Assembly: GCA_036785375.1 (NCBI GenBank)
Contig: JAWMAR010000841.1
Span: 434,001-498,000 of the forward strand
Length of the DNA: 64,000 bases
Direction: 5' to 3'
Source of the DNA: Leucoraja ocellata
Lineage: Eukaryota
The notes beneath the pieces were generated by a model, which ran no database searches, was not told the DNA's origin, and saw only the letters and a program-made list of their open reading frames with translations. Shown piece after piece: positions 1 to 64,000 of this stretch; position 1 is the first letter of the stretch, and the number at the start of each line of letters is the position of its first letter. The translations under genes and the position numbers were made by a program.

Positions 1-745
1 AAGTACATCTTGATCTTAAAGTCTTAGGTGTAATATTAAGATTGCTGCCCCTTGTGTTGGATTCCCCCACCAGTTTCTCTTTAGAGCCATGTCATTGAGC
101 TTTGGGCCTCATGCCTGTTCCTTAGCAATAATTTTTTTTCCTTATTACATTTCCTTGGCTTAGTTACTGCTGAAGCCCTCATCCATTCCTCTAGTAACAG
201 TACTATTCCAACGTCCTCTTGACTGATTTCCATCCCTCTCCCCTGTTGGTTTTATTCCAAATGTTGCTATCATGTTTGAGCGGCCCCTGCCCATGGACTG
301 CTAAATCGCTTTCAAACTTTATGTTATGCCTTTTACAAAGTACAAGCTCTGGTATTTGGCGTTGTGGTTTAATGTGGGCAATGTCGCTCCTATCAGCTGA
401 GCAGACTGGAGAAGGCCCCGACCCAGAAAGTCATTAGTCCATTTCCCTCCACAGGTCCACAAGATTCCAGTACAGCAGTCTCCTGTGTCTCCATTAACTC
501 TGTCATAGTGTCATTGTTATTTCATGCTCCAATCCAATCTTGCCACCAATTTTTGTGCCATTGGCAAACTATATAATTATCCAATGTCAGCTATTTCTCA
601 TCTGAATGAAGCAAGTAATGGAGGTCTTGCTCAGAGCTTGTTGGATGCCACTGGTTGGTTCTTCCAATGAAGGGGAATGTGTATAAAGAAGATTCCGCCT
701 TGACGCTCAATTCTGATTTCAGACCATGATCATTTACAGAGTGAG

Positions 746-989
746 AGCAGCACAGCAGTAGAGTTGCTGCCTTACCGTGCCAGAGACCCAGACCCGGGTT
801 CGATCCAGACTATGTGTGTTGTCTGTACAGAGTTTGTGCGGAATCCGGTTTCCAAAGACATACAGATTTGTAGGGTCATTGGCTTGGCAAAATTGAAAAT
901 TGTCCCTAGTGTGTGTAGGAAAGTGTTAGTGCGCGGGATCACTGGTCGGCGTGGGCCTGGACCTGTGTTTCAAAACTAAACTAAACTAA
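746..989 (+). mobile_element. HE1-type (V-SINE) tRNA-derived SINE
   Basis: gtagagttgctgcc...ccgggttcgatcc B box, then tgtccctagtgtg, ending in an (aaact)n tail. Confidence 0.85.
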
Positions 990-1864
990 GAGTTTTTTTA
1001 TACAAGGTGCAATACATGTCCTTTTGACTGGAGATTAATCTTAAATCAAGACCTGTCCAATGTGACAGTATTTGGGGTCAATGGCCTACTTCTGCTCCTA
1101 TGTCTTATGATCTTATTTCTCATTCTACTTTGAATACATTTGAGGACATTGTTAACCTGGTTTCTATTGAATTGTGAGCCACATTGTATAATTTGGTATA
1201 ATACTTGTATTTGTACATCCAGTGAAATGGAAACTCTCGTTTAATCCACTAATCTAATGGGATAATTACTTTAAGTTGGAAGCCAGACATCTTTAGTGTT
1301 GATTTTCTAATAGTCAGCAGGTTTTGTATCAGGGTGTGGTGCTTAGTAAAGAGGCATGGAGTTGAGGATGAGTAATCACTCTTAATGCAGGTACAAGCAT
1401 GCATAATATTACATTGCTGTGCAAAAGAAAAGTAGCTGTGACAAGCTTGGCATTGAGTATTGAAACATTTCAAGAAAATATGATATTTTTACTTTTATGG
1501 TGACTCATGTCTGAGCATTCGTAAACTCATTGTGAATATGTAATACCCCTTTTTGGTAGTCACTGTTGATAGCTCTTCCTCTCCTAATTGGTGAACCAGT
1601 GTCTCGAAGACAGCACAGGAAGGCACATTGAACTTGCACCTACTATCTAGGACTAACACTGAGCTCAAACTAAGCAGCCGCATTTAACTTAAAAAAAAAA
1701 AGAAAAGATAATTGTGACTCAACCCTTGTTAAGAAAGTAGACAGTTAAAAGTCTGGAAATTAGACATGGTGGCTTAAATTTCCTCAGCTTGGTTGGCAGG
1801 GCTTGTATCTTAGAAAGTTGAGGACCCGCTCCATAATATTTGATCTCTGCTGATAGTCTTCCAC

Positions 1865-2270
1865 TGAATCAAATTTTGGGGTTCAAGCCCTAGTGCCAGT
1901 GACTTAAGGACAGCTGGGTTCATGTGCCTATGCTTGACTGAAGGAGTGCTGCTTGGTGGAGTTGGCCTCTTTAGTTTGGGATGTTAAACCAAAATGTGTC
2001 TTCCTCCTCAAGTAATGTTAGGGAGCCCTCAGTGTTATTCAAGGGGAGTAAGTAAGTTTTATTTTGCTGTTCTACAAGCATATCTTACAAGCAACATCCC
2101 AAGTGGATAACATTGTTGCTGCTTGCGGAGGCTTGCTTTGTGTAAAACTGGTTACCCATCATTATAGTATTTTGCGTCTACCTTGGTGTATGCCAACATC
2201 TACAGTTCCTTCCTACACATTATAAATGCACTTGCAGTTAAGAAGTATTTCATGAATTGTAAACTACCCT
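1865..2270 (+). mobile_element. Ancient Deu-domain SINE (SacSINE1/AmnSINE-like); further relics at ~5195-5420 (-), 39595-39725, 40710-41130 and 57925-58300 (-)
   Basis: gggttcaagccc..., actgaaggagtgctgc, gatgttaaacc and ttgctgcttgcggaggcttgct resemble the recalled Deu core. Confidence 0.6.
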
Positions 2271-2325
2271 GAAAGGTTTATTTGCTTCTAAAAACATATT
2301 TACTGTTTACTCATCAATCATACTT

Positions 2326-2379
2326 GAGGTGGGAGATTGCAACGTTCACGTGGTCCGCCATGTTTCGACGAATGCAATC
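2326..2379 (+). ncRNA. Minimal HDV-like self-cleaving ribozyme (candidate)
   Basis: P1 GAGGTGG/CCGCCAT (6 of 7 pairs, first pair G.U). P2 GATTGCA/TGCAATC perfect. P3 ACG/GGT has one mismatch. L3 TTCACGT, P4 T-TTCG-A, J4/2 CGAA with putative catalytic C2369. Confidence 0.7.
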
Positions 2380-2470
2380 AACCTGGCGTGCACTATCAAA
2401 TAAGATCAAATAGAACAAGTTGTCCTCCAACTTTAGGTTGTGCCCGCCATACGCAAGAAGAAGACGAAGA
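2326..2470 (+). mobile_element. Short non-autonomous non-LTR element with a 5' HDV-like ribozyme and an (AAG)n-like tail (Ingi/Vingi-like, tentative)
   Basis: CpG-rich ~145 nt inserted inside an old Deu-SINE region. Ends gccatacgc-aagaagaagacgaaga. The 5' 54 nt fold as a nested double pseudoknot. Confidence 0.65.
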
Positions 2471-4129
2471 TTGATTCTACTTGCCCTGTTTCCACTTTAA
2501 AATAATTTTCTGTATGTGAATGCTGTTCATGTTTTCATACATCAGAGCGCATTTGGGAAACTGAACATTCTTTATTTTCAGGGCTACCTCCAGCACTTGT
2601 AGTCAAACATGTGACCACTCTCCCATTTCTCATACAGAGTGGTTACAGAGTGAAGGTCACACAACACCATTTCATAAAGCATTTCTAGGTTTGGCATAGC
2701 AAGTGTCAAATTCAAAGTAAACTTTACATTGCCGCATCATGCATAGCCAAGGACGTTGTAATTTAAGTTAAGTTCAAGAACAGTATCATGTTTTACATTG
2801 ACAATTTGACGTAACCTCAGACTTTGAATCCTGAACTTTGAATGTCGTGCTTATAATCAGTAAACTAATCATTTTGGATCTGCTAGAAAGAAATAATCAT
2901 GTTTAAATTATTGAAACATTTACCTTCTGATAAATGGGTTGACACTGCATCAGATTCATTTAATGTACAATCTAACAGTGGAAGCTCATTTTAAATCTAC
3001 GTTGCCATGGGAAAATGGTAAATGGACCATCACTGAGACTGGAGCTTCCACACAAATGGAATTTGTTTGTCAGGTGACCTGTACCATTTTTCTTCTGGAT
3101 GTAGCAGCATGATTAGTTTAATTATATTTCTGACTCTTCTCCGTACACTCTTAATTGTTTGGCCATTATGTAGAGTGGTAGCTTAAGCGTCATTGCAAAT
3201 TTAGAGAGTGCTAAGTGTTTTAGTTCATTGAAGCATTGATCATATTGTAGCCACTGTGTGTTTATAGAGGTTGTATATAAGAAGATGCCCTGGTGTGTGG
3301 TTGCTCCCTCAACCTTAGATGATTACCTTTATGAGGATAGGAAGTCAGTCTTCTAGAGAGAGCCTGTGATCAATCGATAGGATCCTTTCCCCCTCGCTGT
3401 TGGCATCTTTCACCTTAGCTGCCGCCATATTGTGCAGTTGTTTCTATTGGATTGGGGATTTGCATCTGAATTTGAAGGGGTAAATAGAGTTTAACTCATC
3501 AGTGTTTCAGGAACAAATTATGTGGAGAATTTATTAAATTTGCAGATATTCCATTTTAGCACTTTTAGATTTTTTAAGGAACATGGATTTATCTGGATGA
3601 TCGATATTGGTAATTATCAATGATCTGTTTCTTTGTTTCTGATGGTAATACTGCATTTTGTTGGTTATTGCTCCATTAGTTGTTTGATCACCACTATTAT
3701 AGCATTGGTAGTAGATTTTCCTGTATACAGCAGGATGAGTCATGAGCAGTTTGTCATATTCCATTTTAAGTTAAACTGGATTTTGTGTTGTCACTCCAAG
3801 TCAAGCCAGTTTAAAGAAGAAGATGTAACTGTAGATTATCGGGCATTAAGAAAAACTTGAGGAAAATTAGGTGACTCTTTTTCAGATGGCCTCTCGTCCC
3901 CTCTCTTATTCTTCCTCATTAAGCCACCTTGTATTTAAGGTGAGGATTTTTCCAACTCAGATACATAAAACTGTGTAGCAGAGAAATTAAGGAGCCCAAG
4001 CAAATGACAATTAATTTGTGACTTTAGGCGAACATCCAATTCGCTTATTGTGAATGGTCCTCCCCCCCCCCCACCCTCCCCGAGCACTAGTCTGAGGGGA
4101 ATAGTAAAATTAATGGTTAATGTGATTAA

Positions 4130-4257
4130 GAAGGAACTGCAGATGCTGGAAAATCGAAGGTAACCAAAAATGCTGGAGAAACTCAGCGGGTGCAGCAGCA
4201 TCTAAGGAGCGAAGGAAATAGGCAACGTTTCGGGCCGAAACCCTTCTTCAGTCTGAA
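4130..4257 (-). mobile_element. Penelope-like terminal-repeat-derived element with an intact minimal hammerhead core (4224-4251)
   Basis: Minus strand reads CTGAAGA-A-GGGT-TTCG-GCCC-GAAAC-GTT. Family hallmarks gaaggaactgcagatgctgg and tgctggagaaactcagcgg are present. Confidence 0.7.
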
Positions 4258-6169
4258 GCATTTTTTTGTACCTTTGGTTAATGTGATTAATGGTTAATGG
4301 TATAAAGTGATTCCAATGAGAACAGGATTGTGGACTGGGGAATGTTACACCAGCCACAGTAACCACAGTATAACTTATATTTGGGTCTGTTCTTTAATAT
4401 ATGTTTTCACGTCTGCAGAACTATTATGAATTCTCAAGGAATTCAAATCAACAAAACAAGCAACGTTGGGGACAAATTGTTGGAGTATATTTTCCCTGAT
4501 TGCATTTGATCTATGATTATTTTAAAAAGTATCAACCGTGGGAGAGCAGAAGCTTGTTAGAAAAATTGGGAATCCTTCAGTGTGCTTTCCTTTGGGAAGT
4601 CCATTGACTAGAAGCATGGATACATTGAGCACCAAAGGCAGGGGAATGAAGGTGAGTCAGATGGAGGCGATAAATTGAAATTACAGCATGTGTGGGATGA
4701 ATGTTCAGCTGACTAGTGACAGGTGTGACTCTGGCCCTCTGTATGACATTAAAAAAAAACAGGAATGTGTTGGCATCTCCTTTCTTCACTGAACGCAGCA
4801 TCGCATCAGTACCTGGTATTGGACTCTTAATATAACTCATATTCTGATACAAAGGGAATGGGGTATTATCCAGTGCTACCTGTTGTTTCACAATTTTTTC
4901 AAGACAGCCTTTATTGAGCTGCAGGGTGTACTTCAAAATCAATTGATACCCATTTTAGTAGAGGAAGCAGTGCAGAATGCAGGTGAATGTTGTGTGTGGA
5001 GGCCATCCTTGTGTAATTAATGTTTTGGCTAGAAGCATTGAATGACGTCCTGTCTGGCAGCAATGCAGAATGCAACCAAATATTCATGACCCCAATTAAA
5101 TTATATGTTGCCTCTCATAACCTGAGAAAACCCAATAGCTCTTTGCAGACAATACCACATTTGATAAATCTATTACTTGCTCGGTGGGGGGAAATGTGGC
5201 AGCTTGTTTACACATAGCAAGATGCCACAAACTGTATCATGATAATGACCTTGTATTAGTGACGTTAGTTCATGGATAATTATTGGCCAGAAGATCAGAG
5301 AACTCTATTGCTCTTTTGAACAAATGTCATTTGACAGGCAGGCAGGGATTAAACACCTCCTTGGAAAGATCCCAGTTCCGACAGTGTGGCACTTCATCAA
5401 AGCTGAACAGCCAGGATTTCATGAAAGGTTACAATCTCACAACTCTCAGAATTAGAAACAAGCTGACATGCATGTACTGGTTACCAGCAGAGTGAATTGA
5501 GGTCCTGAAATTCGGTGAATAATTCTGGAGGTACATTTTGGTTAAGGCTATTGTTGCCCATTGTCCCAGAGGAGTGAAGCAGTGTTTACAGCTGTGTTGC
5601 TTATGCCCTAGAACATGGAACCTGCAAACTAGAAATTGTTCATCTGACCCAGTTAGATTTTGAATGTCTGTCTGTGAGTATGTCCTAGATAGAACTGAAG
5701 TGTGATGAAATACTGAGAGATGTAGTGCAATTACACAACTGAACACCTGTTGCTTTATTAAAGCTATTAAAGATCTGATGATCTAAGTGGAAAGAAGCGG
5801 GGTTACTCTGCACCCAGGATCCAAAGTATTGGAGTAACTCATCGGGTCTGGCAGCATCTCTGGAGAACGTGGATAGGTGATGTTTCAGTTCGGGACCTTT
5901 CCTCAGTCTGATTGTAGGGGGGGGAGAAGAGAAGAAAGCTAGAAAAAGGGAAGGGCAAGATATAGTGTGGCAGGTAATTAGGTTGACACAGGTTTAGAGG
6001 TATATGAGCCAAACCCAGGAAGGTGGGATTAGTGTAGATAGGGCATCTTGGTCTGTGTGGGCAAGTTGGGTCGAAGAGCCTGTTTCAATGCTCTATGACT
6101 CTTATTTGTTTCGGTTGTGTCTTGTACTTATCAATTGTCGTCAAGTAGTTGCTGATTTGAACTCCAGCA

Positions 6170-6545
6170 GAGGCAGGTAATGTGGAAATGATAGTTCCTG
6201 CTATGATGTTTTGGCCATTGTGGAAACATGGTTGAGATCGAGACATGACTGGAAACTCGATGTTCCCAAGTTTTGAGGCTTCAGATGTGATCGCGATGGA
6301 GGCAAAAGAGGTGGAGGAGTTGTGCTACTGGTCAGGGAGACTGTCATGGCGGCACACAGAGATGACATACTGGAGGGTTCATCCACTGAGGCAGTTCATC
6401 CACAGAGCTTAGAAATAAGAAATCTGCGTGCATTTTAATGGGTTTGTACTCTAGCCCTCCCAATAGCAAGCGGGAGATACAGGAACAGATAAGTAGACAG
6501 ATTACCAAAAGATACAAAGCAACAGGGTTGTCTTAGTGGGTGCTG
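6170..6545 (+). mobile_element. CR1-type LINE ORF2 endonuclease fragment (degenerate)
   Basis: Translates as YDVLAIVETWL and RCDRDGGKRGGGVVLLVRE. Confidence 0.8.
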
Positions 6546-7504
6546 GACTTCTTCTCAATGGCAGGAGTGAAATGAGAGTGTAGCCAAGGGTTGTCAGGAT
6601 CCTTTGATGATGCTGGCTACCTTTTTGAGGCTGCACCTCCTATAGATCACTTTGATGGTGGGAAAGTCAGTGACCATGATGGTACTGTCCATCATGGGTA
6701 CTGACCCTTGGCAAGCTATCCCTTGTGGCCCAGCAGCTACTGTTTGTCTGCAGCTGCGGCCGGAAAATGGTGGGTGCAGCTGACTATCACTGAAGAATTG
6801 TGGAAGTTCCCTGGGTAACTTGGATAGCCTGTGTGTGTTGTTACACAAGAGCGTGGAGCAAGATGTGAACTTTTAACCTTTGCATTTACTCTTTAAGTTC
6901 ACTCATGAAGAACATCTACTTAAAGTTACCAATTGATAAACACTCCAGCCCTGTCCATACACCCTGTTTGCGATCTGAATTCTCTGCATCAATGAGCTCG
7001 GATGTAGGAACTTTACCTTTTCTGAACAATCGATTGCCAGATTATCAGACTTTTACTGCATCTGCTTCTGCCTCCATGCAATCTCAGCCCTGTAGTTCTT
7101 AGGGCTTTTAAATGATGGGCACCCATTCTAGGCAGTTCTTGTGAACTGGCAAGTTGGTGACTACAGGTTGGTGACCTGTCCAGCAATCAAACACGGTACA
7201 CCATACCACTCCAATTTTTAAGGCTTATTGCAAAATACATAATGTGTTACATTTGCAGATAATTTCTCTGTTATTGGGATTTTGGTTTCAGGTGGACTCC
7301 ACATTTAAAAAAACTCAACCTTGCTGAATAATTTACTACATCTTCACATCCTACATTATTATAATTCATTGATTTTAGATGCCTGAGCACGGGAAATGGA
7401 ATTTATTACGATACAATTATGCAGGGGGCATTTATTATACCTGCAAAATGCATGTACTTTCATATACTGATCTATTTATTTATGTTGAATAAATAAATAT
7501 CTGC

Positions 7505-7775
7505 GGGCCCGAGATGTGTTTTCCCAGTCTCGCATGCTTCTTCTTGTCTGTCAGGAAGTTGATGATCCACTGACAGGAGGGGTTCAGGCACAGTCAACTG
7601 GGAGAGTTTGGAGTGTAGTAGCTCTGGCACAATGGTGTCGAATGCAGAGCTAAAATCCACAAACAAAATCCTTGCATAGGTCCCCTGGCAGTCTAAGTGC
7701 TGGAGGATGAAGTGCAGGCCTAGGTTGACTGCGCCATCCACTGATCTATTTGCCCGGTATACAAACTGCAGGGGG
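7505..7775 (-). mobile_element. Rex1/Babar-type LINE reverse transcriptase fragment
   Basis: ORF 7472-7741: HLDCQGTYARILFVDFSSAFDTIVP. Confidence 0.85.
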
Positions 7776-8180
7776 TTCTCAACCCCATTCTCCTACCTTC
7801 TGCCCCTAACCAATGACAGCCGTATTGTCAATCTCCGCTTTAAAAATATCCATTGACTTAGTCTCCACAGGCGTCAGTGGCAATGAATTCCACAGATTTA
7901 CCACCTTCTGGCTCAAGAAATTCCACCTCAGCTCCTTGATAAAGGTATGTCCTTTTATTCTGAGGCTATGGCCTCTGGTCCTAGATTCTTCCACTAGTGG
8001 AAACATCGTCTTCACATCCACTCTATCCAGGCCTTTCACTATTCGGTAAGTTTCAATGAGGTCCCCCTCATCCTTCTCAACTCCAGCGAATACAGGCCTA
8101 GTGCTGTCTCATGCTCATCATATGTTAACCCAATCATACCTGGGATCATTCTCGTAAACCTCCTCTGGACCCTCTCCAAT
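7776..8180 (-). mobile_element. CR1/HER1-type LINE 3' fragment
   Basis: MKGLDRVDV..MFPLVEESRTRGHSLRIKG..VVNLWNSLP. Confidence 0.9.
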
Positions 8181-8231
8181 GTGGGATATTATTCACTAAT
8201 CATTAAATTTCTAAATTTAATCTGATTCACT

Positions 8232-8546
8232 GGGACTGCACGGTGGCACAGCGGTAAAGTTGCTGCTTTACAGCACCAGAGACCCGGGCTCGATCCTGAC
8301 TATGGGTGCTGTCTGTATGGAGTTTGCACGTTTTCCCGTGATCTGCATGGGCTTTCTCCAGGAGCACTAGTTTCCTTCCGGACTCCAGACGTACAAGTTT
8401 ATAGGCTAATTGGCTTGGTAAAATTGTGAATTGTCCCTAGTGTCAGTAGGATAGTGTTAGTGTGTGGGGATTGATGGTTTGTGCAGATTCAGTGGGCCGA
8501 AGGGACTGTTTCTGCGCTGTTTCTCTAAACTAAGAGAAACTAAACT
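8232..8546 (+). mobile_element. HE1-type SINE, near full length
   Basis: gcacggtggcacagcggt head, V-domain-like core and (aaact)n tail. Confidence 0.88.
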
Positions 8547-9008
8547 TAAAAAAAGCTATGCTTTAAAATAGGAAAAGTTTCTGCATTGTGAACTTTCTCC
8601 AAGTGTATACACTGAAGGGGATGGAAGAATAAGCAAACTAAGGAAGGTACTAAAAGTTCCAGCCATGTCTCTTTGTCTACTTGTGACTGATTGAAATGTT
8701 GACAGTCCAAACATATCTAAACTTGACTCAGCAGCCTGAAGAAGAACATTGTTACTAATGGATACTGGAATAAATGATTCATCACAGTGAGCTGACTTCA
8801 CTAAAGCACCACAGAGGGCTGGCTGGGACTTATCAGCAATTGACTGATTACACTTATTTGAGTTGTATTACGAAACACGTCAGCTTAACTCTTAATGAAA
8901 ATTAAAATAAGCCTATAGATGTTGGAAATCTGACATATCGGTAGCATCAGTGGAAATGAGAAACAGTTAAAGCTTTAGGTCCAGACTCTTGAAAGGAACT
9001 AGACCCGA

Positions 9009-9290
9009 CGACACGGTAGCACAGCTGGTAGAGCCGCTGCTTCACAGCTCAGAGACCCGGGTTCGATCCTGACCTTGGATGTTGTCTGTGTGGTGTTTGC
9101 ACAGACTCTCTGTTACCCTGTGTGTGTTTCCTATTGGTGCACCGGTTTCCTCCCACATCCCAAAACGAATTTGGGTTTTGTAGGTAAATTGCCCCAAATG
9201 TGTCGGGAGTGCCAACGTGGAATAGCACAGAACCAGTATGAACGGGAGATCGATGGTCAGCGTGGACGTGGTGGGCTGAATGGCCTGTTT
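9009..9290 (+). mobile_element. HE1-type SINE
   Basis: Same head, B box gggttcgatcc, and core ccggtttcctcccaca. Confidence 0.85.
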
Positions 9291-10549
9291 AATGGGGTGG
9301 CACTTAGGCCCACCTGCCTGCATTTGGCCCACATCTCTCTAAACCTATCCTATCCATGTACCTGTCCAAATGTTTCTTGAATGTTAAAATTGCCGCAGTG
9401 CAATTTATAGCTGGTACAAAACAGGTAGAGGAAGTGAATGGTTAAGATGCATTGTGAGTTTTCTTCGAGTGTATAATCAGAATGGGACCTAAAGATAAGC
9501 TAGCATTTAGAGAGCTATAGCTGCTTCCAGCTGTACCCCTTACAGCTGTAAGTGTAGATAATCAAACGGGTCAGAATTCAAACAGTCAAAAATCATCCCA
9601 TCTTGTGATCATCATAGAGAGCTTTGACTGCGCTAAGGGGGTGCATGAGCAGCTTTGTCATGATGTGGATCTGCCTGAAAGGTATTGGAGTTCAACTTGC
9701 CACACAGGTGGAAAGTATTCCATCATACTCTTGGGAGTTTTGCTATTGGCAAGTTGGGAAGTCCAATGGCAATTCATTTGCAAAAATATTACTCAGCCTC
9801 GTTAATGCTGTTGTTTCTGCAGCATTTATGTGGGTGATCCATTGAGCTTCTAGTTGAAGGTGATTGGTGTTGATGTCAGGAGTGTCAATGGCAATAAAAC
9901 AGAAACTGCTGGAGCAAGTCAGCAACTGTTGAGAGGGAACATTCCAAAATCTTTCATCAAAACTGGGGGGGGGGGGGGGAAAACAAAAAACATTTTAAGC
10001 TGCAGAGAAAAGATGGAACAAAAAGAAAGGCCAAGTGGAGATAAAGTGGAGACCATAAGAGAATAAATTGTGGGATTGCAGGCTAAAAGATGTAATGAAT
10101 ACAAGGCATATCGAGGGAAAAGTAAATAGGGGGAGATGAATGAGGTCTGAAATTCAGGAGAGGGAAGGGGGAGAAAAAAAGACTGAATCCTAGAAGTATG
10201 AGATATGAGGCGAGAATGACTGATTCCCTGAAATAGTTAATTAGGTCTTAAGTTCAGAGGACTCTAATGTGCCAAGTCGGCAGAATGAGACGCTGTTCTT
10301 CTGGTTGATGTTGAGCTTCATTGGAACACTAAGGAATAGAAATCGGAATTATAGTATTGGTATAGAATTAAAGTGCCAGGCAAATGAAGCTCAGGCTCAC
10401 TCTTGCAGATTTAACAGGACTCTGCAAAGTGGCCATCCAACTTTGTTTGGTTTCAGCAGCATAAAGGAGACTATTGTGAGCTTCGAATGAAACAAATAAA
10501 TTGCAAGTTATCAAAGTAAATTGCTCCTTCACCATTTGCTCCGATCTGG

Positions 10550-10880
10550 ATCTGGAGAGGATGTTTCCAGTAGTGGGAATGTCTTAGACCAGAGGGCACA
10601 GCTTCAGAATAAAAGACCTTTAGAATAGAGATGAGGCAGAATTTCTTTAGCCAGACGGTGGTGAATCTGTGGAATTCATTGTTATAGATGGCTGTGGAGG
10701 CCGTCATTGGGTATTTTTTAAAGCCGAGGTTGATAGATTCTTGATTAGTAAGGGCAAGAAAGCAGGAGAATAGGATTGAGTGGGAAAAAATAGATCAACC
10801 ATGATTGAATAGTGAAGCGGACTCGATAGGCCAAATGGCCTAATTCTGCTCCTATGTTCTTCTGATGTTGGTCTTATGAT
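10550..10880 (+). mobile_element. CR1/HER1-type LINE 3' end
   Basis: gtggtgaatctgtggaattc through the tail aatggcctaattctgctcctatg. Confidence 0.85.
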
Positions 10881-13800
10881 ACAGGCAATGTACCAGAATT
10901 CCCATGCAGCACAAGACATGCATTCTTCAGATCCTAGGTGTTCTTTGATGCCTCTATTTATTATATCGGCTCAAATGCTATTTAAATACGTCAGGAGTCA
11001 ATTTGCTGGGCTCTTTTTATTCACTGGAACACTGATTCCTATGTTCTTTTCAAATTCACTAGTGTTCAGTTTCTGTTTTTTAACTAAGTAGGATTCTACA
11101 TCACAAAGGGTTTATTGGCTGATCTTCTTTTAAACACTGGACTTTGCTGCTTGGTCTTTGCAACTGAGTGTGAGTCTGCCTTCCAGCCTTTTCAAACCAG
11201 GAGAGCCACACATATATTTGATGTCCACATGAGAAGAAGAGAGGGAGTGGAGACAATTTATCGAAAGGAAGGGCACCATTGACAGTGCAATAGTCTCAGT
11301 ACAAGATTTGTGTTCAAATCTTTAATGTGGAATACAGCCCCCAGTCTTCTATTATAACAACCGATGGTTCAATGGTGTTTTGTTTTCAGATATGCATCTG
11401 CAGAATTAACTTCCTTTTTTCATATATTACACATGTGGATGCCGCCATTTATTAACGCCACTATTCAAAGTCCTGTCAGCCCACGCACTCGATGTACTGG
11501 AGTATTTACCAGCGAACCGACGTCCCTCTTCTCTCCTCACCCGGCCATCTTTGTGTTCTGGGTGCCCCGCTTGCCTCTGTCCTCCTACCCCGGTTCAACC
11601 CCCCTAACGGCCCATTCCTAGTGGCCGGCGTCTCCAGCTCCCTCCCTGTTACGCTCTCCGACAAATGATTTGCAATTGAAAAATAAATTATAAAATGTGC
11701 AGCTCATTGGCTTATGGTATGTGAAAATATATGAAAATATCAATGCATTTTTAAAAATCTGCTCTTTTTCTGTAATTGTAACGACATTGTGCTGTAACAA
11801 TATTCTGCATTCTGGTATTTTTTTTTCTCTTTGCATTACCTGTTGTACTTGTGCGTGGCTTGATGGTATTCATGTATAGTATAATTTGACTGGATAATAT
11901 GCAAATTAAGGTTGTCTCAGTAACTCAGTACACATGACAATAATATACCAACCAATTTATTGTGCAATTTATTGCACAAGATGCTGCACATGTATTATAT
12001 AATAGAGATCCAAGTCATTGCATGGTTAACCTTGTGCACTTGTTTGCATGGATTGATGCTTTGAATGACTTTTTCCACGTTTAAATCAACTCCATTCACC
12101 CACTTTTGAAGCACATCATATTGAATGCTGTCAAACTCATCTGAGCACATCATTTATTGGATTCATGACGTTATCAGAATACAAAGGGAGAATTACTTAC
12201 TTACTGGAAAACTGAATTAAGGGATCATAAACATAGAAACATCACAAGGTCATTCATTAAAAAGTGAATCATTTTGTATTGAGGAAGTAACTCAAAGTAT
12301 TTGAGGGAGGAGAGAACTGAGCAAATTGTTGAAGTAGGGCATGACGTTGAGTATGATCATCTGTTTCTCCACTACAAATTGTACATGAAAACAACATCGG
12401 TTTTACCCTTCTGCACACATTAGATGATTAGTGTGTCCATCAGAGTCCAGGAGAAGGCTCCATCCTCGTAGTATCGTATCTCAAGCACAGCTTATTTTAT
12501 CATTACATTCTGTTTTGTACTTTGCCGAGCCAATTCTCAGCCCAGTAGGGTTTCAGTTCACCTAGTTTACTTGCCAATCAACTTGATGAGCTATAACAGC
12601 CTTGCATTTGGAAACATGTTCAGTGTTGTCTTCAATCCAAGAAAAAATATACTTTTTAAATGTGTTAATTCACGAAGTTATTAGCTCCCAGTGGAATTGA
12701 GAATGGCAGCACCTGTATAAAATCATGCTGACTCATGTCTGTTGAGACATTTGTGCTAAATATTCTTGAGACATTATCACTGCACATGATAGAACAGACT
12801 GATGAAATTCTCAGTTAATATGTCTCATCATTCTTTCTAAATTTAGAGGTTTTATTTACCATGTGCTGTTCTTGTATCGTTGTTTGAACTTAACTGTTTC
12901 ATTTTTTTACATATAAAAGAGATTGGGATGAGGGACCTGGCCCATTGTTTAGTAGAATGACAATCAACAGAGAGTATTAGAATGAAAGTAAATAGTTTCA
13001 GGAAGTAATGATGAGGAAAATCTAAACGAGTTTCTTATGAGAAGAAAATAATAGTTTGTAAAGAAGTTTTACAGAACCTATGTGTGAGTGAAGTTATAGA
13101 GCAGAAAATAAACTTGAAGACTTTGAAACTCTTCAACTCTTTAATTATGTCGCACTTTTAATAAAGTAGATTGTTCTTGAAGTTTATTGCTTAGAAAAGA
13201 TTGAACAGGCTGGAGCATTTTACAAAAGGTATAATGATGATCCATAAAAGGAATTTTGGAATATAAAGCATTTCAATGGGATTGACTGTAGCAGAAGCCT
13301 CTTGTGATATAGTCCAAAACCAGAGGTGATAGCTATAGGGAGATTGTTAAGAATTTCAATTTAGAGTTTAAAGGGCAAAAAGAGCAAATTGCAGAAGGTA
13401 CTTTACATGGACTGGACCCGAGTCATGGTGCAAATCGGTGTCCATCCCATAGCTTCCACAAATGCTTGGTCCACAGCATTTCTCTAGTAGTTTGTTTTTT
13501 GCTCCAAATTCCAGGATCAAAGTCTCTTGTGTCTTCGAAGAGTTTGAGGGATTGTTTAGATGTTTGGATTAAGTGTACATGGAGTGCTGGATGCAACTAC
13601 AAAAGGTTGTTTGGGAAAAATTGATAAACCCAAATAGAAGAATATGTGAGATTGGGGGCTGAAATAATGTGAAGGACACTGGGGTGGAGTGTAACTGCTG
13701 ACAGAGACCCGTTGGGCTAAACAGCCAATTTCATGTTGTAAATTAAATGTAAGAAGAGCATTGTTTGTGGGTAATGCTGCATAAACAGAAGTGGTTACAC

Positions 13801-14187
13801 AATTGTACTCTCAGCAAATAGAGGTGACAGGAAATGATATTTGATTGCCAACCTATCATTGGAATCTCCTGCACTGTGGTTCAAAACAAAGTTGTACTTT
13901 AAATTCTGTTGGCTCAGTATCTGAATAAAACTACTTAACACAGCTCATCACAGTTGGGAAATCAGAAGTGGTAGGAGGAGTTAATTCCTGCTACTGGAAT
14001 ATGATGAACCAGATTGATGAACAGTTGATTACTTCTGGGAATAAGGGTTTTGCTTCGGAAACAGTCAGATAAAACCATTCCAGCAAAGATAGCAGGCAAC
14101 CAGCCCACTGTTCCATAAAGAGGAATCCAATCACCCCTCATGTCTCTGCAAGTTATTTTCCTTCGGGTGCCTACAAATGTGAGTTAA

Positions 14188-14299
14188 TCCACCCCCCCCC
14201 CCCCATCTCTTCCCCCCCAAACCACCCCTTTCCCTCTCCCCTACCCCCGCCTCCCCCATCCCCCCTCCCCGCCCCCCCCCCCCCCCACACACACACACA
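14188..14299. repeat. C-rich low-complexity tract plus (CA)n; G-quadruplex potential on the minus strand
   Basis: Many C runs of 4 to more than 15 nt. Other C-rich tracts at 37222-37412 and 34966-34986; G-rich tract at 21585-21675. Confidence 0.85.
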
Positions 14300-14923
14300 G
14301 AAAAGCCTTCAAGATGATTTGTTTAAAAAAATGAATGGATGAAAGGAATGTCTTCAACCCTGCACCATGGAACTGCCTGTGCAGTAGTTGGTTCCAGCTC
14401 ACTGAAGGGGGAATTAACATCCTGAGTCATGTCTGGCTATTTCTGTTGCAACTGGAACGCACCTCCCTATTGGTGAGCTTTCCCAGCTGAAGGATAAGCA
14501 AATTGATGTTGGGACTATGCACTGCTGCTGACGTGCAATCCAATCGCGAGGCCTCCAGACAAGCTAAAAGAAGCAGTCTGTGTGTAATGTAATTACAGTG
14601 CTGACGAGGGCTATGATGCAGGATTAGGTGCTATATACAGTACAGAAACAGCTCAACACTCCAGTAGCATAGGTGGGCGACGATGCTGCATTAGTTGGTC
14701 AAAAAGGATGCTTAACTTGTTTTTAAAAGCCTTTGACAAGCAGGATTGCAGAGAAAAGATTGCTTATAGGCAGAAACAATTTTTCTAATTCAGGCCACAT
14801 GCAAGGCATGGGGTGACTAGATTCTTGTAAATCTATTTTATTTTAATAAGTGGTCTATAGAATATTATTTTTAAAAGCACTTTTTTAAATCCTCTTCTCT
14901 GTTCTCCCAAATCTCCTTTGCAG

Positions 14924-14978
14924 GGCAGTGCCCTTCTGCATTTCAATCTGCATTTCCCATGTCTCGTGGAGTTTCAAG
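14924..14978 (+). other. Exon-like segment, 55 nt
   Basis: Long pyrimidine tract ending ctcctttgcag| and a consensus donor AAG|gtaaga. Confidence 0.4.
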
Positions 14979-17900
14979 GTAAGAGCTTTATTCCATAAGA
15001 TAAGCATAAACCTTTAAAGCAGAGCCCTTTCTAGAAAAGTGACTTCTTACTGGCTGCCGAAATAATGAAACCGTGTGGTTTGTTCAACAAGGTGCTGTCC
15101 ATTGAACGTGCAGAATTATGCTCACTCGTGAATGTTATTCTGAGGGGAGCAAGTTGTATTAGTCTATATGTTACAAGGGCAACGCCGACCTAAATTTGAC
15201 GCAGGTAAAGCAAGACGAGGTTGAGTCATTTCAGGTCAAAGGAGATGACAGTGCTTTGCCATGTATCGTTGCAGTCGCCAGATATCCTGTTAGTGGATTG
15301 TCTTCCTGGTCGGTTGCGTTGTGCCTCATGGGTGGAGGTCTGATGTTTTGTAACAGCTCAGGCATGCTTTCAGTTGTAGTGATGTCTGCACTAACTCTCC
15401 CTCCCACAAGAAAACAGATGGAGAGGTTTTCTCACAATCAATTCTCATTTTAAAGTGAGGGCACTTGACACCATTTGTAGAGAGAAACTCAATAATTACC
15501 CCAGCCAGGAGAACCATTCCTGTTTTCCTACCTGTTTTTTTAATTTATTTTTAGCTCTCACAGGTCAATTGATGAAGGATGTCATGGTATGATTAGTGAT
15601 GTTATTGTTTGTGCTAGCCCCTTTCACTGAAAGAAAGTTGCCTGAATCATTGCAGAAAAAATGAAAAAGGAGACATCTTTGAATTGTAAAATTGATGTAG
15701 CACATAGTGCTCAAGCCTCAAGGAACGAAAGTCGGTGCGAATGAACTGAGAAAGCATCAGTAAACTATGTGCTTTAACCTGCAGTTTATTAAAAAAAAAC
15801 ATTTTATAGAACAATGATTGTGCAAATGGGGAGTTAAAACTCATTTATCCTTTAGGTGAAACCATTATGTCCTCTAAAAGAGCCTCAAATAGTGCCAAGC
15901 CAACTGCCTCTAGATCGGTTTTAAAGTAAGATTAGCACCATTCAGGATTAGCTGGAAAAGCATACAGTTCTCTCCTTTTTGTAGCTTCCTTTTTATCCAT
16001 CTTTCCATTTGAATGCTTTGTGTTATTTGACATTCAGCCATATACAGTTTCCCTTTCAGAGTTGGAAGCACCTTCATATCTTTTTGCTTCCACTCCACCC
16101 TGCACATTCTCAAGTGTGTGAATGCACATGTCCATCAGTGTTTGTCACTGCAATTTCTCCTGACTTGTATATTTAATATAATATCAGGGATATTGTAAAA
16201 ATAATGCACAGTTGTGCAGAATGCACTTTCTCTTTATTTTATTAGCTTTAGTTCGGGAGAGTTATAGAGCATGCACAGTTTTTGCGCTATAGGCAATAAA
16301 TCGAGCCTACGCCCTGTCCTCGATTGGGTAACATCGCAGGGTCATTAAGCTTAGCCTATGACCTTAGCATTCTCGCTTAAAAATCTAATGGGTTAAAACA
16401 ATTCCTTAACCAAAGTCTCAAAAAAAAATCATTAGAGCTCTCCAAAATATTTTTTCACAAAGGATAATGTTTCAGCAGTAAGATGTTAGGTTTAGTTGTT
16501 GCAGGGTTAATCCATCGATCAAGAGAAGGTTGGAGAATCTCTCCTTGTAATTGAAGAAAGGTGGGTTTAATGATATGAATTCTATGCATTTACCGAGGCT
16601 CTCTTTAACATTATGGTTTAAAGTACATAAAGCCTGAATTATGGGTGATGGAAAGGGGCAGGTGAATGTGAGAGCGTTTTCTTTTACAATGTGAAGAATT
16701 ATAAAATAATATTGCTGAATATAGCAGAATGAACAGACTGAGAAATATGTATCTGCATTGGTACTACATTCCAGTGCTGCAACAGTCACATGCTTACACT
16801 TTGAATGAAGCCTTAAACTAAACCTTGTCTACCACTCCTGGTGATTAATATTTTTAAACTGAAGTGCCAGTCTGCTGATCTACATTAGCTGCAATATGAC
16901 ATATTTAAAACCCGCATCCTCTTCTTCAAATTCATTCACGTCCTTATCCCTTTCCATCTCTGAGGCCTCTGTGAGCTCTAAAATTTCTGACTTACAATGT
17001 GTTTTGATCTCCTTTACACAACCTCTCCCCACGGGTAATATGCCTCTGGTCATGGAATCTTCTCTCTAAACTTTGTATTTCCCTAAATCCATTTAACGAA
17101 CCCTTCCTGTTTTTTCTTAGCTTTTTGCCCAAAAGGAAAAAATTAAGCAAAAAACTGCTGTAACGTTTATCCATACCGCAAATTGAATGTAACACAATTG
17201 ATAAATTAGGGAACAGTAATTATATTATACAAGCCAAATTGGTTATAACGCAATGTCGATTGACAACTAGAGAACCAGTTAAAAGCTACTGTGAAAATTG
17301 ACAAACAGGAAAAAAAGCTGTCTTGCAAAAAAAAAAGTGTTGGGAGGAAAAACTGTTTCCTCCCGTTGTAATCAGACACCACTGTCCCTCAGGAACATGG
17401 TCAGTTTCACAGCAGGTGGCTATTGACGAGCAATGGTTTCGATTAAGACTTTTGTAATGATATACTATTAAATAATGTAATATACAGCATTTAGTATTGT
17501 TAGCTTGCAATGATAAAAAACAATTAATGGCTATTAAAAGGACCCTTTGTTTTTGAAAACGTGTAGAGAAATCAAACTTTGTTATTGTGAGTCTGAAACT
17601 GTCTAGTGCTTAACCCCGTTTTCCCCTTGACACAATTATTTTTATAATATGATCGTCTATAATGTGAGGATTGGTAGGGACATAGCTTTCATGTTACAGC
17701 AGAGCTATCTGTACAGGAAATTGAAAATTTAAAAATAGTTCAGAGAATTATCAGATCCGGCTACATCCATGGAGAGTTTGGTCAAAATAAAGACATTGAA
17801 ACTACAGGTGACAGGTTATAGACATGAGATGACAACAGTGTTTCTCCCTCCATAGTTACCACCTGGCCTGCCGGGTGTCTCTAGCACTTTCTCTTTTCAT

Positions 17901-18756
17901 CTCTTTCTTGCTTGCTGTCAACTTTAGACAATTTGCTTTATTAATCATACTGTTGAACAAGAGTTTTTAACTTATGAAAACTGCTGCTAGTAATTCATGT
18001 TGGGGCAGATGAAAAAAAGTTAGACCTCTGCGCTTGAAAATAAAAGAAACTGCAGATGTTGGAACTTTAAAGGGAACAGTGAAATTAAAGGTCAACAGTT
18101 AATGTTTCCACTCTGTTTTCACAGATGCTGCCTGATCTGCTGAGTATTCCTGGCATTTTCTGTCCTTATTTTGGATTTCTTATCGTTAACATTTTTTCAG
18201 CCTAGTCATTGTTTTGTAGGTAGGGGTGTGCAACACCTCAGGTGGCTGAACAATGTCACATTAACAAGTAGCCCAAAATGATGATGCATCATGTTCCGAA
18301 AATCTATGTCAGCCTGACTTCCGGTCGATTGATAGCTTTCTCTGTAACTGTGATATAACTGCTGCAGGGAGAGGATGCTGGCTTTTACATTCCATTTACA
18401 AGCCTGGATTATGAAGTGCAATGAGGTTTGATTAACTCGGAGAGCCGTGCGGTCTGTGACCCACCCCCAGATCTCCGTAGATGTGGCCAGCACCGGATTC
18501 ATTTGTTGCTGTGTCATGTCTTGCACTTCCAAATACTCTCTGATTTAATTGAAAATGAAACGGCTGCAAGTATCTTGCTGTCTATTTTCAGTCATGTTCC
18601 ATTTAAAGGGCAATTAGTATTGCTTGACATTTTTACAAATTGTACTGCAGGAGGATAACATTTTACAAATCTAATCAAGAAAATAAATTGAAATGACTAA
18701 CACTTCAGTTTAGTATTTATTTTCAGTTTATCTTTTAATTTCCGTGTCGGCCTTTA

Positions 18757-19843
18757 TATATGGACTTTCAAAAAACCTTTGACAAGGTCCCACACAAGAG
18801 ATTAATGTACAAAATGAGAGCGCATGGTATTGACATGGATAGAGAACTGGTTGGCAGACAGGAAGCAAAGCATAGGAAATAACGGGTCCTTGTCAGAATG
18901 GCAGGCAGTGACTAGTGGGGTGCTGCAAGGCTCGATGCTGGGACCCCAGTTATTTACAATATAAACGATTTAGACGAAGGAATTAAATGTAACATCTCCA
19001 AGTTTGCGGATGACACAAAGCTGGGTGGCAGTGTGAACTGTGAGGAGGATGCTATGAGGCTGCAGGGTGACTTGGATAGGTTGGGTGAGTGGGCAGATGC
19101 ATGGCAGATGCAATATAATGCGGATAAATGTGAGGTTATCCACTTTGGTGGCAAGAACAAGAAGGCAGCTTATTATCTGAATGGTGTAAGATTAGGAAAA
19201 GCGAAGGTGCAACGAGACCTGGGTGTCCTTGTACATCAGTCACTGAAAGTAAGCGTGCAGGTACAGCAGGCAGTGAAGAAAGCAAATGGCATGTTGGCCT
19301 TCATAGCAAGAGAATTTGAGTATAGGAGCAAGGAGGTCCGACTGCAGTTGTACAGTATGCAGCTCTGGTCTCCTAGTTTGAGGAAGGATATTCTTGCTAT
19401 TGAAGGGGTGCAGCTTAGGTTCACCAGGTTAATTCCCATGATGGCAGGACTGACATATGATGAAAGAATGGATCGACTGAGCTTGTATTCGTTGGAATTT
19501 CAAAGGATACATAGAAACATAGAAAATTCTTAAGGGATTGGACAGGTTAGATGTAGGAAAATTGTTCCTGATGTTGGGGGAGTCCAGAACCAGGGGTAAC
19601 AGTTTAAGAATAAGGGATAGACCATTTAGGACTGAGATTAAATACTTTTTCAACCCGAGAGTAGTGAATCTGTGGAATTCTCTACCTCAGAAGGCAGTGG
19701 AGGCCAGTTCACTGGATGTGTTCAACAGAGAGTTGGATCTAGCTCTTGGGTCTAACGGAATCAAGGGATATGGGGAGAAAGCAGGAACAGGGTACTGATT
19801 CTGGATGATCAGCCATGATCATATTGAATGGCGGTGCTGGCTC
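18757..19843 (+). mobile_element. CR1/HER1-type LINE, ~1.1 kb RT to 3' end, frameshifted
   Basis: YMDFQKTFDKVP, QGSMLGP, KFADDTKLG, LQGDLDRLGEWADAWQM, VVNLWNSLP. Confidence 0.95.
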
Positions 19844-21149
19844 TGGTCTATGACACGTCTTAACACAATCAAAATAGTCCATGACAGCACCAAACCATTA
19901 ATGAATGAAAAACACTTGCTAGCCTGTCTTTTGTTCTCATGTAGAAGGTTTTCCCAGGTACATTGAGAAGAATTGTGAACAAATCTAAAAATGGCTATAC
20001 ATTTGGACAGGTAATTTATGAGTGCTTTGGACTTAGGCCTCAACCGTACGTTAAAGACAGTCTAACTTTGAATAGTCTGTGAGTGGCATTTTGGTTGATA
20101 TAATCTCTTACTTCATGCCTTTACACATTATTGTGCAGGTATCAATTTGTTAGAAAATTGAATACATGCCAATTGTGGTTTAAATAATATGATTATGCTG
20201 AAATGCACAGCATATATTTGTAAATGTTTTAGGACATCATTCTCGGTAAATATTTTAAGAATACTACTATGGTGATGGACATTGGACAGTGTTGAAGATT
20301 AAATATATATCACATGGTATGCATTTCAATATCACCTAGCATCAATTTCACGGGTAACGAACCACATTATTCTGTTTACCTGTTAATTCATCTAGAGCAT
20401 TTAATTGTTTACAGGTTTTCAGCAATGCAGAATTGTTTAACCTGAATGTAACTATGTTATTTCTGATGACTAAAAGGCATATGTGTGTGCGTGTATATAT
20501 ATAAATTATAATATATGAATGCCTTTCAGTCACTAGAAATAAATACATACATGCACGCATACAAGTGCGAACCTTGCCTCTGAATTTTACTCATAAGGGA
20601 ACTTTGCTGCCTCCCACAAGGAAGAGAAATTCTCTGCAGATTAATATCTATCCAATGTGACAAATCTGCCTCCCTTGAGCACATATGCAAGTTAAATAGT
20701 TTGATGCTATTGACTTGCTTGAGCAGAGGTGCAGGGACTCTACACGGGGACAAGCAGAATGTTCCATTCTATTTCACCATGTTTGGATGCCTCATTTAAA
20801 TCTGGGGAGTGTTTTAAATCCTTCAGAACAAATTGAATTTGTGGACTGACCTTGTGAGAGATATCTGTGGGAGTGGTGGGTCACACAGTTGTGCTTTGCC
20901 TCATTGATGATCATTATAAATTGCCTCGAGGTGAGACAAGATGGTAACGATTATTTTTTTTTACATAAAGACAGAATATTCTTAAAATACAGCTAGGATT
21001 TTATTTGTTTTTTTTTTGGCTTCTCGGTTACTTTTAAAAATTGTGCCTTAAAACGGAAATTGATGAGACTTTTTTTTGGATATTTAATTTCAAAAATCAA
21101 GAAACTTGCAAGTCATTGCCACCAATAGTTATCTTGTACTCAAAACCAG

Positions 21150-21470
21150 AAACTGCAGATGCAAAAGAAGATGCAAAGTGCTGGAGTAACTCAACGGCAC
21201 AGGCAGCATCTCTGGAGAACATGGATAGGTGATGTTACAGGTCGGAACCCTTCTTCAGATCGATCGCAGGTAGGGGAAAAGAAAGCTGAAGGAGAGGCCT
21301 AGAGACAGGACAAAGCCTGGCAGGTAGTAGGTTCAATATGTAGGAAGGAACTGCAGATGCTGGTTTATACCAACGATAGATACAAAGTGCTGGAGTAACT
21401 CAGCAGATCAGGAAGCATCTTTGTTGTAAAAGGATGGGTGACATTTTGGGTTGGAACCTTTCGTCAGTCC
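21150..21470 (-). mobile_element. Two tandem degenerate copies of the hammerhead-bearing family
   Basis: tgctggagtaactca...gcagcatctctggaga...ggtga...cccttcttcag occurs twice. Further copies at ~5821-5910, 27963-28058, 28591-28669, 29660-29740, 30323-30560, 32190-32420, 38684-38768, 48431-48500, 51405-51512 and 51944-52210. Confidence 0.65.
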
Positions 21471-22246
21471 CTTAGGTAATAGGTTGATATTGGTGTGGAG
21501 GGTGTTTTGACAGGCAGATGTTTGGACAAGTTGTGAGACAAAAGAATTGAAGAGTTACCAATTGTGAAGATAGAGGAAGGAATGAGGGGAGGGGGAGAAA
21601 TCGGTGTGTTCACGTGGGGCACGGGGGAAGGGGGGGGGGGGGGGAATAGAGGGAGAGGGAGGAGGTTATATGGGGTAGTGCTGAGGGTTCAAAGCCCCGA
21701 CCACCACGGGTGAGCAAAGGAGGAAGATGGCTGAACTTTATTGCCTTCCATCACAGCGAGGAATGTTGATTCCACTGTGGTGGATGTTTATGTTAAAATT
21801 ATTGTGCATTGCGTTCTATTTTTACTTGTAAGGCAACTCAATTGTCACTGTACCCTAATTGGTGTTTGTGACAATAAATGTAAACTTGAACTATGTGTAC
21901 TGGCCCCTGTGTGATTCCTGACCCACTGGTGAGATTGTCTCTTAAATAGATGGCAAGCCACACTGTTCAGGGGCAATTAAGGATAGACAGCGAATTTTGG
22001 TAATGGCCAAACCTAGTGAAATTACACCTCTTTTTAGTTAACTTAATTATCTTGCAACAATGCAAGGTTGCTGCAGCTTGGTTTCACCAAGACAAATTAA
22101 TCTTGTAAAGTCATGCACAAAAGACACTTACTCAATGATATTTTGTAGATGGTCGAGAAAATGATAATCATCTGGGAAGAACTAATGATATGTTCTTACT
22201 GACCTTAACAGGCAATGCATTTAAGACTTGATTCTATTCTACGTGG

Positions 22247-22247
<1 letters not shown>

Positions 22248-22274
<27 letters not shown>
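22248..22274. repeat. (TA)n microsatellite
   Basis: Directly visible. Confidence 0.95.
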
Positions 22275-22278
<4 letters not shown>

Positions 22279-24234
22279 CCACAGTCTTCTCAGAAGTTTT
22301 CCTATCTCACAAAGCATTGGTTAGAAAACTGGAGGAGGCAGCTTGAAAGTATTTCGGATACATCCAGGATATTTATTTACATCTAAGATATCTGTTTGCA
22401 TGATCGAAGTCGAAAATTAATTGTTGATTAACTTTAGCATGAAGAAATGCTTATCTTTTTTGCTGGATTAGAAGGAGACTAAACTATCTTAGTTCCAAAT
22501 AACTTCACTGGGTCCGATGTCCTGGATGATTTTCTGTTGTTGTCTGTGTTTTTAAAAATTAATAGTCTCAGATAATTATTTTCCATCTGTGTATATTTGT
22601 ATTAGATTATAGATTGGGGGTGGTAGTTCAAAATAATCTATTTTACATTACTAAAGGACATCTTGACAGGATGATTTCACATAGCTGCGGCCTGCGGGAG
22701 TATTGAGGAAGAATATGGAACTGCGGATAAGACTTTTTTCATCTTAATTATTGCTCTTATTTGACTGGGTTGGGTGGGATTTAAAACCCTGCAGTTGTGG
22801 AAGTTTATCATTGCCTGAGTGTCTACAGGAGAGCTGATCACGCAGTTACTCCATTGCTGCAGCTCGTTTACATTAGTTCACTCATTATACATATTTTATA
22901 TACATTATCTGAATAATAAATACAATAAAATTGTTATCCATCTTCTAATTTTTTTGTCAATGAGAGCACATGACCTCTAATGTGCTATTGACCAGAAAAT
23001 TGTGACCTATTTCCATTGTGGATTCAAGCCAGCTTTTATTTTAGACTTTAATGCTGTTACATTTATTTCCTGAAAGATGTTCTGGAAGAAATTAATTCGA
23101 ATTTCTGTCTGTGAGATGGTTTCACTTATTGATTTTAGGAGCCATTAGTTATTATTTATCTATATTTCTATCTCATTATGAGCACATCCAAGAAAAAGCA
23201 TTTGAAAAATGGGTGACTGTGCTGAATCCAAAAATGAATTGACATATTCAATACTAAAAAATTTGAAAGTCAAAACACATCGCAGCCATTACTCAAAAAG
23301 GGCCGTATTGGATGTCCAATAATTATAACTATGCTTGATATTTAATTCCATTTATTGCAATTTTTATCCTTTGGACCTTTCTGCAGTATAGGATCTTTTG
23401 GTTGGTTAAACTAATTTCTATAAAAAATAATTGTACATCAAAATATAAAAGGAATTGTAAAAGGGGAATGGCTCTGTTAACTGATTTTCTGATTTCATTT
23501 ACACAGGACTCTGGCAATGCTGTGAAGGATTTTCTTTTGGACAAATTAGTGCGCAATGCTGACAGGTACTCTGATATCCATATTTATTTCAATATCAAGA
23601 ACTTTCTATCCAAAGTTAAGGCATTCTTTTTATTTCATAAATTGATAGATGAAAGCAAGTATTTAATCAAAGAGTCACTCAAAACATAAACTGGTCCCTC
23701 AGCCAGTTGCATCTGTGCTGCTGAGCAACAAGCATCTCTTTAGGTTGATCCTACACGAATCCCATTTTATTCTTATCACATTCCCATCATAGACTCCATC
23801 CTCCTCACACCTTGTTTTCCAGCCTATCTTTGTGTATTCAGGAACCTGGCACATTGTACTCAGTTCCTCACTCTCGTCACTGATATGGGCCGCAACCAGT
23901 TGAGCCACAGCATTGATCTGCCAGTTTGCCAGCTTCAGTGTCATCCATTTATCCCCTCATTTTTCCTGTCAGTTAATCAGTCCTCTAGCTACATCAATGG
24001 TACGTGTTCTCACCGTTCTAATTCTCAGCTGTGACATCTTATTGAAAATATTGTTTGGAAAATGTAAATAGACCTCATACCCAAACAATTTATTACATCC
24101 TCCAAGAATTTTAATAAACCTTTCAAGCCCTATCTCCCTTCCCGAAAAACCACTTTACTCTGCGCGCTGAATATTTGTTTGAAGTCTCTGTCATTTATTT
24201 ATTTTTCATTATTTCTTCCCCAGTCATTACCTGC

Positions 24235-24680
24235 AAGGGGCCGATGACGAACGTTTGTCGGCACTGGGCCTGTACTCGCTGGAGTTTATACGAATGAGGG
24301 GGGACCTCATTGAAACATACAGAATAGTGAAAGGCTTGGATAGAGTGGATGTGGAGAGGATGTTTCCACTAGTGGAAGAGTCTAGGACTAGTGGTCATGA
24401 CCTCAGAATTAAAGGACGTTCTTTTAGGAAGGAGATGAGGAGCAATTTCTTTAGTCAGACGGTGGTGAATCTGTGGCATTCTTTGCTACAGAACGCTGTG
24501 GAGGCTGTCAGTGGATATTTTTAAGGATAGATTCTTGATTAGTACAGGTGTCAGAGGTTATGGGGAAAAGGCAGGAGGATGGGTTTAGGAGGGAGAGATA
24601 GATCAGGCATGATTGAACAGTGGAGTACTCTTGATGGGCCGAAGGGCCCAATTCTACTATTCCTTATGACCTTATGACTT
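24235..24680 (+). mobile_element. CR1/HER1-type LINE 3' end
   Basis: ORF 24255-24524 LGLYSLEF.RMRGDLIETY, ending in a (cttatgac)n tail. Confidence 0.9.
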
Positions 24681-25877
24681 TTACCTAAGGCTTCATTCTT
24701 GCTTTTTATTTAGTTGTAGAAACAAAAGCATTGGTAACTGTTGAATATTGACTTGGGACTTACAAGTGCAACCTTCACTGTCAGTCAAGATAAGATGTTA
24801 ACTCCAACCTTGATCCTTCAACCCACCTCTTCAAAGTTTAAAATAGCTTTCACAACTTTAGCATGAGCATCTTACTTACCAAGGAAATGGTGAGAAATGA
24901 TGGTGTGTTTTCATAACGTAAAGAGCCCTTTAAGCTTCTCCAATGTAGTCTCTGCGTGCAATATTCCACACATTTGGCTGTATCTAATATTCGGTGGATG
25001 AACATTGTCGGGAGCCTAATGCAAGCATATTCAGAAAGAAGATGAGAATAGTGACTGATAATGAGGGTCAACAGTTGCAATGAAAGTGATGGGGAATACA
25101 AAACGATGATAGAAAAGCTGCAAAAGGAAGATCTGAACTGCAAACTAACCTTCAATTATAATTGATTTGCGATCATGTTTGCAACAAATGTTCATGAGTG
25201 GGTCCACATGAGCTGTAATGTCAAAACTTGAACTTTCTCACGGATCTGTTGTTGCCTCAGTTAGCCTGCCCTTCTCTCTTTTGCTTCACCCTCACATTCC
25301 TCTTTATCTCCAGGGGTCTCTCCCACCCTTGGGAAAGTTCCCAATATCTCAGACAAACCCAGCACACACTCCCCTGTCACTGTCCTCGCCAACCTCGTGT
25401 CTCTGCCCATCTCCCTGAACGTTTGCAATCTCAGGATGATCTAAACCTCAGAAATGGCTCCCCACCTACAGCCGCCTCCCAAATAACCTTCCAACCTCTT
25501 GCATCATGCTTGTTTTCTCAAGGAATCCATGGAATCATTCCATTCTCCTCAGCTAACCCCACTCCCCTGCTTCAGGCTTGCTACAAGTTCACTTCCCGGC
25601 TCATCCCCACCACTTTTATCATTCCACCAAGTAAAATCTTGCACCTTGCCATTCACTAGAGCAATTTATTTGGTTTCTTTCCTTCCCTGATTGCTCCTTT
25701 TCTCAGAAACCAATTCCCCTTTAGGCACCTACAGCTCCTCTTCAATTTCCAGCACTTTCTTTGGCCTCTCTTGCTCCCAGAAACACTAGTCTCCCTCATT
25801 CTTTGAGGTAATTCCTCAACCTGCTACCATAAAATATACAAGTTGCCATTCAAAGGCCTGTATAAAGAGCGAGATGA

Positions 25878-26144
25878 GGGTGGCACGGTGCATCAGCAGA
25901 GTTGCTGCTTTAACACCAGAGACCCGGGTTCGATCGTGAATACAGATGCTGTCTGTATGGAGTTTGTACTCTGTGGTGGGTTTTCTCCGATTTCTCCCAC
26001 ATCCCAAAGACATGCAGGTTTGTAGATTCATTGACTTCTGTAAATTGTCCCTAGTATGTAGCTCGTAGAAATAGTCTACTAGTCAGCGGGGACTCGCTGG
26101 GCAGAAGGGCCTGTTTCCACATGGTATCTCTAAAACTAAAACTA
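25878..26144 (+). mobile_element. HE1-type SINE
   Basis: gggtggcacggtg head through gtatctctaaaactaaaacta tail. Confidence 0.85.
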
Positions 26145-26528
26145 GAAACAAAATGCATGCTATTCCCTAAACCTTGCATTCTACTTTGGAGTTCAAAGCT
26201 TCTTGCATTCCCTTGGGTAGTCCCTTCCCACGTTTCACACTGGTCTATTATCTTCATATGGTAAAATGTGAATGACATTTGGAGTAACCTTTTATTTCTA
26301 GAGGTTCCCTATCCTTAGCACGTTAGATCTGTAGAAGCATCCATTGAATTGCTTTGGAGGACGCCTCCAGGTGAACACTGCAGAAGTGCAAGCTTGTATC
26401 CAGGTCTGGAGATTGGGACGTGTCACACTCGTTCTTCACTGGCTAGCTTTATTGCTTGACTTGGGTAAAGCTGCCAGTTGAAGAGCTGTTGTGGGCGGCC
26501 ATTATATCGTTGATGGCTTCTGCTAAAC

Positions 26529-26628
26529 ATGCAACGAACTTTGCCAAGAGAGGAGTTCCGGCACACGACATTTACTGTGGGCGAACAAAATGATCACCAG
26601 GACCTTGTTCAAATGGAAGCGCTGCCAG
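26529..26628 (+). other. Possible first coding exon of an unidentified plus-strand transcript (MQRTLPREEFRHTTFTVGEQNDHQDLVQMEALP)
   Basis: aaacATG context, non-repetitive CpG-retaining sequence, strong donor CAG|gtgaga. No homolog recognised. Confidence 0.3.
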
Positions 26629-27407
26629 GTGAGAAGTTTGTTTTACCACCTGAACCTGCTCTGCAAGTAACTGTTCCAAACCATTATCTCCGTAGAAGCA
26701 ATAGGTTGGAAGAATGTCAATATCTGATCTGGTGCGGTTAACTGAAGATCCCAGACACATAGAATGCTCCTTTTTACACAGCAACACAGAATGGAGGGCC
26801 ATGTTCCATTGAATTGAACAAGTGATCTGTAAAAGGATCATAGTCATACAGTGTGGAAACAGACCCTTTAGGCTAACGTGCCCAAACCGACCAACATGTC
26901 CCAGCTACACTAGTCCCGCCTGCCTGCATTTGCCTAATATCCCTCTAAACCTATCTTTTCCATGTACCTGTCTGACTGTTGTGATAGTTGAGGGAGGGAG
27001 GGAGGGAGGGAGTGATAAGGGATAGGGAGAATTGGTGGGAGAAGAGACATGGGGATGTTCTCTAATTGTAGTATTTCTGTGCAGCTGATTCACACCAGTA
27101 TTTTTCTGCATCTATTTAATTATTTGCATGATTGATTCTTGCATGTTGTTATATTTTCAACAGTGCCTCTTCTGTTAACCTTGTGTTGAATACCAAAATG
27201 GAGCTGAATGCACTGCTCCCGTCCATGGACTCTAATCGTAAAACATTAAAGAGGAATTTAGTTTGTCAGCAGTTGCCCAAGGCCTAAACTCTGCCGCACC
27301 TGGTCCTCGGCTCAGAGAGACTGCAAACACTCGATTATAATAACCTCATGGAAACTGCCAAAAGGACAGTCGTGAGTGATGGTCTTTGTTCTGCTGTTCA
27401 ATTAAGC

Positions 27408-27618
27408 TAGGGGTTCCCAACCTTTTTTGTCCCGTTTACCCCTGGCAACTTCAATAGCACATAACTATGTTACTTCGCTTATTTATGAATAACTAATGAT
27501 GAACAGATACCGGTATACCAGAACCAAACACAGTCAGTCAATGAGAAAAAATATGTACAAATCCAGAATCAACAAATTTACTCCTGGGGGTAAATTTACC
27601 CCAGGTTGGGAACCCTTG
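27408..27618. mobile_element. hAT (Charlie/Chap-like) MITE, 211 bp
   Basis: TIR TAGGGGTTCCCAACCT...AGGTTGGGAACCCTTG. 8-bp TSD aattaagc/aattaacc (7 of 8). Subterminal tttacccc motifs. Confidence 0.85.
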
Positions 27619-28681
27619 AATTAACCCTGATAAATGTAGTGTTTGATGTTTCTGTTGTATTAAGGTATTATTTGGGGCAATTCCCTCTAATTTGGATTTT
27701 TACAGTTAAAGGTTTTCTTATATCTTCCTACTTTTTCATTTCCATTCTATTCTCCAAAAATATTAATTTTGTAGATTCTGACAAATAATCTTTGGGGGAG
27801 CACCACCACTAGAGCTGCCACCTCACAATGCTTGAGACCCGTGTTCAATTCCTAACTCTGATGATGTCCAAGTGGCGTTTGCAGTTCTCCCTGTGAGCAC
27901 GTGGGTTTCGTTCAAGTGCTCTGCTTTTCTCCTGCATGCCAAAGACTTGGTAGTTAATCAGGTTAGACACAAAATGCTGGAGTAACTCAGCGGGCCAGGC
28001 AGCATTTCTGGAGAGAGGCAACGGGTGACATTTTGGGTCGGGACCCTTCTTCAGACTGAATTGTTTTGGTAATAATAGGGTAACAATCAGAATGTTTTGT
28101 TAATTTTACGTGAAGGAGAGTCCAATTGATGCTTATGGTTGTTTTGTGGTCAAATTGTACATCTTCAGATGAAGCCTCAGGCCGCCAAAGTGATGTTATC
28201 GTGGGAACAGAGGGAGAAATGGGAAGGAATTATCCAGGACTGTGTTTTAAATGGAGAGACAGGAGCTTCAGGTTGTGTATAAGAATCAGTAAATGACAGT
28301 AGGTCCTAAGGAATGTTGAGCATTCCTTCCCTTGCCATAAAGAAATCCATGGGAGGAGGATGGGAAATTATTGTGTAGGAATGGGAAGTCCAGTGAAATA
28401 TGCGATGCCGTAGCCAGGCATAGCAGTCAAGGGTTTGAAAATTGCTGCTGGCCTGAATGATGGTAAGAGTTTGAACATTCTCCAGATATTCTATTGACAT
28501 AACATGGGTGGTTTCTTGGGATAGGAGTTTTACAATAGCATCGTAATGTGCAGTCAAAATTTGTTGGAGGAAGCTTGTAGAGAGGGGGGTAGACACAAAG
28601 TGCTGGAGTAACTCAGCGGGACAGGCAGCATCTCTGGAGAAAAGGACTAGGTGACGTTTCAGGATGAGAGCTCAGTAGTGG

Positions 28682-28745
28682 GTCCAGTTAGCTCAGTTGG
28701 TTTGAGCATAGTGCTAATAACACCAAGGTCGTGGGTTCAATCCCA
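28682..28745 (+). pseudogene. tRNA-Ile(AAT) pseudogene, 3' end lost
   Basis: gtccagTTAGCTCAGTTGGTTtGAGCatagtGCTAATAACaCCAAGGTCGtGGGTTCaATCCC follows the vertebrate tRNA-Ile-AAT pattern (A box, CTAATAA anticodon loop, B box). It shows CpG-type transitions and has no 3' acceptor strand. Confidence 0.85.
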
Positions 28746-28759
28746 CTCCCTAAGGTGAG

Positions 28760-29095
28760 AGGGGCAACAGTAGAGTTGCTGCCTTATAGCACCCGAGACA
28801 CGGGTTCGATCCTGACTACGGGTGCTTGTCTATTCAATTTGTACATTCTCCCTGTGATTTCATGAGTTTTCTCCGGATGCTCCCATACTCCAAAGATGTG
28901 CAGGTTTGTAGGTTAATTGGCTTCTGTAAATTGCCCCTAGTGTGTCGGATAGAACTAGTGATCAGTGTTGGATAGAACTAGTGATCAGACTTTGGCCCAC
29001 AAAGTCCATGCCAACTACTAATCAGTGCTCACCAGTCGTCATGGACTTTGTGTGCCAAACTGTCTGTTTTCACTGTATCTCTAAACTAAACTAAA
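28760..29095 (+). mobile_element. HE1-type SINE with internal tandem and inverted duplication
   Basis: Standard head and tail. gatagaactagtgatcag occurs twice, and an inverted copy of the catggactttg segment is present. Confidence 0.8.
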
Positions 29096-31119
29096 GGAAT
29101 AAGGAATAGCTGTTTTGTCCCAAGATATGTTTGATTTACGATAGCTGCTGGCCATACTAAGCTGTAAGGAAAACAAATACTTCTGAGGTTGCAACAGTAT
29201 AAACAGGAAAGATGCCTGTTGTGAGATATACAGGGCCCAGCCCACAATTCCACCAAAAATATGTAATATAATCAGTTCCTTGCAGACAGTGGAAGGAAAG
29301 ATTAATCCGTGAGGTCTGGCCATCTGTCTAATCCAACTGGGGGGATTCATATCACATTATCACTTTGCAAATAGACCATTGCAATTGTTTGATTGCTAGA
29401 TAATGTGTTCTATATAGATTCACTCATCAGTGTAGAATCAGTAGAAAGTCCCAATAATAAACTTGCTTTGGTTTTAACACTTGCTTCTTTTGAAATCTCA
29501 GGGTATATTTTTGGAAGGTGCAAGCGACCTTAATATGTTCTTACCACCCTCCTCCCTTCCCTTTTCCAATAGTTTACATTCTTCCTCCTCAATATCAATG
29601 AATGCATCACACTTCTTCTGTAAAGAATAATGTAAAGTTCAGGCAGTAGAAACAACCACTGCAGAATGCTGTGGGTGGGTCAGGCAGTTTCTCTGGTGGA
29701 AAAGGATGGGCGACATTTTGGGTTGGGACCCTTCTTCAGATCAGGAGAAGCCCCTTCTTCACACCCCACCTATTCCATCTGCCCATCCATCACCCCCACA
29801 CTCTTCTGACTGAGTTGCCTACGCTCATTGTTCCCATCAGCGTATGCTACCTCCCATATTAGGTTCCATGTTTTATCTTCCTTTCCTCCAATTCCATCAT
29901 CCACCTCCCCTTTGTTGCCTCCACCAAGCACCCACTTACACTATTCCTATACCACTTCTATTTTATTCTTTCGCAACCCCCGCAACCTGCCCAGATTCTC
30001 CTGCACACAAGGGGCAATTCACAGTTGACTAATTAAACTACCAACTCGCTCGTCTTTGAGTTATGAGAGGAAACTGGAGCACCCAAAGGAGTCACAGTCC
30101 GTACAGTCACAGACAGCACCAGAGGTCAGAATTGAATTGGGGTCACTCAAGCTCTGAGGCAGCAACTCCACCAGCCGCTACTCTGTAACGCCCCTTTTGA
30201 GCATTACTTAGTCTATAGTTAATATTAACATTGAGGATAGGTGAACCTTGACGGACTGCAATCCGACAACATACCTGGGAAGCCCATGAATAATACAACC
30301 TGCATTTCTGTAGCATTTGAAGATAGACACAAAATGCTGGAGTAACTCAAGCGGGCCAGGCGGCATCTCTGGAGAGAAGGAATGGGTGATGTTTGGGGTT
30401 GAGACCCTTCAGACTAGAGTCGGGAAAGGGAAACGATAGATATAGATGGTGAAGTAGAGAGATATAGAAGAAATGAATGAAAGATATGCAGAAAAGTAAA
30501 CATGATAAAGGAAACAGTCTATTGTTAGCTGTTTGCGAGGTGAAACAAGGTGAAATGATGATAAAGGAACAGGCCATACTGTGATGTCAGCTATAGGGGA
30601 TATTCATTATGAAAAATGGCACATTGAGTAAAATAACAGAGGGGTCCAACAGACATGAAGCAACATTATTTTAGGAGAAATTGGAAAAAGAAGAAATGTT
30701 AGCGTGAATGGGAAGTAATATAGATGAAGCTAACCTTTTAAGTAGTTTACGGTCTATGATAATTATGTTTCTCCATCCATTGAGACCAACAGCAGTTCAG
30801 TTTTGATTGTTGCGGGCCAGTGTTGTACCCCAGTCTGTCTGAGGATGATGGGAAGATGGTTTGAGAATTGTTGCGTTTGCTATATAAAGATTGGAGGAGT
30901 GAGTCAGAACACAAAAGCAGCAGGAAAGCAATTAGTCTCTCGTGTCATGAAAGTAAGAAGGAGTGTCAGAGAAAAAGATGGTAAAGAACACTGCGTTCAA
31001 CTTAAATATAAAGATCCTGCTATCTTATTTGAATTATTTGAATAAACAGGATGTGAGACTGGTAGCAGTCATTTTTAGAAATGATTTAACTGCTCCTGCT
31101 TATAATAGTGAATTCAGGA

Positions 31120-31420
31120 TTAGTTTTAGAGATACAGCATGAAAACAGGCCTTTCAGCTCGCTGACCATCGATCACCCATTCACACTTGTTCTATATTAT
31201 TCCACTTTCTCATCCACTAAGGGCAATTTACAGAGGCCAGCTAACCTAACCTACAAACCCACATGTCTTGGGCATGTAGGAGGAAACCAGAGCACCAAGA
31301 GGAAACCCACATGGACACGGGGAGAACGTGCAAACCCCACATAGAAAGTACCCAAGGTCAGGATCGAACCCGGGTCTCTGCTCCTATGAGGCAGCAGCTC
31401 TACCAGCTGCGCCACTCTGC
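31120..31420 (-). mobile_element. HE1-type SINE
   Basis: Reverse complement of the family (ggatcgaacccgggtctctg). Older partial copies at ~27795-27960 (+) and ~30005-30195 (-). Confidence 0.85.
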
Positions 31421-33711
31421 ATCAGGGTTCCTTCCGAATTGTATGAAAAACAATGCATTTCACTGTACCGAGGTACATGTGATGATAAAGAATCGCTGAA
31501 TCTTCATGTTAGGGTCACAGATACATCTCGCATATTATACTTAATTATCAGTACAGTATTTTAAGATTTCCATGGTTTGCCAAATTTAATACCGTTTCCA
31601 GGGAGTCTAGCTTGAGATTGAGATCATAATGACAGTGTTCCATTCCTATATTGTCAACTTATTATTGCTCACCTGAGGCCAGAACAAGATTTATCTGCCT
31701 ACTGGGTGTTAAATTGATAACTTTCTTAGTTTGCGGCTTACTTTGATTGATATTCGCAATCTGGGCTCAACAAATGAGTTCTTAGCTGCGATCCTTCCAC
31801 ATACGCACAAAACAATCATTCCCGATATCCCTAAAGTCTACATATTGAAATCTGAGTTGACATTGTTTGAAATTCTTGATATCTATAATTAAAATTCAGA
31901 AAACTGTCAAGATACCTGCTTTGAACCCAAGCAAGTAAACACTTGGTCAGGACCTGCATATCTACAAGAGATGAAAGCTCATCGGCTATCTGCACCCTTG
32001 AACTTATTCATTAAGAGAGAAATAACTCTGACTGGGACACAGTAGAATTTTATAGAGATTTAATTTTTGAAACCTATTGGTGGTGAACTAAATAAAATGT
32101 ATGATGATCAAACTTGAAAATGCTGGCTGTTTCGGTCCCACTGGAATTGCTGGTTACACATGTAGTGTGTGATTCAGCTAAACATAAATGCATAGGAAGG
32201 AACTGCAGACACTGGTTTACACAGAAGATAGGCACCAAATTACTGGAATAACACAAGAAAAGGTGTTGTTTTAGGGTCAGACTGAGAGTCAGGGGAAAGG
32301 AAAACTTCCTATCCTGGGCCTCATCCACTGTCACAGTGAGTGAGAAGGTAACTATGTTATACGGTTTCTCCAGAGATGCTGCCTGATCCACTGAGTTACT
32401 CCAGCATTTTGTGTCTTTCTAAACAAATGCATTCTGAACTCTTGAGTTGCTCAGCCTGCACAATCAATTCAAATGCTGAAAGACATTTCTCTCTCGGGCG
32501 TTGAAAAAGGTAGAAATACATTTGAAATTTTCTGAGACACTTTGTCAATCTTCCAAATCTTGAAGGATTGCTGCACATTCCTTTAACTTCATTAAGTGGT
32601 CCAATTCTCAGAGAAATGACTGTACAAACTGTTCACTCCTCCCATGCTGATGTTCAAATCAGCCTCAGTGGGCCTGAGAAACCGCATGCGACTGACTAGT
32701 AGAAGAACAGGACTGCCAGCAGCTTTGTGGAATAATCACGTTGTATTCCCTACGCTTGACAGGTTATACTGTGACGCCCAAGTAATGCCAGCACTCACGT
32801 TACTGAGATGACAGTGGTAGTAGCCACTATTAGGGCTGCCTCCCCAGGATGCTGTTGGACCATGCAAGGAATCAATGAAGGAATGAAGCCATTGCAGAAT
32901 GCAATGTTGCTGTGACATGGCCGGGAGGAGTGCAGTTTGAATACTGAACCGGCCCTTCTTTTGGAAATGTCTGTGTGTGCCTCTGGAATTAATGCAATAG
33001 GAATTCACAAGATAACTTTGCTTAATGAATTAGTGTTGTATGAGCCTTTAACATTCATTTCAGTGAATGGAGCAGGCAAGTGGGACCTCCATTTATCCGC
33101 ATAGCATAGTTACCTTCACAAAGACAGCTGAGTAAAGGTCTTAAATGGAGTATAGACCTCAACAATTATCTCTGACAATCCAGCATGTCCCAAAGCTGCA
33201 CTTGGGTGTATCAGCCTGTTTTTGTCAAGAGCATTGAACAGAAGGCTCAACTGATGAGGTTCAGTTTGTAAAAGGGGCCATAATAATTATGACTTTTTCT
33301 GTACTAGTTCCTACGTTTGTCTTCCCTTGCTGCAATGTTCAATTGGCAGAATGAGGCAGAGACTCTAAACAGTCCACATCGACCGGTCAGGTGTCTGGCT
33401 TTGATTCAGTCTGCGCCCAAAGCAATAAATAGCTCTCTGGTGACATCCTGATTTAACATCTCCGTTGGTCTGTTCCGTTGCCAATGACTCCTGGTAGAGG
33501 ACCTGTATCTCCAAACAAATGTGGTGGCAGCATTAGGATGGCATACTGTTAATCATGTCACATCACAGGTGACTGATGAAAGAAACTGCATTGTAAGGCG
33601 ACAGTGAGATATGAAATTGTGTGGCCTTTGCAAAATTGACCACAAATTTTGCTCTCAGCATTTGCTGGAGAATAAAACATTTGTTAACCAGCATCCACTG
33701 TCAAACACTTT

Positions 33712-34182
33712 TTACTTTAGACTTTAGTGATATACTGTGGAAACAGGCCCACTGAGTCCGCTGCGACCAGTAATCATCCCATACACTATCACTAACCTAC
33801 ACACTAGGGACAATAGGATAGGCTAAATTAAGCTTTGTGGCTTCAGCCTATTCCTTTTTCGGTCATTGATTATGTGAACGTTGTGTGAAATGGATACAGT
33901 GTTGGTTCATATTTATACAGATTGTAAAGTTTTGTTCTTTTTAATGTATGACCTAAATAAACTGTCCATTCATTCATTCATTCAATTTACAATTTGCTGA
34001 AGCCAATTAACCTACAAACCTGTACGCCTTTGGAGTGGGAGGAAATCGGAGCACCCAGAGAAAACACATGCAGTCACAGGGAGAACGTACAAACTCCGTA
34101 CAGGCAGCACCCGTAGTCAGGATCGAACCCAGGTCTCTGGTGCTGTAAGGCAGCATCTTTACTGCTGCTCAACGGTGCCGCT
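33712..34182 (-). mobile_element. HE1-type SINE interrupted by a younger insertion
   Basis: The HE1 reverse complement is split at gggacaat|ttacaatt. Confidence 0.85.
33815..33982 (+). mobile_element. 3' end of an L2/CR1-group LINE (or its SINE) with a (CATT)n tail
   Basis: Stem-loop ATAGGCT..AAGC-tttgtg-GCTT-c-AGCCTAT, AATAAA, (catt)n tail. caat duplicated at 33811-33814 and 33983-33986. Confidence 0.7.
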
Positions 34183-35199
34183 GTAACATTACCTTCTGCC
34201 CTCTGTTAATTTTCATCCAAATGGATTGGATCATGTTGTTTTTGTTCTTGGCATGTGGTGTTTGGCCTGTGATAAGAGAACAAGCTCATCTGTGAAGTCA
34301 AGGCGTTCAAGGGAGGGGAGTGGTGTCCACCTGTTGCCCTCTGGCATGTTTCTGTTGCTAAGCATGTCACCCAAGCAATGGCAGCATTAATGAGAACTGC
34401 AGACATGACTCACTCTGACGCATTCCTGTTTTGACTGCAAAACCGAGCTCACAGTGATCAACATCACGTTTACAGTAGCAGCTTTTGATGATGTTGATTA
34501 ATATCAAGAGCCTTCTCATTTCCCTGCAAAACATCCGGCAGACTGGTCCTGTGAATGCTGTTGAGCCTTCTCAAGGTCCATGAGTTTATATTGGATCGTT
34601 CCCTTATGTTTTGTGAAGATCTGGTCTTTGCTTCACACTCTTTCTGAGAGCTGGCTTGGTCTTATCTTAGAATGCCGTCAGCAACCTCTGATGTGCTCTG
34701 GACTAGAGGCTTGCAGAAAACCCTGCTCGGCCCCTTAACCAGCCATCCAAGCAGGCCAGCTATGAGAATCATTGTAGTCATCTTCACTAAGCTCCCATTA
34801 ATCAACTCATCTGTTACCATCTCCATTTCCCAGTTGGGCTGCTAGTTCCAATTTCCCATGAACAACTTTTTGTCAAGTTGTCCATGTCAGGAGCCTTCCT
34901 ACTTTTCAACGAGTAGACAGTCTGGACAGTCTCTTAATTCATGTCTACTTGCTCCACAACTACCTACCCCCCCCCCCCCCCCCCCACAGATGACCCTATC
35001 GTTCTCTGTGAAGATCCTACCCTGGCTAAACTTCACAAATGCCTTCACCTCACTTTCCAGAATGAACCCGTTGCTAGGCCCGCTTGCTCAACTGATCAAA
35101 GACGCTGTAATCATGGAAAACCATTTTTGCTGTCAACGATACCACCTATTTTCATGTTATCTGCAAACTAACATCTCAACCAAATTGTTTATATAAGCC

Positions 35200-35475
35200 A
35201 CAATCAACAATGGGCTCAGTACCGATCCTTCAGGCACACCACTAATCATATAGGTCTCCATTCTGCTTCCCTCCATTAAGCCAATTCTATCTCCAGGAAG
35301 CTAACTCTCTCTGGATCCCATGCAATCTAACCATCCAGAGCAGCTTACCATGCAGAACCTTATAAAAGGCCTTGCAGAAGTTCATACAAACTACGTCTAC
35401 ATCCCTGCCCTCGTCAACATTCCTAGTTATTTCTTCAAAAAAAAATCCTGAGACACAATCTCCCACATATAAAAC
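35200..35475 (-). mobile_element. CR1-type LINE RT fragment (old)
   Basis: FFEEITRNVDEGRDVDVVCMNFCKAFYKV.HGKLL. Confidence 0.8.
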
Positions 35476-36145
35476 CATACTGACTATCCCTAATCAATCA
35501 CATGATCTCCCAGGACACAATTTCCTACCCATAACATTAGACACCTCACCAGTGTCTAACACTGATTCATGTGTCTCAGGTAGGACTCTTGCAATCTCTT
35601 CTCTCGCTTCCCACTGTGTCCTGTTCAGGCCTATCTACATCTTAGGATGTCCTAAGAACATGCCTTAATATGGAGTGTCCCCAATGCATCTCCATTAACT
35701 CTCCCAAGTTCCCTAGTCTTCATGTTCTTCTCTGAGGTAAGAACAGAGGAGAAATATTAATTGACAACCTTAATCATCAGCCATGGAAAGTGGCCTACGT
35801 TTGATGGGCTGAATGGCCTCTACTGCTATATCCTATGCCCTTTAGGCAGTCTATCTAATTAAATAATTTTGATGCAAATCTCGTAGATCTATTCGTAAGA
35901 GTTTTATGTTTAAGCAGTGCTCGATTTGGCATAGAAGCAGTCCATTAGGCATTGAAAGGTTAAATGTGTCAAACCTGTACTTGCTGCTGACAACGTTTAG
36001 AAAGCATGAGGACAAGCAGGTCCTAAAACACGGACAGGAGATTAGGAGCAACTAATGAAACAGCTGCAAACCGCCTCCAACGCGGGTTGACTGGGGATGT
36101 GACTGCAGTCAGAGAGTTGGTAGGCCACTTTCTATATTTAACCTC

Positions 36146-36376
36146 ATAGAAACATAGACAATAGGTGCAGGAGTAGGCCATTCGGCCCTTCGAGCCTGCA
36201 CCACCATTCGATATGATCATGGCTGATCATCCAACTCAGTATCCCATCCCTGCCTTCTCTCCATAACCCCTGATCCCTTTAGCCACAAGGGCCACATCTA
36301 ACTCCCTCTTAAATATAGCCAATGAACTGGCCTCAACTACCCTGGCAGAGAATTCCACAGATTCACCACTCTCTGT
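36146..36376 (-). mobile_element. Young CR1/HER1 3' end
   Basis: Near-identical to 60715-60950 (catagaaacatag...ggccattcggcccttcgagcc). Confidence 0.9.
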
Positions 36377-37909
36377 CAAAATAATCAGTGAGGCTTGTGA
36401 TCTTCAGATTCACACAAAGTTTGACCCAGTGTCCCATTTTTTACCTTCATGTTTGTTCTGATTTAAAATCCTACCCAGTTCCAGTTCACCTGCATCAATG
36501 TACCTATTCTGAAATGCAGGGAAATATTTGTGCTTACCTTGATTTACAAGAGGTACTGAATTAAAAAGTTAAAACAAAATTAAGTTATTTTATTCAAATT
36601 TGCTACTTTAAACACAACTCTGGTGTTCGTCAACTATTTATAACGAGCTAGTCAAACTCAATAGCAAAATATCCAAGTTGGAATGTTACCTAATTGTTAA
36701 AAAGGGATGTTAAAGATTCAGGATAAATAAAAGGTATACATTTCATTTAAGTGATTACCACTGCCTGGTTTGTGAATGTTTTAAATGATCATGTTTCTAG
36801 ACTAGAATGGTAAAAATCTTACAGGTCAGCCGGTGATGTGGCAATCTCCAACTACAGAGATGGGCAACAATACCGATGAAAATAATACAGCTCAGTATCT
36901 GTTGCATATTGATCGTTGAGGGTAGGTGGGAAGTTTAAATTTGCAGGTACATAAATTCAATGACGCACATGTCTTTGAGACAAGTAACTTGGTTGTCAGT
37001 GTATGTTGTGAGAAATTTAAACTAATATTCAGGACTGGAGCACCGATTGGTTGCAGAGTGCACTTGTCGTGTGGTGGAAGCTGCAGCACTCTCACAGTCT
37101 GAAGTGGCCAGATTGAGACGTCAAACAGGAAGATACTAATTGAAAGCAGGAACTTGGTCCAATAATTCAGCAATGCTGTGCATTCCAAGGGGCTTGGAGG
37201 TTTAGCTCTCCAGCTGCAATCACCCCCCTCCCCCCTCCTCCCTCCTCCCAATAACCAACTTCTACCTCGCCCACCCCCTCCTCACTCTATTCTCTCCCCC
37301 CTCCTTCCTCCAGCTTCGCCTCAGCACTCCCCCCTTCCTTCCTTCCTCCGACAACTCTCTTCTCGCTGCCCCCCCCCCCCCTTTCCTCTGCTCCTCCCCC
37401 TCCTCTGTCCCCTCAGTCAGCACTAACTGGACTCAGCGCTCCCATTAATGAGAGCTGAGCGTGTGTTCTGCGCCCACTGGCTTAGCTGCATGCTTGCTGT
37501 TTAATGTAACCCTCACCTTTGCCTCAGTGCTTATGAGAGTTGTCCGTGCAGGGGTTTCTCTATCTCAGCACTGCCATTGAAAACTTTAATCAGGTTTGTT
37601 TTAAATAGCTGCCTCACATCTCCGAGGGATAGCTTCCAATTTCCAGTCTTCCTTACTGACTCCCTGAATGAGACTGCTCAGGCAATGAGCTGAACGCAGC
37701 ATTTTACATGCTGTTGGGTTGTAACTAGGCCAAGGTGATCCCATTACTCATTTTCCTCAGGCCTCATGCTGCTGTCTGGGAAAGAAGGTTTTAATCCCAT
37801 CCCTGCGGAGTAACTTCCAACCGTGATTCTTTAGACCCACTTTATAACACCTTGCTCCCATTCTGACAGATCTTCTCCAACTCTGATTTAATAGCAGCTT
37901 GAAGTTCCA

Positions 37910-38340
37910 AGGTTCAAAGGTATTTTATTGTCATGTGTACCAATTAAGGTAGAGTGAAACTCGTATTACCTATACAGCCGTACCAAACAAACTACAACCA
38001 CATAAAAGTTAACATAAACATCCACCACAGTGGATTCCCCACACTCCTCACTGTGATGGAAGGCAATAAAGTTAAATCTTCTTCCTCTTTGTTCTCCCAC
38101 GGTCGGGGCAGTCGAACCATTCACAGTCGGGGCCATCAAAGAACCCGCAGCCGACGATCAAAGCTCCCGTCAGGGTGATCGAAACTATCCGCAGCATGGA
38201 GCTCCCGAGTCGGCCTCTTCGTACCAGAGACCGCGGGCTTCCAAAGTTAAAGTCCCACATACTCCCGCCGCTTGGAGCGCCGGGTCGATCTCCAGTAAAG
38301 GCCGCCAACTCCACGATGTTAGGCCGCAGTGCGGACAGAT
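37910..38340 (-). mobile_element. CpG-rich non-autonomous retroposon with a Rex1/L2-like tail; a second copy at 21685-21890 (+)
   Basis: Both copies share actttattgccttccatcacag.gagga.tgt...atccactgtggtggatgtttatgttaa and a gacaataaa...(ttgaac) tail. Confidence 0.7.
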
Positions 38341-39197
38341 TTAAAAAAAAAAATCCAACATGAACAGTAATATTTCAGAATTGGATATGTGAAGAGCCAC
38401 AATGTGAATTTGACCAAACAGTCAGACTGGTGTGCTTCAAATTAATTCTGGAGTCTCCGACTTTCAAGGTGTCAGAATGAGTAGTTTTAAATGAATGATT
38501 TACATTATGATTTTGCGGTTGGATGGAAGAGAAGACGGACTTGCCTTTGTTTAATTGTGTGGGCTAACACACATCTGGTCACTCCCACTCGATACTACTC
38601 CCAGCCACTGCCTCCTGTATAATGAACATATATGTTATGCTGTATCTCTCAATGCCTATGGTTCTGTTTGAGGTTTAAATTAAGGGTCTGAAGATGGGTC
38701 TCGACCCATTCCTTCGCTTCAGAGATGCTGCCTGTCCTGCTGAGTTACTGCAGCTTTTTTGTGTCTACACAGTAATTATATTTCCTAATTCAACATTCAT
38801 GTTCATCGCTGGAGCCATTTTTTAATGCTACAGAGTAATGGAAGGAAGAATTTTTAGCTTCAATAAGGTGATTTTCCCCTAAAGTGATGCTGTTTTGTCC
38901 TCGTTTCATGATTTACGATCCATTTACTGTCCCTTGGAGTAAGCTCGGTTAATGTAAATGGTGTAAGTCACCATCTCTGGCCATGGTGGCACTAATTTTG
39001 TTCTTTATCTTGCAATGTGAAAATTGTCCAGAAGCTGAATGTGATTCTGTTGTTTGAGGGGGAAAACTAGTCTGAAAATATTACTCTAGCAACTTGGTGT
39101 GATTGGAGATGGAGAGTACTTGCATCTTAAACTGGTTATTGGGCTTGAGGGGCTTAACCTGAAAATGAAACCTGATATTGTAGGGGTCTGTGTTTCA

Positions 39198-39321
39198 GAA
39201 GGAACTGCAGATGCTGGAAAACCGAAGGTACACAAAAATGCTGGAGAAACTCAGCGGGTGCAGCAGCATCTATGGAGCGAAGGAGATAGGCAACCTTTCG
39301 GGCCGAAACCTTTCTTCAGAC
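39198..39321 (-). mobile_element. Hammerhead-bearing family copy (same subfamily as 4130-4257)
   Basis: Nearly identical to 4130-4251. Core reads CTGAAGA-A-AGGTTTCGGCCC-GAAAG-GTT. Confidence 0.7.
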
Positions 39322-39809
39322 AACCACAAATGTCTCACAAGGTGACATGAAGGAGGAGGAAGATCTTTAAGGCAAAGATCGATGGGTTCCTTGATAAGCA
39401 AGTGGATAAAAGCTTACCACAGATAGAAGGAATTACAGAGTTAATATTATAGCAAGATTAACCATAATCTTAATAAATGGCACATTCACGTGGAGCTAAA
39501 TGACCTACTCACATTCATAACGTATGTTCAGCTGATCTTTTACTGTGGCATTAAAGAAATGTTGAACTGCAGCCCACATTTTAAACTATAGGTTGTCGTT
39601 ATCTCATTGCTGTTTATAAGAATTTACTGCATACAAATTGGCTGTTCTGTTTTCTACTTCACAACAATGACCACAGTTTAGTCTAAAAGCACTTTGAAAA
39701 AGGACAGAAGTCGTACAAGATTTAAGTTCTCTTTAATTTTAACAGGATTCCAAAACGATTAGCGTAATTGCACTATCAATATTACCACGTTTTGCCTCGC
39801 TCTGTCCTT

Positions 39810-39815
39810 TTTATT
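39810..39815 (-). promoter_or_regulatory. Candidate AIFM3 polyadenylation signal (AATAAA), implying a ~0.7 kb 3'UTR
   Basis: tttatt on the plus strand, the first such hexamer I found downstream of the stop. It follows an AU-rich UTR-like stretch. Confidence 0.5.
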
Positions 39816-40521
39816 GTGTTAGATGCAGAAACACGCTTGCCAGGATCAGCAGATGTGCTGCTCAAGGAACATAATGTCATATGAAAGAACCCCATACAGG
39901 ACTTTCTTTTTATAAAAAAAGTACATTTCCCATTATTGCTTAACAGATTTACTAGAAACCACACCAATTCCTTTTAGATGATTAGAATGTGCAAGAGCCT
40001 TGTCTGGGTCATTATGTGACCATCAGTTTCTCAATACAGTGAGCCGTGGACCCAACAGGATAACATTTAGAGTCAGTCGCTCTTGTCAACAAGGGGTCAG
40101 GGAGAAACATGCAGTAGAGGCCATATGCAATATTGGGTTGAGTGTAGGCAGGGGCACAGGCAAGAAGACCTGATACCCTTCACCTTCATTGGCACACTTG
40201 AGTAAGGAACTGCTTTACTTTTGGATGTTTGGTGAGTCCCCATGTGGAGTGAAACATGGAGTTGCGAGGCTGATCTTCTGCTCCAGGCATTGCTGTCTTT
40301 CAAAATTGGAGACCACCACCTTGATTCGAGAAAGACAGCAGCTTGACCATTCTGTACTAAAGTGCGTGCTGCTATCCCCTCCTTGTCCCACCATCCCTCT
40401 CCACACAGCACAACCTACTGCTGGTGATTTTGTACTACAGAAAGGTCTGTCCAACTGAGCCACTGAGATCTGTTCCAAGCTGTGGCTTTGCCCAGGGCAC
40501 AGGGTCCACTGGCAGTTTGCA

Positions 40522-40561
40522 CTATGTGCCTTTGCCAAAGAGCCAAGACATGTCACCTGTC
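40522..40561 (-). CDS. AIFM3: AIFM3 terminal coding exon (E)TGDMSWLFGKGT-stop
   Basis: ttttgtctttcag| acceptor, 40 coding nt ending in TAG. Matches the recalled human C-terminus TGDMSWLTGKGS. Confidence 0.95.
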
Positions 40562-41809
40562 CTGAAAGACAAAAGAAACCCCCAAGGGTCATTATTGCCC
40601 CATGCAGCCATCGTCTTCAATAAAACTATAACTGCTGTGCAGGATATTTTCCAGCAAGTCTTAATTTGCACCCAGTTCTCTAAAGAACTGGTGTCAGTTG
40701 TACCATAGTTGCCTTTGAGTTAGAAGATTGTGGGTTCAAGTCTTATTCCAGCCTCTCGGGTGCATAACCAGCTGAGCATTACAATGCAACTTTGACAGGA
40801 TGTTGCACTGTTGGAAATGCCACCTTTCAGATATGAACATAAGACACAGGGGCAGAAATAAGCCATTCGGCCCATCTTCTGCTCCACTATTTGATCATGG
40901 CTATTTTTCCCCCTTAACCCCATTCTCCTGCCTATTCCCAGTGACCTTTGATGCATTTACTCATCTAGCTCACTCTCACATAAACATAATAATCCATGAC
41001 ACGATTAGATCCGGATATCCGGACAAATATTTATCTCAAAACGTAGCACATTGCTGTTTGTTGAACCTTGCATATTGGCTAAGTTGGGTCCCCTTAAAAG
41101 TCACTAAGTTACTGCAAACAATTCAAGGGCATTAGGATGGATTCTTCACAGAAGGAATGTTAAATCGCAAACTGCACGACCCAAAGAGCAGACTCCTAAC
41201 TTGTTACCGCGACTGACACTTTGTGATCAGAAAGCCCTTAAAGACTCGTGTCTCATGTCAGCCAATCTGCAACAAAATGATTCATGGCTACCATGGAGGA
41301 CAGAGAGAATGGAGTAGGAATACAGAAGCACCAAAGTTGTCAGAGAGAGAGAGAGAGACAAAGAACGGCAATAAATTAAATGTACATCTGGAGGGATAAC
41401 CCACAAATAATGGAGCAATACTGGGAAGAAAAATTAATGACAGATCAAAAGATATGTAAAGTCTAAACGCTCTTCTTATTCACTTCCACCCCTCCTACAC
41501 ACCTCGAGCCCAACTCTTCACACCCCATCGTAGACAGTTGATCACTATAGATGAACATTTATTTAATACAAAGGGATTGATGTTGTATTATTCACTGAGG
41601 ACACGAGGGAAGCTCCCCTTGGGCACCGTCCATCAGGTAGGCAAGGAGAAACCAACGCAAGCAGAATACACTTAGGTGCCCATTAAGTGAGTTCTTCAGC
41701 AGTTAAATTCTCCAGAAATTATTCTTTGGTGGTTTAAGAACAGACTGCACAATTTAGGATCTCTGGTGGAATTTGGAGCAGCCTTGTCAAGGGGCCGTGT
41801 TCCTTGTGT

Positions 41810-42018
41810 TGTAGGAAGGAACTGCAGATGCTGGTTCACACTGAAGATAGACACAAAATGCTGGAGTAACTCATCAGGTCAGGCAGCATCTCTGGAGAAA
41901 AGGAATAGGCGACGTTCTGGGTCGAGACCTTTCTTCAGACCCTGAAAACCCTTCAGTCTGAAGAAGGGTCTCAATCCTAAACGTCGCCTATTCCTTTTCT
42001 CCAGAGATGCTGCCTGAC
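41810..42018. mobile_element. Same hammerhead-bearing family, two copies in inverted arrangement
   Basis: About 62-nt arms (41878-41940 and 41956-42018) are near-perfect reverse complements. Each carries a mutated CTGAAGA...GAAACGTC core. Confidence 0.75.
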
Positions 42019-43273
42019 ACGCTGTGTTCCTTGTTACTGCCAAATTGCTTCTGATGATCGCCTTGTGAGCTTCAGTTTATAATAGGACGACTTGAAATCT
42101 GAATGCGGACACAGAATGGAAGTGCCCAGTTAATTTTTGCGATTGTTGTGATTTTATCCAGAAAGTGTCATTCGTGCAATTTGTTTCGGAGTTATATCAA
42201 TTCGGAATCAGTTGGCATTGGGAAAACCCAGCACCAGGAGAGTCATTTTATAGGCAAATGTCGTGATTTTGAGTGCAGTCAGCAGCTGATCCCAGTTCAA
42301 ATACTTAGCAATGGTAGCTAAAGACAAATGCTCCCCCACACACGCACACATTTGCTAACCCAATGACTCCTATTGCTCGTCCTGCAACAGGCCACCTACA
42401 AATTAAAAGACAACATTTTCACTGGAGGAAGATTACATGCACATAAATCGTGTACAAGCATGCAACAATTCAGATAGAAACTGCTGATCCATCAGTCTTG
42501 TGACTAAACACATCTTTCCAGCAGTGGCCATACTTTTACCAATGGTGGATGAGTTATATTAAAGAATAAAACTACCAACTACCTACCAGCCATGATGTTC
42601 AAATATCCTTAAGAACGAGAGCACAGAGGAGGGAAAAAGAGATACCTTGAGATGAGCATTATGTGACCACATTATAACTACTAAACCACCCCAATGTCGC
42701 ATATGCCCTTTCTTGCATGCAAGGCCTCTAGATGTGGCTACTGCAACTTTACACACTGCATCTAGAAAGATGCTCACATTTCCATCTCTGCCAGTGTGTT
42801 ACCTACTCCAGCCTTTTAACCAAAACTGGACAGGTGTATGAACAAATAAAACTGATGAAGCATAGAAAAGCGACTGGGCCATCGCGCCTCGGCAGTTGAA
42901 TCACGATGGCTCATGCATCACAATTTAGGCAGCACTTGTCCACCAGAACCATGCAACCTCGTGGGAAAGGTGAGGACATATCAGTTTAAACATTTAATGC
43001 AAGTTATTGGGTAATTTTAATGCACCCCATCAGACATGATCCACTTCTTTCACGTCTTTATTGACATGGGATGCATCATTAGATTTGGAAATAGGGAAAA
43101 GGTTAGCCAGTAAAAAAATTAAATAAAAACGTTTCTATTTAACATGTCATAATTCAGATTGATTTTTTTTTTCATTTAAACTATGACGGGAGACAGCCTG
43201 AGTGGAGCTCTCTCTCCCCTTCTCCATTCGACAATCCCCTCCTGAAATATCATCTGTCCATCTCCTCCACAGA

Positions 43274-43771
43274 TAGGGTTGCCAGCTTTTTCACTCCCAA
43301 ATAAAGGACAAAAGGTCAAAATAAGGAACAAATTCCCAACGGCAATTTGTTGACCGACTCGGCCGTGGCTGGGTGAATGATGAGTTGGGCCGGGTGCTGG
43401 ACTGCACACAAAGCCCAGCCGGCGGGGCCAGCTGAGGAGTTTTGGCCCGCACGAAGTCCAGCACCCCATCCAACGCATGAACCGATGATCGGCCATGAGG
43501 GGGAGGGGTGGTGGTGTCGGCGGTAAGCGATGGTCGGACAGCTGGCTGGGCTGCTGACCAACATGGGCGAGGCACTGCTGCTGCACTCCATGGGCTGCAT
43601 TACGTCGGGACGGGTGAGGCAGGGTCGGACGCGGCGCTCCGACCCGACAGTCCTTCGTCCCGAGTAGTAGCAGTTGAATACGGGACAGGGTCGGTCCCAT
43701 GTGGGACAAACCAAATTAGCCCAAGATACGGGATGTCCCGGTTAATTAATAAGGGACAGTTGACAACCCTA
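43274..43771. mobile_element. Young hAT-superfamily MITE (Blackjack-like TIRs), 498 bp
   Basis: TIR TAGGGTTGCCA...TGACAACCCTA. Perfect 8-bp TSD TCCACAGA at 43266-43273 and 43772-43779. GGGACA subterminal repeats; CpG-rich. Confidence 0.9.
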
Positions 43772-43892
43772 TCCACAGATGCTGCCCGACCCGCTGAATT
43801 CCTCTAGAACCTTGTTTATTTGTTCAAATGGGATCGGTGGTCATCCTGTTTAAACTAGTTGTATACATGAGAGGGTTTGTAACGTTACTTAC

Positions 43893-43997
43893 TCGACATC
43901 CCTTTTCTTGATTGTCCTCCCAGATGCCATGACCTCTGCTACTTTAGACACAATGGGGTCATAGTTCATGCTCGACACGGCAATGACCTCATCGCTC
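43893..43997 (-). CDS. AIFM3: AIFM3 exon (K)SDEVIAVSSMNYDPIVSKVAEVMASGRTIKKRDV(E)
   Basis: 105 nt, ctccag|...|gtaagt, phase 2/2. Confidence 0.96.
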
Positions 43998-44937
43998 CTG
44001 GAGAACGAAAACACAAACGTTACCCAATGTTCTTTTATTATTTACCATTTTGTTTTTGTGAAAGACACATGAAAGATCAAGGACGGTGAAAGAAGACAAA
44101 CATCGTTAGTTATCTATCCTTGTTTGGCCTACAACAATGTACCACAGAGAGAAAGGAAATCGGAACAGTCTTGCCGATGAGCCCTCATTTTGAAATTAAT
44201 CTCGTTGAAGATGAACGAATGAGCTTTGGTCTTAGTCACCAAAGGAAACTTGGGATTCTTATGTCAGAGTCTTGTGAAAGATCAGTGTATACTTTCCAGA
44301 AGTGTGCTGCTGTTCAAGTAGTCAAAATTGTATTCCTGGGTGTTATATAGGGCTACTGGAGAAGCTCAGTGGATCAGGCAGCTACAGTAGAGTCAAGGAG
44401 ACAATTGAGGGAGAAGAGAATATAAGGAATGCAGATTACTTCATTGTAGCACAGATTGGCAGCCATTCGGCCCAGCAGGTTCATGCCAGCTCTTTGCCAT
44501 GTTAGATTCCGTAGAGTAGGACGAGAAACCTTGGGCCCAATAATGCTATTTCTGCGCTACACATTTAATCTTCTGCCACTATCAGCCACAATTCAAAACA
44601 AGAACATAGTTTTGAAGAGTCTTCATTTTTTTTTACACACAAAAAAGTACAATTACCAAAATTAGAGAGTACATATAGAAGTATTAATATCAATATTGGT
44701 GAAACATGATCAGCAGGAGAAAGAAAATCACAGTTGGATCTAAACTGTTTGCAAGGACACACCTACAAAGAAAATGACATTGTACCAGACGATTGAATGT
44801 TATATTATTGTTAGGGTTAAACACCGTGATCATGCAAAGACAAGAAAATATCGTTTGAGCTCTGAAGAATCTGGGAAATGTAATTGGCAGGAATTATTTT
44901 AAAAAAAAATAAAGCAGATAAATAACAACATACAAGG

Positions 44938-45855
44938 CATGATTGGTAAGTTTGCAGTTGACACAAAAGTGGGTGCTATTGTATATAGTGAAAGTGGTTG
45001 TCAAAAATTGCAGCAGGTTCTTGATCGGTTGGGCAGGTGGGCTGAGAAATGGTTAATGGAGTTTATTTAATGCAGAGGAGTGTGAGGTGTCGCATTTTGG
45101 GAAGGCAAACCAAGGCAGGACCTACATGGTGAATGTCAGGGTGCTGCAATAGAGCAGAGGGATCTAGGAGTGCAGGTACACAGTTCCTTGAAAGTGGTGT
45201 CACAAGTAGATAGGGTGGTGAAGGTGGCTTTCAGCACATTGGCCTCCATCAGTCAGAGTATTCAGTATAGACATTGAGAGGTCATGTTGCAGTTGTACAA
45301 GATATTAGTGAGGCCACATTTAGAGTATTGTGTTCAGTTTTGGTCACCCTTTTATTGAAAAGATGTTGCTAAGCTAAAAATGGCGCAGAAACGATTTACG
45401 AGGATGTTGCCAGGACTCGAGGGCCTATAGGGAGTGTTTGAGCAGGCTCGGACTTTATTCCTTGGAATGCAGGTGGATGAGGAGTGTCTGACAGAGGTGT
45501 ATAAAATCATGAGGGGAGTAGATAGGGTAAATGTAGTCTTTTACCTAGAGTAGATTAAATTGCGAATCAGAGGATATTGGTTTAAGGTGAGAGGGGGGGA
45601 AAGATTTAATAGGAATCTGATGGACAATTTTTTTTACACAAAGGTTGATAGGTATATGGAACAAGCTGCAGGAAGAGGTAGTTGAGGCAGGTACTATCAC
45701 AACATTTAAGAAACGTTTAGACAGTTACATGGAATGGATAGGTTTAAAAGAATACGAGCCAAACGCAGGCAGGTGGGACTGGTGTAGACGGGGCATATTG
45801 TTTGATGTGGGCAAATTGGGCTGAAGGGCCTATTTCCATGCAGTACGACTCGATA
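44938..45855 (+). mobile_element. CR1-type LINE RT to 3' end, degenerate
   Basis: KFAVDTKVG, LVRPHLEYCVQFWSP, tail gggcctatttccatgcagta. Confidence 0.9.
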
Positions 45856-47470
45856 GATTATAAAAAGATTGCCAAAGGAGAATAATGGCAACTTAAAAAT
45901 GCGGAAACATAGCAAGACCTGTGGATTCTCCACAGATTTAGCCAGGAATCTGGACTTTAAAAGATCTTTAGGATCAAATTCAGATCAGATCAGATTCAAC
46001 TTTAATTGTCATTGCCAGTGTACAGTACAGAGCCAACAAAATGCATTCGATAACAAACAAGGGACGATATATCACCCCATGAGTGGCACAGGTGCTTGGT
46101 TTAAGGATAATTTGTGAACATTAATGAGCATAATACTAATTAATGTATCGGCGCTGAGAATGTTGGAAGAGTTTTTGCATTGTTCTTGTTTTGTATATAT
46201 TTTTGTTTTTCTGAATAACTTTTTTTTGGGGGGGGGGAAGCAGACAACTTAAAATGTACAAATAAAGATTTGAGGATGGCTAACTAGGATATAAAATAGA
46301 ATGTGAAAAATAAATGGATAAATTGTAGGGAATTTAGAAACAAGAACAGTGTTTACAAAAAATGGTAATGAAAAGTTGGGTCTATTACAAGATAAACTCT
46401 GTGGTAGCAAATAGAAAATGATGGATTCATCAGAAGGTTGTGAGATTCATCTTCATTGCCTGAAAGTAAATTGATGGAATACTTGTTCCCTTTAGAGCAT
46501 CTACAAATGAAATCAATGGAAATTAAATATGCAGTTAGTTTTAGTACTGATATTGTCAGGTTTTTGTTAGCTAATGTTGGCAATGGATATGGAGGTAAAG
46601 TGGAGATACAGATCAGCCATGATCTATCTAAATGAAAGTTGGGAACAGGCTCAAGATACTAAATTGCATGTTCCTAATTCCTATTCCAGACACAATCTAT
46701 GTAACTGGCTTTATACTGTCAAGAGAACTCAATGGAAAGGACTACGAGTTGCTGAGTACAGTGGGTGGTCGAATTGATCTGATTAGTTACGCAGCAGGTA
46801 TTCATTTTAACGTGTCTTGGCATAATATTACTCCCTACGATTTCACACTCAGATATAGACTGTTGATTTGAGAGTCTTAATAGTTTTTCTTGCAAAACCT
46901 TACAGCTAACAGACATTGGATCCAGTAGAATGTCATGACTAGATTGTGTCTCTTGCACAAGGGTTTGCAAGATCTTGAAGCAAAGGTCAAGCTTTGAAAA
47001 TCCACCAATTCCATGGTCCCAACTATTGTGACGCAGACACCTTTTATTCTGGGTAGCAGTAATCAGAACAAGTGAAGATCTGAAGTTCAGTTCAATTTTC
47101 ATCACTGATTTTACAATTCCAAGTTAAAGCTGTTTATCCTCCTCACTGCCAGTGTACCTGTTCCCAAATGGGCAGTTGGATGGACAACAGAATCAAGCAT
47201 AATGCAAGCCAGAAGAACATTTTGTACATAGCAGATTAAATAAACTCTAGTGAGCTATTCCTATATCTGTACTCGCCCAAGTACACACAGACCTGTCTCT
47301 ATACCACTGTTATCGTAAACATACGTTCTGTAATTCTCACATTTATCTGTACAACTCACGTACATCTATTCCCCACCATCTCCACATACATGCAAATGTG
47401 CCAGTCATTGTATACATCCATGCTCTTTATAACTCCTAATATAAACAGCAATGCTATTATAGTTGTATAC

Positions 47471-47893
47471 TGTGTAGTGGCCATTTGGCTTCATTTTGTG
47501 TGTCATAAATTATGGCATTTGCCTTTAAATTTTGTCTGCCTGTATTTATGTGGGTGGGATTTATTACGTAGTCGGAGGCGTGTTTGCTGCTGGGATTCTT
47601 GGGCAGAAGCTTGTAGTTTTTTTTAAGTTAGTTCGGAGTAAGCATGGCGGGAAGGCATATCTTTCGACCATGCGGAGCATTCTAACATTGATCAGTCTGT
47701 ATGAATATCTTACTGTTTTACTTCGACAATAAAGAAACTATTAATCAAGAGACCGTTTTGAAAGTGTATCTTTCGAGAGGCTTTGAACGGTGCGTGGAGA
47801 GGTCCCATGCGTATACGACGCTATCTCCTTACCCCGTGTCTCCTCATGGTGGCTAAAGGGACAAATTCCTTGAACGATATAATACTGCTACCA
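47471..47893 (+). mobile_element. Probable solo LTR
   Basis: TG...CA ends (tgtgtag...ctacca). Flanking direct repeat tatac at 47466-47470 and 47894-47898 (extendable to tatactg). Internal AATAAA at 47728; CpG-rich relative to the flanks. Confidence 0.65.
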
Positions 47894-49123
47894 TATACTG
47901 TATATGTATACCTGCAATTCTTTATCTCTACATGTGTTTCCACACCTTGAAAGATCCATGCACAGGTTCCTGTACATTGATAAATCTATCTTCATGATGC
48001 CATAACTCATGTTGTATATATCTATTTGCACCTGTTCCTAATGTTCTCACTATTTATATCCATATCCTTGTTCCCAGATTTCTCAAAAAGACCAGCTGCA
48101 GTCCTGCAGTTCACCAACAATTCTACTGGAGTATCTGCACCATTTTCTAGGGCCAGGTCGGATCTCCTACAGAAACTATCCTGTATATATTGAAACCATT
48201 GGCATCTGTTGAAGCATAAGAGCTATTTTAGCTGGGTAGATAGCACTCGCGATAATTCCCTTTCAAATATTGGCCACAGTATCTCATATGATGGATCCCC
48301 CTGGCATCAATCTCAATGTTGCAAGTCACGCACAGCTCATAACCTTCCTTACCAAGAGAATTACAGCTTCAGTATGAAACCTCGTGCTTTCATTGGACCC
48401 TCGCATAAACTAGGAGAATATGGCATTGAAAGACACAAAGTGCTGGAGTAATTCAGTGGAGAGTAACTCTGGAGAAGATGGATATGTGACGTTTCGGGCC
48501 GGTAGAAAAACAAAACTGGGTGAAAGTTGAGACTCATTTGCTAACCAATACAGCTGACCTTACACCTGGATAGTTATCCTTCTGAGGATACAAAAGATGC
48601 TAAATAAATTCCAAATCCCCCTTTCTAATCATTCATGATCTAACTATTATTGTGGTTAATCTAACACACAACTGGCATCAGCATTCAGCTAAGGAGAGTA
48701 TACTAATCTGCAGATATTGGAAGGCACTTGGGCTGAAATGAGCGAACGTCCAGCAGTGGAGTGGAAGAGGTTAAACTGAGCTCTGCATGTGTCAGTATGA
48801 GTGGTTATCAGAATGATGATTGGGAAAGAGACGGAGAGAAGCATATATAGGGATGGATTCCTCCACCAGTGAACTCCATTTTTACCTCCAGGTCTGTATG
48901 CAGTTGTTCATCCCAGTGGCTTTCCTAAATTGTAAAATAATCTCAGTTTTAAACGCCAGACACAAACAAAAGCACAATTTCACATAGAAATAAACTTATT
49001 TTAAAGAGAGTCAGTATAAAGCATTTATCATTATGTGGTCTGGTGCTGTCATCTTACTTTACAGTAGCTGTGAGAAATCTTGGATAGCCAAAGTCAGGAC
49101 AGCAAATAGTTAGAAGCACCTAC

Positions 49124-49199
49124 TTTGTGTAAAACGCCACAAACTTCCGCTCATCCAAATCTCCTTGAATGATAACATCATCGAATCCTTCCCCATGAC
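49124..49199 (-). CDS. AIFM3: AIFM3 exon (G)HGEGFDDVIIQGDLDERKFVAFYT(K)
   Basis: 76 nt, ttgcag|...|gtaggt, phase 1/2. Confidence 0.96.
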
Positions 49200-50479
49200 C
49201 TGCAAGAGGTAAGGAGTTGCAATCATAGAATCATACAGCGTGGATACAGGCCATTCGGCCCAAGTTGCCCATTCCAACCAACATGTCCCATCTACATTAA
49301 TCCTAGCATATCCCTCTAAACCTGTCCTATCCATGTACCTGTCTAATTGTTTCTTAAATGTTGCCTTAAATAGTCCCTGCCTCAACTATCTCCCATGTCA
49401 GCTCGTTTCCTACACACTCAAAGTTTTTATGTTCAGTCAGGGAGATTAAGAGAAACATTGAAAAATAAAATTGTCCTTCACCAAAACACTTCAATCATTG
49501 AGGAAACTGTCTAACAAGCTAACGTAGCTCTTGCTCCCTCATTGCTTCCCACACTGAATTGTATCTGCTGCCTGCTACCCATTCCAGTAATGGATACATT
49601 TGGCCTCCTGTGAAATAAACTGTAAAAATTCCATAACCATGGGCAGGATAGGATGTCCGCAATGGAAGGATGCAACAACGAATGGGCAGCTAGTGGTGGG
49701 GTGTGACCCTCTTCCATTAGAAATGGCGTGTCTGCAATTGTAATTGGTAAAGCTTAACATTCCTCCAGATTCTTCTGTTTCTGGGTTTAAAGTCGCCTCA
49801 TAACTATCCGAAATCTCCTAACAGCCATTTTTTTCTGAAAATCCAATGACACTGTATTCACCCTCCTTTCTACTGATTCAGCCATTTCTTCAAAAAATCT
49901 TGTCAAAGTGATCAGTTTACAATAATTACAAACTCAATGCTGAAACTGATAATCCCACAAGTATTTAAAATTCTTTTTTGTATATCGAGGATATTATCAA
50001 CATTCTCATCAACAACCACTCCAACAAACTTTTCAAGATATTTATGTACGTTATTGTGCTTTTTCTGTTTGCGCTGCCTGCTGCACTTGTCCACGACTTG
50101 ATTGTTTTTATGTACAGTATAATTTGACTGGATAGCACAAGAGTTTTCACAATTCATGTGTATATGTGGCAATAATAAACCAACACCAATCTCCTGTCCT
50201 CTCCTCGTCTGCCCTTTTGTTTACTTTTCTTCCCATTCCACTTTGTACTCTTCCTATTTTAATGGTGTCGTTTTTTCCAGTTATGATTAATCTCCAATGG
50301 TTTTGTTCTGCGTGTAACAGAGTAGCTATTAAGACAAAGAACTGAAACATTCACTTTGCACTGCAAGGGAATAGCAAGGCCAAAATAAATCAGTGTTGAA
50401 AAGACTGAATTTGAAAGTAACTTTCAGAATACGAACAATGCCAGACATTTCTGTCAGAATTACCCTGGAAGTGATAGTT

Positions 50480-50770
50480 ATAGAGTGATACAGTGTGGAA
50501 ACAGGCCCTTCGGCCCAACATATCCCAGCCACACTAGTCCCACCTGCCCACGTTTGGTCCATATCCCTCCAAACCCATCCTATCCATGTACTTGTCTAAC
50601 TGTTTCTTAAATATTGGGATATTCCCTGCCTCAACTACCTCCTCTGGCAGCTTGTCCCATTCACTCAACCACCCTATGTGTGAAAAGGTTACCCCTCAGT
50701 TTCCTATTCCCCTTCACCTTAAACCTATGTCCTCTGGTCCCCAATTCACTTTCACTGGACAAGAGACTGT
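50480..50770 (-). mobile_element. CR1-type LINE 3' end (similar fragments at 5990-6102, 9307-9380, 26840-26985, 40830-40960, 49225-49410)
   Basis: cagtgtggaaacaggcccttcggccc...tatccatgtac..gtctaa.tgtttcttaaa. Confidence 0.8.
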
Positions 50771-52274
50771 GCATTTATCTGTGGTCCTCCACAGGATCTG
50801 ATATTTCAATTCCTCGTCTATAGACCGAGCTTTGAAATCAGTGGAAGATCATGGATAATATATTTTCCCACTAAATGTAGCTGGAAAAGCTAAAGCATTT
50901 CTGAGTTAGTGAATATTTAAATGCAGGATGATATAATTGTTGCTAAGCAATATTCTGCCACTGAATTTTTAATTTTAACAACTTGGAAAGTTATTCCGTA
51001 GGAATTTAATTAGTGTCCAGAAATAATATAAGATGATGTTATTTGTTCTGTCTGTCCCTTTTATATCTCTATTAATTCCTTTGAATTTCCTCTCTATGCT
51101 TATTCGTTTAAATCTAATTTGTACTTCCTGGCTTACAAGTATAGGGTAGGAATTTGCCGTTGCTTGCACGGAATATATATGTCTATAGTTGTGGCTGCGT
51201 CTGAAATTTAGCTCCATTGATAAATTTCGAGCTTTGCATCTCAATGGGATTCATCATTTCATTAGTTTATAAAACACGTCTTTGCATGAACTGCTCTGAG
51301 GCACTGGAACAACAATGACTCACAAAGATGTCTTTCAAACACCCAGGGGAACACTAGGCAACTGTTTGCACAGTGAATATCAAGCACTGTGTCCTTGCTG
51401 ACCTGGAACTGCAGATGCTGCAATCTTCAGCAAATCACAAAGTGCTGGAGGAACTTGGTGGGTCAGACAACATCTGTGGGAGGGACGTTTCGTGTCAGGG
51501 TCCTACTTCAGATTGATTTTTTTTGGGGGGGGGGGGGGGGGTTCTTTGCTACTGACCACAAAATCCCTGCCAATTATCTTCATATCTTGATGTACATTTG
51601 CAATTTCTTGTATCACAATTACTGAACTTATTTTCTAATTTAGCCTTGTAACTGCAACCTGAATGTTAAGTTCGCCTGATATCATTTCCAGTTCCACAAG
51701 CTTGATCCACAATGCTCGAGGCTAACATTGAAAGAGACAATAAATAGTTCAGTCAGTCAATCAGCCTTAGTTTGGGAAGGGAACTACTATAATCAAATAC
51801 AGAATTATTTGTAGTCGTTTGAGGTTTCTTTAAGTTATGAATTATTTCCTACAATGGGCACACAATGACTGTTGTTCACTGATTGAATCATTGTTTCAAC
51901 AACCATTGTTCACTGATTGAACTTATTGAGATTCATCACAGGAGATAGACACAACTTGCTGGAGTAACTCAGCGGGTCAGGCAACATCTCTGGAGAAAAG
52001 GAATAGGTGAAGTTTTGGATTGGAACATTTCTTCAGACTCAAAGACAGACAAGGACAGAACAAAACAGGGCCGGCAACAGATGAGCTCAGGAAGGATAGA
52101 GTCCATAAAAGCCCATCGTTGGTGGGGAAGAAGTGCTAACGGCAGAGATACAAGGATGCGGACATTGAAACTAGTAGAACAACTAGGGCGATGGGGAAGG
52201 AATGACAGGAGAACCCGACTGATACAAAAGGCTCAAGTAGCTGTAGGTGAATTGAATGTGCATCACAGTTTTAC

Positions 52275-52373
52275 CTGCATAGCGAATACTTTTCCCGAAC
52301 ATTGCTGTCCAGAAGTAGGGCACCGTGTTAATCTCTACTCCTTTTCCCAAGATGTTGAGAGCAGCTATTCGAC
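52275..52373 (-). CDS. AIFM3: AIFM3 exon (G)RIAALNILGKGVEINTVPYFWTAMFGKSIRYA(G)
   Basis: 99 nt, cctcag|...|gtaaaa, phase 1/1. Contains the VPYFWT motif of the reductase C-terminal domain. Read directly; not in the ORF track. Confidence 0.96.
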
Positions 52374-53899
52374 CTGAGGGACATTGGGGAAATAGGAATT
52401 ACTGGTTAGTGTTTTGTAATGACACAGAGGACTTGCAGTTAAAGGATTTATTTGATGCCAATCTGGCTCAACATAACCGTAAACCAGAAGCAAAGAAGAG
52501 AGTCGTTTGGCATTTAGGCTCCATAGGAGATTCTGCCTACCTGTCCCCATTCAATACAGGTGACATAATCTTCCATTCAATTCTCCCTCATACGTACGTT
52601 TATCTTGATTTCTCTTAACTGCATCTATGTAATTTGCCTTGCGTTCTTACGACAGTGAATTCTAAATTCTATGTGCCTTCAGGGGTAAAGAAGATCCTCC
52701 TTTTTCCTTTTAGCCATAAATCTACAAGATACATTCTTCCATTAATTCAATCTAATTGGTCATGCAATCATTTCAAGTTTGGAAGTCCATGCTACTACTT
52801 AAAAAAACAAAAAACATTTTAACTTGTCTTTTCCATCTTTGAGTTCAGTTCCTTTGCTAGCACTATTGATGTCAGAGCACCAGACCTATAGTTCCACACA
52901 TTTGTTCAAATTCCTTTGTTAAAAATATTTTATTATTTTAATTTTTATTTTAACAGTAAATAAAATTAAAAAAAAATAAGAAGCTGTACATGAAATGTAA
53001 CGTCAATATATACTAGGTATCTACGGTACCATATTCCTGTACTTACTTCTAATAAAATAAAATTTAAAAAAAACAAAAAGAATAAAACAACTTTATATAG
53101 AAATCTACTAGCAGTCTGGCATGGATTTACCAGAACAGTTTCTTGATAGTGGATGATATCAATAGCAATACCGCCACTATTTATTTCCTGACTTTTGCTT
53201 GTAACATGCGCTGATACAATCCATCTTGTCCAGGGCTCTTATCCTTTTCAAGTCTAATTACTTTATCAATTACACCCCTACTTTCAAATTTAAATGACCA
53301 TCTTTCTTTTGGAATCATCTGTGATCCTCATTGCCCACCTTGTTAAACATCCAAGTGAACATTGTGGCAAATGGTCAATATTTCATTATCCTGATAGTGA
53401 ATGTTGCTTATATTCCCCTTGGTGATGCTATCCCTATCCCTAGTTTTCTTTTATTTATAAGTCTGTGGAATATTGCAACAAAGTCAATCACTAATCATAA
53501 TAATTTTCCATCAAACTCAGCAAGTTAAAATTCCTCCATGTTATACACTTGAGCTTAGAACTTATTGCTGCAAAAGCCACTTCCAATAACAAAGTACACT
53601 TACAATAACAGAGGGCAACTGTTTAGCAATAGAACTAAGTTCAGGGACAAGGCAAGTATGTCTGCTATTAGATCCAGGCATATTGGTAGGATAATATAGC
53701 TTTTAAGGGCATGACTGGTACGCAGCAAGGTAGCAACTTCCTACACACACGTCATTAAACTGTTGTTTACTTGCTCCTGCTGAGGCCATGCTGAATTTGA
53801 ACTTCCATATTGCTATATTCTGCAAACCAACCGTGTTAAAACAAAAGATGATTTCCTTTCTTCCAAACCCCAATAGTGCCATCAGAAAGTCCCACTTAC

Positions 53900-54017
53900 C
53901 ATGCACGTGGGCCATCTGCCAATGACCCACATTCACCTTCTTATTGTTGCGAAAGGCTAGTGGGAATGTGACAATGTCGCCGGCAGCAAACACCCCAGGC
54001 ATATTTGTCTGCATGAG
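53900..54017 (-). CDS. AIFM3: AIFM3 exon LMQTNMPGVFAAGDIVTFPLAFRNNKKVNVGHWQMAHVH(G)
   Basis: 118 nt, ttccag|...|gtaagt, phase 0/1. Contains the FAD-binding TxxPGVFAAGD motif. Confidence 0.97.
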
Positions 54018-54484
54018 CTGGAAGTATAAAAGACAACAAACCTTGGTGTCAAAATTTTCAGCTTCACACAGAGGTCCGCTAATTTTCGGAGGATATTTTT
54101 TTATAATACAGGGTACATTCAAGATGTGGACAGCACATGTGATAACTGTGGGTTTATTCAAAAGTTAGCAAAAATCAGTTGATTGACAAAGTGAGACCAA
54201 CCAGTTTATAGACTAATTATATGGTATGATCTTAATGTGGCTAACTACATGGAAGTCATATATGTACCCAAACCTTCAGAAGTGCAATTGTGAACTTTCT
54301 TGCAGTGCGTGTTACTTTCTTGTTGAAAAGGGGAAGCTGACAAAGCTCCAACTTGTTTGTGCACGGCTTCTTGACATTACCCCTTTCAGTCTTGCTCTCA
54401 TTTTGATGTCTTTTTGTTCTGCATTTTCCCACTGGAGAGAAACAGTGGCTACCATCACATTCCACGTCGGAGAACAGAAGGATA

Positions 54485-54825
54485 TGTCCCAAAGACATGC
54501 AGGTTTGTAGGCTAATAGCCTTTTGTAAATTGTCCATAGTATCTAGCATAGAAATAGTGTATGGTGATCATTAGTTGGCTGATTGGTAAAAAATACATCT
54601 ACTGATGCTCCTGAACACATCATCAGTGATGTAACCTGGGGTCATTGGATGTTTCTGGTCTTTCAACACCAGGCGACCCAGCCGTGGTTGATCAGGTATT
54701 GTGTTGTGTTCAGGTGGCATTCGCTCCTCCCCATGGACCTTCTCTCCTGATCCAGAGCCACCTCGTAGATTAAGTGGGCCAAAGAGGGTGTTTCCACGCT
54801 GTATCTCTAAACTAAACTTAACTAA
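54485..54825 (+). mobile_element. HE1-type SINE 3' half (host of the HERO-like insertion)
   Basis: cccaaagacatgcaggtttgtagg at the start, gtatctctaaactaaac at the end. Confidence 0.75.
54580..54763 (-). mobile_element. 3' end of a restriction-like-endonuclease non-LTR element (HERO-like), inserted in an HE1 SINE
   Basis: Minus strand encodes RWLWIRREGPWGGANAT-stop, then ggctgggtcgcctgg...aatgaccccaggttacatcactgatgatgtg. HE1 sequence resumes on both sides. Confidence 0.6.
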
Positions 54826-54848
54826 AAAAGGATTCCTTATCCCTAAGA

Positions 54849-55141
54849 CCTCCCCGTTGGATTGCAACCTTGTTGTGGTCAGGAGAGTTTGTGTGTCTCA
54901 GTGACCCCTAGAGCTATGTCAGCAGGAGATTCATCTCCTGTTAGGGTCTCCCATGCTGGACAGGTCGAAGGGTAGAGGCGAAACAAAGAGCGATCCACTG
55001 GTCCTCCAGGTTGGAGGTTGAGCACAGGGCTAACAACCCTGTCTCGTAAAACAAATATGTTACGGAACGAGCAACTGAAAGAATCGACAAGGAGTGGAGG
55101 ACCTTCGTTGCTGCCAGGAGGCATAATAGGCAGTAGGTAAG
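54849..55141 (+). mobile_element. Full-length RTE-derived non-autonomous element (5'UTR joined to 3' end), 11-bp TSD
   Basis: TSD TATCCCTAAGA at 54838-54848 and 55142-55152. The 5' part resembles RTE/BovB-type 5'UTRs (ccttgttgtggt..., gggctaacaaccctgtctcgtaaaac). The 3' part reads WRTFVAA, then a gtaggtaag tail. Confidence 0.75.
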
Positions 55142-55209
55142 TATCCCTAAGATATTATGTCCTGTAATCCTTGAGTTTCACTGTAATCCGAGTCTCCTGT
55201 ACACATTAC

Positions 55210-55286
55210 CTTGTTGACGGGAAGAAAGCCCTTAGAATCCATATTGATTCCACTCTGCTTGAGGAATAATGTAGCTGGTACAACCC
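55210..55286 (-). CDS. AIFM3: AIFM3 exon (G)VVPATLFLKQSGINMDSKGFLPVNK
   Basis: 77 nt, ctgtag|...|gtaatg, phase 1/0. Confidence 0.96.
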
Positions 55287-55524
55287 CTACAGCAAAAGAA
55301 GAAGAATGATCCAGGGTGAACCAACAGATAAACTGATGCAGTTCACAACAAATAGCCATTGCAAGATGTAAAACTGTTTTTTATTTTTTTTGACCGATTT
55401 TGCCCCTTCACCTCTTTTCTTAATAGTCAAAGGGAAAGACAGCACACAATGAGGTCAATCCTTTCCACCACCATCTTCCTGGACTAACTGTGAAATGGTC
55501 GGCCAGAACAAAGCCCTCCCTTAC

Positions 55525-55935
55525 AGATAGATAGATAGAATCTTTATTTGCCACATGACCAGGGTTGGTGGTATGTGGGTTTGGTACATGATGGTACACT
55601 GCTTTAGTCACATTAACACTAATAACAACACAGATCACAGTAATAAAGGGCATCCATACCACATCACAAATCACAAATCTCAACAATACATAGTGCAAAA
55701 GAACAGACAAAGACCATAGACAAGACAGTGTATACATCAAAAGTCCTTAATATTGACTGTTATTGGAGGGAATTGAGTGTTCTTATTGCTGAGGGGAAGA
55801 AACTGTTTTAAAAGCGGGTGGATTTTGTAGCAAGTGACCCGAGGCGCCTCCCTGAAGGGAGAGACTGGAAAAGGTGGTTTGCTGGATGGGAGGGGTCCGA
55901 GATGATCTTTATTGCCCGTTTTGAGGTACGTTGGA
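55525..55935 (-). mobile_element. Rex1/Babar-type LINE 3' end with a (TATC)n tail
   Basis: Minus strand reads KIISDPSHPANHLFQSLPSGRR...NSFFPSAI, then aataaa-gattc-(tatc)n. Confidence 0.8.
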
Positions 55936-55954
55936 GGTAAATGGAATGGATTGA

Positions 55955-56265
55955 GGGAGTGGGAGTCTAGGACCAGCAGTGGGAGTCGAGGACCAGAGGA
56001 CACAACCTTGGAATAGTAGAATGTACCATTAGAATGGAGACGAGGAGAAATGTATTTAGCCAGAGGGTGATGAATCTGTGGAACTATTGGCTGTGAATGC
56101 CAAGTCATTGAATATTTTAAAGTGGAGATTGATAGGTTCTTGATTAGTAAGGGAACCAAAGGTGACATGGTGAAGGCAACATAATAGAGTTGAAGGGAGA
56201 AATAGATCAGCCATGATCAGATTTGATGGGCTGAATGGCCTAATTTTGCTCCTAGGTTTTATGAC
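55955..56265 (+). mobile_element. CR1/HER1-type LINE 3' end
   Basis: gagtctaggaccag...gatgaatctgtggaac through the tail aatggcctaattttgctcct. Confidence 0.85.
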
Positions 56266-56680
56266 CTTCATCCCACTCCATTTCAGTTGGGTAATTTCAT
56301 CATAATCCATTGGGCATGAAAATAATAGGATTAGCTCAGCCAAGTGTTTTAGTTTCATTTATGTAAATAGAGAATAATATGACTGGTTAGTGAGGGTCAT
56401 TAACTGATCACAATTGTTTCTATTGGCAGGTTAAGACAAAACACCACCTTGGTTTCATGTGGAATGTTGTTAACTAGCTCGGGTCCCCGGAGGAGCTCAG
56501 TGCATTTTCATCATGAAAGAGGTGACCTTGTGGAGTTTCCTGAACCTATAAACTCAGGTCTACACGCAGCTCATAGCGTAGCCACAGAGAAAGGGAATGT
56601 CCTCATTGTCACTCAAAGCTAAAGAAACATCTCTGGCACTGAGAAACTAACTGGCCATCAATTCTGAAGATCACCCTTAC

Positions 56681-56744
56681 CAATTCCAACCACACAAACA
56701 TCTGCTCGAAGGATTTTTCCACTTTTCAGGACAACTTCTTTCAC
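56681..56744 (-). CDS. AIFM3: AIFM3 exon VKEVVLKSGKILRADVCVVGI(G)
   Basis: 64 nt, ttttaatgaag|...|gtaagg, phase 0/1. Confidence 0.95.
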
Positions 56745-56889
56745 CTTCATTAAAATAAAACAGAACGTGTCAGTACTTGTACGATTTCTATAGTAAGTCC
56801 TATCTCTTCCAAGGTGAAGCTTGTGTGTTGGGAGTATCGGGTTCTTACTTTTTTTTTCACTATTCAAATTTTTCTGAGTCTTCTCTTGG

Positions 56890-57190
56890 TCCTGTACTCG
56901 CTGGAATTTAGAAGGATGAGGAGGCATCTCATTGACACCTCCCGGATTATGAAAGGCCCCCGATAAGAGCGGATGGGGGGGAGAGGATGTTTCAGTGGTG
57001 GGAGTCTAGGACCAGAGGACACAACCTTGGAATAGTAGAATGTACCATTAGAATAGAGATGAGGAGAAATTTATTTAGGCAGAGGGTGATGAATCTGTGG
57101 AACTATTGCCACAGACGGCTGTGAATGAAAAGTCATTGAATATTTTTAAAGTGGAGATTGATAGGTTCTTGATTAGTAAGGGAACCAAAA
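56890..57190 (+). mobile_element. CR1/HER1-type LINE fragment
   Basis: ctgtactcgctggaatttagaaggatgag start. Shares private variants with 55979-56160. Confidence 0.85.
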
Positions 57191-57553
57191 CGTGTGCCTT
57201 CCACATCTCTTACCATTTTACATATTGTTCTCCATTTGAGGCCTGCACACAATTGCCTAATATTGCTCTTGAAGCATCTCATTCATAATTGCTTCTTCCT
57301 TAAGATGCTAAACTTTCTCTGCTACTTTCCAATAATGCCAAGCTTACATGACCACTTCCCAGCTAAGATTGGGAATGCAGTCCCATGTCTATGGTGTAAA
57401 CCTTGATGCTCCATTTTATGCTTCGAGTCCACCAAAGACTTTTTGTTTATCTAACCCTAGCTTACAATACAAAGCCATCTCACATATCACTGTGAGTAGG
57501 CATGAATGAAGTGTAAAATATTCAGAGAACCCGCTTATAAGTTGCTTTTGTAC

Positions 57554-57625
57554 CTTTCCATCCTGACCTCGCAGCTCGGAGACCTCATTCTGCAGGTAGA
57601 ATTTCACACGATTGGTCTCAAACAT
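57554..57625 (-). CDS. AIFM3: AIFM3 exon MFETNRVKFYLQNEVSELRGQDGK
   Basis: 72 nt, gttcag|...|gtacaa, phase 0/0. Confidence 0.96.
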
Positions 57626-58561
57626 CTGAACATGGGAAAGAAAATGATCAGTCCTCTCCTCACATCGGTGCTTGTAACACAAACAGACAACCCAGACCCA
57701 CTAATTGAAAGAGTACCATAGGACTTTAAAGGTGAGTTTCTATTGGAATCTAAGAACAGCGTAAAATATACTTTGACAAAGAAAATTAACTGTTCGCTTC
57801 TTTGCGCACTGTCTGTTGGAGGTTTTACATGAAGGATGATGTTTAGCAGGATGATGACTATGTGGATTATTAAACATTATTCCCTCCATTTCTGGGACAG
57901 TTTTGTGTCAAGACTGAAAGAAAATGTTACAATTTATACAGCTCCTTTCCCAGTCTCAGAATCTCAGAGCGTTTTTCGAGTCATTGGACTATTCCTGAAG
58001 TGTTCTGCACCAGAATTTTCTTGCAAAGCCATCTGGTATGAAACATAATGCGTAATTCGCTTTTAACATTTCTTTAAATAGCAGTGTGATTATGGCTTGA
58101 TAAAACTGTTTTGGTTGGACAAATATATATTGACCGAGGAGTGAGTGCAATAAGATCATTTAAACCCTATCCAGGAGAAAGATCAATGTTTCAAGTTTCC
58201 GTCTGAATGAAGCAACTTTGAGAACAGTAATCACCATCATTGCATTGAACTTCTTGAATAGTGCACTGAATAGTTGGACTTGAACTCGCCGATTCAGACG
58301 ACGTTCTTGTTACCGTGTCTGTTTATGTTGATGCCATTTTAATTCAATTCAAATTATAAAAACAAGCAGCGGAGAATAATGTAACTTTTGAACCCGTTTT
58401 AGGCCAGTCTGTCAATATGTTTTTCAATGCTGTAGATTTCCTTTGTCCCACTTCTCACTTGATCAGTCCCTGTCCATTTAACATCTCTCTTCAAAAAACA
58501 AAGCAGTCCAACTCACTCGACATGTCAGCCCTTTATCACTCTCTCGATTTCCCTCACTTAC

Positions 58562-58677
58562 TTTCATTATGGATTGTCCGACCTTCTCTCCCAGCACCTT
58601 TCTGAAAGGGATATTTTCAATGCCAATGACAGACACCGAGTGGGATTTATCAGTGAGGTATGCAGCTACTTCCATGC
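58562..58677 (-). CDS. AIFM3: AIFM3 exon (G)MEVAAYLTDKSHSVSVIGIENIPFRKVLGEKVGQSIMK
   Basis: 116 nt, ctgcag|...|gtaagt, phase 1/0. Strong similarity to AIFM3 MEVAAYLTEKAHSVSVV. Confidence 0.97.
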
Positions 58678-59911
58678 CTGCAGAAAACAAATCAATGCCC
58701 AATTCAGTTTTTGCTCTCATCCTCCGGCAAAACTGTTACTTTCTAAAATATTATTTAATTTAATAACGGGGGTATGGGTGTCACCAGCATTTAGATTCAC
58801 AGAGTTATTCGGCATGGGAACAATTATTTTGTAATTGTGCAAACCTCTACAACTTTCCCTTGGTAGTTTGTCCCATAGATCCACCATCCACTGGGTGTGC
58901 CTTAAGTCCCTTTTAATTTCAATAGGCAGGGGGTTGAACGGATACCACAGGTAGACGGAATTGCAGAGTTGTGTTTACACCAGATAATACACAAGACCAT
59001 ATCAAACCACACAGCAGGCTCAAGAGGCCAGGTGGACTATTCCTGCTCTTATATTTGTATACTTATATGTCCACAGCATCTGGCTTGCTCGTTATTTATG
59101 TAACTTTTCCAATTAAGTTTCCTAGCAATGATGATTTCCAGTGGACTGATGATGGTGAATTTCTATTGAAAACCAAATCTGCAGTGAGCTGCGTTTTGTC
59201 AGACATTTTGATAATATATGAAGTTTGAGCTGTTAATATATCTCCGTGATTAATGTGGATTCACACAAAGTACGAAACATTGACGTTGCTGCTGCAAATG
59301 GGATTCAATATTTATACTTGGGGAATGAATCTGCATTTCATCGTTGCTGTACTTGACCGGAGAGAGAAATAAATCATTATTGAACTACTTCAGGGGGGGG
59401 GGGGTAACTGGAAGGAGCTTTACACTGAGCACGTGCAGGGTACGTTCAATTATTTTCTTTCTGAGCTGACGCAAGGAATGTCACTTTGTCTCAAACTTTT
59501 TATTTGAAGAGCATATACTAATCAAGCATGTCTTTTGACAGAAAAAACAGAAAATGCTATAAATACTGATCATGTCGGGCAACATCTGGAGAGAGAGAAA
59601 CAACTTTGTTAGACTTGAAACATTAAGTCTGTTTCTCTGTCCTCCAACGCCAAGTGATCTGCTGTGTGTTCCTAGCATTTTGGATATTAATTTCAGACTT
59701 CCAGCATCAGCAGCCTTTATGATTTATATTTGGGCTGTGTTACTATTAATTGCTAATGTCAGAAGTGCAAACTTATCTTGTAAGTACCTGTACTGAGCTT
59801 GAAAAGATTATGCATCCATCCAAAAGTTAAGTCACGGACTTTAGTATTTCTGAATGAATTCTACGCTTCTTATTCCTAGGTTGCACATTAAGAAAGTTCA
59901 GTAAGCTGTAC

Positions 59912-60042
59912 CTATAAAAGAAGCTCCAACTATCACAGCGTTCCTGTCGTTGGCCAGTTTGGCAATGCAGTTTGCATCCTCTGGCGTCCTGAGCTGATAC
60001 ACATTCTCTAAATCCGCACCTTGGCACTGAAGTGGTTTAGGC
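59912..60042 (-). CDS. AIFM3: AIFM3 exon (R)PKPLQCQGADLENVYQLRTPEDANCIAKLANDRNAVIVGASFI(G)
   Basis: 131 nt, tttcag|...|gtacag, phase 2/1. Contains LRTPEDAN and the start of the NAD(H)-binding Rossmann motif. Confidence 0.96.
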
Positions 60043-60714
60043 CTGAAATGCAAGGAGTGAAATCTTGATGATGAAGTCCTTTGAAAGTAGGCTGTTAACA
60101 TTTCCATCTCCTCCTTTCCCCTCAGCCCAGTTTGAAGGATAGAATATACTAAAGTAAGCACAATGGGTGTATTGTACACTCCGTTTGTACACTCATGGGT
60201 GATGTGCAGCATTTCTCTGTGAGACAAGTGCCGGATTGCAAACAATGTTCATCACTTACTGGAAAAGTTTAAAACATTTCAAATCCACTATAATTTGAGT
60301 GTGTACATACCTTAAAGAACTATCTGTATCATGCGGGATAACTTTGATACCATTTAGTGTATTCGCGGTTGCTGTTGAGTGTAGTTTGCCTTCAACGAAG
60401 GACGTTTGACCTTTGTTACTTGCCGTACTGAATGGCAGTATAGAAGAATCTATAACTATTACGTAGGTGATGAGTCTGGGATGTCGCTGCTCTGCTTGTT
60501 GCAAGCAAGTCAGGTGTGAAATAAGAGAGAATGGGATTCTCTGGGTTGAGTGTTGTAATATACCATCATTACAATGGTACGGGATGGATATACGAGTTGG
60601 GAAGGTATGAGCAGTCAGACATTTGATCCATACATAGAATGGCGCAAGAGTTCCTGAAAAAAAATTATATAATTGGGGCGGGGAGGACAAAGAACTTTGC
60701 AGTGTGGCCATACA

Positions 60715-61238
60715 TGAAACATAGAAACATAGAAATTAGGTGCAGGAGTAGGCCATTCGGCCCTTCGAGCCTGCACCTCCATTCAATATGATCATGGCTG
60801 ATCATCCAACTCAGTATCCCGTACCTGCCTTCTCTCCATACCCCCTGATCCCCTTAGCCACAAGGGCCACATCTAACTCCCTCTTAAATATAGCCAATCA
60901 ACTGGCCTCAACTACCCTCTGTGGCAGAGAGTTCCAGAGATTCACCACTCTCTGTGTGAAAAAAGTTCTTCTCATCTCGGTTTTAAAGGATTTCCCCCTT
61001 ATCCTTCAGCTGTGACCCCTTATCCTGGACTTCCCTAACATCGGGAACAATCTTCCTGCATCTAGCCTGTCCAACCCCTTAAGAATTTTGTACGTTTCTA
61101 TAAGATCCCCTCTCAATCTCCTAAATTCTAGAGAGTATAAACCAAGTCTATCCAGTCTTTCTTCATAAGACAGTCCTGACATCCCAGGAATCAGTCTGGT
61201 GAACCGTCTCTGCACTCCCTCTATGGCAATAATGTCCT
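60715..61238 (-). mobile_element. Young CR1/HER1 LINE 3' end, ~520 bp
   Basis: QRRFTRLIPGMSGLSYEERLDRLGLYSLEFRRLRGDLIETYKILKGLDRLD, with a (tttctatg)n tail. Confidence 0.95.
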
Positions 61239-61257
61239 TAGAAAGAGGTTCATACTA

Positions 61258-61384
61258 TGTGTAGGAAAGAACTGCAGATGCTGGTTTAAATCTGGAGAAG
61301 GGTCTCGCCCTGAAACGTCACCCATTCCTTCTCTCCAGAGATGCTGCCCATCCCGCTGAGTAACTCCAGCATTTTGTGCCTACC
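61258..61384 (+). mobile_element. Hammerhead-bearing family copy
   Basis: CTGGAGA-A-GGGTCTCGCCCT-GAAAC-GTC-ACCC at 61292-61323, followed by ccagagatgctgcc...ctccagcattttgtg. Confidence 0.7.
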
Positions 61385-61674
61385 AAGTGTTCTTACTACT
61401 ATGATTAAAGCAAGAGAAATTCAACATCCTAACACATTTATGAAAGAATGTCCCCCTGGACAGAGCTTCTTATGAGGACATTGTAAGCATTTTTAATCCA
61501 TTGCCTTCAGAGATTTCCATGAGTTACACATTTAGTTCATGAAATCAGGGACCATCTTGGGCAGTTGGGACATATGTTGATAGGTGAAGACATTGGTCAA
61601 AAGGTGCAACTTTCGGTGCATTTTAGACCTGGTGCTGCCGGATTAAGAGAATTCAAGAAAAACTAATCTGAGGA

Positions 61675-61865
61675 AACGCTGGAAATGCTCAACAGGTCAG
61701 TCAGCATCTGTGGAAAGAGAAGCAGAGTTTACCCGTCAGGCTGAAGACGTCATCAGATCTTGAACCTGAAATATTAGCCGTCTTTCTTTCCACAGATGCT
61801 GTCTGACCCGTTTGGGATTTCCAGTATTATCTGCTTTGATCTCAGATTTCCAGCATCTAGAGTTT
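61675..61865. repeat. Older palindromic repeat (cagcatctgtgga...tccacagatgctg arms); relics at ~8920-8990, 17750-17900, 18045-18185 and 59540-59712
   Basis: Inverted arms. cctgaaatattag resembles a decayed GAAACGTT hammerhead half. Confidence 0.55.
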
Positions 61866-62591
61866 TTTGGATTTTCATAACTTTTTAATACACTGGATAT
61901 GACGTCTGAGGGAGTGCACACAATAGCCATACACATGGACAGCATGTTGAAGGATGTGCAAAGGATTTCCGTAGGCTATGCCCTGAGACACAGCAACAAG
62001 CCCCTATACTGTAGATGGCAACAGCGATATTGTTTTCCCCTTGGCAGTCCATGGATCTATTAGATGCTCTATATTTAGTGGTGTTGCATGAGGGCAGAGA
62101 ATTTGTTCTTTTTGATAATGCCACGGAATCTTTACCATTCTGTTAAACAGGCAGCTAGGAGTTTGATTGAATAGTTCAGTGAATGAGCCTGATAGAGTGT
62201 GGCATCTTCTTCTTATCGAGTGTCCACACACAAGATTAGAAGCTGCTCAGCCAGAGCTGAACACACGTCTCTGCATCTGCATGCAATGGTGTCTGTCTTG
62301 TCGCATGTTGCGCGTGGTGGGGGAAAGATTGGTGGAGACAGGGCCGCGATGCGATTGCTCTTTCCTTGACCCCAAGTGTGGCATTGGGCCATGGGAAGAG
62401 TTCTGAAAAGCCTAAACTCCTCCCGTCAGAGTGAGCAAGTATTATGGACAGAATGACCCTGACACTAGAGTCCAGGAAGGGGCTGTGCCAGACTTCTATA
62501 ATCAATCTCCCCACTAACTACCCCACCGCCACCCCCATTATCCCCTGGTTTCACAAGAACCCGAAACGATGCAAAGCCAACTGCTGGTCAC

Positions 62592-62683
62592 CTGCTCCCT
62601 GTTGCAATCAGCAAATTGTTATACTCCATCTTGAGACCATCCTTAAAGTGGACCACCTTATTCTTTACATCCACTGAGACCAC
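62592..62683 (-). CDS. AIFM3: AIFM3 exon VVSVDVKNKVVHFKDGLKMEYNNLLIATGS
   Basis: 92 nt, ttgcag|...|gtgacc, phase 0/2. Contains the LLIATG motif of pyridine nucleotide-disulfide oxidoreductases. Confidence 0.95.
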
Positions 62684-63820
62684 CTGCAATAAAGGAGCAT
62701 TCAAGGTCATTCTGATGCACACTATCACTGTAAGAATGATACTCACATTTATAGTAATGAAGGACCCCCCCCACTGTTTCTCACAGTAAGCGCAGAGCAC
62801 TGGTTGAATTACAATTCCACAGATCACAACATTTCCACCTGTACGAAGGTGTGTCAGGACAGGGCCTGGGCCGGTCATGAGACCGCTGCAGTCATACAGC
62901 CTGAAAACATTCACGCTTGTGGTTTGTATGGGCAGAATGAATGGCCATGGCAAGAAGAGACAGTGGCAGAGTCTGTGGAGTGGCTGTGTCTGTGGAGCTG
63001 CACTCCAGTGTTATTTCGACATTATCAGGAGAAGTGTAGCAAAAGCAAGGAGAGGAAGTGAATACATTTAAAGAAGCCAGTTACACAATGGGTGCATTAA
63101 CATTAAAGTGTTATATCTAAGTGGCTAAATAATGTTTTGGGGGTTGTATAGCTGGCATACTACAAAGGATATATTCACCGGGTACTATTGGGATTTACAA
63201 TATAATTGGCCATTTTACTAGTTGGCTTAAAATGGTTGGGAGCATTCTGAAAAAACGTTCTGTTTGAGGTTGGATTATTATAGGTTAATTTCAGGCTGCA
63301 AGCATCTTACTGTATCGTAGTTATAACAAGGGTGAATATTCCCAAAGATGAAAATCAAAACTAGGATATCTGAATGCGTGGGGGTGGTTTTGGGGATTAT
63401 GAAAATACTGGTGCATTGCTTGAGATATTATGAGAATGGGAATGAATGTGTGTGAAATGGAGAGTATTACTGGAGTTACAATGACGATACCAAGATTTAA
63501 CTGGGATTTATAATCGGGATGAAGGATTTGACTTCAACGTCTCATGCAGACAGGGAATATTACTGGGAGTTCAATTGTGGAGGATATGATGGTATTTGCA
63601 AAGAAATTCCTTGCAACAGGAGAGATATTTTATGACTGGCATTATATAATGGAGGTTATTATGAGGATGGAAAATGATCACGGTAAGTATTACAGGCAAG
63701 CGCAAATTCACACTGAGAGTTGCAATGAGCATGGAAGATATGGAAAGAATCAAGATGTGACTGAAAGATGCAAAAAGAATAGAAATTAGATTTAGCAGAG
63801 AATGGTTGTCAGACTCTTAC

Positions 63821-63907
63821 CTCCCTTCCTGTTTGCATTTCGATATCATACTGCGCTAAGAATTCTTTGGACCGCAGAGTGATTTGCTCGGCTTGGCATT
63901 CAAGGGA
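63821..63907 (-). CDS. AIFM3: AIFM3 internal coding exon (first in window), SLECQAEQITLRSKEFLAQYDIEMQTGRE
   Basis: 87 nt, cacag|...|gtaaga, phase 0/0. Aligns to the recalled human AIFM3 segment SLDTQPEQLALRPKEFFRAYGIEVLTEAQ. Not in the ORF track. Confidence 0.93.
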
Positions 63908-64000
63908 CTGTGAACACAAGGACAGGCTATGAACACTGTGATCATATTTCAGTCATACTTGGCTTGCTACTCTATCGAGCTAATCTTCCATAACCACAGA

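Follow-up and report, generated by a model that had tools for sequence, protein, structure and literature searches.

The 145-bp insertion at positions 4130-4274 of the window, by which we mean the whole stretch of 64,000 nucleotides of Leucoraja ocellata DNA that was analyzed, is in our reading the 3' end, truncated on its 5' side, of an EN+ Penelope-like element (PLE), with a minimal type I hammerhead core in its terminal repeat that is likely unable to cleave (probability about 0.88). The insertion lies between two identical 16-bp sequences. The true length of this target-site duplication (TSD) may be anywhere from 12 to 16 bp, since the four bases of its first copy that adjoin the element also match the usual element terminus. 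Read from 4251 to 4130, the minus-strand arm begins exactly at C3 of the core, continues through about 65 nt of pLTR and finishes with a tail of roughly 30 nt, equal to the start of the next unit. The same sequence recurs in full-length copies, both after the GIY-YIG stop and before the ORF start. A first-pass annotation, made from the sequence of the window, had proposed an inversion at this copy, which proved to be a second arm, internally deleted and placed head to head with the first (Table 1). This inverted arm takes the place of the native 5' strand of helix I, and folding predicts that it pairs with the C3-A9 box. It sets an A opposite a G at the first pair, so that helix I of this copy is reduced to 0 bp. 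The same head-to-head arrangement was found with a 13-18-nt spacer at L003, L007 and L008 and with a longer spacer at L010, and is usual for PLEs according to the available text of PMC8557442 and PMC3846280.

Other members of the family are scattered over the window. In the pair that starts at 41816, the minus-strand member (41816-41938) has the tail and the plus-strand member (41958-42031) is without it. A further head-to-head pair, at 61673-61864, comes from a much older, diverged family of the same kind.

Table 1. Coordinates of the insertion at 4130-4274, its parts and other family copies in the window
Position	Strand	Feature	Basis or remark
4114..4129	.	Target-site duplication copy 1, 16 bp	Identity with 4275..4290
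4130..4251	-	5'-truncated 3' end of Penelope-like element (pLTR end and tail)	Likeness to genomic and full-length copies
4224..4251	-	Minimal type I hammerhead core	Boxes, bulged A, stems II and III and triplet; sequence and strict descriptor
4252..4274	+	Head-to-head inverted second arm, internally deleted	Core start joined to pLTR end, without tail
4275..4290	.	Target-site duplication copy 2, 16 bp	Identity with 4114..4129
38688..38767	+	Copy cited in the first-pass annotation	GAAA box and triplet deleted
39199..39319	-	Second young-subfamily copy, 94% identical	Core broken at 15.2
41816..42031	.	Head-to-head pair, older subfamily	Both cores broken
61292..61382	+	Copy cited in the first-pass annotation	A6>G in first box, helix I absent

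On the minus strand, the core reads CTGAAGA (4251-4245), A, GGGT, TTCG, GCCC, GAAA (4231-4228), C, G, T and T (H17, at 4224), and is followed by GCC, with the predicted cut between 4224 and 4223. By sequence, it combines the C3-A9 box, a bulged A after A9, a stem II of 4 bp with a 4-nt loop and the G10.1-C11.1 pair, the G12-A15.1 box, a loopless stem III with a palindromic 15.2/16.2, and a GUU triplet. We searched the 64-kb window with a strict descriptor, composed of both boxes, a stem II of at least 4 bp, a palindromic 15.2/16.2 and UH, and the copy at 4224-4251 was the sole match. The earlier statement that this copy has an intact catalytic core is therefore confirmed. The copy also has the CUGANGA and GAAA boxes and NUH triplet of the published minimal type I descriptor, its stem II (3-7 bp with a loop, G10.1-C11.1 and an unpaired base after A9) and its palindromic 15.2-16.2 without loop III; the helix I of at least 3 bp that this descriptor specifies is lacking, at 0 bp. 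A scan of the window with Rfam returned no match to any hammerhead family at E<=1. Elsewhere in the window, a mir-22 precursor lies at 26416-26499 on the plus strand (Rfam score of 75 bits, above the gathering score), and a tRNA-like segment (33 bits) at 28689-28746, also on the plus strand, is followed by repeats of family D10/D15 and is probably the head of a tRNA-derived SINE.

Several features suggest that the copy at 4224-4251 is dead: helix I is absent, a competing hairpin is present, the triplet is GUU and there is no nearby partner on the sense strand. A GUU triplet cleaves less efficiently than GUC. The UUCG loop of stem II is closed by a U-G pair, and in folding predictions the stem II of the young subfamily is out-competed, the first pair having a probability of 0.01-0.05. 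With nearest-neighbour folding, the minimum lay 15-27 kcal/mol below the active dimer in every copy tried, those of the old family with a long helix I among them. Folding therefore neither ranks activity nor separates the families.

The origin of the insertion emerged from longer copies, in which the region upstream of the core holds a pyrimidine tract, then a GIY-YIG C-terminus and, about 1.3 kb further, a reverse transcriptase (RT). Walking upstream led to tandem junctions with the order pLTR, tail and ATG, where repeat and tail lead into the start codon. A protein search of the genome found at least 116 loci among 197,082 candidates, with a longest open frame of 1241 aa among the matches listed. 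We examined ten of the longest open frames, and complete pLTR-ORF-pLTR units were present at two of these ten loci (L256 and L257). The element at L256 (G000:C212) has an uninterrupted ORF of 1217 aa and a hammerhead core in each pLTR, and that at L257 has an open frame of 1202 aa and two intact cores; helix I is of 2 bp in both. In full-length elements, about 120 nt lie between the stop codon and the core downstream of it, and about 160 nt between the core and the start codon downstream of it. The ORF (L256:2280-5933) includes, in its N-terminal part, a proline-rich stretch with short tandem peptide repeats, whose number varies among copies. At no fewer than 12 loci on small contigs (within L113-L130), a near-identical pLTR-ORF junction recurs with one and the same broken core and deletion, which speaks for multiplication as DNA, in a segmental or satellite-like manner, and not for retrotransposition.

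The 1217-aa protein is a single ORF with an RT plus a GIY-YIG at its C-terminus. Read by eye, its motifs include DKG and YIDD, together with a CX4CxxC linker and a region resembling GIY-YIG that carries CCHH; the Pfam matches to RVT_1 (E=7.9e-5) and to GIY-YIG (E=0.012) did not reach the curated cut-offs. Searches of short fragments with Pfam gave nothing significant or only weak RVT_1. The closest named proteins are from rays and sharks (57-66% identity), indicating a cartilaginous fish as the source, and more distant matches carry PF00078 and PF01541. Direct pLTRs from a partial tandem, a tail of 30-40 bp, an optional inverted 5' arm and a TSD complete the picture of an EN+ PLE. The linker upstream of GIY-YIG has the CX2-5CxxC form of the Neptune clade, a form also found in Nematis. 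Judged from its motifs, from which the clade is taken, the element is placed as an EN+ PLE of Neptune/Nematis type, not of Penelope/Poseidon type. The first-pass proposals of a PLE origin and of a minimal type I architecture are thus borne out by full-length elements with RT, GIY-YIG and two pLTR hammerheads, and the extension of the consensus that it had suggested does lead to a linked RT and GIY-YIG ORF. The retention of both boxes in young full-length coding elements fits a continued function of some kind.

To estimate the abundance of the family, we relied on a genomic sample of 60 stretches of 10 kb taken at round-number positions from 15 larger contigs (599,400 bases in total, not strictly random), from which the family profile was also built. 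The profile matched 226 times in the sample and 24 times in the window, as compared to about 15 copies counted originally, and no match was obtained in the shuffled sample. The density of about 377 copies per Mb extrapolates to about 1.3 million in the 3.44-Gb assembly, in agreement with the very high copy number originally proposed. Intact cores, as defined by the strict descriptor, numbered 12 in the 599,400 bases versus 0-1 in each of ten dinucleotide shuffles, which corresponds to about 20 per Mb and, by extrapolation, to about 69,000 in the assembly. Haploid totals may be lower than these extrapolations, because the assembly contains duplicated regions, L002 repeating the flanks of the window. 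This locus (G000:C531:324586-327706) is a near-identical duplicate of the region around 4130-4274 and suggests haplotype duplication. Within the window, the core is intact in one of the 24 matches, namely 4224-4251. What had been called a PLE-derived ribozyme family is PLE-derived, and the word ribozyme overstates it, as about 5% of the copies keep the core. Among the 40 of 983 candidates that were scored, genomic copies are 95-98% identical over 121 nt.

Helix I is where the family departs from a regular minimal hammerhead. The first-pass annotation had assigned to other copies a 4-bp GGGT/ACCC helix, but of the 133 copies that span the core, no more than 6 have GGGT as the four bases in front of it, as against 27 with CAGT, and only the final GT is broadly common (about 71%). 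The helix of the family is of 2 bp. The copies that had been cited for the longer one have broken cores: that at 38689 is without GAAA box and triplet, that at 41937, of the older subfamily, has an altered GAAA box, and that at 61293 has A6>G, with AAAT upstream. Full-length elements read ATCAGT, core and GCCTAT, which gives two helix I pairs, and hence the source elements themselves have the short helix, which is not a product of later decay. Among the 12 intact sampled cores, helix I reaches at least 2 bp in nine and at least 3 bp in one.

A longer helix I is detectable in an older family. We used a search pattern in which the boxes and the 3' strand of helix I were specified and the 5' strand was left free, and obtained 129 genomic matches versus none for the reversed control. 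Of 30 loci fetched, 29 were distinct, and 13 of these were kept as older type by spacing and downstream sequence, with 16 set aside. In 7 of the 13 loci, the four bases before the core are AGTT, a complement of the 3' strand, and in six loci helix I runs over 4-6 bp, hence reaching the 3 bp of the published descriptor. These older loci offer the strongest evidence that the family goes back to a regular minimal hammerhead. Majority sequences of the dominant subfamilies agree in both boxes except for G12, which lies at a CpG, and variation falls on loop II, H17 and the base that follows the cut. Stem II had been thought to vary compatibly; in fact, the dominant subfamilies change loop II and one pair on one side (U-A to U-G). 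All pair changes within them are one-sided, and support from covariation is thin.

We then considered where copies begin. Among the 226 sampled copies, 94 start within -6..+3 of C3, 26 extend into the pyrimidine tract, 105 start further inside and one lies at a locus edge. The 94 (about 40%) should be read as a maximum, since the core was where the profile started and a diverged tract can be mistaken for a start. An inverted partner is present in 21 of them. At the cleavage site, the 226 copies show no excess of 5' ends (8 at positions 27-31, as compared to 7.9 expected per 5 nt), which argues against cleaved RNA as a preferred template. As for the front edge of the core, it may mark the start of transcription, a stop of the reverse transcriptase or a splice acceptor.

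Transcription evidence was taken from four RNA runs, selected by species label, possibly from related species, and read to 1-5% of each; the libraries, fragmented oligo-dT and single-cell, are ill suited for mapping ends and provide a weak test. Within these limits, neither RNA starts nor RNA ends pile up at any point, including the cleavage site, and the ends at the GUC/GUU triplet that the first-pass annotation had proposed as a check do not collect in these partly read runs, which possibly come from another species. Reads cover the stub on both strands, and 77-97% of them extend into unlike flanks, as expected for read-through of embedded copies. At L024:1696-1930, the single-cell runs X21 and X22 differ from the bulk runs in that their reads over the pyrimidine tract and core favour one strand several-fold, possibly due to internal oligo-dT priming. 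Recurrent head-to-tail duplications of 33-34 nt, a length close to that of the tail, overlap the core at L024:1821-1854 and L257:2127-2169, both in RNA reads and in DNA contigs.

If the front edge were a transcription start, each short copy would be the complete cDNA of a short RNA whose start is an initiator-like site, three bases in front of the core. The copies would then be no random truncations and would form a non-autonomous, SINE-like family that the PLE protein mobilises in trans. The motif at -5..+2, TCAGTCT, fits the vertebrate initiator consensus, and the 94 of 226 copies that begin around C3, although an upper bound, are what such an RNA would leave. An Inr-like motif has been reported in a rotifer pLTR (PMC3846280, in its available text). 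L106 begins at about -6 and continues into the ORF. However, starts are scattered over -3..+1 instead of falling on one base, the 14 copies starting at -3 show no excess of an extra G before them (6 G, 5 A, 3 T), the identity between short copies and coding elements is 95-98%, and RNA starts do not pile up in the partly read runs, a weak test possibly made on another species. We consider this origin of the short copies unlikely, if still worth attention. A broader proposal is somewhat less probable again: that the most prolific PLE families of this lineage lost helix I (from 4-6 to 2 bp) and kept both boxes in their source elements, that the motif acts as a start or stop signal, and that the PLE protein copies short RNAs from -3 in trans, so that a family resembling a SINE has grown to about a million copies. 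Their 5' ends would be set by the position of the hammerhead and not by its cut.

We regard as very unlikely that the family is an active dimeric ribozyme or a non-LTR retrozyme, in which neighbouring or tandem copies would cut one another and give rise to circular RNAs. The palindromic stem III that dimers require is present, intact cores occur at about 20 per Mb, full-length elements hold two cores in one transcription unit, and the 33-34-nt head-to-tail duplications overlap the core in RNA reads and DNA contigs. Nevertheless, neighbours are typically head to head (partner in 21 of 94), so that a transcript would carry one sense and one antisense core, and helix I attains 3 bp in just one of 12 intact cores. 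Ends do not gather at the cleavage site in DNA or, with the weak test available, in RNA. In short reads, a circle closed at the cut would show no junction. Dimers of Xenopus retrozymes cleaved in one of nine tested cases, according to the available text of a preprint (bioRxiv 10.64898/2026.07.22.740005). Head-to-tail non-coding monomers, each with a complete hammerhead, were found neither in the window nor among the sampled copies, the tandem units seen contain the ORF, and the loci inspected hold no tandem arrays of a non-coding monomer. The retrozyme alternative is accordingly not supported, the stubs being the ends of the coding element.

It is likewise very unlikely that the CAG before the core is a splice acceptor giving helix I a better 5' strand, as at the D. 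virilis Penelope hammerhead, where the intron end maps to helix I (PMC4209133, available text): a long pyrimidine tract does end in CAG one base before the core, but no joint from ORF end to CAG is among the best-supported RNA joints listed (224 and 63 lesser joints lie outside the list), the 133 listed genomic copies showed no noticeable case of ORF end and core in direct junction, and splicing from the nearest candidate donor would give a 2-bp helix once more.

The preferred reading, that of a 5'-truncated PLE end, agrees with what is published. Minimal type I hammerheads sit in the pLTRs of metazoan PLEs, including Xena, Poseidon and Neptune of fish, the coelacanth having about 4,000 of them and Xenopus about 9,000 (Cervera and De la Pena 2014, PMC4209133). 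According to the available text of this study, the occurrence of such motifs in fish PLE pLTRs, Neptune included, with thousands of dispersed truncated copies, is thus already published. Our family shares with these motifs the CUGANGA-H box, the G10.1-C11.1 closing pair, the loopless palindromic stem III, the core in both pLTRs and the prevalence of single dispersed copies. It differs in helix I, since 11 of the 12 intact cores fail the 3 bp that the descriptor of PMC4209133 needs, although forms with 2 bp are listed in its supplement for D. virilis, Culex and Oikopleura. The extrapolated numbers (about 69,000 intact cores and about 1.3 million copies) are also far above the counts in its available text. 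Cartilaginous fish are absent from Table S1 and Figure S3 of PMC4209133. A search of the literature, with Repbase, Dfam, subscription journals and preprint supplements lying outside it, found no description of the hammerhead of this shark and skate family.

As far as the available text of PMC8557442 and PMC3846280 goes, the element shares with the Neptune and Nematis EN+ PLEs the C-terminal GIY-YIG with CCHH, the CX2-5CxxC linker, DKG, partial tandems, an inverted 5' arm, a 30-40-bp tail on one arm and a variable TSD. Unlike them, it has a longer ORF (1217 aa) with a proline-rich N-terminal insert of variable repeats, and the share of its copies reduced to about 95-130 bp is very high. With the Anolis Poseidon element PAc, as described in the available text of PMC11167929, it has in common two preferred 3' ends that define the tail, an AT-rich target and the absence of cleavage-site ends from RNA-seq, the last being here a weak test. 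PAc belongs to another clade, lacks the CxxC linker and has a hammerhead that overlaps the start codon, whereas ours lies about 160 nt upstream; the activity of the PAc hammerhead has been shown, while that described here is known from sequence. Non-LTR retrozymes also have a type I hammerhead and a PLE pLTR origin, but they are head-to-tail tandem non-coding monomers, in contrast to the dispersed singles or head-to-head pairs found here (bioRxiv 10.64898/2026.07.22.740005 and PMC7229834, available text). The preprint ties retrozymes to pLTRs and includes one chondrichthyan.

From published work on PLEs, the protein of the element would nick AT-rich DNA and prime reverse transcription at the tail, presumably at one of two internal sites that define it, as in the anole element. 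The cDNA of the 4130-4274 copy would then have stopped at the front edge of the core, and the short inverted second arm and the 16-bp duplication would have completed the insertion. Minimal motifs of S. mansoni do not cut as monomers and cut weakly as dimers (PMC4209133), and cleavage by the anole PLE hammerhead needs protein and is dispensable for insertion in vitro (PMC11167929), both according to the available text. The hammerhead of the source element most likely cuts weakly, as a dimer or helped by its own protein, and is probably dispensable for each insertion. Once inserted, copies would decay neutrally, chiefly by CpG loss at G12 and 15.2/16.2.

Hammerheads of this kind are known from PLEs, and the value of the present family is as material for the study of their function. 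With its requirement for 3 bp or more in helix I, the published descriptor would pass over about nine in ten of the intact cores in this genome. The genome offers an intact element of 1217 aa together with families of long and 2-bp helix I, whose cleavage could be compared side by side, and a very large sample of insertion ends, in which copies start at the front edge of the core rather than at the cut.
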